Part shown: piece by piece, positions 1 through 64,000 of the stretch
Numbering within the stretch: the stretch's first letter is position 1
Layout: each line of letters opens with the position of its first letter
Source of the DNA: Escherichia coli
GTDB taxonomy: Bacteria; Pseudomonadota; Gammaproteobacteria; Enterobacterales; Enterobacteriaceae
Assembly (NCBI RefSeq): GCF_029227855.1
Contig: NZ_CP074356.1
Direction: 5' to 3' (one strand)
Length of the DNA stretch: 64,000 nucleotides
The notes under the pieces: generated by a model
Database searches by the model: none
Seen by the model: the letters and a program-made list of their open reading frames with translations, nothing else
What the model was told of the DNA's origin: nothing
Made by a program: the position numbers and the translations under genes

Positions 1-10143: not shown

Positions 10144-11263
10144 CTCCCCGCAAGGACTGACGCCAGATAGTTTCTGTCCATGGCTGCTTTTCGCATCTTA
10201 CGTCTTAACCCTGCCTTGAATACCTTATCATTCGTCAAAATATTAATAGCGATGTGCCGTATCCCTGAAAATAATTCTGCTGCATTTCCTCTTCTTATTT
10301 TGCAGTCGTCTTCATTCATTACCACGTCCAGACGCCAGTGCAGCTTATTCTCCACGTGCCAGTGGTTTCGGATTGCTGTGGCGAACTTCTCTGCGGTTAA
10401 ATCAGCAGAACTAATATAATATCTGACCGCCATTTCTGGCTCTTTCTTTTGTTCTGCTATTATTGACCGAAAGGAGACTGCCACGCATAATTTCTTCAGA
10501 CCTTTCCATTCAAACGTGAAATCAATAAGTTCATCAGGGACATCGCAAACAATGTGAAGACGGATTTCTTCTCTGCCGTGACTCTTTTCACTCATTGCGT
10601 AACTGTCATGCTCTGGATTATTTAATTCTTTCAGCGGAAATTCTCGAAGGCTTTATTTAGCCGCCCCTGGTTTCCTTTTACAGCGAATAAATAATCACCT
10701 CCCTGTTTTTGTATCTTCTCTGCAATATCTTTCTGGCAACCCATCGCATCAGTTGTGATGATTTTTCCTTTAATATCCAGCATGTTAAGAAGTTCTGGGA
10801 TAGCTGTAATTTCATTGGATTTCTCATCCGTCCTGATCTGTCCGATGACCAGACTGTGCATTGTTGAGAACGCACTAATGACATGAATCGCTCCCTTGCG
10901 GCGACTCTTGTCATAAGAATGCCGGAGTGTTTTTCCATCAATTGCGATGACGTCTTTATCATCTGAAGTATGGCAATCTCGCATCCAGTTAATAAAGCAC
11001 TCGTGAAATTTTGCAGGACTGATACAGGATACAACTCTGGCGATGGTATCGTGAACAGGAATACCATTTTAAAAATCACCGTATTGTTTTAAAAAATCGA
11101 GATGTGTTTCCCCAAAATCCTCTATATCTTCCCAACCTTCCGCACCCGAAATAACAGCACAAATAGTCAACAGTAGAATATCCGATAATTTATGTTCCAC
11201 TTTCCAGGCTTGTCTGTAATCGGGGATAATAGAAATATGCCCCATCAATTTTTTAAGTTCTAT
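10131..11263 (-). pseudogene. ISAs1-family (H-repeat associated) transposase, decayed
   Basis: Three collinear pieces of an H-rpt protein: start codon is ATA not ATG (11261..11263), in-frame TAA after ..KQYGDF, and a roughly 4-nt deletion frameshift between 10595 and 10631. Confidence 0.8.
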
Positions 11264-11435
11264 TTTGTTCTCCTTAATTATGTAAGGAGTATTTGATCAT
11301 GTATAAGCAATAAAAAACAGCTTTAGGTAATGAGGAATATCTCAATTTTTAAGCATAAAATGCGAATTATTTAGTACAAAAAAGCAGCGTTACGTGATCT
11401 TTCCCTGCACTTCACCCTAACTTTAATTTAACTTC

Positions 11436-11475
11436 AAGAAGTATTAAGGCCTCAATAGCGAACTTAATACTTCTT
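11436..11475 (-). terminator. perfect 13-bp inverted repeat just past the Rhs immunity gene
   Basis: AAGAAGTATTAAG / CTTAATACTTCTT with 14-nt loop, directly 3' of the minus-strand operon end. Confidence 0.45.
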
Positions 11476-11483
11476 AAAGAATA

Positions 11484-11861
11484 TCACTCCTGACCAAAAT
11501 CTTTCCACACTAATGCATGAGACTTTGATTTATCACCCAAAAATTTACTTACATCTTTCCAAAGTAAAGAATTGCTATCGGTCGCAGTGACTATTGCCTC
11601 TATAAGCCCTGTAGCTACAACTGTGGCCAATTCATCATCAATCGAGACCATACCATCTTCGACATGTTTAAATATTTTTTCTCTTTCAATATCACCCATT
11701 TCATAAAAATTTTTTACAATCGTTTTTCCAATCTGAGAGAACAACATAACCACCGGTGGAGTTTCTGGATGCCAGTATTCATTAGCTAATGAGACTGTCT
11801 CAGACAAAACAGTGGAAAACGATGCCATTTTTTCTATATAATTAGCAATATATTGGTTCAT
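11484..11861 (-). CDS. putative immunity protein for the Rhs C-terminal toxin
   Basis: 125-aa acidic ORF whose ATG overlaps the Rhs stop (TAATG); AT-rich; no TM helix or signal peptide. Confidence 0.6.
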   Translation of the reverse strand: MNQYIANYIEKMASFSTVLSETVSLANEYWHPETPPVVMLFSQIGKTIVKNFYEMGDIEREKIFKHVEDGMVSIDDELATVVATGLIEAIVTATDSNSLLWKDVSKFLGDKSKSHALVWKDFGQE

Positions 11862-14800
11862 TACTTGCCTCCCAAAGCATTCTGTAAATCCTGAAGAACG
11901 TTTTCTGCTGCTGCTCGATCCCCTGGAGATGCTGTTGGATTCTTATCCAACCAATCCTGTAAAGCCCTTGTATAATCCTGTGCTTTCAATACATGTCCTC
12001 TACCACCAACTTTTTCACCTGTGGCCAATTCATAACGAACAGCATCTGCTGTGCTTCCACTTCCTACTTTTGCATTTGGCCGATAAAGATCGTCTATAAT
12101 ATTTTTCAAATTTGAATCTGTAACGTCAGGTTTTCCCATCTTCTGTCGCAATTCATCTTTATACCGTTCATGCTGCATACGATCTCTTGCGCTATTCTCA
12201 TCTTCTGGTCCCCATCCTCCCGGGCTTCCCGTACTGCCACCACCCAGGCAGTTCTTCTCTTCCTCCGTCAAATCCTTCCCGACATTTGGATTCTCTTTTG
12301 ATGAATCATCATTTCCAAACACGCTGGAAAAAGCACCATAGGGATCTCGCCAGAATTCCATTTGACTTTGTGCATTTAATAATTCGGCTTCACCCTGCAT
12401 CTCCATACTTTTCTCAATCGCGTCCCCAACAGCCTCGCGATTGTTGTATATTATTATACCACCACCAATAACCACCGTACCGACTGCCGCACCGACTAAC
12501 ATCCCCGGAGGGCCTCCTACCGAACCGATCTCTGTACCTACTTCAGAACCAGTTCCCATGGCAGTTAATGCTCCTGCGCCCAACGCCGCACTTAATCCCA
12601 GCGGATCCAGCCGTTGCACCGGGTTCAGTGGATACGCATACAGGTTCCATCCCCCCTTCAGCCCAATCGGATCCTGGGTGATATACCTCCCCTGTAGCGG
12701 GTCATAGTACCGGTGACGGTTGTAGTACAGCCCCGACTCCTCATCATACTGCTGCCCCGGCAGACGGAGTGACTGTTGAAGGTGCTGCGTGCTTTCCTCT
12801 CCCAGCAGGTTTCCCCACTCGTCATACTCCCCGCGCCACGCCGTTTCCCCTTCCGGGCTGATAAGCGCCTGCGGCAGCCCACGGTGGTCACAGTGGTAAA
12901 GATGAAGTTTCCTCTCCGGGATGTATTCCGCCTCCAGTTGCGCCGCCATCTGTTCCGCCGTCAACCCACACTGTGCAAGCCACTGCTGGCTTTCTTCACT
13001 CACGCTGCCCTGCCGCAGTTCCCGCTCCAGCCTCCCCAGCATCACCGCCAGCTCCGCCGGTAGCGTCACACCCGTGTCCTCCTGCAACACCTCCGCCAGG
13101 CTACGGTGCCGCGCCTTCGCCTGTTCGCCATTCTCTGTTTCGATTCTCAGGAGCGGCGTGAAGCTCCCCGGCTGGTATACCGTCTGGATACGCGTGGTGT
13201 CGGTCTGTACCGTCGTCAGCCTGTCGCCGTCCCACCCGTACCAGGTCACCTCCGGTTTACGCGACAGCGACATCCACCCCGTCAGGTCACGCTCCCGCCG
13301 CCACACCCGTTTTCCCGTCCGGCGGCCCAGCGGGTCATAGAGGTAGCGGCTCTCCACCTGTGGCTCGCCGTGCTGTATCCGCGTGTAGAACACCAGGCGG
13401 TGCTGGCTGTCGTAATGGTAGTGGTGCGTCCGCTCGTCGTGCATCCGTATCACCCCTTCCGGGATACGGTCCGTCTTCTCCGCCAGCCTGCCGTATTCAT
13501 CGTAGCGGTAGACATAGTGCGCATCTTCCGTGATGCGGTTATCCGGCCACGCCGTGAGGGTGCTGTCCGGGTGCAGTTCCGGGTCCGGCAGCCGGTTTCC
13601 TGCCGGGTCCGTCGCATACGGGATATCAATGTCCAGGTTCGCTGCCGTGGTGTGGACGCCCGTCAGCCTTCCCGTGTCGCTGTAACGGTACTCCCGGCTC
13701 TCCTGCGGGCCGCTGATGCGAATTAGCTGTCCGTTGTCGTTCCAGTCGTAGTCACGGTCAAGCTGCGGAAGGTTCAGGTGCCTGCTCCGGAGCTGGCCGC
13801 TGGTATTCCAGGCGGTGGCAAGCTCATATGCCTCCCCGCCGAAGCTGCGGGCCGTCTCACGGTGCAGCCGGTCCCGCGTGTACTCGACCAGTGGCGTACC
13901 ACCCAGCTTCATTCCCGCAAGATAACCGCTGCCATACGTCAGCCACTCCACCGGCGGCAGACCGTCCAGCTCCTGACGGGTCGCCAGCCCCTGTTCGCTG
14001 TACGCGTGCTTCGTCTCATGCTCCCACAGCATCTCCCCCGTCTCCGGGTTCTCCACCGTCTGCCGTTCGCCCGTCAGGCGGCCTTTATCGTCGTGGCCGT
14101 AGTGGACCGCCACACGGTGGCCTTCGCTGATATGGCTGATTTCTGTCAGCCAGCCGTGCTCATCATACTGCCACTGCTCCGCCGGGTCGCCGTTCACCGT
14201 CCGGTGCGTGATGCGGTCCGACGCATCGTAATGCCAGAGGGTGATAAGTCCCTCGTCTTCACTGTGGACAAGCTGCCCTGTGGCGCTGTACCGGTAACGC
14301 TGCGTCCTGCCGTCAAAGCCGCGCTGCTCCGTCAGCCTGTCCACCGGGTCATACCGGAACGTGGACTGGCTGCCGTTCTCGTTGGTCAGCACGGTGATGC
14401 GCCCGGCAGCGTCATACCCCATGCTGCGCGTCAGACCGCCTTCCGTCACACTCACCGGACGCCCGCGTTTATCATATTCGATGGTGCTGCGTTTACCGTC
14501 CGGTGATATCGTTGCTGTCAGGTCGCCTGCGGCGCTGTACTCATAACGGGTTTCACGCCCCTGCGCATCCTTCTGACTGACCAGTTGGCCTCGCGGGTTA
14601 TAACTGCTGTAAGTGCTGATGCCTTCCTCCCGGTGAACGGCGATTTGTTGACCGTACCGGTCATACTCATACCGCGTCATGTACCCCGAGCAGTCCGTGA
14701 AGGCCCGAAGCTGACCGTACCGGTTTCGCGTTATTCTCCGCGTCACCCCGATTCCGTCTTCCACCGCGCCGGGCAGGCTACTGCGGGGGGAGTCATAAAA

Positions 14801-16360
14801 CCAGCGCGTAATGTTACCGTTGCGCGAGATCTCTTCTGCCAGTCGGCCCTGACGGTCATATTTCCGGCTGCTGCGTAAACCATCCGGATATGTCACTGAA
14901 GTCAGTTGCAACTGGCTGTTGTAACCATACCGTACCGTCCTGCCGTCCGGCAGTATCACTGAAGTCAGCTTTCCAGACGCCATATGCAGCCGGTACTCCG
15001 TCCGCCGTCCTGCCGCATCCGTCTGCGCCTTCAGCCTCCCCGCCTCATCATACTCGCTGCGGGTGATGCTCCCGTCGGCATGCTCCTTCTTCACCACACG
15101 CTTCAGGCCACCCCCGCCTTCCGTGTACAGCACCTCCCGCCGGTTCAGGCTGTCCGTGATGGTCACACGGTCCTGCCCGTACTCAAAGCGGTAGTCCAGC
15201 CCCTCCGGGTTGACCTGCTCCGTCACCCGCCCGGTATCATCATACCGGTAGCGGCTCTCCGGCCTCCCTGCATAATGGTGCGCCACCATCCGCCCGGCGT
15301 GCTCCGCATCATAAGTAAACCCGCGCACCTGCGTCCCGCTGCGGTCATACACCGCCCGCAGTTCTCCGCTGGCCGTGTACGTATAGCGCGCCAGCGGCGC
15401 AGTCGGCTGTTCATCCGGGTATGCCGGGTCGTGTGTCAGCCACACCGCCTCCAGCCGGATACCGTTATCGGCACCGTATTCTGTACCGGCGGGCAGCGTA
15501 TCGGGGAAAACCTGAGAAGAGGAAACAGAACGGGGACCGGCTGGAGAAGATAAAGAAGAGGCGCGCTGTTTACGGAAGGCTTCCGCCCGCTGCGCCTGCG
15601 TGCTCAGCGCCAGGTGAAAACAGCGGCCCGCGCCGTCCGTCACCCCCGTCACCGCACCCGCCACGTCACCCTCTGCCGCCCGGTGGAAGGCCAGCGTCCG
15701 CCCGAAGCCGTCCACCACGCCCGTCAGCACCCGGTATGCGGGCGGCTCCGGCGGCAGCACCTCGTCCGCCCCCGGCACCCGCTCCGGCCAGCCGAGCACC
15801 AGCCACTGCCCGGTTGTGCTGGCAGCCATCATATAGATGTGTGGACTCAGACGGACCGCTTCCGGCAACGCCCGCCAGAGCCGCGCAAGCGGGTGGCCTT
15901 TGTGCTGTTTCAGCACCCCGCACCGCGCCAGCCAGAACGACTCGCTGCGGCTGTAGCTTATCTCGCCGGGAAACAGGGGTTCAAAGTGAATGCTCCTGCC
16001 GCCGCTGTCGTTGAGTATCAGGCCTTCATCGCGTATCTGTAAGCGGATATCGAAGGGGGCTTTCCAGCCGGGACCAAACACCCCCACCGGCGCGGGCGTC
16101 CTGGTCCGGTAGCTGCTGTAGGCGCGGAAAAGAACAAACGGCAGCGGGCCGGACAGTGCCAGGTCGGTTTCAGCAGGCAGCACCTTCGCTCCCAGCAGCG
16201 GGTTTACCGGATTGCCATATTTCGGCGTGGCTTCCCCTGTGGGACACACCGAGCAGGCCACACCGGTTGGCGCACCTATCAGCACCCCTGCTGAACCCTG
16301 CACAATATCCAGTCCCTTGCGGGTCATGTCACCCTGCCGCGCCGCCGGTTTTCCACCCAT
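11861..16360 (-). CDS. PAAR domain-containing Rhs family polymorphic toxin (T6SS effector)
   Basis: 1499 aa: N-terminal PAAR-like region, long YD/RHS repeat core, hallmark [10 protein letters not shown] (DPLGL at 12593..12607), then a 243-aa C-terminal domain (11864..12592). Confidence 0.9.
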
Positions 16361-16435
16361 GAATCAATTCCTTCTGCTTTTAATATGGTTTATCTGGTCA
16401 CTGCACCAGTTCCGTTTTAATTTTTTGCACCTGAC

Positions 16436-18577
16436 TCAAAATTGCCGCATATCCGGCATTCCGGGGGGTAAATCTTTCGGCACAGGCGCATCCGGTACAG
16501 GTTGTGTGGCACCACAGTTCCAGTTAATCACCGGCGCATCACCGTTCACATCCGACTCTCCTTCCAGATGAATGTGCGTACCATTGAGAAATATGCTTCC
16601 GTCCTTCGTCAGCACCAACCTTGCCTTACCGCAGCAGAGTTCCAGATGCTCACCGGCAGAATAAACTGCTGTTTGTCCGGTGTTTTCCTTCATCGTCTTG
16701 CCCACCGAGAAGGTGACGTTATTCCCTACATTGACGCTGTAGCCCATTCCCACCATCAGTGATTTATGCAGCCCTACCTGTGAGGACTGCAACAACGCCA
16801 CCGAGGTATTCATGATGCCGCCTACCGTCGTCTGGTAAGCCACGCCCACCGTCAGCGCACGAATGATCCCCACCTTTTCAACCTGGTTTGAACCCACTTT
16901 GACAATCTGGTTGCTGCCTACCGTTTCCACCTGGTTGACACCAACCGTCTGTATCTGATTAACGCCAATGTTCTGGATCTGGTTATTGGTAACGGTGATC
17001 GCCTGGTTGTTACCTATTTTTTCGGCATGGTTGTTTATCACATCAGTGGTACGGTTATTCAGCACCTCGGTGTTCATGTTCTTCTGCGCGTGGATGTAGA
17101 CCTGTTCTTTCCCTGTCGCATCGTCAAACTTCAGTTCATTAAACCCGCTGCCCTTATAGGTTTTTGAACGAATGGTCATCTGCGTCTTTGTTCCCGGCAG
17201 GCTGCCGGGGGTGCGGTTTTCCTGGTGGTAGGTGCGCCCCATAATAATCGGCTGGTCCGGATCGCCGTTGAGGAAGTCCACAATGACTTCCTGACCCACA
17301 CGCGGTATCGCCAGGTTGCCAAAGCCGGTGCCTGCCCACGCCTGTGCCACACGGATCCAGCATGAACTGTCCTGGTTTGACGGGTTATAGCGGTCCCAGT
17401 TAAATTTCACCCGCACGCGGCCATGTTCATCACAGAAGATTTCTTCTCCTGCCGGTCCCGTCACGACGGCGCTCTGCGGGCCGTCCACCAGCGGTTTCAG
17501 CAACGGCTGTGGCCGCCATGTTCTGTCTGCCGGTATTACCGCAAAGTGGTTATTCAGCGTGGTACCTGAACCCCTGCGTCCCGGCACCGCCTGCGGCTGC
17601 TCGCCGTGCAGTTCACTTGCCACCACCTGCCATTCCCGGTTCAGGTTCGCCTGCGGATGCCCCGTCAGCGCAATTCGCCGTCCCGGCCATATCTCCGGCG
17701 AACGGCTTGTTCCGCGCGCCACTTCTGCGTTGTTTCGCCAGCCATCCATCTGCCAGCAGGCAAAGTTCTGCCCGTGGGCACCCTTGAAACGTCCGGGGTA
17801 GTCATACACTTCATACTGTGTGCGCTGGTAATCCTGGTGCTGGCCTTCCTGATCAAAACGCCCTGCCCAGCCGGGTCGTTTAAAGGTGTAGTCTTTGGTC
17901 ACCACGGAAGATGGGCGGATTTGTGCGCTGTAGAGGAACTGGCTGATGCATAGGGTGCTCACCTCGGTACGGGTGTTCGGATTCCAGGGGATCTCAAAGG
18001 ACTCCGGCAGATAACGCACGGTGTCGCACAGGACCAGGCTCTGGTCGGTACTTTTTTGCGCGTGCTCCTCATAAAAGAAGATGCCTTCCTCCGCCGCCAT
18101 CCGGCACAGGAAATCGTAATCGGTTTCGCCGTACTGGACACAAAACTCACGGGAAGGATGCGGCTCGCTGAACAGCGGACTCCACTCGGTCACCCCGTTT
18201 TCTTTCAGGATCGTCGCGAGTATGCTTTCGATGTCCTCATTCTGGAAGATACGGAAGTTCTGGCGCAGCCCTGTGCGCCACAGCGGTGGGCACACCTTCA
18301 TGCTGTACAGCATCTGGTTTTTGTCGTTCTCCCCCAGTTCAAACCAGGTCACCACACCTTTCACCCGGCGCTGTACGTCATCGCCCTGCCATACCGTCAG
18401 GTAGGCCATTTTGTCCAGCACCTGCGCAAATTCAAGGGAGAGAAACTGCTGGCTGACCAGAGAGAGATCGAGGGAAAAGAGCGAAGAGAGTGACTGGTTC
18501 AGATGAAAGGAGACCACCGCAAACGCGTCCGGTGGCAGGCCGTCCACTTCCAGCGTGAAACGTAATCCGGTTGACAT
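16436..18577 (-). CDS. vgrG: T6SS spike protein VgrG (TssI)
   Basis: 713 aa; typical VgrG N-terminus MSTGLRFTLEVDGLP, gp27/gp5-like regions with repeated VGxNQ motifs, C-terminal extension. Confidence 0.9.
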   Translation of the reverse strand: MSTGLRFTLEVDGLPPDAFAVVSFHLNQSLSSLFSLDLSLVSQQFLSLEFAQVLDKMAYLTVWQGDDVQRRVKGVVTWFELGENDKNQMLYSMKVCPPLWRTGLRQNFRIFQNEDIESILATILKENGVTEWSPLFSEPHPSREFCVQYGETDYDFLCRMAAEEGIFFYEEHAQKSTDQSLVLCDTVRYLPESFEIPWNPNTRTEVSTLCISQFLYSAQIRPSSVVTKDYTFKRPGWAGRFDQEGQHQDYQRTQYEVYDYPGRFKGAHGQNFACWQMDGWRNNAEVARGTSRSPEIWPGRRIALTGHPQANLNREWQVVASELHGEQPQAVPGRRGSGTTLNNHFAVIPADRTWRPQPLLKPLVDGPQSAVVTGPAGEEIFCDEHGRVRVKFNWDRYNPSNQDSSCWIRVAQAWAGTGFGNLAIPRVGQEVIVDFLNGDPDQPIIMGRTYHQENRTPGSLPGTKTQMTIRSKTYKGSGFNELKFDDATGKEQVYIHAQKNMNTEVLNNRTTDVINNHAEKIGNNQAITVTNNQIQNIGVNQIQTVGVNQVETVGSNQIVKVGSNQVEKVGIIRALTVGVAYQTTVGGIMNTSVALLQSSQVGLHKSLMVGMGYSVNVGNNVTFSVGKTMKENTGQTAVYSAGEHLELCCGKARLVLTKDGSIFLNGTHIHLEGESDVNGDAPVINWNCGATQPVPDAPVPKDLPPGMPDMRQF

Positions 18578-18743
18578 AGCAACCTCCGGGTTTAAGGAAA
18601 AACAGACAGTTCGCTGTTAAAGCGGCTGTAACAGTACAGTGTTACGCTTGCGTTCAGGCACGCTACCGCCGAAGTTTCCGGCATCCGCCATCTCCCGTGA
18701 ACGTAACCCCTTACTGACAACCTTTCTTTTTACGGCGTAATAC

Positions 18744-18771
18744 AAAAACAGCATCCGGCCTAATAGCCGGA
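18744..18771 (-). other. stem-loop between hcp and vgrG (possible partial terminator)
   Basis: CAGCATCCGGC / GCCGGATGCTG inverted repeat immediately 3' of the hcp stop, followed by a T-rich run on the transcribed strand. Confidence 0.4.
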
Positions 18772-18786
18772 TGCTGTTGGCTTAAC

Positions 18787-19305
18787 TTATGCTTCCAGCG
18801 GTGCGCGCCAGTCGTCGGCACCGGAGGTGCCAGACTTGACGTGTTCCCACTCTATTTTGCGGTAGGCCAGTGAAACTTCGAGCAACTGGGTGAACTCGCG
18901 TTTCGCCGGATCCTGGCAATGCGGCATATGCAGTTTCATATCGACAATCGTCGAATCGGTCAGGCGGGTGGTGAAATAATGCTCCTGTTTGCCTTCCACA
19001 GAGGTACGCCACCAGTGAAGTTCAGTGGTTGGCAGCATTTCGCCGGAGGCCAGTGCGTTGTACATCAGCGGAACAGCTTTGTTCAGCGCCACGGTAAAAA
19101 TGAACGGCTTGTGAGCACGCTGACCCGCAGGCTGGCCGGACTGAGGATCGGTCGGGACAGTAACGTTATGCAGGAATTCCTGCACCAGCATCTCGTCTTC
19201 GTGCCCCTGCACATAGATGTTGCCGACAGAATCAGCGGTAAATGCACCTGCAGTAATATTTCCCTGGGTCTGACCAGTGATGGAGATATAACACGGTGTT
19301 GGCAT
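18787..19305 (-). CDS. hcp: T6SS tube protein Hcp (TssD)
   Basis: 172 aa MPTPCYISITGQTQG...; close match to V. cholerae-type Hcp as I recall it. Confidence 0.95.
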   Translation of the reverse strand: MPTPCYISITGQTQGNITAGAFTADSVGNIYVQGHEDEMLVQEFLHNVTVPTDPQSGQPAGQRAHKPFIFTVALNKAVPLMYNALASGEMLPTTELHWWRTSVEGKQEHYFTTRLTDSTIVDMKLHMPHCQDPAKREFTQLLEVSLAYRKIEWEHVKSGTSGADDWRAPLEA

Positions 19306-19603
19306 TTGTAAACTCCTTGTTAACGTGGTTAATTACTACTTACAATGACCTGCCGTTAATCCCAGACAGGCAGATGCAGCTCACTTCACGGAACCGCATC
19401 ATTTTTCAGTATTTTTTACATACAAACCGAGCTAGAATTTACGGTTGTCGTAAAAACTATTTTTAAAATCATTAAATCTCTTATTCAGCAATAAGTTAAT
19501 AATATATATCTGGATAACCACACCCAACTATTCAAAGTCCGTATTGCCTCCATAAAATGGCCAAAGCTGAATCATGAATAAATATTGTATTTATCCTTTC
19601 TGA

Positions 19604-19620
19604 ATTATCATTTTGATAAT
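19604..19620. promoter_or_regulatory. Fur-box-like inverted hexamers in the hcp/tssB divergent region
   Basis: ATTATCATTTTGATAAT (ATTATC ... GATAAT) inside a roughly 700-bp AT-rich intergenic region. Confidence 0.3.
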
Positions 19621-20001
19621 TTTTGAGATATTCCTTAAAAATACCCACTTAATCAATCACAAAACAAATATATAAACAAGCAATCATCAGATTAGCTTAT
19701 GTTTAATGAAATTATTTTATAATTCAATAAGTTACACAAAGTCTCTGTATTTAAATTATTGCCATAATACACCTGACGCGAATTGCACAGGTTCACACAA
19801 TCTATTTAACGCTTGCAGAATACCCCTCTTTACGATCGATAAAAAGTCCTTTTCTTATTTATTTTGAAGCGTAGAATGCGGGGTGATGAAGGAGTGGTGA
19901 TTTTATTTTCACCGCCATTATGGCGGCATTGCCGATATTTTTTTGCGGTACAAATATGCCGTGTTCATGGCCTGTACGAGATAACATGACGGATCACTTT
20001 T

Positions 20002-20502
20002 ATGAGCAAAAAATTTGAAGGCAGCGTCGCGCCTCGCGAGCGTATTAATATATCGTATGTCCCAAAAACAGATGGCCAGACGGCTGAAGTTGAACTTCCG
20101 CTTAACATGCTCGTTGTCGGCGATACCGGAAATACGCAGGAAACATCCCCACTGGATGAACGTCAGGCAGTTTCCGTTAACAAGCACAATTTCGGTGCAG
20201 TGATGGCTGAAGCAGCCATTGGCCTCAATTTTACTGTCCCCGCCACGCTGAAGGGAAGCACAACAGACGATGAACTGAATGTGGCGCTGAATATCAAATC
20301 ACTGGATGATTTTTCACCAGATAGCGTGGCCCGGCAGGTTCCGGAAGTGAATAAATTGCTGGAACTGCGTGAAGCACTGACTGCACTGAAGGGGCCGATG
20401 GGTAACCTTCCGGCATTCCGTACCCAGCTCCAGGCATTGCTGGAAAATGAAGAGTCCCGCGAGCAGTTGCTCAAAGAAATCGGCCAGGTGAGCAATAAAT
20501 AA
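20002..20502 (+). CDS. tssB: T6SS contractile sheath small subunit TssB (VipA)
   Basis: 166 aa MSKKFEGSVAPRERINISYV... Confidence 0.95.
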   Translation: MSKKFEGSVAPRERINISYVPKTDGQTAEVELPLNMLVVGDTGNTQETSPLDERQAVSVNKHNFGAVMAEAAIGLNFTVPATLKGSTTDDELNVALNIKSLDDFSPDSVARQVPEVNKLLELREALTALKGPMGNLPAFRTQLQALLENEESREQLLKEIGQVSNK

Positions 20503-20537
20503 CCACCACTATTTCATTAAACAGGGGTTATCCAGGC

Positions 20538-20762
20538 ATGACGGCACACAAAAATATCTCCGGGACATACCACCTCTCTGTTGCAGACATTCTGCAGGTG
20601 GTTTACCAGGTATGTTTCAGCCCGTCCGTTGAAATCAACCAGGATGGTGTGGCTGCGCTGATTACAACACTGGATCGCCGTATCAGTGATCTATTGGATG
20701 AGATTATCCATTTTTGTGAGTTTCAGCAGAGCGCGTCGCACTGGCAGCGCGTACTTCACTGA
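20538..20762 (+). pseudogene. relic of a tssC 5' segment
   Basis: 74-aa ORF; its C-terminal half (LDRRISDLLDEIIHFCEFQQSASHWQ) parallels TssC residues about 70-100 (IDERISRQMDVIIHAPAFQQVESFWR). Confidence 0.5.
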
Positions 20763-20812
20763 TGGCGAAAAGCCGGTTTCAGAAACACAGCTAAAACAGA
20801 AGGATTTTCAGT

Positions 20813-22288
20813 ATGTCTTTACAGGAAGAGGAACTCGTTTCCAGTCATGCCGGGCAGCCTGAGCAGGCATCGTCGCTGCTTGATCAAATCATGGCACAGA
20901 CCCGTATTCAGCCCGGTTCGGAAGGTTATGACGTTGCCCGCCAGGGTGTGACAGCCTTTATTGCCAGCATCCTGCAATCCACTGCATCTGCCGAACCGGT
21001 CAATAAACTGGCCGTGGACAGCATGATTGCAGATATTGATGAACGCATCAGCCGCCAGATGGATGTCATCATCCATGCGCCTGCCTTTCAGCAGGTCGAG
21101 TCGTTCTGGCGCTCACTGAAAACCATGGTGGATCGCGTTGATTTCCGTGAAAACATCAAGGTCAACGTGCTTCATGTCACCAAGCAGGAACTTCTGGAAG
21201 ACTTTGAGTTTGCGCCAGAAATTATTCAGTCCGGATTTTATAAGCACGTTTATTCGTCCGGTTTCGGACAGTTTGGCGGTGAACCCATCGCTGCCGTGCT
21301 GGGCGCTTATGAGTTCAAAAATACCGCGCCTGACATGAAACTGCTGCAATACGTCAGTGCCGTGGGCGCAATGGCGCACGCACCGTTCCTGTCCTCCGTT
21401 TCCCCGGAGTTTATGGGGCTGAACTCGTGGACCGAACTGCCTAATATCAAAGATCTTTATGCCATCTTTGAAGGTCCGGCCTACACCAAATGGCGCGCCC
21501 TGCGAGACTCGGAAGATTCGCGCTATTTAGGGCTTACGGCACCCCGCTTCCTGCTTCGCCAGCCTTATTCACCAACAGATAACCCTATTAAGAACTTTAA
21601 CTATCACGAAGATGTCAGCCGGAACCACGAAGATTATCTGTGGGGTAATACGGCCTGGATGCTGGCGTGCAATGTCGCAGACAGTTTTGCCAAATACCGC
21701 TGGTGTCCAAATATCATCGGTCCGCAAAGCGGCGGCGCAGTGAAAGATCTGCCGGTGCATCTGTTCGAAACGATGGGTCAGATTCAGGCCAAAATCCCAA
21801 CCGAGGTGCTGGTCACCGATCGCCGCGAATTTGAACTGGCTGAAGAGGGTTTTATCACCCTTACCATGCGTAAAGACTCTGATAATGCAGCCTTTTTCTC
21901 TGCAAACTCTGTACAAAAACCGAAGCACTTTCCGGGCAAAGACGCAGAAACCAACTATAAGTTGGGTACGCAGCTTCCTTATCTCTTCATCATCAATCGG
22001 TTAGCGCACTACATCAAGGTGTTGCAGCGTGAACAACTGGGGTCATGGAAAGAAAGGAGCGACTTAGAGAGGGAGCTTAATACCTGGATCCGTCAGTATG
22101 TTGCCGACCAGGAAAACCCGCCTGCGGACGTGCGCAGCCGCAAGCCTCTGCGTGCTGCCAGAGTTGAGGTTATGGATGTGGAAGGCGAACCCGGCTGGTA
22201 CCAGGTCGCGCTGAGCGTGCGGCCCCATTTTAAATTTATGGGGGCAAACTTTGAGCTTTCCCTGGTTGGCCGGTTAGACAGGGAGTAA
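20813..22288 (+). CDS. tssC: T6SS contractile sheath large subunit TssC (VipB)
   Basis: 491 aa with characteristic TssC sequence throughout. Confidence 0.95.
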   Translation: MSLQEEELVSSHAGQPEQASSLLDQIMAQTRIQPGSEGYDVARQGVTAFIASILQSTASAEPVNKLAVDSMIADIDERISRQMDVIIHAPAFQQVESFWRSLKTMVDRVDFRENIKVNVLHVTKQELLEDFEFAPEIIQSGFYKHVYSSGFGQFGGEPIAAVLGAYEFKNTAPDMKLLQYVSAVGAMAHAPFLSSVSPEFMGLNSWTELPNIKDLYAIFEGPAYTKWRALRDSEDSRYLGLTAPRFLLRQPYSPTDNPIKNFNYHEDVSRNHEDYLWGNTAWMLACNVADSFAKYRWCPNIIGPQSGGAVKDLPVHLFETMGQIQAKIPTEVLVTDRREFELAEEGFITLTMRKDSDNAAFFSANSVQKPKHFPGKDAETNYKLGTQLPYLFIINRLAHYIKVLQREQLGSWKERSDLERELNTWIRQYVADQENPPADVRSRKPLRAARVEVMDVEGEPGWYQVALSVRPHFKFMGANFELSLVGRLDRE

Positions 22289-22294
22289 CACGCC

Positions 22295-22708
22295 ATGATA
22301 CCGGATCGGGAAAGAACCACAGGTTCTCTTTTTGAGCGTATGGAAGCCTCACCGGCCAGAAACTGGCAAGGAAGCAGTATTCATGCGCTCAGGCAGTCCA
22401 TTCGCCAGAACCTGCGAAACATTCTTAATACCCGATCCGGTAGTTGCCGGGGTGCGCCTGAACTGGGCATTGATGAACCTGAAGGGGCTGAAAACTTCCG
22501 CGAATCAATGAGTCTGGCCATCGCGCAATGTATAGAACGCTATGAACCCCGGATCTCACACGCTGAAGTGCAGGCTGTGGTTTCATCCGCCGCCAGCCCG
22601 CTGGATATGACGTTTCGTATTACAGCCTGGGTGACATTTAACGAAACGCATGAGGTGCTTGAATTTGATATGGCACCGAATGGCAGCCAGCATTACCGGG
22701 TGGACTGA
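22295..22708 (+). CDS. tssE: T6SS baseplate protein TssE (gp25-like)
   Basis: 137 aa; GSLFERM N-terminus and gp25-like core. Confidence 0.9.
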   Translation: MIPDRERTTGSLFERMEASPARNWQGSSIHALRQSIRQNLRNILNTRSGSCRGAPELGIDEPEGAENFRESMSLAIAQCIERYEPRISHAEVQAVVSSAASPLDMTFRITAWVTFNETHEVLEFDMAPNGSQHYRVD

Positions 22709-22711
22709 CAA

Positions 22712-24562
22712 ATGGAATTTGAAGAACGCTATTTCCGGGAAGAACTCGATTACCTGCGCCAGCTTAGCAAGCTGCTGGCAACGGAAAAACCCCATCTGGC
22801 CCGCTTCCTGGCCGAAAAAGATGCAGATCCGGATATTGAACGCCTGCTGGAAGGGGTGGCTTTTCTTACCGGCAATCTCCGCCAGAAAATTGAGGATGAA
22901 TTCCCAGAACTGACGCACGGGCTTATTAAGATGCTATGGCCTAATTACCTGCGTCCGGTTCCGGCAATGACCCTTATTGAATATACGCCGGATATGGATA
23001 AGTCTTCTGTACCGGTGTTAATCCCCCGTAATGAGCAGTTTACAACCAACGCCGGGGAAATCAGAGTTGATGAAGTGCTGCCCTCTGATGCTAAAAAGGA
23101 GGAGCCTCCTCCCTGTACCTTCACCCTCTGCCGGGATATCTGGCTGCTGCCCGTTCGCCTGGAGCAGATTGAAAACCGCAGTACGCCCCGTAATGGTGTT
23201 ATCAACATCACCTTTTCGGTCGCACCGGGAACGGACTTCCGCACGCTGGATCTGAACAAACTTCGCTTCTGGCTCGGCAATGACGACAACTATACCCGTG
23301 ACCAGCTTTATTTATGGTTCTGTGAATACTTGCAGGGTGCCGACCTGACTGTGGGTGAACAGCATATTCGCCTGCCTGAGTTTATGCTGAAAGCTGTCGG
23401 TTTTGAGCCGCAGGATGCCATGCTGCCCTGGCCGAAAAACGTCCACAGCGGCTACCGGATCCTTCAGGAGTATTTCTGTTACCCCGATGCGTTTCTCTTT
23501 TTTGATCTTTGTGGTTGTCCGGCTTTGCCTGACGGATTGCAGGCGGAATTCTTTACCCTGCAACTGCGTTTTTCGCGCCCTTTGCCCGTGGACATCCGGC
23601 TGCGCCGCGATTCCCTGCGCCTGTATTGCGCACCTGCCATTAATTTATTTATCCACCATGCAGAAGCCATCACGCTGGACAACCGGCGGGCAGACTATCC
23701 GCTGGTTCCCAGCCGCCATTACCCACAACATTACGATGTATTTTCCGTTAACAGTGTGGTGAGCCAGGTCCAGGATATGTTCAGGAAAAAAGATCTGGGG
23801 CGTCCTGTTTCGACGCAGGCCGCGCGCCAGTGGCCAGCCTTTGAAAGTTTCAGCCATCAGATGGAATACAGCCGGAAGCGGGAAGTGGTGTACTGGCATC
23901 ACCGGACCAAAACATCCCTGTTCCATCGCGGCTTTGATCATACTCTTGCCTTTATACATGCTGATGGCAGTTATCCGTCAGATGAATCTCTGCTCAGTAA
24001 TGAAGTGGTTTCGGTATCGCTGACCTGTACCAACCGTGAGCTTCCGTCACAAATTCGTTCCGGCGATATCACCGGCACAACCGGTAAAAATGCGGCTGTT
24101 GCTTCATTTCGCAACATTACCCGCCCGACGCAACCACTCTGGCCGGTCATTGATGGCAGCCTGCACTGGTCCCTACTCTCCGCCATGAACCTGAATTATC
24201 TGTCATTACTGGATACGGACGCGCTGAAGCAGGTCATCGCCAACTTTGATCGCCACGCAATCCATCATCCGCAGACGGCGCGGCTGTCACAACAAAAGCT
24301 GGATGCCATTGAGCGTCTGGAGACTCGCCCTGTCGACCGCCTGTTTACGGGCATTCCCGTCCGGGGGCTGGCCTCCACGCTGTATCTGCACCCGGAGCCG
24401 TTTGTCTGTGAAGGGGAAATGTATCTGCTCGGTACGGTGCTTTCGCATTTTCTGTCGCTGTACGCCAGCGTTAACTCATTCCACATGCTGACCGTTGTGA
24501 ACACAGAAAGCCAGGAGACATGGAAATGGACGGAAAGAACCGGGCAGCATCCTCTTATCTGA
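22712..24562 (+). CDS. tssF: T6SS baseplate protein TssF
   Basis: 616 aa, MEFEERYFREELDYLRQL... Confidence 0.9.
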   Translation: MEFEERYFREELDYLRQLSKLLATEKPHLARFLAEKDADPDIERLLEGVAFLTGNLRQKIEDEFPELTHGLIKMLWPNYLRPVPAMTLIEYTPDMDKSSVPVLIPRNEQFTTNAGEIRVDEVLPSDAKKEEPPPCTFTLCRDIWLLPVRLEQIENRSTPRNGVINITFSVAPGTDFRTLDLNKLRFWLGNDDNYTRDQLYLWFCEYLQGADLTVGEQHIRLPEFMLKAVGFEPQDAMLPWPKNVHSGYRILQEYFCYPDAFLFFDLCGCPALPDGLQAEFFTLQLRFSRPLPVDIRLRRDSLRLYCAPAINLFIHHAEAITLDNRRADYPLVPSRHYPQHYDVFSVNSVVSQVQDMFRKKDLGRPVSTQAARQWPAFESFSHQMEYSRKREVVYWHHRTKTSLFHRGFDHTLAFIHADGSYPSDESLLSNEVVSVSLTCTNRELPSQIRSGDITGTTGKNAAVASFRNITRPTQPLWPVIDGSLHWSLLSAMNLNYLSLLDTDALKQVIANFDRHAIHHPQTARLSQQKLDAIERLETRPVDRLFTGIPVRGLASTLYLHPEPFVCEGEMYLLGTVLSHFLSLYASVNSFHMLTVVNTESQETWKWTERTGQHPLI

Positions 24563-25608
24563 GTCCGGGAAATCCCCCGGCAGATAAAGAGCAGAATGAT
24601 CCGCTGGCACAGGTTTTTCATAACGCCTGCTCTTACAATTTTTTTGCGATGGCGGAGCTGTTGCACCGCCTGGCACAGGGTGAAAAGGGGACGCCGGAAT
24701 TATCCCTGCGCGACGATCCGGCACAGGAAACCCTGCGTTTCAGCGCCGATGCCAGCCTTGCGTTTCCCCTGAGTGATATAAGTGCGCTGAAACGGGATAC
24801 GTCAGGGGCATTCAGGATGACCACTACCTTTATGGGGTTACAGGGGAGCCAGTCGCCTCTCCCCGGTTATTACCTCGATCACCTGGCCTGGAAAGCGGTA
24901 CATGAACAAAGTCCGGTAGGTGATTTTCTGGATATGTTCAGCCACCGCCTGACCCAGTTTGTCTGGCATATCTGGCGTAAGTACCGCTATCACATCAGTT
25001 TTCGTAACGGCGGTGTGGATGCGTTCTCGCAGCGCATGTACTCCCTTGTTGGGCTGGGCCACCGCCAGCTTCGCGATAAGCTGGCGATTAATCACAGCAA
25101 AATGCTGGCGTATTCCGGGATCCCGGCAAATCCGGGACGATCCCCGGAAATAATCTGCGGTCTGGTGTCCCACTGTTTTGATTTGTCAGACGTGACGCTG
25201 CAAAACTGGCAACGTCGCAAGGTGGATATTGAACCGGATCAGCAAAATAGCCTGGGGAGTTATTCACTTAAAAATGGCGAAAAACTGGCAGGAAGATCGG
25301 TACTGGGCAACTTTGTTCTGGGTACACGGGTGCCCGATCTCAGCGGAAAATTCCAGCTCAGTATTACCAGCCTGACCCGAAAACAGTTCCTCTCTTTTCT
25401 GCCGTCCGGCGAAAACTTCCTGCCACTGACGATGTTTGTGTCCTTCATCCTGCGCGATCAGCTTGCCTGGGACTTACATCTGGGGCTGGCGCCGGAGCAG
25501 GTGGGCGCAATGCGCCTGGGCGATAACAAAAGTGCGCTGCTGGGCTGGACCAGCTTCCTCGGCACACCGGAAGAACGACCTTCAGTCACCATCAGGGTAC
25601 GGTCGTAA
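24520..25608 (+). CDS. tssG: T6SS baseplate protein TssG
   Basis: 362 aa; N-terminal FFAMAELLHRL motif; overlaps tssF 3' end by 43 nt. Confidence 0.9.
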   Translation: MEMDGKNRAASSYLSPGNPPADKEQNDPLAQVFHNACSYNFFAMAELLHRLAQGEKGTPELSLRDDPAQETLRFSADASLAFPLSDISALKRDTSGAFRMTTTFMGLQGSQSPLPGYYLDHLAWKAVHEQSPVGDFLDMFSHRLTQFVWHIWRKYRYHISFRNGGVDAFSQRMYSLVGLGHRQLRDKLAINHSKMLAYSGIPANPGRSPEIICGLVSHCFDLSDVTLQNWQRRKVDIEPDQQNSLGSYSLKNGEKLAGRSVLGNFVLGTRVPDLSGKFQLSITSLTRKQFLSFLPSGENFLPLTMFVSFILRDQLAWDLHLGLAPEQVGAMRLGDNKSALLGWTSFLGTPEERPSVTIRVRS

Positions 25609-25632
25609 ATTATGATAATCACGGAGCAGAAT

Positions 25633-26913
25633 ATGCCGGAAGAGAAACTACAGACGCTTTCATTGCAGGTCATTAACGGCAGTGAGCTGGAAAGCGGGCG
25701 GGCGGCGCGCTGTCTGTTCACACAGCAGGGAAATGTCGGCCATGGCCCCGAATGCCACTGGTCGGTACAGGATCGTCAGCAGAGCATTCCGGCTCAGGCT
25801 TTTACCGTTATCCTGCACGATGGCACATTTTGTCTGCGCCCGCAGACGGCACAACTGTGGCTGAACCAAGCAAAAGTCACAGCAACATCAGACCTGATAC
25901 AGCTGCGCCAGGGCGATGAGATCCAGATAGGGCGTCTGATGGTGAGGGTTCATCTGAACCGGGGAGATATCCCCCATTACGATGAGGAAATGGCCACTCC
26001 CGAAACCATCGTCACCAATCGCGATATGCTCACGGATACCCTGCTGTCAACGGAGGGTGCGCCACACTATCCGGGAATGACTCACCGGCATCAGCTTGCA
26101 GACACCGTGGTAAACGGTTTTTCTGCCGATCCACTCCAGGCTCTTCAGTCCGAAAGCCTGATTACCACGGGCGATCCGCTTTCAGGCATTGCGGCTGTCC
26201 GGCCATCGGCACCGCTGTCCGATCCGGCAAGTAATGGGGGGATCAATACGCCGTTTATGGATCTGCCGCCCATTTATGCCAGCCCCGGCGATCGTAATGA
26301 TGACGTCTCTGTGGCAGAAATGGCGCAACGCCACCTTGCGGTCACCCCCTTACTGCGCGGTCTCGGCGGTTCGCTTACCGTGAGCAATTCCGACGATGCG
26401 GATGATTTTCTGGAAGAGGCCGGACGAACGTTACAGGCCGCAATAAAAGGTCTGCTCGATTTGCAGCAACAGCGTAACAGCCTCTCAGACAAACATTTGC
26501 GCCCGCTGGAAGATAACCCGCTGCGCCTGAACATGGATTACGCCACCGCGCTCGACGTGATGTTTGCCGAAGGTAAAAGTCCGGTACATCTGGCGGCTCC
26601 CGCCGCTGTCAGTGAAAGCCTGCGCAATGTCCGCCACCACGAAGAAGCTAACCGGGCAGCGATTGTGGAGTCGCTTCGTGTCCTGCTGGATGCTTTCTCA
26701 CCACAAAATCTGCTGCGCCGCTTTGTGCAGTACCGCCGCAGCCATGAACTGCGCCAGCCGCTGGATGATGCCGGAGCATGGCAAATGTACAGCCATTATT
26801 ACGAAGAACTGGCCTCCGATCGCCAGCAGGGGTTTGAGATGCTGTTTAACGAGGTCTACGCCCAGGTCTATGACCGGGTGCTTCGTGAAAAACAGCGGGA
26901 GCCGGAAGCATGA
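25633..26913 (+). CDS. tagH: T6SS-associated FHA domain protein TagH
   Basis: FHA-like N-terminal domain (GR..C.F....VGHG..H..V; LRQGDEIQIGRLMVRV); ATG at 25633 has a GGAG RBS, alternative start 25612. Confidence 0.8.
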   Translation: MPEEKLQTLSLQVINGSELESGRAARCLFTQQGNVGHGPECHWSVQDRQQSIPAQAFTVILHDGTFCLRPQTAQLWLNQAKVTATSDLIQLRQGDEIQIGRLMVRVHLNRGDIPHYDEEMATPETIVTNRDMLTDTLLSTEGAPHYPGMTHRHQLADTVVNGFSADPLQALQSESLITTGDPLSGIAAVRPSAPLSDPASNGGINTPFMDLPPIYASPGDRNDDVSVAEMAQRHLAVTPLLRGLGGSLTVSNSDDADDFLEEAGRTLQAAIKGLLDLQQQRNSLSDKHLRPLEDNPLRLNMDYATALDVMFAEGKSPVHLAAPAAVSESLRNVRHHEEANRAAIVESLRVLLDAFSPQNLLRRFVQYRRSHELRQPLDDAGAWQMYSHYYEELASDRQQGFEMLFNEVYAQVYDRVLREKQREPEA

Positions 26914-27434
26914 ACAGGAAGGCGTTTCTGGCCTGCGTGCTGATGTGCGTCATATTAACCGGCTGCGAAACGGCGAAAAAAATCAGCGAGGTGATCAAAA
27001 ACCCGGATATCCAGGTCGGGAGCCTGAAGGAGCAACCTTCGGAAATAACCGTCACCCTGCTGACCGAACCGGACACCAATACCAATGCGGAGGGTGAATC
27101 AGCCGCCGTGGATGTGCAACTGGTGTACCTGACTGACGACTCAAAATTGCTGGCAGCCGACTATGACCAGATAGCCAGTACGCCGCTACCGGATGTGTTG
27201 GGTAAAAACTATATCGACCACCAGGATTTCAACCTGTTGCCGGACACCATCAAAACCCTGCCGCCGGTAAAGCTGGATGAGAAAACGCAGTTTATTGGTG
27301 TCGTGGCCTATTTCTCCGATGACCAGGCCACTGAATGGAAACAAATCGAGACGGTGGAAGGAACCGGCCACCATTACCGCCTGCTGGTGCATGTACGTCA
27401 AAGCAGCATCGAAATGAAAAAAGAGGATGAATAA
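26910..27434 (+). CDS. tssJ: T6SS outer-membrane lipoprotein TssJ
   Basis: 174 aa with lipobox ILTGC; start overlaps tagH stop. Confidence 0.85.
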   Translation: MNRKAFLACVLMCVILTGCETAKKISEVIKNPDIQVGSLKEQPSEITVTLLTEPDTNTNAEGESAAVDVQLVYLTDDSKLLAADYDQIASTPLPDVLGKNYIDHQDFNLLPDTIKTLPPVKLDEKTQFIGVVAYFSDDQATEWKQIETVEGTGHHYRLLVHVRQSSIEMKKEDE

Positions 27435-27436
27435 TT

Positions 27437-28768
27437 ATGGCAACCACCCGCAACAAGGTGATGTGGCAGGAAGGGATGCTGATGCGCCCACACCATTTCC
27501 AGCAACAGCAGCGTTACAACGACTACCTGGATAACCAGCGTTTCCGGGCCATGAATGATTTATCCTGGGGATTTACCGAACTCACCCTCAACAATGAACT
27601 GCTGGCGCAGGGTAAGATCATGATTGACAGCGCGTCAGGCACACTGCCCGACGGCACCGTCTTTTCTATCCCCGACCAGGACGCACTGCCCGATCCGCTG
27701 CACCCGCAACATTTTCCGGACGAAAGAAGCCGCAATATTTACCTCGCTCTGCCGGTCGCCAGTGATGTGAGAAATGAAATCAGCGACGGGCGGCGAATCG
27801 GGCGTTACCGGCTGAATTATGCCGATGTCCGGGATCTGCATTCAGAAGAAGGTGACGCGCGAACACTGACGCTGGGTCAACTGACGCCGCGCATTATGAG
27901 CGGTGCAGAAGATATGAGCGCCTATATTACGCTCCCGCTTTGCCGTATCAGCGATCGCCATGCCGACGGCTCCCTGACGCTGGATGACGATTTTATCCCC
28001 TCCTGCCAGAATATTCAGGTCAGTAAGAAACTGCGTGTTTATCTCAAAGAGGTACAGGGGGCCATTGGCGGACGGGCAAGCGATCTGGCAAACCGCATTG
28101 GCTCTCCGGCGCAGAGCGGCATCGCGGATGTGGCGGAATTTATGATGTTGCAGTTACTTAACCGTAACCAGACCCGGTTTACCCATCGCGCTCGTCGATC
28201 CCAGCTCCACCCGGAAGATTTCTACCTTGATCTTGCCGGGTTGCTGGGTGAACTGATGACCTTTACCGAGCCGTCGCGCCTGCCCTGCCCGCTTGATGTG
28301 TATGATCATCATGACCTGACCAAAACATTTAAAACGCTGTTACCGGAAGTCAAACGGGCGCTGCATACCGTACTGTCGCCAAGAGCCGTTAATCTGCCGC
28401 TGCATCTGCGTGACGGTATCTGGCAGGCCGATATCCATGACACAGAACTGCTGCAATCTGCCACCTTTGTGCTGGCCGTGGCGGCAAACATGCCGGTCGA
28501 TCAGATCCAGCGCCAGTTTATCCAGCAGTCGAAAATTTCCTCGCCGGAAAAAATCCGCAATATGGTCAGTGTGCAGATACCCGGCATTCCATTGCGTGCC
28601 CTGATGGTGGCTCCCCGCCAGCTTCCTTACCATTCCGGGTTCAGCTATTTCGAACTCGACAAGAGCGGCCAGGCCTGGACAGAAATGGCTGCCGCCGGGG
28701 CCGTTGCACTGCATGTATCCGGCAGTTTCCCGGATCTGAACATGCAACTGTGGGCGATAAGAGGGTAA
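27437..28768 (+). CDS. tssK: T6SS baseplate protein TssK
   Basis: 443 aa; N-terminus KVMWQEGMLMRPHHFQQ typical of TssK. Confidence 0.9.
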   Translation: MATTRNKVMWQEGMLMRPHHFQQQQRYNDYLDNQRFRAMNDLSWGFTELTLNNELLAQGKIMIDSASGTLPDGTVFSIPDQDALPDPLHPQHFPDERSRNIYLALPVASDVRNEISDGRRIGRYRLNYADVRDLHSEEGDARTLTLGQLTPRIMSGAEDMSAYITLPLCRISDRHADGSLTLDDDFIPSCQNIQVSKKLRVYLKEVQGAIGGRASDLANRIGSPAQSGIADVAEFMMLQLLNRNQTRFTHRARRSQLHPEDFYLDLAGLLGELMTFTEPSRLPCPLDVYDHHDLTKTFKTLLPEVKRALHTVLSPRAVNLPLHLRDGIWQADIHDTELLQSATFVLAVAANMPVDQIQRQFIQQSKISSPEKIRNMVSVQIPGIPLRALMVAPRQLPYHSGFSYFELDKSGQAWTEMAAAGAVALHVSGSFPDLNMQLWAIRG

Positions 28769-28772
28769 GACG

Positions 28773-29534
28773 ATGGATGAGGGGTCACTGTCTCTGCCAC
28801 CATTTACCGGACACCACGAAAAAAGCCAGCGCGACTATCATCTCGCGCTTCGTGGCAACAGCCTGAATCCGATGATCGACGCAGCCACGCCGCTCCTCGG
28901 TATGGTGATGCGCCTTTCAACCATGAACAGTCAGACGATGCCGGAGCATCTTTTTGCTCAGGTGGTGACAGATGTTCAGGCCGTGGAGCAACTGCTTCAG
29001 GAGCAGGGCTACGAACCGGGCGTGATTATCTCGTTTCGCTACATCCTCTGCACGTTTATTGATGAAGCGGCGCTCGGTAACGGCTGGTCGAACAAGAACG
29101 AGTGGATCAAGCAGTCATTGCTGGTCCATTTCCACAACGAAGCCTGGGGTGGAGAGAAAGTTTTCATCCTGCTGGAGCGCCTGATCCGTGAACCCAAACG
29201 TTACCAGGATCTGCTGGAATTTCTCTGGATCTGTTTTTCTCTGGGATTTCGCGGGCGCTACAAAGTGGCAGCACAGGATCAGGGGGAATTTGAGCAGATC
29301 TACCGCCGTCTGTACCACGTTCTGCATAAACTGCGCGGCGATGCCCCTTTCCCGCTGTTACACCAGGACAAAAAAACCCAGGGCGGGCGTTATCAGCTCA
29401 TCAGTCGCCTGACTGTTAAACATATTTTTTGTGGTGGCGTTGTCGTGCTGGCGTTGTTTTACCTGTTCTATCTGTTGCGGCTGGACAGCCAGACGCAGGA
29501 CATCCTGCACCAGCTAAACAAATTACTTCGATAA
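28773..29534 (+). CDS. tssL: T6SS membrane complex protein TssL (DotU family)
   Basis: 253 aa, cytoplasmic DotU-like domain plus one C-terminal TM helix; no OmpA-like extension. Confidence 0.9.
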   Translation: MDEGSLSLPPFTGHHEKSQRDYHLALRGNSLNPMIDAATPLLGMVMRLSTMNSQTMPEHLFAQVVTDVQAVEQLLQEQGYEPGVIISFRYILCTFIDEAALGNGWSNKNEWIKQSLLVHFHNEAWGGEKVFILLERLIREPKRYQDLLEFLWICFSLGFRGRYKVAAQDQGEFEQIYRRLYHVLHKLRGDAPFPLLHQDKKTQGGRYQLISRLTVKHIFCGGVVVLALFYLFYLLRLDSQTQDILHQLNKLLR

Positions 29535-29542
29535 GGACGTTT

Positions 29543-32338
29543 ATGATCCAGATTGATCTTCCCACGCTGGTAAAACGGCTGAACCTGTTCTCCCGCCAGG
29601 CGCTGGAGATGGCCGCCTCTGAATGTATGAGTCAGCAGGCAGCGGAAATTACCGTCAGCCATGTGCTTATTCAGATGCTCGCCATGCCACGCAGCGACCT
29701 GCGGGTTATTACCCGCCAGGGCGATATTGGCATGGAAGAGTTGCGCCAGGCGCTGACGGTGGAGAACTACACAACTGCCCGTTCTGCGGACAGCTACCCG
29801 GCATTTTCCCCGATGCTGGTTGAGTGGCTGAAAGAGGGCTGGCTGCTGGCGTCGGCTGAGATGCAGCACAGCGAATTGCGTGGCGGCGTGTTGCTGCTGG
29901 CCCTGCTGCATTCGCCGCTGCGTTATATACCGCCTGCTGCCGCCCGGTTGTTGACCGGCATTAACCGTGACCGTCTGCAACAGGACTTTGTACAGTGGAC
30001 ACAGGAGTCGGCGGAATCAGTCGTGCCGGATGCAGACGGTAAAGTCGCAGGCACACTGACGGACGCTGCTGACACCCTGCTTGCCCGCTACGCCAAAAAC
30101 ATGACCGCAGACGCCCGTAACGGCAGGCTTGACCCGGTACTGTGCCGCGACCACGAAATCGACCTGATGATCGACATTCTCTGCCGCCGCCGCAAGAACA
30201 ACCCGGTGGTGGTGGGCGAAGCAGGCGTGGGTAAAAGTGCCTTAATCGAAGGGCTGGCGCTGCGCATCGTGGCAGGCCAGGTGCCGGACAAACTGAAAAA
30301 CACCGATATCATGACCCTTGACCTAGGCGCATTGCAGGCCGGGGCGTCGGTGAAGGGCGAATTCGAAAAACGCTTCAAGGGGCTGATGGCGGAGGTCATT
30401 TCCTCTCCGGTGCCGGTCATTCTGTTTATTGACGAAGCACATACCCTGATTGGCGCGGGCAACCAGCAGGGCGGGCTGGATATCTCCAACCTGCTCAAAC
30501 CGGCGCTGGCGCGCGGCGAACTGAAAACCATCGCCGCCACCACCTGGAGCGAATACAAAAAATACTTCGAGAAAGATGCCGCCCTGTCGCGCCGCTTCCA
30601 GCTGGTGAAGGTCAGCGAACCCAACGCCGCCGAAGCCACCATTATTCTGCGTGGTCTGTCGGCGGTCTATGAACAGTCTCACGGCGTGCTGATTGATGAT
30701 GACGCCTTGCAGGCCGCAGCAACGCTGAGCGAACGTTATCTCTCCGGGCGTCAGTTGCCGGACAAAGCCATTGATGTGCTGGATACCGCCTGCGCCCGCG
30801 TCGCCATTAACCTTTCCTCGCCGCCGAAGCAAATCTCGGCGCTGACCACTCTGAGCCACCAGCAGGAGGCGGAAATTCGCCAGCTTGAGCGCGAGCTTCG
30901 CATCGGGCTGCGTACCAACACCTCACGGATGACCGAGGTGCTGGTGCAGTACGATGAAACGCTGACGGCGCTGGATGAACTGGAAGCGGCCTGGCATCAG
31001 CAGCAGGCGCTGGTCCGGGAGATTATCGCGCTGCGCCAGCAGTTGCTGGGCGTGGCAGAAGACGATGCGGCGTCGTTGCCGGACGCAGATGCCGCGGAGG
31101 ATACGCCGCCAGAGTCAGAGTCAGAGTCAGAGTCAGAGTCAGAGTCAGAGTCAGAACAGGATAATACCGGTGCCGTACCGGCTGATGAGGCCGACAGAGA
31201 ACAGCCGGAAGAGACCGCTGAAACAGTTTCCCCGGTACAGCGGCTGGCCCAGCTCACTGCCGAACTGGACGCCCTGCATAACGACCGGTTGCTGGTCTCC
31301 CCGCACGTCGATAAAAAACAGATTGCGGCGGTGATTGCCGAATGGACCGGCGTGCCGCTCAACCGCCTGTCGCAGAATGAAATGTCGGTCATCACCGACC
31401 TGCCGAAATTGCTGGGCGACACCATCAAAGGCCAAGACCTGGCGATTGCCAGCCTGCATAAGCATCTACTGACCGCACGCGCCGACCTGCGTCTTCCGGG
31501 ACGCCCGCTCGGTGCGTTCCTGCTGGCTGGCCCCAGCGGTGTGGGTAAAACCGAAACCGTCCTGCAACTGGCAGAGCTGCTCTACGGCGGTCGCCAGTAC
31601 CTGACCACCATCAATATGTCCGAATTCCAGGAGAAACACACCGTCTCGCGGCTGATTGGTTCGCCTCCGGGCTACGTTGGCTACGGTGAAGGCGGCGTAC
31701 TGACCGAAGCGATTCGCCAGAAACCCTACTCGGTAGTACTGCTCGATGAAGTGGAAAAAGCGCACCCGGATGTGCTCAACCTGTTCTACCAGTCGTTCGA
31801 TAAGGGCGAAATGGCAGACGGTGAAGGCCGCCTGATTGACTGCAAAAATATCGTCTTCTTCCTGACGTCCAACCTCGGCTACCAGGTAATAGTCGAGCAC
31901 GCCGATGACCCGGAAACCATGCAGGAAGAACTGTATCCGGTGCTGGCCGACTTCTTCAAACCTGCCCTGCTGGCGCGTATGGAAGTGGTGCCGTATCTGC
32001 CGCTGTCGAAAGAGACGCTCGCCACCATTATCGCCGGAAAACTGGCCCGTCTGGATAACGTGCTGCGCAGTCGCTTTGGTGCAGAAGTGGTCATTGAACC
32101 GGAAGTGACGGACGAAATCATGAGCCGCGTCACCCGCGCGGAAAACGGCGCGAGGATGCTGGAATCGGTCATCGATGGCGACATGCTACCGCCGCTCTCG
32201 CTGCTGCTGTTGCAGAAAATGGCGGCTAACACGGCGATTGCCCGGATTCGGTTGTCGGCGGTGGACGACGCATTTACGGCAGACGTGGAAGATGCTCAGA
32301 ACGACGAGTCCGTCACAAAGGATGAAACGGTTTTATGA
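29543..32338 (+). CDS. clpV: T6SS AAA+ ATPase ClpV (TssH)
   Basis: 931 aa from ATG 29543 (RBS AAGGA); two Walker A motifs (GEAGVGKS, GPSGVGKT); track ORF has an upstream extension. Confidence 0.95.
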   Translation: MIQIDLPTLVKRLNLFSRQALEMAASECMSQQAAEITVSHVLIQMLAMPRSDLRVITRQGDIGMEELRQALTVENYTTARSADSYPAFSPMLVEWLKEGWLLASAEMQHSELRGGVLLLALLHSPLRYIPPAAARLLTGINRDRLQQDFVQWTQESAESVVPDADGKVAGTLTDAADTLLARYAKNMTADARNGRLDPVLCRDHEIDLMIDILCRRRKNNPVVVGEAGVGKSALIEGLALRIVAGQVPDKLKNTDIMTLDLGALQAGASVKGEFEKRFKGLMAEVISSPVPVILFIDEAHTLIGAGNQQGGLDISNLLKPALARGELKTIAATTWSEYKKYFEKDAALSRRFQLVKVSEPNAAEATIILRGLSAVYEQSHGVLIDDDALQAAATLSERYLSGRQLPDKAIDVLDTACARVAINLSSPPKQISALTTLSHQQEAEIRQLERELRIGLRTNTSRMTEVLVQYDETLTALDELEAAWHQQQALVREIIALRQQLLGVAEDDAASLPDADAAEDTPPESESESESESESESEQDNTGAVPADEADREQPEETAETVSPVQRLAQLTAELDALHNDRLLVSPHVDKKQIAAVIAEWTGVPLNRLSQNEMSVITDLPKLLGDTIKGQDLAIASLHKHLLTARADLRLPGRPLGAFLLAGPSGVGKTETVLQLAELLYGGRQYLTTINMSEFQEKHTVSRLIGSPPGYVGYGEGGVLTEAIRQKPYSVVLLDEVEKAHPDVLNLFYQSFDKGEMADGEGRLIDCKNIVFFLTSNLGYQVIVEHADDPETMQEELYPVLADFFKPALLARMEVVPYLPLSKETLATIIAGKLARLDNVLRSRFGAEVVIEPEVTDEIMSRVTRAENGARMLESVIDGDMLPPLSLLLLQKMAANTAIARIRLSAVDDAFTADVEDAQNDESVTKDETVL
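31111..31155 (+). repeat. (GAGTCA)7 in-frame hexanucleotide tandem repeat inside clpV
   Basis: AGAGTC x7, encoding (Ser-Glu)7 in an acidic linker between the two AAA+ modules. Confidence 0.9.
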
Positions 32339-33078
32339 GCAGGTTGCGCGTTTTCCGGCAGACAGGATGGTTTATCGCGGGCCTGATGACGGGCTTACCC
32401 GCCACTGCCGCGCCCGCAGAAACATCGTCAATGGCCGGTGTGGCGGTCGCCGTCGCCACCACGACCCCGCCGGATGCGACAGCCACGTCACAGGCCATGC
32501 AGTCCTGTCGGCGGGAGTCCGCGGCGCTGGAGCGGCTTGACTGCTATGACCGCCTGCTGGCACCGCTGTCCCCGTCAGGGTTTGACGGGGCGCTGGTCAA
32601 AGCCGGTTTTGTGGGCGAGGCCTGGACCCGCGCCACAGAGCAGGAAAAACGCCGCGAGGGCAACACCACAGAACTGCTGGTGACGCAGGTGCCGGGGGAG
32701 CGCCCGACGGTGGTGATAACCACCCCGGCTATCGGCCATGTTCCGCCGCGCCCGGTGCTGATGTTCAGTTGCGTGGACAATATCACCCGGATGCAGGTGG
32801 CGCTGATGCACCCTCTGGATGTCCATGATATCGCCGTCACTCTGAATGCCGACAGCCGGGCATTGCGTAGCCACTGGTTTGTGCGCGAGAACGGCACCCT
32901 GCTGGAGTCCAGCCGGGGGCTGTCCGGGATTGATGAAATTAAGCAACTGTTCGGCGCAAAAACGCTGACAGTGGATACCGGCGCAGATAACGCCGCAGGA
33001 AAGCTGACCTTTAACATTGACGGGCTGGCAAGGGCGATTGCCCCCCTGCGCGTTGCCTGCCACTGGGCGGGAGAATAA
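32335..33078 (+). CDS. T6SS-associated periplasmic protein, VasI-like
   Basis: 247 aa with N-terminal signal-like segment; sits where vasI sits in the V. cholerae gene order; family call from memory. Confidence 0.6.
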   Translation: MSRLRVFRQTGWFIAGLMTGLPATAAPAETSSMAGVAVAVATTTPPDATATSQAMQSCRRESAALERLDCYDRLLAPLSPSGFDGALVKAGFVGEAWTRATEQEKRREGNTTELLVTQVPGERPTVVITTPAIGHVPPRPVLMFSCVDNITRMQVALMHPLDVHDIAVTLNADSRALRSHWFVRENGTLLESSRGLSGIDEIKQLFGAKTLTVDTGADNAAGKLTFNIDGLARAIAPLRVACHWAGE

Positions 33079-33082
33079 AAAT

Positions 33083-34495
33083 ATGGCAATGGACTTACGC
33101 GATCCGAATGTCTGGATAACGCACCTGCTGGAAAACCTGCCGGAAGAAAAACTGGCATCGGCGCTGAAAGATGACAACCCGGACTGGGAGTATATCGACG
33201 GCGAAATCGTCAAACTGGGATCTCTGGCCCACAGTCAACTGGATATCCCGGAACTCCAGCGCCGGGGGCTGGTCATTCTGGCTTCGGAGAGTAAGGACTT
33301 TCGTCTGCTGGCGCATCTGCTGAGAACCCTGCAACACGCCGGTGATCCTCATCTCGCATTGCGCCTGCTGGCGCTGTATGTGGAGCATTACTGGTCGGTG
33401 GCTGCGCCGCAGAATATGGCACATAAAAAACGCTTTGCCAGCCAGGTCATTAAACGCTTCGAAACAGGTATTGAAGGCTTTTCACAGAACGCCGCCACAG
33501 CGCAGCGCGACGCGCTGTCAGGGGAACTGGCGAAACTGGCGCAGTGCTGGCAGTCACATAACGCCCCGGAACTGGCACTGGCTACCGATGATCTTTTTGC
33601 CCTGTACCAGCGTGCGTTTAATCGTGCGGCACCGGCTCCTGCCCCCACTCCAGCGGCCTCCGATAGTTCACGACAGACCACCGCCACGTCTGAAAGCGGC
33701 GTGACGCAACCCAGTGCTCCGGCTCCCCAAATCGCCATCGACAGTCACGACGACAAAGCCTGGCGCGACACGCTGTTAAAAGTGGCGGCTATTTTATGTG
33801 AACGCCAGCCGGACTCGCCGCAGGGCTATCGCCTGCGCCGCCATGCCCTGTGGCAATCCATCACCAGTACACCCCAGGCGGAAAGCGATGGACGTACCCC
33901 ATTGGCTGCGGTCTCTGCCGATATGGTGGCGGATTACCAGTCCCGGCTTGCCAGCGCGGATATGGCGCTGTGGCAGCAGGTTGAGAAAAGCGTATTGCTG
34001 GCTCCTTACTGGCTGGACGGTCACTGTCTTTCTGCACAGACGGCACTGCGTCTGGGTTACAAACAGGTGGCAGACACCATCCGCGATGAGGTCATCCGCT
34101 TCCTTGAGCGTCTGCCCCAGCTTACCGGGCTGCTGTTTAATGACCGCACACCGTTTCTTAGTGAGCAGACGAAACAATGGCTGGCAGCTTCGCCCGACGG
34201 CAAAGTTGCACCGGTTGCGCAAATCGGTGAGGAATCGCAGGCAGCCAGAGCCTGTTTTGCTGGGCAGGGTCTGGAGGCGGCGCTGCGATATCTGGACATG
34301 CTACCCGAAGGCGATCCCCGCGATCAGTTTCACCGCCAGTACCTTGCCGCACAGTTGACGGAGGAGGCGGGGCTGATACAGCTTGCGCAGCAACAGTACC
34401 GGATGTTGTTGATGATAGGGAGTCAGATGATGGTGTCTGACTGGGAGCCATCATTACTTACGCAGCTTGAACAAAAATTCACGGCAGAACAATAA
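33083..34495 (+). CDS. tssA: T6SS protein TssA (ImpA N-terminal domain)
   Basis: 470 aa from ATG 33083 (RBS GGGAGAA); position between vasI-like and tssM. Confidence 0.85.
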   Translation: MAMDLRDPNVWITHLLENLPEEKLASALKDDNPDWEYIDGEIVKLGSLAHSQLDIPELQRRGLVILASESKDFRLLAHLLRTLQHAGDPHLALRLLALYVEHYWSVAAPQNMAHKKRFASQVIKRFETGIEGFSQNAATAQRDALSGELAKLAQCWQSHNAPELALATDDLFALYQRAFNRAAPAPAPTPAASDSSRQTTATSESGVTQPSAPAPQIAIDSHDDKAWRDTLLKVAAILCERQPDSPQGYRLRRHALWQSITSTPQAESDGRTPLAAVSADMVADYQSRLASADMALWQQVEKSVLLAPYWLDGHCLSAQTALRLGYKQVADTIRDEVIRFLERLPQLTGLLFNDRTPFLSEQTKQWLAASPDGKVAPVAQIGEESQAARACFAGQGLEAALRYLDMLPEGDPRDQFHRQYLAAQLTEEAGLIQLAQQQYRMLLMIGSQMMVSDWEPSLLTQLEQKFTAEQ

Positions 34496-34513
34496 AAGAG
34501 AACAGGAGTTTTT

Positions 34514-37500
34514 GTGTTCAGATTACCAACACCCCGACTACTCAGCGGACTCAAATCAGCCCTACGCCCGGCGATGCCCCGGTTTAAAGTCTCCGCTTTC
34601 TGGCTGCTGATACTGGCGTGGATTTTTCTGCTGGTATGGATCTGGTGGAAAGGCCCGACGTGGACGCTGTATGAAGAACAGTGGCTCAAACCACTGGCGA
34701 ACCGCTGGCTGGCAACGGCGGCATGGGGGATTATCGCCCTAGTGTGGCTTACCGTCCGGGTGATGAAGCGCCTGCAACAGCTTGAAAAAATGCAAAAGCA
34801 GCAGCGCGAGGAGGCCATTGATCCGCTCAGTGTGGAGCTGAACGCCCAGCAGCGTTACCTTGACCGCTGGCTGCTGCGCCTGCAACGCCATCTCGACAAC
34901 CGCCGTTTCCTGTGGCAGTTGCCGTGGTATATGGTCATCGGCCCGGCGGGCAGTGGCAAAACGACACTGCTGCGCGAGGGTTTTCCGTCCGACATTATTT
35001 ATGCCCCGGAGGGCGCACGCGGCGCAGAACAACGCCTGTACCTCACGCCCCATGTCGGTAAACAGGCGGTGATCTTTGATATCGACGGCACACTCTGCGC
35101 TCCCGCTGATGCGGATATCCTGCATCGCCGTCTGTGGGAACATGCCCTCGGCTGGCTGAAAGAAAAGCGCGCGCGCCAGTCGCTGAACGGGATTATTCTG
35201 ACACTCGATTTACCCGATCTGCTTACCGCAGACAAACGCCGCCGCGAACATCTGTTACAGACGCTGCGCAGCCGCTTGCAGGATATACGCCAGCATCTTC
35301 ACTGCCAGTTACCGGTTTACGTGGTACTCACCCGGCTTGATTTATTGCAGGGTTTTGCCGCCCTGTTCCAGTCACTGAACAGACAGGATCGCGATGCAAT
35401 TCTAGGGGTCACGTTCACCCGCCGCGCCCATGAAAATGATGACTGGCGAACAGAGTTGAATGCTTTCTGGCAGACATGGGTGGATCGAATGAACCTAGCG
35501 TTGCCGGATCTGATGGTCGCTCAGACTCACACCCGCGCGTCTTTATTTAGTTTTTCCCGCCAGATGCAGGGAAGCCGTGAACCACTGGTGTCACTGCTTG
35601 AGGGTCTGCTTGACGGCGAAAATATGAACGTGATGCTGCGTGGCGTCTATCTCACCTCTTCGCTTCAGCGCGGACAGATGGATGATATTTTCACCCAGTC
35701 TGCCGCCCGCCAATACCGGCTGGGCAATAACCCACTGGCGTCCTGGCCTCTGGTGGACACCGCACCCTATTTCACCCGTAGCATGTTCCCGCAGGCGTTA
35801 CTCGCAGAGCCTAATCTGGCAACGGAGAGCCGCGCCTGGCTGATGCGTTCCCGTCGCCGCCTGACGGTTTTCTCTGCCACTGGCGGCGTGGCGGCACTGC
35901 TGCTCATCACCGGCTGGCATCACTATTACAATGGTAACTATCAGTCCGGCATCACCGTGCTTAAGCAGGCCAAAGCCTTTATGGATGTGCCGCCTCCGCA
36001 GGGGGAAGATGACTATGGCAACCTGCAACTGCCGCTGCTGAACCCGGTACGCGATGCCACTCTGGCCTACGGTGACTGGGGCGACCGCAGCCGCCTTGCG
36101 GAGATGGGATTATATCAGGGGCGACGCATCGGGCCTTATGTGGAACGGACCTACCTGCAACTGCTGGAGCAACGCTATCTTCCGTCGCTGTTTAACGGGC
36201 TGGTCAAAGAGATGAACGCCGCGCCACCGGAGAGTGAGGAAAAACTCGCCGTGCTGCGCGTGATGCGAATGCTGGAGGATAAGAGCGGACGTAACAATGA
36301 GGTGGTGAAGCAGTATATGGCAAAACGCTGGAGCGAAAAGTTCCACGGCCAGCGCGATATCCAGGCGCAACAGATGTCCCATCTTGACTACGCGCTGGCT
36401 CACACAGACTGGCATGCAGAGCGTCAGGCGGGCGACGGTGACGCTATCAGCCGCTGGACGCCGTATGACAAGCCCGTTGTGTCAGCACAGAAAGAACTAA
36501 GCAAACTACCTGTCTACCAGCGAGTTTACCAGAGCCTGAAAACGCGGGCGCTGGGCGTTCTTCCTGCCGACCTCAATCTGCGTGACCAGGTAGGGCCAAC
36601 CTTTGACCAGGTGTTTACATCTGCCGATGACAATAAACTGGTTGTTCCACAGTTTCTTACCCGTTACGGCCTGCAAAGCTATTTTGTAAAACAGCGCGAT
36701 GAACTGGTTGAACTGACGGCGATGGATTCCTGGGTACTCAACCTCACCCGCAGCGTGAAATACAGTGACGCCGACCGGGCGGAAATCCAGCGCCAGTTGA
36801 CCGAGCAGTATATCAGCGACTACACCGCCACCTGGCGGGCCGGGATGGACAATCTGAATATCCGCAATTTTGAGTCCATCGGACAACTGACCGGGGCGCT
36901 GGAGCAGGTTATCAGCGGTGACCAGCCTTTGCAGCGGGCGCTGACCGTGCTGCGTGACAACACACAACCAGGCGCCTTTTCTGAAAAGCTATCTGCTAAA
37001 GAACGGGATGAGGCCCTGGCTGAACCAGACTACCAGTTACTCACCCGCCTTGGGCATGAGTTCGCCCCGGAAAACAGTACCCTGACAGTCCAGAAAGATA
37101 AAGAAAGCACGATGCAGGCCGTGTACCTGCAGCTCACCGAGTTACACCGCTACCTGCTGGCGATCCAGAACGCGCCTGTACCTGGGAAATCGGCACTGAA
37201 AGCCGTGCAGTTACGGCTTGATCAGAACAGCAGCGATCCCATATTCGCCACCCGCCAGATGGCAAAAACACTGCCTGCTCCGCTCAACCGCTGGGCAGGC
37301 AGGCTGGCTGACCAGGCCTGGCATGTGGTGATGGTGGAAGCCGTTCACTATATGGAAGTGGACTGGCGCGACAGCGTGGTGAAACCGTTTAACGAGCAAC
37401 TGGCAAATAACTATCCGTTTAATCCACATTCTGCACAGGATGCCTCACTGGATGCCTTCGAACGATTCTTTAAACCAGATGGCATACTGGATACCTTCTA

Positions 37501-38038
37501 CCAGCAGAACCTAAAGCTGTTTATCGACAATGACCTGAGTCTGGAGGATGGCGATAACAACGTCATTATTCGCGAAGATATTATTGCGCAACTGGAAACC
37601 GCGCAGAAAATCCGTGACATATTCTTCAGCAAACAGAACGGTCTGGGAACATCCTTTGCCGTGGAAACGGTATCGCTTTCCGGCAACAAACGCCGCAGCG
37701 TACTGAACCTTGACGGTCAGTTAGTCGATTACAGCCAGGGCCGTAACTATACCGCCCATCTGGTCTGGCCTAACAATATGCGCGAAGGCAACGAAAGCAA
37801 ACTGACGCTGGTTGGTGCCCGCGGCGGCGCACCGCGCAGTATCAGCTTCAGCGGGCCGTGGGCTCCGTTCCGCCTGTTCGGGGCCGGACAGCTGACCGGA
37901 GTACAGGATGGCAACTTTACCGTGCGCTTTAGTGTGGACGGTGGCGCAATGACCTACCGCGTGCATACCGACACGGAAGATAACCCGTTCAGCGGTGGGT
38001 TATTCAGCCAGTTTGGCCTGTCAGACACACTGTACTGA
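34514..38038 (+). CDS. tssM: T6SS membrane complex protein TssM (IcmF family)
   Basis: 1174 aa; N-terminal TM helices, Walker A GPAGSGKT, large periplasmic C-terminal domain. Confidence 0.95.
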   Translation: MFRLPTPRLLSGLKSALRPAMPRFKVSAFWLLILAWIFLLVWIWWKGPTWTLYEEQWLKPLANRWLATAAWGIIALVWLTVRVMKRLQQLEKMQKQQREEAIDPLSVELNAQQRYLDRWLLRLQRHLDNRRFLWQLPWYMVIGPAGSGKTTLLREGFPSDIIYAPEGARGAEQRLYLTPHVGKQAVIFDIDGTLCAPADADILHRRLWEHALGWLKEKRARQSLNGIILTLDLPDLLTADKRRREHLLQTLRSRLQDIRQHLHCQLPVYVVLTRLDLLQGFAALFQSLNRQDRDAILGVTFTRRAHENDDWRTELNAFWQTWVDRMNLALPDLMVAQTHTRASLFSFSRQMQGSREPLVSLLEGLLDGENMNVMLRGVYLTSSLQRGQMDDIFTQSAARQYRLGNNPLASWPLVDTAPYFTRSMFPQALLAEPNLATESRAWLMRSRRRLTVFSATGGVAALLLITGWHHYYNGNYQSGITVLKQAKAFMDVPPPQGEDDYGNLQLPLLNPVRDATLAYGDWGDRSRLAEMGLYQGRRIGPYVERTYLQLLEQRYLPSLFNGLVKEMNAAPPESEEKLAVLRVMRMLEDKSGRNNEVVKQYMAKRWSEKFHGQRDIQAQQMSHLDYALAHTDWHAERQAGDGDAISRWTPYDKPVVSAQKELSKLPVYQRVYQSLKTRALGVLPADLNLRDQVGPTFDQVFTSADDNKLVVPQFLTRYGLQSYFVKQRDELVELTAMDSWVLNLTRSVKYSDADRAEIQRQLTEQYISDYTATWRAGMDNLNIRNFESIGQLTGALEQVISGDQPLQRALTVLRDNTQPGAFSEKLSAKERDEALAEPDYQLLTRLGHEFAPENSTLTVQKDKESTMQAVYLQLTELHRYLLAIQNAPVPGKSALKAVQLRLDQNSSDPIFATRQMAKTLPAPLNRWAGRLADQAWHVVMVEAVHYMEVDWRDSVVKPFNEQLANNYPFNPHSAQDASLDAFERFFKPDGILDTFYQQNLKLFIDNDLSLEDGDNNVIIREDIIAQLETAQKIRDIFFSKQNGLGTSFAVETVSLSGNKRRSVLNLDGQLVDYSQGRNYTAHLVWPNNMREGNESKLTLVGARGGAPRSISFSGPWAPFRLFGAGQLTGVQDGNFTVRFSVDGGAMTYRVHTDTEDNPFSGGLFSQFGLSDTLY

Positions 38039-38048
38039 GGAGGCAGGG

Positions 38049-39401
38049 ATGAATAGTAACGGACTGACACAAACTATCGTTACCGGCAGTGACCCGCGCG
38101 GGCTGCCGGAATTCAGCGCCATCCGCGAGGAAATAAACAAAGCCAGCCATCCGTCACAGCCTGAGCTGAACTGGAAACTGGTGGAGTCGCTGGCGCTGGC
38201 GATTTTTAAAGCCAACGGTGTGGATTTACACACCGCCACCTACTATACGCTTGCCCGGACACGGACACAGGGACTGGCGGGATTCTGCGAAGGTGCGGAA
38301 CTGCTGGCGGCAATGGTAAGCCACGACTGGGATAAATTCTGGCCGCAGGGCGGTCCGGCGCGTACTGAAATGCTGGACTGGTTTAACTCCCGAACCGGCA
38401 ATATTCTGCGTCAGCAAATCCCCTTTGCGGAACCCGATCTGCCACTGATCTACCGCACAGAGCGGGCATTGCAGCTTATCTGCGACAAGCTTCAGCAGGT
38501 GGAGCTGAAGCGCGTTCCGCGCGTGGAGAATCTGCTCTATTTTATGCAGAACACGCGTAAGCGGCTTGAACCCCAGCCGAAGAGTAACGTTGAAAACGCC
38601 GTACAGACCACGGTTAGAACACTGATTTATGCCCCGGAAACAACGGCTTCCTCCACGCCAGAAGCGGTAGTGCCTCCCCTGCCCGACCTGCCTGAGATGA
38701 AAGTAGAAGTGCGCAGTCTGTCAGAGAATCCCCCACAGGCCAGTGTGATGAAGCAAGGCAGTACGGTAAGAGGGTTTATCACGGGGATCGCCTGTTCAGT
38801 GGCTGTCGCCTCAGCATTGTGGTGGTGGCAGGTCTATCCGGTGCAACAGCAACTGTTACAGGTTAACGACACCGCGCAGGGCGCAGCAACGGTGTGGATG
38901 GCCTCACCTGAACTAGAAAACTATGAGCGCAGGCTGCAACAGCTTCTTGGCGTCTCCCCGGTACAACCGCTGGAAACCGGGATGCAGATGATGCGTGTTG
39001 CCGACAGTCGCTGGCCGGAAAGCCTGCAGCAGCAGCAGGCCTCGACACATTGGAATGAAGCACTCAAAACCCGCGCACAGAGTAGCCCGCAGTTGCGTGG
39101 CTGGTTGCAGACCCGTCAGGACTTACATGCTTTTGCAGATCTCGTGATGCGGCGCGAGAAAGAGGGACTAACCCTTTCCTATATCAAAAATGTCATCTGG
39201 CAGGCGGAGCGGGGACTGGGGCAGGAAACACCCGTTGAGTCTCTGTTGACGCAGTACCAGGATACCCGTGCGCAGAAGCAGAATATAGATGCGCTGGAAA
39301 AACAAATTAATGAGCGACTCGAAGGCGTGTTAATCCGCTGGCTGCTGCTGAAGAATAACGTCATGCCAGAGGCGGCAACCGGGACCACGGCCGAAAAATA
39401 A
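38049..39401 (+). CDS. TssA-like ImpA-N-domain membrane protein (TagA/VasL family)
   Basis: 450 aa from ATG 38049 (RBS GAGG); ImpA-like N-terminus and a mid-protein TM helix (ITGIACSVAVASALWWW). Confidence 0.75.
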   Translation: MNSNGLTQTIVTGSDPRGLPEFSAIREEINKASHPSQPELNWKLVESLALAIFKANGVDLHTATYYTLARTRTQGLAGFCEGAELLAAMVSHDWDKFWPQGGPARTEMLDWFNSRTGNILRQQIPFAEPDLPLIYRTERALQLICDKLQQVELKRVPRVENLLYFMQNTRKRLEPQPKSNVENAVQTTVRTLIYAPETTASSTPEAVVPPLPDLPEMKVEVRSLSENPPQASVMKQGSTVRGFITGIACSVAVASALWWWQVYPVQQQLLQVNDTAQGAATVWMASPELENYERRLQQLLGVSPVQPLETGMQMMRVADSRWPESLQQQQASTHWNEALKTRAQSSPQLRGWLQTRQDLHAFADLVMRREKEGLTLSYIKNVIWQAERGLGQETPVESLLTQYQDTRAQKQNIDALEKQINERLEGVLIRWLLLKNNVMPEAATGTTAEK

Positions 39402-39424
39402 TTATTTAATTAAAGGAGATTATC

Positions 39425-39907
39425 ATGGCAAATATGAGTTATTTATCTTTGAGTGGAGAGACACAAGGGCTGATTTCAGCAGGTTGCTCAACGCTTGATT
39501 CTGTCGGAAACAAAGCACAGCCAGAACATAAAGATCAGATCATGGTTTATGCGTTAATGCATTCCATCTCAAGAAGTCAAAATGTCAATCATCATGAATT
39601 AATTATCACCAAACCGGTTGATAAATCCTCACCATTGCTGGCAAAAGCACTTAGTGACAATGAAAAAATGGTAACATGTGAATTTATACTCTACCGAACC
39701 AGTAAAGCGGGTATTTACCAGCCTTATTATAAAATAAACCTGTCAAAAGCCCGAATATCAAGTATTGATTTTGTCACACCGCATGCTGTCCTGGAAAAAG
39801 AACTGGAGCCACAGGAGAGAATTGCCTTTATTTATGAAGATATTTCCTGGGAGCATACGTTAGCCGGTACGAATGCAATGAGTAAATGGCAGGATCGTGT
39901 ACAGTAA
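39425..39907 (+). CDS. Hcp family protein, second divergent copy
   Basis: 160 aa MANMSYLSLSGETQGLISAG...; Hcp-like fold signature; AAGGAG RBS. Confidence 0.85.
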   Translation: MANMSYLSLSGETQGLISAGCSTLDSVGNKAQPEHKDQIMVYALMHSISRSQNVNHHELIITKPVDKSSPLLAKALSDNEKMVTCEFILYRTSKAGIYQPYYKINLSKARISSIDFVTPHAVLEKELEPQERIAFIYEDISWEHTLAGTNAMSKWQDRVQ

Positions 39908-39950
39908 TTTACTGTAATAACATAATAAATTACTATTGCGGAGAGATATA

Positions 39951-40865
39951 ATGGCTGGTTTAAGGAATAATAACAACACACAGAATGCACAGTGGGCTGA
40001 TTATGTGGGTGACATTCTTCGGGGGGCTCAACCGATAAACCAGCTAGTACCTCAGCACCCTTATCTTAACGACGTCCCACTCATTGATGAATTAAGGCGT
40101 CAGAACACTCATCATGTTATTCTCTTGACACTTGATGTTGCAAAAAAAATACTCAACTCAATAACATCATTTGATTACATTCATTTTATCACTACACATC
40201 CTTCAGGTATAAAAGATACACTCGCTTGGTTAGTTAACGCGGGTAAATTAATGACTGAGTTTGATGGAAATGGGAAAATTATATTTAACTTTAATACCTT
40301 AAAGTATACAAAAGCAAGTTACTTTGAAATACTTGGAGAGAAATATATAAAAATTACAACATCCAGCCCCTGGCTTTTAGAAAAGCTCGGTAAATATATT
40401 TTCTCTTCACGAGCGCCTCAAGTTCTGGAACTCGCTATTGGCTGGCGAGGAGCTTTATCTGAATCAATAAAAGGAGTTAAGTTCTGTATCTGGTTTTCAG
40501 TAGCCTGGAGAACCATAGAATTTATTATGAGTTCAGAGCGAGATCTGGTTAATTTTCTTGGTGATTTTTCAATGGATGTGGCCAAAGCAGTGATTGCAGG
40601 CGGTGTTGCAACTGCTATTGGAAGCCTGGCTTCTTTTGCCTGTCTTAGTTTTGGCCTTCCAGTAATTCTTGTAGGAGGAGCAATTTTACTTACAGGGATA
40701 GTGTGTACAGTTGTTTTAAATGAAATCGATGCTCAATACCATTTATCAGAAAAATTAAAAGATGCAATTAGAGATGGACTAAAACGGCAACAGGAACTTG
40801 ATAAATGGAAAAGGGAAAACATGACTCCATTTATGTATGTTCTTAACACTCCTCCCGTGATATGA
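39951..40865 (+). CDS. hypothetical protein with C-terminal glycine-zipper transmembrane region (candidate T6SS cargo)
   Basis: 304 aa from ATG 39951 (RBS GGAGAG); AT-rich; C-terminal AGGVATAIGSLASF...LPVILVGGAILLTGIV hydrophobic segments. Confidence 0.6.
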   Translation: MAGLRNNNNTQNAQWADYVGDILRGAQPINQLVPQHPYLNDVPLIDELRRQNTHHVILLTLDVAKKILNSITSFDYIHFITTHPSGIKDTLAWLVNAGKLMTEFDGNGKIIFNFNTLKYTKASYFEILGEKYIKITTSSPWLLEKLGKYIFSSRAPQVLELAIGWRGALSESIKGVKFCIWFSVAWRTIEFIMSSERDLVNFLGDFSMDVAKAVIAGGVATAIGSLASFACLSFGLPVILVGGAILLTGIVCTVVLNEIDAQYHLSEKLKDAIRDGLKRQQELDKWKRENMTPFMYVLNTPPVI

Positions 40866-40874
40866 GGATTAACT

Positions 40875-41129
40875 ATGCGTTTACATGTTAAATTGAAAGA
40901 GTTTTTTTCGATGTTTTTTATAGCCATATTATTTTTCCCTGCATTCAATGCTTCTTTATTTTTTACCGGAATTAAACCTCTATATTCAATAATAAAAGGC
41001 TCCACGGAAATATTTTATGATTGGAGAATGTTGATTCTATGCTTCGGTTTCATATCGTTTTCCTTGTTAAATATTCATGTAATTTTACTAACAATAATAA
41101 AATCATTCTTAATAAAAAAACAAAGGTAA
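40875..41129 (+). CDS. small hydrophobic protein, possibly the 5' part of a frameshifted membrane-protein gene
   Basis: 84-aa ORF with two predicted TM helices; ends just after an A7 run (41113..41119); ORF 41021..41341 continues in another frame. Confidence 0.4.
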   Translation: MRLHVKLKEFFSMFFIAILFFPAFNASLFFTGIKPLYSIIKGSTEIFYDWRMLILCFGFISFSLLNIHVILLTIIKSFLIKKQR

Positions 41130-41489
41130 TCAATTTCGCCACAGACATAACAATACAGCTAACTCTTATATTTTTACTAATAGCTATCGTAATAGCACCT
41201 TTAATAGCTCCTTTTGTCACAGGATATGTCAATGCTAATTATCACCCCTGCGGTAATAACACGGGGATTTTCCCAGGAGCAATCTATATTAAAAATGGCA
41301 TAAAATGTAATAATGAACATATTTCTCGCAAGGAAGATTAAGCAGTTAAATAATTAAATATTCTAAAACAAACAGTTTTTAACGCCGGATTCCATGTCCT
41401 TTCTTGCACTGTCTTTGTCAGGAACAATTTCTTATGCAAAGAATTTTGTATTATTGCCGCCAGAAATTCCTGGCGGCAGATATAATTTA

Positions 41490-42275
41490 TTATTGATAGC
41501 GGTTAACCAAATCTTTTACCATCGCTTTATAGGTCTTTTGCTTAAGTTGTATGATTTGCTGCTCTGTCATATCAGTCGTACTGGCTTCATTCTTGCCGGG
41601 AAATGGTGGAAGCACTTTATATTCATAATTCACCGGCGACCAGGCAGCCCACTCACCTGTAGCTACATCCACCAGCGTGAATCGCACCAGATAGCGCAGT
41701 GAGATTGTGTTAGTCAGTTTTTCATTTTTATAATCGGACCATACTGTTGATTTCAGTGCAGTGTCATATTTTCCTGTCTGCAACGTATCCTGGTAAACAA
41801 TAATCGCTTTCTGATGGCCTTTTGCCGCCACAAAACGTAATGCCTGCATCCAGTTCATATTTTCAGCACTGGCAACATCCTCGTTCTCATTTTTATCTTT
41901 GTTTTTGTTACAAGTCAGAGGCTTTTGTCTGTCCGGGATACCAGAGAATGTGGAAACAGTATAATATTTTCGCATCTCCTCCTGCATAATGGTTTCCGGT
42001 GCGCGGTTGCCGGATTGAACAAGTATTACAGGTGAATTAAGGGGAACGCGGAACTCATCTCCATCAAGCGCAGCTTGAATATCCTCCTCGGATACGGCTA
42101 GTGTGGTTTCATTACCAAATAAGTCTTTGTCTGTTAGTTGCTGCGGAGCGTTTTTATTAAAATTACTTTGTGTGGTTTGAGCTTTTTTCTTCTTTTCATC
42201 AATAAGAGATTCAGAGACACATCCTGCAAGCAGCGACAATAATACATATATACAACAAACCTTTTTTGAATTCAA
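41490..42275 (-). CDS. yafT: lipoprotein YafT
   Basis: 261 aa with lipobox LLAGC; AT-rich; matches the yafT position next to aspV. Confidence 0.85.
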
Positions 42276-42542
42276 AATCGGACACTCCCTCGTCTGTCAT
42301 AATCATGGTAATGTTTAGCTAACGATTTTTAATTATATACTCCACTTGAATCAGAACAAACAAAAATAATATTAAATATTAATTCATTAAATCAATAGAA
42401 TAATAAAAATTATAACATGGAAATATATTTAAATTGAATGATTCGCTGGTATTATTAAATATTAATGAATGGTCAATCATATATAATTACCACATTTACA
42501 GCATAACAAAATAATTGAACGAAGAAATTGTGGGGTTTAAAT

Positions 42543-42576
42543 ACAAAAAAAACCGCAAAATTAAAAATTTTGCGGT
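42543..42576 (-). terminator. rho-independent terminator downstream of aspV
   Basis: AACCGCAAAA / TTTTGCGGTT stem followed by a T8 run on the minus strand. Confidence 0.6.
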
Positions 42577-42604
42577 TCTCTGAACTCATTTTCATGAGTG
42601 AATT

Positions 42605-42681
42605 TGGCGGAACGGACGGGACTCGAACCCGCGACCCCCTGCGTGACAGGCAGGTATTCTAACCGACTGAACTACCGCTCC
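42605..42681 (-). tRNA. aspV: tRNA-Asp (GTC)
   Basis: Reverse complement reads GGAGCGGTAGTTCAGTCGGTTAGAATACCTGCCTGTCACGCAGG...CCGCCA. Confidence 0.97.
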
Positions 42682-42813
42682 GCGTTGTGTTCCGTTGGGA
42701 ACGAGGCGAATATTACGGATTGCCTCACCCTTCGTCAACGGTTTTTCTCATCTTTTGAATCGTTTGCTGCAAAAATCGCCCAAGTCGCTATTTTTAGCGC
42801 CTTTTACAGGTAT

Positions 42814-43545
42814 TTATGCCCGCCAGAGGCAGCTTCCGCCCTTTTTCTGCACCAGATCGAGACGGGCTTCATGTGCCGCAAGCTCTTCATCTGTCGCAAA
42901 AACAACGCGTAACTTACTTGCCTGACGCACAATGCGCTGAATTGTTGTTTCACCTTGTTGCTGTTGTGTCTCTCCTTCCATCGCAAAAGCCATCGACGTT
43001 TGACCACCAGTCATCGCCAGATAAACTTCCGCAAGGATCTGGGCATCGAGTAATGCCCCGTGCAACGTTCGTTTACTGTTATCTATTTCGTAGCGGGCAC
43101 ATAACGCATCGAGGCTGTTGCGCTTACCGGGAAACATTTTCCTCGCCACCGCAAGGCTATCGGTGACCTTACAGAAGGTATTGGTCTTCGGAATATCGCG
43201 CTTAAGCAACGAAAACTCGTAGTCCATAAAGCCGATATCGAACGCTGCGTTATGGATCACCAACTCCGCGCCGCGAATATAGTCCATGAACTCATCGGCT
43301 ACTTCGGCAAACGTGGGCTTATCGAGCAAAAATTCATCGGCAATACCATGTACGCCAAAGGCTTCCGGATCCACCAGCCGATCGGGTTTGAGATAAACAT
43401 GGAAGTTATTGCCCGTCAGGCGACGGTTCACCACTTCAACGGCACCAATCTCAATGATCTTGTGGCCTTCATAGTGCGCGCCAATCTGGTTCATACCGGT
43501 GGTTTCGGTATCGAGAACGATCTGGCGTGTAATTGCAGTGCTCAT
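42814..43545 (-). CDS. dnaQ: DNA polymerase III epsilon subunit (proofreading exonuclease)
   Basis: 243 aa [19 protein letters not shown]... Confidence 0.95.
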
Positions 43546-43609
43546 AGCGGTCATTTATGTCAGACTTATCGTTTTACAGTTCGATTCAATTACAGGAAGT
43601 CTACCAGAG

Positions 43610-44077
43610 ATGCTTAAACAGGTAGAAATTTTCACCGATGGTTCGTGTCTGGGTAATCCAGGACCTGGGGGTTACGGCGCTATTTTACGCTATCGCGGAC
43701 GCGAGAAAACCTTTAGCGCAGGCTACACCCGCACCACCAACAACCGTATGGAGTTGATGGCCGCTATTGTCGCGCTGGAGGCGTTAAAAGAACATTGCGA
43801 AGTCATTTTGAGTACCGACAGCCAGTATGTCCGCCAGGGTATCACCCAGTGGATCCATAACTGGAAAAAACGTGGCTGGAAAACCGCAGACAAAAAACCA
43901 GTAAAAAATGTCGATCTCTGGCAACGTCTTGATGCTGCGCTGGGGCAGCATCAAATCAAATGGGAATGGGTTAAAGGCCATGCCGGTCATCCAGAAAACG
44001 AACGTTGCGATGAACTGGCTCGTGCCGCAGCGATGAATCCCACACTGGAAGATACGGGCTATCAAGTCGAAGTTTAA
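43610..44077 (+). CDS. rnhA: ribonuclease HI
   Basis: 155 aa [23 protein letters not shown]...; divergent from dnaQ. Confidence 0.95.
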
Positions 44078-44796
44078 GCCTGTGGTTTACGACATTGCCG
44101 GGTGGCTCCAACCGCCTGGCGAATTCGTGGCTTGTTTTTACTCTGTTTCATCGGATTTAGCGTTAAAGGAATAGTCCGTTTCCGGGCGACAATAAGTTGT
44201 AAGCAACCAAGCGCAGGAATATGCGCATTCAATAGTTTTCCACCGTGTTTGTTCCACGGGAGAACGTGGAAACGGCTGGCGTGTAGCACTTCAAAATTCA
44301 ACAAAGAGAGCCAGTCCAGCTGCCGCATCAGAGTAAACATCCGGCTATTATAGGGCGAGGTTTTGCGCAATACCGGCACAAGTTTTCGTAATCCCATTAA
44401 ACTGATGGGATTGAAGCCACTAATCACCAGCCAGCCATCATCAATCAATACCCGATCGGCTTCACGCAATAAACGATGCGGATCGGTGCACCACGGCAAT
44501 GTATGTGCCAGTAGACAAACATCAACGGATTTATCGGCAAAAGGAAGATGAAGTGGGTCCGCCTGCACCTGGACGGGCAGTCCTTGCGCAGAAACATTCA
44601 CTTGATGAGAAACCGCGCACGCTTCGCAATTGATTTCTGCGCTTAAATTGCCAATCTTAAGCAGATGAAAACCATACATTTTAGTGAACCACGGGTTGAG
44701 CTGGCGCTCCAGCGCCTTGCGATAAAGCTCTCCCCAGGGCAAATCGCCCCAGCAATCAGGAGCCACGACAGTTTGAGGGACTCTTGCCGGTTTCAT
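44074..44796 (-). CDS. yafS: SAM-dependent methyltransferase YafS
   Basis: Translation from [10 protein letters not shown]... Confidence 0.85.
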
Positions 44797-44826
44797 CACA
44801 ACCTTCCGTTTCACACTGAGAGGTAA

Positions 44827-45585
<759 letters not shown>

Positions 45586-45656
45586 TAAAACTTTCTTGTC
45601 ATCGGCTCCGTTCGCCGTTATGATCGGTCGTCTTTTAAGCAACTATTGACACACAC

Positions 45657-47015
45657 ATGAAGGCAAAAGCGATATTACTCGCCTCTGTCCTGCTCGTGGG
45701 TTGCCAGAGTACCGGCAACGTTCAACAGCACGCACAGAGCCTTTCTGCAGCTGGTCAAGGGGAAGCAGCAAAGTTTACAAGTCAGGCACGATGGATGGAC
45801 GATGGGACGTCTATCGCGCCAGATGGTGACTTGTGGGCTTTCATTGGCGACGAGCTAAAGATGGGAATTCCGGAAAATGACCGGATTCGCGAACAGAAAC
45901 AGAAATATTTACGCAATAAGAGCTATCTCCACGATGTAACTTTACGGGCAGAGCCGTATATGTACTGGATAGCCGGGCAAGTTAAAAAACGTAACATGCC
46001 TATGGAACTGGTACTACTACCCATAGTGGAGAGCGCTTTTGATCCTCACGCAACGTCTGGCGCCAATGCAGCAGGCATCTGGCAGATCATTCCGAGCACG
46101 GGGCGCAATTATGGTTTGAAACAGACCCGCAATTATGACGCGCGTCGCGATGTTGTTGCTTCAACAACTGCCGCGCTGAACATGATGCAGCGTCTGAACA
46201 AGATGTTTGACGGCGACTGGCTTCTGACCGTAGCGGCTTATAACAGCGGCGAAGGTCGAGTCATGAAGGCAATTAAAACGAACAAAGCGCGTGGGAAATC
46301 CACGGACTTCTGGTCGTTACCGTTGCCGCAGGAAACGAAGCAGTACGTGCCTAAAATGCTGGCATTGAGTGATATTCTCAAAAACAGCAAGCGTTATGGC
46401 GTACGTCTGCCAACGACCGATGAAAGCCGTGCTCTGGCGCGTGTGCACCTGAGCAGCCCAGTTGAAATGGCGAAGGTTGCAGATATGGCGGGGATTTCCG
46501 TCAGCAAGCTTAAGACATTCAACGCTGGCGTGAAAGGCTCCACGCTGGGCGCAAGTGGTCCGCAGTACGTGATGGTGCCAAAGAAGCATGCAGATCAACT
46601 GCGTGAATCTCTGGCTTCGGGCGAAATTGCTGCTGTACAGTCGACGCTGGTTGCCGACAATACGCCGCTTAACAGCCGTGTTTACACCGTACGCTCTGGC
46701 GACACGCTTTCAAGTATCGCTTCACGTCTCGGCGTTAGCACCAAAGATTTGCAGCAGTGGAACAAACTGCGCGGATCTAAGCTGAAGCCAGGCCAAAGCT
46801 TGACGATTGGCGCAGGTAGTAGCGCACAGCGGTTGGCAAACAACAGCGATAGCATTACATATCGTGTGCGCAAAGGCGATTCGCTTTCAAGCATTGCTAA
46901 ACGCCACGGCGTGAACATCAAAGATGTGATGCGCTGGAACAGCGATACTGCGAATCTGCAACCAGGCGATAAGCTGACGTTGTTTGTGAAAAACAACAAC
47001 ATGCCAGATTCCTGA
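45657..47015 (+). CDS. mltD: membrane-bound lytic murein transglycosylase D
   Basis: 452 aa lipoprotein (LVGC) with transglycosylase core and C-terminal LysM repeats. Confidence 0.95.
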   Translation: MKAKAILLASVLLVGCQSTGNVQQHAQSLSAAGQGEAAKFTSQARWMDDGTSIAPDGDLWAFIGDELKMGIPENDRIREQKQKYLRNKSYLHDVTLRAEPYMYWIAGQVKKRNMPMELVLLPIVESAFDPHATSGANAAGIWQIIPSTGRNYGLKQTRNYDARRDVVASTTAALNMMQRLNKMFDGDWLLTVAAYNSGEGRVMKAIKTNKARGKSTDFWSLPLPQETKQYVPKMLALSDILKNSKRYGVRLPTTDESRALARVHLSSPVEMAKVADMAGISVSKLKTFNAGVKGSTLGASGPQYVMVPKKHADQLRESLASGEIAAVQSTLVADNTPLNSRVYTVRSGDTLSSIASRLGVSTKDLQQWNKLRGSKLKPGQSLTIGAGSSAQRLANNSDSITYRVRKGDSLSSIAKRHGVNIKDVMRWNSDTANLQPGDKLTLFVKNNNMPDS

Positions 47016-47033
47016 CAAATCAGATAATAAATA

Positions 47034-47058
47034 TCCTCCGGCATAGCCGGAGGTTTTT
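47034..47058 (+). terminator. rho-independent terminator after mltD
   Basis: CCTCCGGC-ATAG-CCGGAGG followed by TTTTT. Confidence 0.6.
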
Positions 47059-47059
47059 C

Positions 47060-47770
47060 AAATGCGCCTATAAGGCTCTCTTACCAGCCGCGCCCTAACA
47101 GGCGCACACGATCTGACATTTGCATCCAACTTCGTTACTTACGGCCCGTAAACGGGCTGCCCGGATAGGGAATCGATAACTGCTCTCCCATTTTATCCTC
47201 TTCAAGCTGGTGCTTTATGTAATCCTGTATCTTCGCCGTGTTCTTACCCACTGTATCGACGTAGTACCCTCTGCACCAGAACTCCCTGTTCCTGTATTTG
47301 AATTTCAAATCACCAAACTGCTCGTAAAGCATCAGACTGCTTTTCCCTTTCAGATATCCCATAAACCCGGATACGCTCATTTTGGGCGGGATCTCCACAA
47401 GCATATGGATATGATCTGCACAGCATTCAGCTTCCAGAATCCGTACGCTTTTCCACTCACACAGCTTTCTCAAAATACTGCCTATTGCTCTACGCTTCTC
47501 TCTGTAGAACACCTGTCTTCGGTATTTTGGCGCAAAAACTATGTGATATTTACAGTTCCATCGGGTGTGCGCTAAGCTCTTTTCGTTCCCCATTGGGACC
47601 CCCTTTTGATTTCTTGTTTGACACTTGCAGTTGCCAGACCGCAAAGTGTTTTAACAAATCAAAAGGGGTTTTAATAACTGGCTCAAAGCTGAAAGCTTTC
47701 CGGAACCCCCAGCCTAGCTGGGGGTTTTCTGTGCACAATGAAAGGCACCGATTCCCCCGGTGCCTTTTTT
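47060..47770 (-). mobile_element. IS200-like insertion sequence (IS200/IS605 family); boundaries approximate
   Basis: Single Y1 (HUH) transposase gene plus two hairpins upstream of it (47707..47727 and 47750..47770). Confidence 0.5.
47135..47593 (-). CDS. tnpA: IS200 transposase TnpA (Y1 HUH family)
   Basis: 152 aa MGNEKSLAHTRWNCKYHIVFAPKYRR...; HxH motif (ADHIHML). Confidence 0.9.
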   Translation of the reverse strand: MGNEKSLAHTRWNCKYHIVFAPKYRRQVFYREKRRAIGSILRKLCEWKSVRILEAECCADHIHMLVEIPPKMSVSGFMGYLKGKSSLMLYEQFGDLKFKYRNREFWCRGYYVDTVGKNTAKIQDYIKHQLEEDKMGEQLSIPYPGSPFTGRK

Positions 47771-47772
47771 AT

Positions 47773-48543
47773 TTATGCTGCTTTATGTGCTTCTACAATG
47801 ATGATATCACTGGTGAAAGAGCCATCATTCTGCAAGGCAAAATACGTTTTCACCTCTGTCGATGCGCTCTGTTGGTAAATGCGAATAGCGTCTACTAACG
47901 CTTCTGGCGTACGCATTCTCGCGACCCATGAAGAAAATTCCAGCGGTAACTTATCTGTAATTAAATTATCAACTATCAGATTGGCTTCATTGATTAACGT
48001 CAACCACTCACCGCTGGCGTAGTTTCGTACGTGAGAGGTATCGCGTAATGCTTCTACCGTCTGTAACCAGACGTCGCGCACTGGGTGCCCCGGAGACATT
48101 ACGTCCATCACAATCAGCCTACCGCCAGGTTTCAATATCCTATTCACTTCTCGCAGTGCTGCACCAACATCATGCCAGTGATGGGCAGAATAACGGCTGA
48201 TAACAATATCAAATGCGTTATCGGCAAATGGCAGACTTTCGACATAACCCTGGCGGGTGGTGATATTTTTCAGTTGCCGGGCTTCGGCAGCTTGTGCCAC
48301 GACATCCAGCATGTGGGCAGATAAGTCATACGCCACCACCGCGCTCACGTTCTGCGCAGCGACAAAGCTGGCATGCCCTGCTCCGCAGCCCATATCAAGT
48401 ACACTTGCATCAGGATAATCAGCCAGACGCACCGCCAGGCGCTGTAAATCCCGTCCGGATGCATGTACGGTACTAGTCAGATATTCGCTAGCTTGAGAGC
48501 TAAACTGCTTTTCTACGTGGTCATGGTGGGATTGTGATGTCAT
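47773..48543 (-). CDS. yafE: SAM-dependent methyltransferase YafE
   Basis: 256 aa with DMGCGAGH motif. Confidence 0.9.
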   Translation of the reverse strand: MTSQSHHDHVEKQFSSQASEYLTSTVHASGRDLQRLAVRLADYPDASVLDMGCGAGHASFVAAQNVSAVVAYDLSAHMLDVVAQAAEARQLKNITTRQGYVESLPFADNAFDIVISRYSAHHWHDVGAALREVNRILKPGGRLIVMDVMSPGHPVRDVWLQTVEALRDTSHVRNYASGEWLTLINEANLIVDNLITDKLPLEFSSWVARMRTPEALVDAIRIYQQSASTEVKTYFALQNDGSFTSDIIIVEAHKAA

Positions 48544-48620
48544 TGCGCTGTCCTTTTGTTGTTTGAGTATAAAAGGGCAGCGCCAAACGTTGGTCTGCCC
48601 TGTGGCAGACCTGACATACC

Positions 48621-49472
<852 letters not shown>

Positions 49473-49661
49473 CTACTGTTATAGGGATTTTAGCTCACTC
49501 TTTCAACGAGCAATTGTATATTGTTATGTAAGCAAGTGCTTACACCGGTCAGAAATTTGCTCATTATTGAGAACATTAAATCGGATGACATATCACGCAT
49601 CCTGATGGTTTAATGACAAATAAATTCAAAATATCTCATCTATTTTGCAACAGGAGCAAAA

Positions 49662-50576
49662 ATGAAAGCCACGTCGGAAGAACTCGCCATTTTTGTTTCG
49701 GTCGTCGAAAGCGGCAGCTTTAGCCGGGCAGCGGAACAATTAGGGCAAGCAAACTCAGCGGTAAGCCGGGCGGTGAAGAAGCTGGAGATGAAACTTGGCG
49801 TTAGCCTGCTTAATCGGACCACGCGGCAACTTAGCCTGACGGAAGAAGGCGAGCGTTATTTTCGTCGCGTACAGTCAATTTTGCAGGAGATGGCAGCGGC
49901 AGAATCAGAAATTATGGAGACGCGTAATACACCGCGTGGACTGTTGCGCATCGATGCCGCAACTCCAGTAGTGCTGCACTTTCTGATGCCGTTGATTAAG
50001 CCTTTCCGTGAACGCTATCCGGAAGTCACTTTATCACTAGTCTCCTCCGAAACGATTATTAATTTGATCGAAAGAAAAGTGGATGTCGCGATACGCGCCG
50101 GTACGTTAACGGATTCCAGCTTACGTGCCAGGCCGTTATTTAACAGTTATCGAAAAATTATAGCCTCCCCCGATTATATTTCCCGCTATGGGAAGCCAGA
50201 AACGATCGACGATTTAAAGCAACATGTTTGCCTGGGATTCACTGAACCCGCTTCCCTCAATACCTGGCCGATAGCCTGTAGCGATGGACAATTACATGAG
50301 GTGAAGTACGGTTTGTCATCCAATAGTGGGGAAACACTGAAACAGCTTTGCCTGAGTGGCAACGGGATTGCGTGTTTGTCCGACTACATGATCGACAGAG
50401 AAATCGCTCGCGGAGAATTGGTGGCGCTAATGGCAGATAAAGTGTTGCCAGTGGAAATGCCATTCAGTGCAGTCTATTACAGCGACCGTGCGGTAAGTAC
50501 GCGCATCCGGGCTTTTATCGATTTCCTTAGCGAGCATGTAAAAACAGCTCCCGGAGGAGCTGTCAGAGAGGCTTAA
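49662..50576 (+). CDS. yafC: LysR family transcriptional regulator YafC
   Basis: 304 aa with N-terminal HTH ([23 protein letters not shown]). Confidence 0.9.
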
Positions 50577-51376
50577 TCCCATTCAGGAGCCAGACCTTCC
50601 GGGCTAACCAGGCGGTCGTTGCAATCCAGTGCGGCGATCGCTTTTTTATCTTCGGCATCAAGCTGTAAATTTTGTGCCTTAAGATTACTTTCCAGGTTTT
50701 TACGTTTAGTAGAAGAAGGAATTACTGAGTAACCTTCCCCCATAGCCCACGCCAGAATCACTTGTGCCGGAGTCGCATTGTGTTTAGCTGCGATACGAGC
50801 AATAACCTCATCTTTCAGGGCCTTACCATACGCCAGCGTCATATAGGAAGTAATATGGATGCCGTGCTGTTTAGCCCAGGCAACCACTTTACGGTTTTGC
50901 AGATAAGGAGAGAGTTCAATCTGGTTAGTAGCGATGTTTTCAGCACCAACAGCAGCAATCGCTTTTTCCATCAATGGGATCGTGAAGTTGGAAATACCGA
51001 TCTCACGCGTCAGCCCTTGTTTTTTGGCTTCCAGCAGCGCCTGCATAAACTCTTCAACAGAGACTTCATCGTTTGGTGACGGCCAGTGGATTAGCGTCAG
51101 ATCAACATAATCAGTACGCAATTTTTGCAGGCTCTCTTGCAGACTCGGGATCAATTTGTCTTTGCTGAGATTTTCAATCCAGATTTTAGTGGTGATGTAG
51201 AGTTCATGACGTGGCACGCCACTTTCTGCAATCGCCTGACCTACGGCAGCTTCGTTATCATAGATTTGTGCGGTATCAATTGCGCGATAACTAAGTTCAA
51301 GCGCCGTTTTCACAGATGAAATAACAACGTCGTCTTTGAGACGGAAAGTACCTAAACCAAATGCAGGGATAGCCAT
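50573..51376 (-). CDS. dkgB: 2,5-diketo-D-gluconate reductase B (aldo-keto reductase)
   Basis: 267 aa [16 protein letters not shown]... Confidence 0.95.
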
Positions 51377-51498
51377 AATATGCCTCTTTTAATGCTATTT
51401 TCGTTAACTGAGGTGATTATGGGCTTCAGACTGTTGCGGAAAAAGAGCGTAAAATGCAGAGGATTTTTGCGATTCTGGCAATAATAGATATACAGACG

Positions 51499-51526
51499 AA
51501 AAAAAACCTCGAGCGTTAACTCGAGG
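51499..51526 (-). terminator. rrn operon terminator downstream of aspU
   Basis: CCTCGAG-CGTTAA-CTCGAGG stem followed by T8 on the minus strand. Confidence 0.6.
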
Positions 51527-51538
51527 CTTCTTAATAAG

Positions 51539-51615
51539 TGGCGGAACGGACGGGACTCGAACCCGCGACCCCCTGCGTGACAGGCAGGTATTCTAACCGA
51601 CTGAACTACCGCTCC
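51539..51615 (-). tRNA. aspU: tRNA-Asp (GTC), distal gene of the rRNA operon
   Basis: 77-nt sequence identical to the aspV copy at 42605..42681. Confidence 0.97.
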
Positions 51616-51667
51616 ACCGAATTCTTTTACAACCACCGGTTTTATGACCGGCTTACTGCTAAATTTG

Positions 51668-51787
51668 ATGCCTGGCAGTTCCCTACTCTCGCATGGGGAG
51701 ACCCCACACTACCATCGGCGCTACGGCGTTTCACTTCTGAGTTCGGCATGGGGTCAGGTGGGACCACCGCGCTAAGGCCGCCAGGCA
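51668..51787 (-). rRNA. rrfH: 5S ribosomal RNA
   Basis: 120 nt; reverse complement begins TGCCTGGCGGCC and ends ACTGCCAGGCAT. Confidence 0.97.
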
Positions 51788-51878
51788 AATTCTGTTTATC
51801 AGACCGCTTCTGCGTTCTGATTTAATCTGTATCAGGCTGAAAATCTTCTCTCATCCGCCAAAACATCTTCGGCGTTGT

Positions 51879-54783
<2,905 letters not shown>

Positions 54784-54966
54784 TCACAACCCGAAGATGT
54801 TTCTTTCGATTCATCATCGTGTTGCGAAAATTTGAGAGACTCACGAACAACTTTCGTTGTTCAGTGTTTCAATTTTCAGCTTGATCCAGATTTTTAAAGA
54901 GCAAAACTTCGCAGTGAACCTTTGCAGGTACACTCTGAAGTATTTTTTATTTAATCACTACAGAGA

Positions 54967-55042
54967 TGGTGGAGCTATGCGGGATCGAACCGCAGACCTC
55001 CTGCGTGCAAAGCAGGCGCTCTCCCAGCTGAGCTATAGCCCC
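54967..55042 (-). tRNA. alaV: tRNA-Ala (TGC) in the 16S-23S spacer
   Basis: Reverse complement GGGGCTATAGCTCAGCTGGGAGAGCGCCTGCTTTGCACGCAGG...CCACCA. Confidence 0.97.
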
Positions 55043-55084
55043 ATAACATGTAGTTAAAACCTCTTCAAATTTGCGGTGCAAATT

Positions 55085-55161
<77 letters not shown>

Positions 55162-55229
55162 GTAGAGGTTTTACTGCTCATTTTCATCAGACAATCTGTG
55201 TGAGCACTGCAAAGAACGCTTCTTTAAGG

Positions 55230-56771
<1,542 letters not shown>

Positions 56772-56902
56772 AAAAGTTTGATGCTCAAAGAATTAAACTT
56801 CGTAATGAATTACGTGTTCACTCTTGAGACTTGGTATTCATTTTTCGTCTTGCGACGTTAAGAATCCGTATCTTCGAGCGCCCACACAGATTGTCTGATA
56901 AA

Positions 56903-56915
56903 TTGTTAAAGAGCA
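56903..56915 (-). promoter_or_regulatory. rrn leader boxA antitermination element
   Basis: Reverse complement TGCTCTTTAACAA matches the boxA consensus. Confidence 0.8.
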
Positions 56916-56949
56916 GTTGCGACGCGGCTTTCAGCTCACTGTCGCGAGG

Positions 56950-57100
56950 TGGCGTATATTACGCTTTCCTCTTTCAGAGTCAACCCTGAATTTCAGGATT
57001 TTTCTCTTCAACCGAACCGGCTGTTTGTGTGAAGTGATTCACATCCGCCGTGTCGATGGAGGCGCATTATAGGGAGTCGGCTCAGGAAGACAAGCGGAAA
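56950..57100 (-). promoter_or_regulatory. rRNA operon tandem promoters P1 and P2
   Basis: Minus strand: P1 TTGTCT-16-TATAAT-GCGCC (-10 at 57066..57071); P2 TTGACT-17-TAATAT-ACGCC (-10 at 56956..56961). Confidence 0.75.
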
Positions 57101-57136
57101 AATGCATTTTTATTTCAACCGCTCATCTTTTAATCA

Positions 57137-57709
57137 TTACGCCGGTTTTTGCTGCTTTTTTATCGCTTGCGGCAGGTCTGCCAGGCTATTTAACACCCAA
57201 TCTGCCGCGTTTTCTGCTTCAGGTGTAATAAGTTTACCCGTACGCACCAGCACTTTTGTTCCCACGTTCGCCGCAGCCGCTGCCTGCATATCTTCTAATT
57301 TATCGCCCACCATATAAGAAGCGGCCATATCAATATGCAAATAATCGCGTGCCGATAAAAGCATCCCCGGATGTGGTTTGCGGCAGTCGCAGACCTGGCG
57401 AAACTCTTCAACACTACCCTGCGGATGATGCGGGCAATAATAGATACCATCCAGATCGACATCGCGGTCCGCCAGCGACCAGTCCATCCACTCGGTCAGC
57501 GTTTCAAACTGTGCTTCAGTAAATTTACCGCGAGCAATGCCAGACTGGTTGGTTACTACCACCAGCGCAAAGCCCATTTTTTTTAGCTCGCGCATGGCGT
57601 CAATAACACCGTCGATAAATTCAAAGTTGTCGATCTCATGGACATAGCCGTGATCGACATTAATGGTGCCATCACGGTCAAGAAAAATTGCGGGTACGCT
57701 CTTCGCCAC
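57137..57709 (-). CDS. gmhB: D-glycero-beta-D-manno-heptose-1,7-bisphosphate 7-phosphatase
   Basis: 190-aa HAD phosphatase, DRDGT motif. Confidence 0.95.
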
Positions 57710-57798
57710 CTTTTATAGCTCCTTAATAAGGCATGTGACGCTAGTATCGCATGTTTCGACCAGCAAGAAAGTGCTCTTCGCATAAACCTGATTGATTT

Positions 57799-57822
57799 AG
57801 ACGTCTGGATGCCTTAACATCC
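57799..57822. promoter_or_regulatory. MetJ operator (tandem met boxes) upstream of metN
   Basis: AGACGTCT GGATGCCT TAACATCC: three 8-bp units, the first a perfect met box. Confidence 0.7.
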
Positions 57823-57896
57823 ATTTCATTGACGGCGTTGCCCGTTCCAGGCATTCGAAATGCCACGACTAACTTAATGACGATAATAAATAATCA

Positions 57897-58928
57897 ATGA
57901 TAAAACTTTCGAATATCACCAAAGTGTTCCACCAGGGCACCCGCACCATCCAGGCGTTGAACAACGTCAGCCTGCATGTGCCAGCTGGACAAATTTATGG
58001 CGTTATCGGTGCCTCAGGCGCGGGTAAGAGTACGCTTATACGTTGTGTAAACCTGCTGGAGCGCCCAACCGAGGGTAGCGTGCTGGTCGATGGCCAAGAA
58101 CTGACCACGCTGTCAGAATCCGAGTTGACCAAAGCTCGCCGCCAGATTGGTATGATTTTCCAGCATTTTAACCTGCTCTCTTCGCGTACTGTTTTTGGCA
58201 ACGTGGCTCTGCCGCTGGAGCTGGACAACACACCGAAAGATGAGATCAAACGTCGCGTGACGGAATTGCTGTCATTGGTTGGTCTTGGCGATAAGCATGA
58301 TAGCTACCCGTCGAATCTTTCCGGTGGGCAGAAACAGCGTGTGGCGATTGCCCGTGCGTTAGCCAGCAATCCCAAAGTATTGCTGTGTGATGAGGCCACC
58401 AGCGCGCTGGATCCGGCAACGACACGTTCTATTCTCGAACTGCTGAAAGACATCAACCGCCGTCTGGGTTTGACGATTCTGTTGATCACCCACGAAATGG
58501 ACGTTGTGAAGCGTATTTGTGATTGCGTGGCGGTCATCAGCAATGGCGAACTGATCGAGCAGGACACGGTAAGTGAAGTGTTCTCGCATCCGAAAACGCC
58601 GCTGGCGCAGAAGTTTATTCAGTCGACCTTGCATCTGGATATCCCGGAAGATTACCAGGAACGTCTGCAAGCGGAGCCATTCACTGACTGCGTGCCGATG
58701 TTACGTCTGGAGTTTACCGGTCAATCGGTCGATGCCCCACTGCTTTCTGAAACCGCACGTCGTTTCAACGTCAACAACAACATTATTAGCGCGCAGATGG
58801 ATTACGCCGGTGGCGTTAAGTTCGGCATCATGCTGACTGAAATGCACGGCACACAACAAGATACGCAAGCCGCCATTGCCTGGCTGCAGGAACACCATGT
58901 AAAAGTAGAGGTACTGGGTTATGTCTGA
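57897..58928 (+). CDS. metN: methionine ABC transporter ATP-binding protein
   Basis: 343 aa; Walker [10 protein letters not shown] and ABC signature LSGGQKQR. Confidence 0.95.
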
Positions 58929-59574
58929 GCCGATGATGTGGCTGCTGGTTCGTGGCGTATGGGAAACGCTGGCAATGACCTTCGTATCCGGTTTTTTTGG
59001 ATTTGTGATTGGTCTGCCGGTTGGCGTCCTGCTTTATGTCACGCGTCCGGGGCAAATTATTGCTAACGCGAAGCTGTATCGTACCGTTTCTGCGATTGTG
59101 AACATTTTCCGTTCCATCCCGTTCATTATCTTGCTGGTATGGATGATTCCGTTTACCCGCGTTATTGTTGGTACATCGATTGGTTTGCAGGCAGCGATTG
59201 TTCCGTTAACCGTTGGTGCAGCACCGTTTATTGCCCGTATGGTCGAGAACGCTCTGCTGGAGATCCCAACCGGGCTAATTGAAGCTTCCCGCGCAATGGG
59301 TGCCACGCCGATGCAGATCGTCCGTAAAGTGCTGTTACCGGAAGCATTGCCGGGTCTGGTAAATGCTGCGACTATCACCCTGATTACCCTGGTCGGTTAT
59401 TCCGCGATGGGTGGTGCAGTCGGTGCCGGTGGTTTAGGTCAGATTGGCTATCAGTATGGCTACATCGGCTACAACGCGACGGTGATGAATACGGTACTGG
59501 TATTGCTGGTCATTCTGGTTTATTTAATTCAGTTCGCAGGCGACCGCATCGTCCGGGCTGTCACTCGCAAGTAA
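58921..59574 (+). CDS. metI: methionine ABC transporter permease
   Basis: 217 aa polytopic membrane protein; overlaps metN stop. Confidence 0.95.
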
Positions 59575-59613
59575 CGTTCAACACAACATAAATAATTGAA
59601 GAAGGAATAAGGT

Positions 59614-60429
59614 ATGGCGTTCAAATTCAAAACCTTTGCGGCAGTGGGAGCCCTGATTGGATCACTAGCACTGGTAGGCTGCGGTCAGGATGAAAAAGAT
59701 CCAAACCACATTAAAGTCGGCGTGATTGTTGGTGCCGAACAGCAGGTTGCAGAAGTCGCGCAGAAAGTTGCGAAAGACAAATATGGCCTGGACGTTGAGC
59801 TGGTAACCTTCAACGACTATGTTCTGCCAAACGAGGCATTGAGCAAAGGCGATATTGACGCCAACGCCTTCCAGCATAAACCGTACCTTGATCAGCAACT
59901 GAAAGATCGTGGCTACAAACTGGTCGCAGTAGGCAACACTTTTGTTTATCCGATTGCTGGTTACTCCAAGAAAATCAAATCACTGGATGAACTGCAGGAT
60001 GGTTCGCAGGTTGCCGTGCCAAACGACCCAACTAACCTTGGCCGTTCTCTGCTGCTGCTGCAAAAAGTGGGCTTGATCAAACTGAAAGATGGTGTTGGCC
60101 TGCTGCCGACCGTTCTTGATGTTGTTGAGAACCCAAAAAATCTGAAAATTGTTGAGCTGGAAGCACCGCAGCTGCCTCGCTCTCTGGACGACGCGCAAAT
60201 CGCGCTGGCAGTTATTAACACCACCTATGCCAGCCAGATTGGCCTGACTCCGGCGAAAGACGGTATCTTTGTCGAAGATAAAGACTCCCCGTATGTTAAC
60301 CTGATCGTGACGCGTGAAGATAACAAAGACGCCGAGAACGTGAAGAAATTCGTCCAGGCTTATCAGTCTGACGAAGTTTACGAAGCAGCAAACAAAGTGT
60401 TTAACGGCGGCGCTGTTAAAGGCTGGTAA
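59614..60429 (+). CDS. metQ: methionine ABC transporter substrate-binding lipoprotein
   Basis: 271 aa with lipobox LVGC. Confidence 0.95.
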   Translation: MAFKFKTFAAVGALIGSLALVGCGQDEKDPNHIKVGVIVGAEQQVAEVAQKVAKDKYGLDVELVTFNDYVLPNEALSKGDIDANAFQHKPYLDQQLKDRGYKLVAVGNTFVYPIAGYSKKIKSLDELQDGSQVAVPNDPTNLGRSLLLLQKVGLIKLKDGVGLLPTVLDVVENPKNLKIVELEAPQLPRSLDDAQIALAVINTTYASQIGLTPAKDGIFVEDKDSPYVNLIVTREDNKDAENVKKFVQAYQSDEVYEAANKVFNGGAVKGW

Positions 60430-60546
60430 TTTTTAGGCTGTTTCCACAATTTGTAATATCATTCAGGACGGGCGCTTGCCCGTCTTGTCATTTTTACAAG
60501 CTCCTGATTCAATATTGACGTTTTGATCATACATTGAGGAAATACT

Positions 60547-60951
60547 ATGCGTGCTTTACCGATCTGTTTAGTAGCACTCATGCTAAGCGGCTGTTCCATG
60601 TTAAGCAGATCCCCTGTCGAACCCGTTCAAAGCACTGCACCCCAGCCGAAAGCGGAGCCTGCAAAACCGAAAGCGCCGCGCGCCACGCCGGTCCGAATTT
60701 ATACCAATGCAGAAGAATTAGTCGGCAAACCGTTCCGCGATCTCGGTGAAGTCAGTGGCGATTCTTGCCAGGCCTCCAATCAGGACTCTCCGCCGAGCAT
60801 TCCAACCGCACGTAAGCGGATGCAAATCAACGCCTCGAAAATGAAGGCCAATGCGGTATTACTGCATAGCTGCGAAGTCACCAGCGGTACGCCAGGCTGC
60901 TATCGTCAGGCTGTATGTATCGGTTCTGCGCTTAACATTACGGCGAAATGA
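60547..60951 (+). CDS. rcsF: outer-membrane lipoprotein RcsF (Rcs envelope-stress sensor)
   Basis: 134 aa with lipobox LSGC and conserved C-terminal cysteines. Confidence 0.95.
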   Translation: MRALPICLVALMLSGCSMLSRSPVEPVQSTAPQPKAEPAKPKAPRATPVRIYTNAEELVGKPFRDLGEVSGDSCQASNQDSPPSIPTARKRMQINASKMKANAVLLHSCEVTSGTPGCYRQAVCIGSALNITAK

Positions 60952-61655
60952 GCAGTTTCCAGTTCGAGCAAATAGGCGTTATTCGCTCGCCCTATAAAGA
61001 AAAATTCGCCGTTCCGCGCCAGCCAGGTCTGGTAAAAAGCGCCAACGGCGAACTGCATCTCATTGCTCCCTACAACCAGGCCGACGCCGTTCGCGGCCTG
61101 GAAGCGTTCAGCCATTTATGGATCCTTTTCGTCTTTCATCAAACGATGGAAGGCGGCTGGCGTCCGACTGTGCGTCCACCGCGCCTCGGCGGTAATGCCA
61201 GAATGGGTGTTTTCGCTACGCGCTCCACTTTCCGCCCTAACCCGATTGGTATGTCGCTGGTAAAGCTGAAAGAGGTTGTTTGCCATAAAGACAGCGTGAT
61301 TCTGAAGCTCGGCAGTCTGGATCTGATAGATGGGACGCCGGTGGTGGATATCAAACCGTATCTCCCCTTTGCCGAATCGCTTCCAAATGCCAGTGCCAGC
61401 TATGCGCAAAGTGCGCCAGCGGCAGAGATGGCGGTGAGCTTTACCGCAGAGGTCGAAAAGCAGCTTTTGACGCTGGAGAAACGTTATCCGCAGTTAACGC
61501 TGTTTATCCGCGAAGTACTGGCGCAGGACCCGCGCCCGGCCTATCGTAAAGGTGAGGAAACGGGCAAAACCTATGCCGTCTGGCTGCATGATTTTAACGT
61601 TCGCTGGCGCGTCACCGACGCAGGTTTTGAAGTCTTTGCGCTGGAACCGCGTTAA
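60948..61655 (+). CDS. tsaA: tRNA (adenine37-N6)-methyltransferase TsaA (YaeB)
   Basis: 235 aa MSSFQFEQIGVIRSPYKEKF... Confidence 0.9.
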   Translation: MSSFQFEQIGVIRSPYKEKFAVPRQPGLVKSANGELHLIAPYNQADAVRGLEAFSHLWILFVFHQTMEGGWRPTVRPPRLGGNARMGVFATRSTFRPNPIGMSLVKLKEVVCHKDSVILKLGSLDLIDGTPVVDIKPYLPFAESLPNASASYAQSAPAAEMAVSFTAEVEKQLLTLEKRYPQLTLFIREVLAQDPRPAYRKGEETGKTYAVWLHDFNVRWRVTDAGFEVFALEPR

Positions 61656-61765
61656 ATTCGCGCCCTTCTCTTTTGACATTTCTTTTGCACTGGTAAACTA
61701 AATCACTTTTTTTGTCCCAGGCTCGCCTTGAGCCTGTTCTACCTTCCAACTGGAACCGTAACAAC

Positions 61766-63484
61766 ATGCGTACTAGCCAATACCTGCTCTCCACTCTCAA
61801 GGAGACACCTGCCGACGCCGAGGTGATCAGCCATCAGCTGATGCTGCGCGCCGGGATGATCCGCAAGCTGGCCTCCGGGTTATATACCTGGCTGCCGACC
61901 GGCGTGCGCGTTCTGAAAAAAGTCGAAAACATCGTGCGTGAAGAGATGAACAACGCCGGTGCGATCGAGGTGTCGATGCCGGTGGTTCAGCCAGCCGATT
62001 TGTGGCAAGAGAGTGGTCGTTGGGAACAGTACGGTCCGGAACTGCTGCGTTTTGTTGACCGTGGCGAGCGTCCGTTCGTACTCGGCCCAACTCATGAAGA
62101 AGTTATTACAGACCTGATTCGTAACGAGCTTAGCTCTTACAAACAGCTGCCGCTGAACTTCTATCAGATCCAGACCAAGTTCCGCGACGAAGTGCGTCCG
62201 CGTTTCGGCGTCATGCGTTCCCGCGAATTCCTGATGAAAGATGCTTACTCTTTCCATACTTCTCAGGAATCCCTGCAGGAAACCTACGATGCAATGTATG
62301 CGGCCTACAGCAAAATCTTCAGCCGCATGGGGCTGGATTTCCGCGCCGTACAGGCCGACACCGGTTCTATCGGCGGTAGCGCCTCTCACGAATTCCAGGT
62401 GCTGGCGCAGAGCGGTGAAGACGATGTGGTCTTCTCCGACACCTCTGACTATGCAGCGAACATTGAACTGGCAGAAGCTATCGCGCCGAAAGAACCGCGC
62501 GCTGCTGCTACCCAGGAAATGACGCTGGTTGATACGCCGAACGCGAAAACCATCGCGGAACTGGTTGAACAGTTCAATCTGCCGATTGAGAAAACGGTGA
62601 AGACTCTGCTGGTTAAAGCGGTTGAAGGCAGTAGCTTCCCGCTGGTTGCGCTGCTGGTGCGTGGTGACCACGAGCTGAACGAAGTTAAAGCAGAAAAACT
62701 GCCGCAGGTTGCAAGCCCGCTGACTTTTGCGACCGAAGAAGAAATTCGTGCCGTGGTTAAAGCCGGTCCGGGTTCACTGGGTCCGGTAAACATGCCGATT
62801 CCGGTGGTGATTGACCGTACCGTTGCAGCGATGAGTGATTTCGCTGCTGGTGCTAACATCGATGGTAAACACTACTTCGGCATCAACTGGGATCGCGATG
62901 TCGCTACCCCAGAAATTGCTGATATCCGTAACGTGGTGGCTGGCGATCCAAGCCCGGATGGCCAGGGTACGCTGCTGATCAAACGTGGTATCGAAGTCGG
63001 TCACATCTTCCAGCTGGGTACTAAGTACTCTGAAGCACTGAAAGCCTCCGTACAGGGTGAAGATGGCCGTAACCAAATCCTGACGATGGGTTGCTACGGT
63101 ATCGGGGTAACGCGTGTAGTAGCTGCGGCAATTGAGCAGAACTACGACGAACGCGGCATCGTATGGCCTGACGCTATCGCGCCGTTCCAGGTGGCGATTC
63201 TGCCGATGAACATGCATAAATCCTTCCGCGTACAGGAGCTGGCCGAGAAACTGTACAGCGAACTGCGTGCACAAGGTATCGAAGTGCTGCTGGATGACCG
63301 CAAAGAGCGTCCGGGCGTGATGTTTGCTGATATGGAACTGATCGGTATTCCGCACACTATTGTGCTGGGCGACCGTAACCTCGACAACGACGATATCGAA
63401 TATAAATATCGTCGTAACGGCGAGAAACAGTTAATTAAAACTGGTGACATCGTCGATTATCTGGTGAAACAGATTAAAGGCTGA
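61766..63484 (+). CDS. proS: proline--tRNA ligase
   Basis: 572 aa [20 protein letters not shown]...; track ORF has an 18-codon upstream extension. Confidence 0.95.
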
Positions 63485-63493
63485 TGCCAGAAA

Positions 63494-63520
63494 GGGTCCT
63501 GAATTTCAGGGCCCTTTTTT
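63494..63520 (+). terminator. rho-independent terminator after proS
   Basis: GGGTCCTGAA-T-TTCAGGGCCC followed by TTTTTT. Confidence 0.6.
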
Positions 63521-63536
63521 ACATGGATTGTATAAA

Positions 63537-64000
63537 ATGGATAAACCAAAGGCGCATTGCCGCCTGCTTCTCCCCTGCTTTTTTTCCTTTCGGCCTGTAC
63601 CGTAGATATCAGCCAGCCGGACTCATCAGCCACAGCGGTAGATGCCGGGGCGAAAACATGGGCAGTCAAATTCCAGCATCAAAGCTCTTTTACCGAACAA
63701 TCAATAAAAGAAATAACGGAACCTGATCTCAAACCCGGCGATTTGCTGTTCTCCTCAAGCCTTGGGGTAACCTCATTTGGAATCCGCGTCTTCAGCACTT
63801 CCTCTGTGAGTCACGTTGCAATCTATCTGGGTGAAAATAACGTTGCAGAAGCGACAGGCGCTGGCGTCCAGATTGTTTCCCTCAAAAAAGCGATGAAGCA
63901 TAGCGATAAGCTTTTCGTCTTACGAGTCCCGGATCTTACCCCGCAACAAGCCACAGAAATCACCGCATTCGCCAACAAAATTAAAGATAGCGGTTACAAC
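63537..64000 (+). CDS. yaeF: NlpC/P60-type lipoprotein YaeF, 3' end cut by window; apparent frameshift in the signal-peptide region
   Basis: ATG at 63537 reads MDKPKAHCRLLLPCFF then stops at 63603; the lipobox and mature protein (FLSACTVDISQPD... to the window end) are in frame 2; a T7 run at 63578..63584 lies at the junction. Confidence 0.6.

What the first reader, a model, noticed from the sequence alone, without database searches (positions are those of the whole stretch)
47060..47770. IS200 copy inserted between the mltD terminator and the yafE stop codon
A single Y1-transposase gene with the two characteristic hairpins (47707..47727, 47750..47770) sits in a short convergent intergenic spacer. 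IS200 moves rarely, so its position is a useful strain marker, and the hairpins could affect yafE 3' end formation.
Basis: partly seen in the sequence, partly recalled or inferred. Interest (0 to 1): 0.3.

Follow-up and report, generated by a model that had tools for sequence, protein, structure and literature searches.

The report
Ordinary IS200C copy in a terminator

Summary
An IS200 copy is present, but at window 47026..47736 (711 bp, tnpA on the minus strand), not 47060..47770. Deleting those 711 bp gives a sequence found at 100% identity over 800 nt in at least 25 complete E. coli genomes. That fixes the length and shows there is no target duplication; the junction position is ambiguous by 3 nt.

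TnpA (47135..47593) is an intact Y1/HUH transposase. The 5'UTR matches Rfam STnc490 over its full length. RefSeq annotates the identical sequence as IS200C.

Only 22 of 5,426 complete genomes carry an IS200 at this site. They show three junction/flank types and two IS alleles, so the site looks like a recurrent hot spot and is a weaker strain marker than supposed.

In 122 IS200-group copies from many bacteria, the left end abuts a terminator-like hairpin plus T-tract in 87% of cases, against 0.6% of random positions. As I recall (paper not held, abstract unverified here), this was reported for IS1541.

Verdict: already known and ordinary; low interest.

The parts
47026..47736 (-). Complete IS200C element, 711 bp. 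The boundaries can slide together by up to +3 nt because AAT occurs at both junctions.
   Evidence: Removing these 711 bp gives a sequence matched at 100% over 800 nt in one piece in at least 25 genomes and read directly in strain 7/2. The 711 bp are 100% identical to copies at other loci, e.g. CFT073.
47026..47034 (-). Right-end tail, ATATTTATT on the element strand, from the hairpin foot to the right terminus.
   Evidence: Conserved in all E. coli and Yersinia copies; the sequence beyond it varies.
47035..47053 (.). IS200 right-end hairpin (8-bp stem, 3-nt loop). Read on the + strand it is followed by TTTTT, so it is now the first terminator-like signal after mltD.
   Evidence: (-15.5 kcal/mol). 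Absent from empty sites and present in copies elsewhere.
47063..47106 (.). Imperfect inverted repeat (13-nt arms, 85% complementary) between the right-end hairpin and the tnpA stop. Role unknown.
   Evidence: I3.
47135..47593 (-). tnpA: Y1/HUH transposase, 152 aa, with H61-I62-H63, Y125 and Q129.
   Evidence: Pfam Y1_Tnp 130.7 bits. PDB relatives 2ec2, 2f4f, 2a6m and 2xm3. RefSeq CDS WP_000526135.1 'IS200C family transposase' on identical DNA. Y125F is catalytically dead in PMC4513863.
47598..47668 (-). tnpA Shine-Dalgarno (AAGGGGGT, 47598..47605) buried in the 5'UTR stem-loop (arms 47600-47615 and 47653-47668).
   Evidence: I1. Full-length Rfam STnc490 match at 47603..47726, 144.6 bits. Function taken from PMC4513863.
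47585..47674 (+). [quoted passage not shown] Inferred by homology only.
   Evidence: Description in PMC4513863 mapped onto the window. No expression data.
47704..47726 (.). IS200 left-end hairpin (10-bp perfect stem, 3-nt loop). In Salmonella IS200 this is the bidirectional terminator at nt 12-34 that blocks impinging transcription.
   Evidence: The 22-nt core is identical in 120+ copies from many genera.
47727..47736 (-). Left terminus, GTGCACAGAA on the element strand, 10 nt ahead of the left-end hairpin.
47737..47772 (.). Native bidirectional mltD/yafE terminator: hairpin 47741..47767, with a T6 tail on the + strand and a TTTCATT tail on the - strand. The - strand tail is the insertion target. 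It is not part of IS200.
   Evidence: Present unchanged in empty sites. Folds at -17.4 and -17.6 kcal/mol..
47013..47025 (+). mltD stop codon (47013..47015) plus the 10 nt that separate it from the IS right end.
47773..48543 (-). yafE (class I SAM-dependent methyltransferase), intact at 256 aa. Its stop codon is 5 nt from the native hairpin.

Best explanation
Window 47026..47736 is one intact copy of IS200C, a 711-bp insertion sequence of the IS200/IS605 family. It carries only tnpA, on the minus strand.

Shown here:
- It interrupts the 46-bp mltD/yafE spacer, 10 nt after the mltD stop codon.
- On the yafE-sense strand it lies directly 3' of the T-rich tail (TTTCATT) of the terminator hairpin shared by the two genes.
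- There is no target duplication.
- Its left end faces that hairpin, so tnpA reads in the same direction as yafE and as replication.

Inferred from the family (IS608, ISDra2):
- The Y1/HUH transposase cut the element out of its donor as a single-stranded circle.
- It then pasted the circle into single-stranded DNA on the lagging-strand template, 3' of a short T-rich target.

Expected behaviour, by homology with Salmonella IS200:
- The left-end hairpin blocks read-through from yafE.
- The 5'UTR stem-loop hides the ribosome-binding site.
- The antisense RNA art200 represses tnpA. Together these keep the element almost silent.

Predicted consequences for the host genes (not measured):
- mltD transcripts should now terminate at the IS right-end hairpin plus U5 rather than at the native terminator, which is 711 bp further on.
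- yafE keeps its own hairpin and the first 7 nt of its tail.
For: - Empty-site reconstruction matches at 100% over 800 nt in at least 25 genomes and was read directly in strain 7/2.
- K-12-like empty sites are aligned.
- Only 22 of 5,426 genomes are filled.
- TnpA matches Pfam PF01797 at E=3.8e-38 and solved IS200/IS608/ISDra2 transposases. Its HUH motif and Y125 correspond to the catalytic Tyr of PMC4513863.
- Rfam STnc490 matches full length at 144.6 bits against a threshold of 56.
- The hairpins fold at -15.5 to -22 kcal/mol and are picked up by the scans.
- RefSeq annotates the identical DNA as IS200C.
- Identical 711-bp copies occur at other loci.
- Copies at five other E. coli sites end at the same nucleotides.
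- 106 of 122 independent left-end flanks are hairpin plus T-tail, against 10 of 1,715 random positions. The stem-to-end distance is 6-9 nt, and the logo is TTT(T/A)TT|GT.
- Orientation: + strand GC skew is -0.026. The locus lies at about 0.235 Mb in reverse orientation in conventionally numbered genomes.
Against: - No experiment here shows transposition, transcript ends, or art200 expression.
- The exact cleavage positions are ambiguous by 3 nt.
- Salmonella IS200 is quoted as 707 bp against 711 bp here, and I could not align to the ISfinder reference.
- GC skew over 64 kb is noisy.
- For IS608, dsDNA next to the target did not stimulate integration. The reason for the hairpin preference is therefore not explained by the model system.
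Confidence: 0.93

Rival explanations
1. One reading: the element spans 47060..47770, both hairpins at 47707-47727 and 47750-47770 belong to IS200, and 47035-47055 is the resident mltD terminator.
For: The span has the right length (711 bp). Read on the + strand, 47035..47053 does look like a terminator just after mltD.
Against: Genomes without the IS keep the 47741..47767 hairpin and lack the 47035..47053 hairpin. IS200C copies at recX/recA, yihI, infA, rnb and leuD/sgrT all carry the CCTCCGGCATAGCCGGAGG hairpin, and each has a different hairpin outside the left end.
Confidence: 0.01
2. The insertion is a single ancient event and a clean lineage marker. The 19 genomes with identical flanks but 29 substitutions inside the IS arose by gene conversion of the resident copy from another IS200 allele in the same genome.
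For: The junctions and 800 bp of flank are identical between the window and the B-type genomes. A-type and B-type elements coexist in the same genomes, so a donor was available. All 29 differences lie in the interior, 47070..47645.
Against: Both alleles are 100% identical over the full length to copies elsewhere, so no conversion tract edges are visible. Two further genomes on different flank backgrounds have different junctions (712-bp insert; A6 run), which argues for repeated hits on this terminator. A 14-kb flank comparison does not place the filled genomes closer to the window than empty ones.
Confidence: 0.4
3. The site is a hot spot. A-type and B-type IS200, and the copies in MS 196-1 and E04, are independent insertions (or precise excision followed by re-insertion) into the same terminator T-tract.
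For: There is strong, general targeting of hairpin plus T-tract. Three junction/flank types occur at this one site. Both alleles are present in multiple identical copies in the lineage. The family excises precisely (family knowledge; PMC5027513).
Against: A and B share exactly the same junction nucleotides in identical flanks, which is also what common descent predicts. IS200 is reported to transpose very rarely (PMC4513863).
Confidence: 0.55
4. The copy is an inactive relic that can no longer move.
For: IS200 is described as essentially dormant.
Against: The ORF is intact with all catalytic residues. Both ends and the 5'UTR structure are intact. The 711 bp are identical to copies at many other loci, and some genomes hold up to 35 places.
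Confidence: 0.1

Closest known systems
IS200C of Escherichia coli (IS200 group, IS200/IS605 family)
   Same: The DNA is 100% identical over 711 bp to copies in CFT073 and many other genomes. TnpA is identical to WP_000526135.1, which RefSeq names 'IS200C family transposase'.
   Different: Nothing detectable. Only the insertion site is particular, being filled in 22 of 5,426 genomes.
IS200 of Salmonella enterica (Lam & Roth 1983; Beuzon & Casadesus 1997; Ellis et al. 2015, PMC4513863)
   Same: [quoted passage not shown]
   Different: Quoted as 707 bp against 711 bp here. No direct alignment was possible, and art200 expression from this copy was not tested.
IS1541 of Yersinia pestis
   Same: Identical 22-nt left-end hairpin core and identical right-end hairpin and tail (GGAGGATATTTATT). 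Same placement against terminator-like hairpins. From my memory of Odaert et al. 1998, J Bacteriol 180:178 (paper not held): terminator-like stem-loops were found at 8 of 14 insertion sites and proposed as hot spots.
   Different: The first 11 nt of the left end differ (GTGCCCAG against GTGCACAG). Copy number is much higher, and head-to-tail tandems occur.
IS608 (Helicobacter pylori) and ISDra2 (Deinococcus radiodurans)
   Same: Homologous Y1/HUH TnpA (E about 1e-19 and 1e-16). Both have subterminal hairpins, no inverted terminal repeats, no target duplication, a left end that abuts a short specific target, and orientation on the lagging-strand template.
   Different: They carry tnpB, whereas IS200 has tnpA only. 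Their targets are TTAC and TTGAT, against a T-tract next to a hairpin here. For IS608, adjacent dsDNA did not stimulate integration.

Membership tests
IS200/IS605 family | Y1 (HUH) transposase with an HUH motif and a catalytic tyrosine | tested here: met
   PF01797 at 130.7 bits against a cut-off of 23. H61-I-H63 and Y125 read from the translation. Homology to 2ec2, 2a6m and 2xm3.
IS200/IS605 family | No terminal inverted repeats; a different subterminal hairpin at each end | tested here: met
   The left-end hairpin (47704..47726) and right-end hairpin (47035..47053) have unrelated sequences. The termini, GTGCAC... and ...TTTATT, are not inverted repeats.
IS200/IS605 family | Insertion without target-site duplication; a precise empty site exists | tested here: met
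   Exact removal of 711 bp reproduces sequences found at 100% in at least 25 genomes. Only a 3-nt coincidental identity (AAT) occurs at the junctions.
IS200/IS605 family | Left end abuts a short conserved target sequence | tested here: met
   The logo upstream of the left end is TTT(T/A)TT in 122 independent flanks. This copy has TTTCATT.
IS200/IS605 family | Active (top) strand on the lagging-strand template | tested here: inconclusive
   tnpA is co-directional with replication, judged from the position of the locus (about 0.235 Mb, reverse orientation) in conventionally numbered genomes and a weak GC skew of -0.026. This is one copy only, so it is consistent but not a test.
IS200 group (tnpA only) | A single gene, no tnpB or iscB; length about 0.7 kb | tested here: met
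   711 bp. The only family-supported ORF is tnpA; the other ORFs are overlapping or antisense and have no support.
IS200 group (tnpA only) | Left-end terminator hairpin plus a 5'UTR stem-loop that hides the Shine-Dalgarno sequence (STnc490/art200 locus) | tested here: met
   Rfam RF01405 matches model positions 1-124 of 124, at 144.6 bits against 56. The fold gives z=-4.0. Layout as in PMC4513863.
IS200C (ISfinder isoform) | Near-identity to the ISfinder IS200C reference sequence | not testable with these tools
   ISfinder is not available. Indirect support only: the RefSeq/PGAP product name on identical DNA.
IS200 group (tnpA only) | Ability to transpose | not testable with these tools
   Only indirect support: identical copies at many loci.

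The most novel reading that the evidence does not exclude
IS200-group transposases may select intrinsic terminators by structure.
- A GC-rich hairpin followed by 6-9 nt of T-rich single strand mimics the element's own right end, which is a hairpin followed by ATATTTATT.
- On this view, any terminator exposed on the lagging-strand template is a potential hot spot. The right end of a resident copy is one too, which would explain the head-to-tail tandems in Y. pestis.
- It would also account for the recurrent hits at the mltD/yafE terminator and for each copy landing behind a host terminator.
- The association itself is probably already known: from memory, Odaert 1998 for IS1541, and the 2025 preprint for the family. 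The register and the right-end-mimicry mechanism may not be.
Probability: 0.3. Interest if true: 0.4.

Novelty: already known. Interest (0 to 1): 0.12.

Why it matters
For this window it matters little. It is a standard IS200C copy that RefSeq already annotates, and it interrupts no gene.

Three practical points follow:
- IS200 ends cannot be called from hairpins alone. The element habitually lands against a host terminator, so a third hairpin that does not belong to it always sits beside it.
- The position of this copy is a weak strain marker, because the same terminator appears to have been hit more than once.
- mltD, rather than yafE, is the gene whose terminator was swapped for one carried by the IS.

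Tried and rejected
- My first boundary estimate, from K-12-like empty sites, was 710 bp at 47032..47741. I rejected it when the lineage's own empty allele (AATGAAAGG instead of AATAAAAAGG) turned out to match a 711-bp deletion exactly.
- A 14-kb flank search, meant to decide whether A-filled and B-filled genomes are sister lineages, resolved nothing. Empty and filled genomes were all at 99.9%.
- Searching each IS allele separately showed both as full-length identical copies elsewhere. No conversion tract could therefore be seen.
- I tried to read Odaert 1998 and Beuzon & Casadesus 1997. Neither is held, so what I say about them is from memory.
- The Rfam hit to Ysr202 (29.8 bits against a threshold of 315) covers only the right-end hairpin, and I dismissed it as chance.
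- I considered a pairing rule between the target and the conserved AGAAA just 5' of the left-end hairpin, by analogy with IS608 guide sequences. The counts are compatible (92% pyrimidine opposite the G). However, T-tract composition alone would give the same result, so I make no claim.
- The IS608 experiments on neighbouring dsDNA do not support the idea that a duplex next to the target stimulates integration.

Full report
**What is in the sequence**

- The mltD ORF ends at 47015 on the + strand. yafE, a class I SAM-dependent methyltransferase, ends at 47773 on the - strand.
- Between them lies a 152-aa ORF at 47135..47593 on the - strand. It matches Pfam Y1_Tnp (PF01797) at E=3.8e-38.
- It also matches the solved IS200-type, IS608 and ISDra2 transposases.
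- Its HUH motif (H61-I-H63) and Y125 are intact. Y125F is the catalytically dead mutant used in PMC4513863.
- The stretch upstream of the ORF, 47603..47726 on the - strand, matches Rfam STnc490 over all 124 model positions. The score is 144.6 bits against a threshold of 56.
- The window holds no other copy of the left-end hairpin.

**Where the element really starts and ends**

- I first compared the site with genomes that lack the insertion. K-12-like empty sites read ...CAGATAATAAAAAGGCACCGATTCCCCCGGTGCCTTTTTTATTTATG....
- Copies of IS200C at five other loci are conserved from AATAAATATCCTCCGG... to ...GGGGGTTTTCTGTGCAC(AA). The loci are recX/recA, yihI, infA, rnb and leuD/sgrT.
- I then built the predicted empty site by deleting window 47026..47736. 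It matched at least 25 complete genomes at 100% over 800 nt in a single piece.
- I read that junction directly in strain 7/2 as ctgacaaatcagat|aatgaaaggcacc.
- The insertion is therefore exactly 711 bp, with no target duplication. The junction can slide by 3 nt because AAT occurs on both sides.
- The spacer without the IS is 46 bp.

**Anatomy on the element strand (the window's minus strand)**

- Left terminus GTGCACAGAA: 47736..47727.
- Left-end hairpin, a 10-bp perfect stem: 47726..47704.
- 5'UTR stem-loop that buries the AAGGGGGT Shine-Dalgarno sequence: arms at 47668-47653 and 47615-47600.
- tnpA: 47593..47135.
- An imperfect inverted repeat: 47106..47063.
- Right-end hairpin: 47053..47035.
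- Right-end tail ATATTTATT: 47034..47026.
- All of these are supported.
- This is the published IS200 layout, with a terminator hairpin at nt 12-34, a stem-loop at nt 69-138, and art200 antisense to the 5'UTR (PMC4513863).
- RefSeq annotates the identical DNA in strain JNEC-KY178 as an 'IS200C family transposase'.

**Distribution**

- Only 22 of 5,426 complete E. coli genomes have an IS200 at this site.
- One genome, JNEC-KY178, is identical to the window.
- Nineteen genomes have flanks and junctions identical to the window but 29-30 substitutions inside the IS. All of these lie between 47070 and 47672. The TnpA is a different protein, WP_001550737.
- One genome, MS 196-1, has K-12-like flanks, a 712-bp insert and a junction one nucleotide different.
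- One genome, E04, has a third flank haplotype, an A6 run at the junction, and an IS3-family element cutting yafE.
- Both IS alleles occur as 100% identical full-length copies at other loci, and both occur together in the same genomes.
- I therefore cannot separate three possibilities: gene conversion, precise excision followed by re-insertion, and independent insertion.
- A 14-kb flank comparison did not help.
- Full-length IS200 is present in 2,063 of 5,426 genomes, with up to 35 places per genome.

**Why this site**

- Every copy I looked at has its left end against a GC-rich hairpin followed by Ts.
- The hits came from Yersinia pestis, Vibrio, Brenneria, Edwardsiella, Pluralibacter, Dickeya and Budvicia, and from several metagenome-assembled genomes.
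- Together with the E. coli copies there were 122 unique left-end flanks. Of these, 106 (87%) have a strict hairpin plus T-rich tail ending exactly at the element, against 10 of 1,715 (0.6%) random positions in the same loci.
- The distance from the last G/C-closed pair to the element is mostly 6-9 nt.
- None of 53 right-end flanks has such a structure pointing inwards.
- The six bases before the element read TTT(T/A)TT.
- The element's own right end has the same form, a hairpin plus ATATTTATT. In Y. pestis, tandem copies have a left end directly following another copy's right end.
- From memory, terminator-like stem-loops at IS1541 insertion sites were reported by Odaert et al. 1998. That paper is not held.
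- A 2025/2026 preprint reports that terminator-like sequences just upstream of ISs are most over-represented in the IS200/IS605 family (10.1101/2025.07.22.666184).
- The association is therefore known.

**Mechanism**

- The excision and integration chemistry is inferred from the family, not tested here. The Y1/HUH transposase excises the top strand as a single-stranded circle and integrates it into ssDNA 3' of a short target, preferentially on the lagging-strand template (PMC5027513).
- The orientation here is consistent with that. tnpA is on the window's minus strand, which is the conventional plus strand at about 0.235 Mb in the right replichore. The window's + strand GC skew is -0.026.
- For IS608, dsDNA on the 5' side of the target is tolerated but does not stimulate integration. 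The hairpin preference of IS200 is therefore not explained by that model. Right-end mimicry is my hypothesis.

**Consequences for the neighbouring genes (predicted, not measured)**

- yafE keeps its hairpin and the first seven tail nucleotides, UUUCAUU. Any read-through would then meet the IS left-end hairpin, which is a documented bidirectional terminator.
- mltD loses direct contact with its native terminator, which is now 711 bp downstream. It meets the IS right-end hairpin followed by U5 instead (-15.5 kcal/mol).

**Verdict**

The feature is an ordinary, already annotated IS200C copy, and interest is low.

Noticed in passing
window 47070..47672, compared with L005 and L006: Nineteen genomes have flanks and junctions identical to the window but a different IS200 allele at this site, with 29-30 substitutions and TnpA WP_001550737. 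Both alleles coexist elsewhere in the same genomes. The cause could be gene conversion, excision followed by re-insertion, or independent insertion; this is unresolved.
   Followed up: partly
L077 about 300-370; L078 about 2660-3400; L080; L124 (Yersinia pestis NCTC5923): Head-to-tail tandem IS1541 copies. The left end of one copy follows directly on the right-end hairpin and ATATTTATT tail of another, with either two or three Ts at the joint. This suggests that the right end itself serves as a target.
   Followed up: partly
L012-L039, L045, L049-L052, L065-L073: The 22-nt IS200 left-end hairpin core is 100% identical in multi-copy elements in metagenome-assembled genomes assigned to distant groups: Bacillota, Peptococcaceae, Saccharibacteria, Mailhella/Desulfovibrio, Elusimicrobiaceae and Oxalobacter. 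Each group has its own first 11 nt, and many copies lie about 90-110 nt from contig ends. This may reflect real wide spread or binning contamination; I did not check.
   Followed up: no
L133 1005..1040 (E. coli CFT073, leuD/sgrT): An identical IS200C copy appears to sit in the T-tract of the terminator hairpin next to sgrT (GCCAGCAGTGATTATCTGCTGGCTTTTTT|GTGCAC). I take this to be the sgrS sRNA terminator, from memory and its position next to sgrT; sgrS itself is not annotated in the record. This is another terminator hit, next to a regulatory RNA.
   Followed up: no
L007 2133..3333 (E. coli E04): An IS3-family element lies immediately beyond the shared terminator and replaces the 3' part of yafE. 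At this locus it is next to the IS200 copy.
   Followed up: no
L001 and L004 (K-12-like flanks), compared with window 47773..48543: yafE is annotated as a pseudogene (N-terminus missing) in K-12-like genomes, but it is an intact 256-aa ORF in the window's lineage.
   Followed up: no
window 47603..47726: The Rfam STnc490 model matches the tnpA-sense strand and includes the left-end terminator hairpin. The literature, however, describes STnc490/art200 as the 90-nt antisense RNA (PMC4513863). The Rfam hit therefore marks the locus, not the strand of art200.
   Followed up: partly
window 33000..47000: Type VI secretion genes (tssM, tssA, a VasL-domain gene) lie upstream of gloB and mltD, according to RefSeq annotation of the identical region. 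About half of the genomes (2,781 of 5,426) cover at least 80% of this 14-kb stretch.
   Followed up: no

What the first reader, a model, noticed from the sequence alone, without database searches (positions are those of the whole stretch)
63537..63605. yaeF start codon is out of frame with its lipobox and mature domain at a T7 run
ATG at 63537 gives MDKPKAHCRLLLPCFF and stops after 22 codons, while the lipobox (FLSAC) and the rest of the NlpC/P60 protein run in frame 2 to the window end. One extra T in the T7 tract (63578..63584) restores a continuous lipoprotein. Together with the A7 junction at 41113..41119 this makes two homopolymer-linked frameshifts in one window: either real slipped-strand variation or homopolymer sequencing/assembly errors.
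Basis: seen in the sequence. Interest (0 to 1): 0.4.

Follow-up and report, generated by a model that had tools for sequence, protein, structure and literature searches.

The report
One-base frameshift in E. coli yaeF
A run of eight T's in the signal-peptide part of the E. coli lipoprotein gene yaeF is one T short here, which separates the start codon from the rest of the gene; the same short allele occurs in other public E. coli assemblies, so this is an ordinary slippage frameshift and not a new feature.

Summary
The ATG at 63537 opens a 22-codon frame that ends at TAG 63603-63605. The lipobox (LSAC) and the YaeF catalytic domain run in the frame of 63539 to the window end. The two frames meet at a T7 run, 63579-63585.

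The nearest genomes carry T8 and an intact 274-aa YaeF. Of 5,426 complete RefSeq E. coli genomes, 95 have the exact T8 82-mer and none has the T7 81-mer. Other lineages read TTTCTTTT, so T8 is probably a recent C-to-T change in one lineage.

T7 is not unique to the window. A 267-aa product that only T7 can encode (TTG start at 63557) sits on 29 contigs in public collections, on at least three local haplotypes. T9 and T6 alleles also exist.

The second frameshift, A7 at 41114-41120 in ykfM, matches 44 complete genomes exactly; ykfM was annotated "frameshifted" in the two I inspected.

Both sites are therefore slippage-prone homopolymers in dispensable envelope genes. I lean towards a real mutation, but I cannot decide real mutation versus under-called homopolymer for this particular sequence without reads. 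Both contractions are private to the window relative to its three nearest relatives. I found no support for programmed recoding or phase variation. Low interest; already a known kind of event.

The parts
61766..63484 (+). proS (proline-tRNA ligase), the intact upstream neighbour. The longest ORF starts at TTG 61712; the 572-aa gene annotated in relatives corresponds to about 61766.
   Evidence: ORF list; annotation of L001 and L003.
63537..63605 (+). Native yaeF start codon plus the n-region and part of the h-region of the signal peptide. In this sequence it is a 22-codon dead-end frame ending at TAG.
   Evidence: Translation. The same ATG is the annotated start of the 274-aa YaeF in T8 genomes. 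NF008552 aligns 1-274 of 274 from this start.
63579..63585 (+). T7 homopolymer, the site of the -1 frameshift. It is T8 in the nearest relatives and TTTCTTTT in other E. coli lineages.
63557..64000 (+). Frame that carries the lipobox (L-S-A-C; Cys codon TGT at 63596-63598) and the YaeF mature domain, cut by the window end. TTG 63557 is the first possible start in this frame and is the start of the 267-aa product on record under NCBI accessions.
40875..41341 (+). ykfM, split into two overlapping ORFs (40875-41129 and 41021-41341) by the A7 run. This is the second frameshift named in the finding.
41114..41120 (+). A7 homopolymer in ykfM. It is A8 in the nearest relatives; an identical A7 81-mer occurs in 44 complete genomes.

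Best explanation
This is a slipped-strand -1 contraction (T8 to T7) in codons 15-17 of yaeF, inside the hydrophobic core of its lipoprotein signal peptide. One E. coli lineage probably made an uninterrupted T8 out of the usual TTTCTTTT by a C-to-T change (Leu to Phe). That run is slippage-prone and has lost or gained bases repeatedly in this lineage. In the T7 state, ribosomes starting at the native ATG make a 22-residue peptide and stop. The lipobox and the permuted papain-like (NlpC/P60, C92) domain are no longer joined to a proper signal peptide, so YaeF is lost or strongly reduced and the gene is effectively a pseudogene. What is shown: the frame break, T8 in relatives, the interrupted tract in other lineages, and recurrence of T7. 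What is inferred: loss of function, and that the change in this particular sequence is biological rather than a base-calling error.
For: T8 and an intact 274-aa YaeF occur in the nearest genomes. The exact T8 82-mer is in 95 complete genomes. Four sampled genomes from other lineages read TTTCTTTT. The 267-aa protein MPPASPLLFFLSAC..., which only T7 can encode, is on 29 contigs and in 41 index blocks, with NCBI accessions EKO4495896.1, EMO7739223.1, ENG6786726.1 and HBL6981883.1. The DNA of four such loci shows T7. T7 sits on different local haplotypes. The window equals JNEC-KY178 (T8) with 0 substitutions in 4 kb. L012 equals strain 7/2 (T8) with 0 in 3.5 kb. The window and L012 differ at 6 sites, so the contraction most likely arose more than once. 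L011, L012 (plus 13 similar places) and L014 carry no other indel over 5-6.8 kb. T9 (9-10 contigs) and T6 alleles also exist. The window is otherwise clean: four other 8-mers, nine 7-mers and 58 6-mers all match the reference, and proS is intact. The companion A7 in ykfM is an established allele in 44 complete genomes; ykfM is annotated as frameshifted in the two I inspected.
Against: None of 5,426 complete RefSeq genomes has the T7 81-mer. Both contractions are private to the window relative to its three nearest relatives. They hit 2 of the 6 longest homopolymers, both as -1, against only 5 isolated private substitutions. That is the signature expected of homopolymer under-calling. Some public length variants sit in visibly noisy assemblies: L013 (T7), L022 (T6), L027 and L028 (T9) each carry another indel nearby, in a homopolymer run in all but L022. 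The window's own TssM and TssC alleles are not on record, so I could not find the source or its clone-mates. No reads are available.
Confidence: 0.6

Rival explanations
1. Sequencing or assembly artefact. The isolate really has T8 (and A8 in ykfM), and the platform or polishing under-called the two homopolymers by one base.
For: Both indels are -1 in 8-mers, the longest runs in the window (2 of 6 affected, 0 of 67 shorter runs). Both are private relative to the three nearest genomes. No complete RefSeq genome shares T7. Comparable length errors are visible in some public assemblies of this locus (L013, L022, L027, L028).
Against: The same T7 allele occurs in clean, Illumina-like draft contigs on several haplotypes. 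The same A7 allele is in 44 complete genomes from many laboratories. Four other 8-mers and all 6-7-mers in the window are correct, and no essential gene is broken. The third indel is a clean 6-bp tandem-repeat unit, which is not an error type.
Confidence: 0.3
2. The gene is still functional. YaeF is made from the in-frame TTG at 63557 (the start of the product on record), or the frame is restored at the U7 run by transcriptional slippage or -1 ribosomal slippage, which would recreate exactly the wild-type ...CFFFLSAC... sequence.
For: TTG 63557 is in frame with the lipobox, and the 267-aa product still scores 518.7 bits on NF008552. It is on record under NCBI accessions as a YaeF family protein, not a pseudogene. 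A P-site slip from UUU 63582-84 to UUU 63581-83 followed by UUC would give the wild-type protein (read from the sequence). Transcriptional slippage can rescue frameshifts at A or T runs (PMC1088944).
Against: The TTG product starts MPPASPLLFFLSAC. It has no Lys or Arg in the n-region and only about 7 hydrophobic residues, and the AAGG four bases upstream is a poor, too-close Shine-Dalgarno site (read from the sequence; the signal-peptide rules are from general knowledge). In many bacterial genomes selection against slippage becomes evident at runs of 9 (PMC1088944), so I infer that slippage at a 7-base run is weak. There is no stimulatory structure downstream (z-score 0.10) and no upstream Shine-Dalgarno-like element. 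Orthologues are in frame, so the arrangement is not conserved.
Confidence: 0.07
3. Contingency locus. The T run (and the A run in ykfM) is a phase-variation switch that turns an envelope protein on and off.
For: A homopolymer lies in the 5' coding region of a surface-associated protein gene. T6, T7, T8 and T9 are all seen among near-identical genomes. ykfM shows 44 off versus 255 on among genomes that share the flanking sequence.
Against: T8 is present in only one lineage and other lineages have an interrupted tract, so nothing maintains it. Off alleles are rare: 0 of 95 complete genomes, and at most about 3% of contigs. Eight bases is short for high-frequency switching in mismatch-repair-proficient E. 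coli (general knowledge).
Confidence: 0.03

Closest known systems
yaeF (b0193) of E. coli, YaeF family permuted papain-like enzyme (NCBIfam NF008552; Pfam PF05708 Peptidase_C92; YaeF/YiiX branch of the NlpC/P60 superfamily, PMC3142127)
   Same: Same gene position directly after proS. It is 100% identical to WP_021523001.1 over the part in the window, once one T is added. The lipobox LSAC is present.
   Different: One T is missing from the signal-peptide region, so the annotated ATG is out of frame with the rest of the gene. The window ends before the region near the C-terminus where this permuted family carries its catalytic Cys.
Homopolymer frameshift pseudogenes annotated 'frameshifted' by PGAP, for example ykfM with A7 in strains CFSAN061763 and Ecol_545
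   Same: A single-base contraction of an 8-base A or T run in a dispensable gene, recurring among close relatives.
   Different: For yaeF-T7 the product on record under NCBI accessions is a shortened 267-aa protein from an upstream TTG, not a pseudogene.
Frameshift rescue by transcriptional slippage at A or T runs (Baranov et al. 2005, PMC1088944; Shigella mxiE; T. thermophilus dnaX)
   Same: The frame break lies at a T run, and adding one U to the mRNA would restore the protein.
   Different: The run is 7 bases, below the 9 at which the cited paper finds slippage matters in many genomes. The arrangement is not conserved, and no evidence of use was found.
Slipped-strand phase-variable genes (contingency loci of Neisseria, Haemophilus, Campylobacter)
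   Same: A length-variable homopolymer lies near the 5' end of an envelope protein gene.
   Different: The tract is short, seen in only one lineage and rarely off, with no sign that the tract is maintained.

Membership tests
YaeF family permuted papain-like enzyme (NF008552 / PF05708) | Sequence match above the curated cutoff | tested here: met
   Repaired protein: 531.8 bits against a cutoff of 279, aligned 1-274 of 274. The 267-aa T7 product: 518.7 bits. The 152 aa in the window: PF05708 36.7 bits against a cutoff of 27.
YaeF family permuted papain-like enzyme (NF008552 / PF05708) | Conserved position proS - yaeF - nlpE | tested here: met
   proS ends at 63484, directly upstream. nlpE follows yaeF in every relative fetched. 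nlpE itself lies beyond the window end.
YaeF family permuted papain-like enzyme (NF008552 / PF05708) | Permuted catalytic residues, with the Cys near the C-terminus | not testable with these tools
   The window stops at residue 154 of 274, so the C-terminal part of the gene is outside it. The permutation itself is described in PMC3142127.
Bacterial lipoprotein precursor | One reading frame containing the start codon, a positively charged n-region, a hydrophobic core and the lipobox [LVI][ASTVI][GAS]C | tested here: not met
   The lipobox L-S-A-C is present, but the ATG and the n-region (MDKPKAHCR) are in another frame. The TTG-start alternative has no charged n-region.
Programmed frameshift or transcriptional-slippage recoding site | The frameshifted arrangement is conserved in orthologues | tested here: not met
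   Orthologues are in frame, with T8 or TTTCTTTT.
Programmed frameshift or transcriptional-slippage recoding site | Slippery run of sufficient length plus a stimulatory element | tested here: not met
   The run is 7 bases; the length at which selection against slippage is evident is 9 in many genomes (PMC1088944). The downstream 80 nt folds no better than shuffled sequence (z-score 0.10).
Slipped-strand phase-variation (contingency) locus | Tract length varies among close relatives | tested here: met
   T6, T7, T8 and T9 are all found on near-identical flanks.
Slipped-strand phase-variation (contingency) locus | The tract is maintained, and on and off states are both common | tested here: not met
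   T8 occurs in one lineage only. T7 is in 0 of 95 complete genomes and on 29 contigs against at least 1000 for T8.
Homopolymer sequencing artefact | Read-level support for the longer tract | not testable with these tools
   There are no reads. The source genome was not found in the collections.

The most novel reading that the evidence does not exclude
In one extraintestinal E. coli lineage, a point mutation created a T8 run in the yaeF signal sequence. Together with the A8 run in the neighbouring-island gene ykfM, it acts as a newly arisen mutational on/off switch for envelope proteins, with off variants repeatedly selected.
Probability: 0.05. Interest if true: 0.4.

Novelty: already known. 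Interest (0 to 1): 0.12.

Why it matters
It matters little beyond annotation. The case shows that the record for T7 assemblies hides the defect: the product is listed as a 267-aa "intact" YaeF starting at a TTG, and it lacks a proper signal peptide. It also shows that a single C-to-T change can create a slippage-prone run that then breaks the gene repeatedly. YaeF has no known function, so a natural set of T7, T8 and T9 isolates could serve as ready-made null and wild-type pairs.

Tried and rejected
1. I looked for the source genome or its clone-mates. There is no exact T7 81-mer in 5,426 complete E. coli genomes. The window's private TssM and TssC protein alleles are not on record. The real-versus-error question therefore could not be settled through clone-mates.
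2. I considered programmed -1 frameshifting. There is no downstream structure and no upstream Shine-Dalgarno-like stimulator, and the arrangement is not conserved. Rejected.
3. I considered that both contractions mark a generally error-ridden assembly. The other 71 homopolymers of 6-8 bases agree with the reference and proS is intact. This contrasts with truly noisy assemblies such as the BNF* records, where proS and tilS are broken. Weakened but not excluded.
4. I considered a mismatch-repair mutator background. The window has too few private substitutions (5 isolated: 3 transitions and 2 transversions) to test it.
5. The 184-aa and 155-aa YaeF fragments in the collection turned out mostly to come from other lineages, or from noisy assemblies with different lesions, and not from T7.

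Full report
**What is in the sequence**

The window ends with E. coli proS (ORF to 63484) followed by the start of yaeF. The ATG at 63537 gives MDKPKAHCRLLLPCFFSFRPVP and then TAG at 63603-63605. The frame that begins at 63539 reads ...LPPASPLLFFLSACTVDISQPD... and stays open to base 64000. That translation matches Pfam PF05708 (Peptidase_C92, YaeF/YiiX) and PF00877. The two frames meet at a run of seven T's at 63579-63585. The second run named in the finding is A7 at 41114-41120.

**Comparison with relatives**

A 561-base query across the site matches 5,423 of 5,426 complete RefSeq E. coli genomes. The best hits are 99.8% identical and one base longer.

- Alignment shows the only difference is T8 instead of T7.
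- With T8, the annotated 274-aa "YaeF family permuted papain-like enzyme" (WP_021523001.1) starts at the same ATG and reads MDKPKAHCRLLLPCFFFLSAC....
- That protein scores 531.8 bits on the NCBIfam equivalog NF008552 (cutoff 279), aligned end to end.
- No complete genome contains the exact T7 81-mer. Ninety-five contain the exact T8 82-mer.
- Four sampled genomes from other lineages (ST2747, WP4-S17-ESBL-08, BL21 and E2) read TTTCTTTT. The uninterrupted T8 therefore looks like a recent C-to-T change (Leu to Phe) in one lineage.

**The whole window against its nearest genome**

Strain JNEC-KY178 (NZ_AP045174.1) aligns collinearly over all 64 kb, with 23 substitutions and three indels:

- a 6-bp CAGAGT repeat unit at about 31109;
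- A8 to A7 in ykfM;
- T8 to T7 in yaeF.

The reference segment has six 8-base homopolymers. Two of them are contracted in the window. The other four, all nine 7-mers and all 58 6-mers are unchanged. Against three near relatives, the window-private changes are five isolated substitutions, clustered changes in an Rhs gene and in 23S rRNA, and the two contractions.

**Is T7 seen elsewhere?**

Yes. A T7 genome has an in-frame TTG at 63557 that would give a 267-aa product, MPPASPLLFFLSAC.... Only a T7 tract can encode that sequence.

- This exact protein is in the public protein collection on 29 contigs, under NCBI accessions EKO4495896.1, EMO7739223.1, ENG6786726.1 and HBL6981883.1. It appears in 41 index blocks.
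- The DNA of four carriers (GCA_012917045.2, ERR6565054, SRR30896514, SRR28764850) shows T7.
- These carriers do not share one haplotype. The window equals JNEC-KY178 (T8) with no substitution in 4 kb. L012 equals strain 7/2 (T8) with none in 3.5 kb. The window and L012 differ at six sites, and L011 and L014 differ again. The contraction has most likely arisen more than once.
- A T9 allele (a 292-aa product starting at the ATG that overlaps the proS stop) is on 9-10 contigs. A T6 allele occurs at least twice. No in-frame T5 or T11 product is on record.

There is a caveat. L013 (T7), L022 (T6), L027 and L028 (T9) each carry another indel nearby, in a homopolymer run in all but L022, so some of these variants are probably assembly noise. 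L011, L012 (with 13 similar places not shown) and L014 have no other indel over 5-6.8 kb.

**The second frameshift**

The exact A7 81-mer in ykfM is present in 44 complete genomes from many sources. ykfM is annotated "frameshifted" in the two I inspected. The A8 82-mer is in 255 genomes. Several of the A7 genomes have the TTTCTTTT form of yaeF, but YL03 belongs to the T8 lineage. A7 therefore also looks recurrent.

**Mechanism and consequence**

The wild-type precursor has:

- a charged n-region (MDKPKAHCR);
- an 11-residue hydrophobic core;
- the lipobox L-S-A-C.

With T7, translation from the native ATG ends after 22 codons. The only in-frame start for the mature domain is TTG 63557. Its product has no Lys or Arg before a roughly 7-residue hydrophobic stretch. 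An AAGG lies just four bases upstream, which is a poor arrangement. That judgement comes from reading the sequence; the rules for lipoprotein signal peptides are general knowledge.

Restoring the frame needs one extra U in the mRNA, or a -1 slip of tRNA-Phe on the U run. Either would recreate the wild-type protein exactly.

- The run is only 7 bases. Baranov et al. find that selection against slippage becomes evident at 9 in many genomes (PMC1088944).
- The downstream 80 nt folds no better than shuffled sequence (z-score 0.10).
- Orthologues are in frame.

I therefore infer a null or strongly reduced allele, not programmed recoding.

**Real or artefact?**

For a real mutation:

- the allele recurs in clean independent assemblies and on several haplotypes;
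- the tract is demonstrably unstable;
- the rest of the window is clean;
- the companion A7 is an established allele.

For an artefact:

- both contractions are private to this sequence;
- both are -1 and both hit the longest runs;
- no complete RefSeq genome has T7;
- I could not find the source or its clone-mates.

I put about 0.6 on a real mutation and 0.3 on an artefact. Only reads or resequencing can decide.

**Comparison with known things**

The gene is an ordinary member of the YaeF family, the permuted papain-like NlpC/P60 branch described structurally in PMC3142127. The event is an ordinary homopolymer frameshift of the kind PGAP labels "frameshifted". It resembles slippage-rescued genes and phase-variable contingency loci only in having a homopolymer at the break, and it fails their defining tests (conservation, tract length, stimulators, balanced on and off states). 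The T7 allele is already present in public databases. Novelty: already known. Interest: low.

Noticed in passing
window about 31109 (tssH/clpV of the type VI secretion island): The window has one fewer copy of a 6-bp CAGAGT tandem unit than strain JNEC-KY178. This is an in-frame copy-number difference inside the type VI secretion ATPase gene.
   Followed up: no
window 53555-53566 and 54428-55219 (23S rRNA and spacer of the rrn operon, minus strand): Substitutions against JNEC-KY178 cluster in the rRNA operon. Two are dinucleotide changes ten bases apart (AC...GC versus TA...TA) that are private to the window. They look like gene conversion between rrn copies, or paired changes in a helix.
   Followed up: no
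window 14830-14845 (Rhs core protein gene, minus strand): There are five substitutions within 16 bases relative to the nearest genome, three of them private to the window. This suggests a small recombination patch in the Rhs element.
   Followed up: no
window 63484-63726 (+): An 80-codon ORF starts at an ATG that overlaps the proS stop codon. In T9 genomes it comes into frame with the yaeF mature domain and is called as a 292-aa fusion product (P0031, loci L027-L029).
   Followed up: partly
L027 and L028, position about 1223 (tsaA-proS spacer; equals the window T7 run at 61707-61713): Two T9-yaeF assemblies from different sequencing runs also have T8 instead of T7 in the spacer before proS. 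Either they are clone-mates or both come from a platform that over-calls T runs.
   Followed up: partly
L010 (NZ_CP086662.1, strain E2) and L015-L024: yaeF is broken by other lesions in other lineages: it is annotated frameshifted in strain E2, and 184-aa and 155-aa fragments are on dozens of contigs. Several of those assemblies (the BNF* records) also have broken proS and tilS, so they are error-rich.
   Followed up: partly
window 25124: A window-private T-to-C change turns a CCTGG (Dcm methylation motif) into CCCGG. This could be an isolated real SNP or a methylation-context base-calling error. It is one case only.
   Followed up: no
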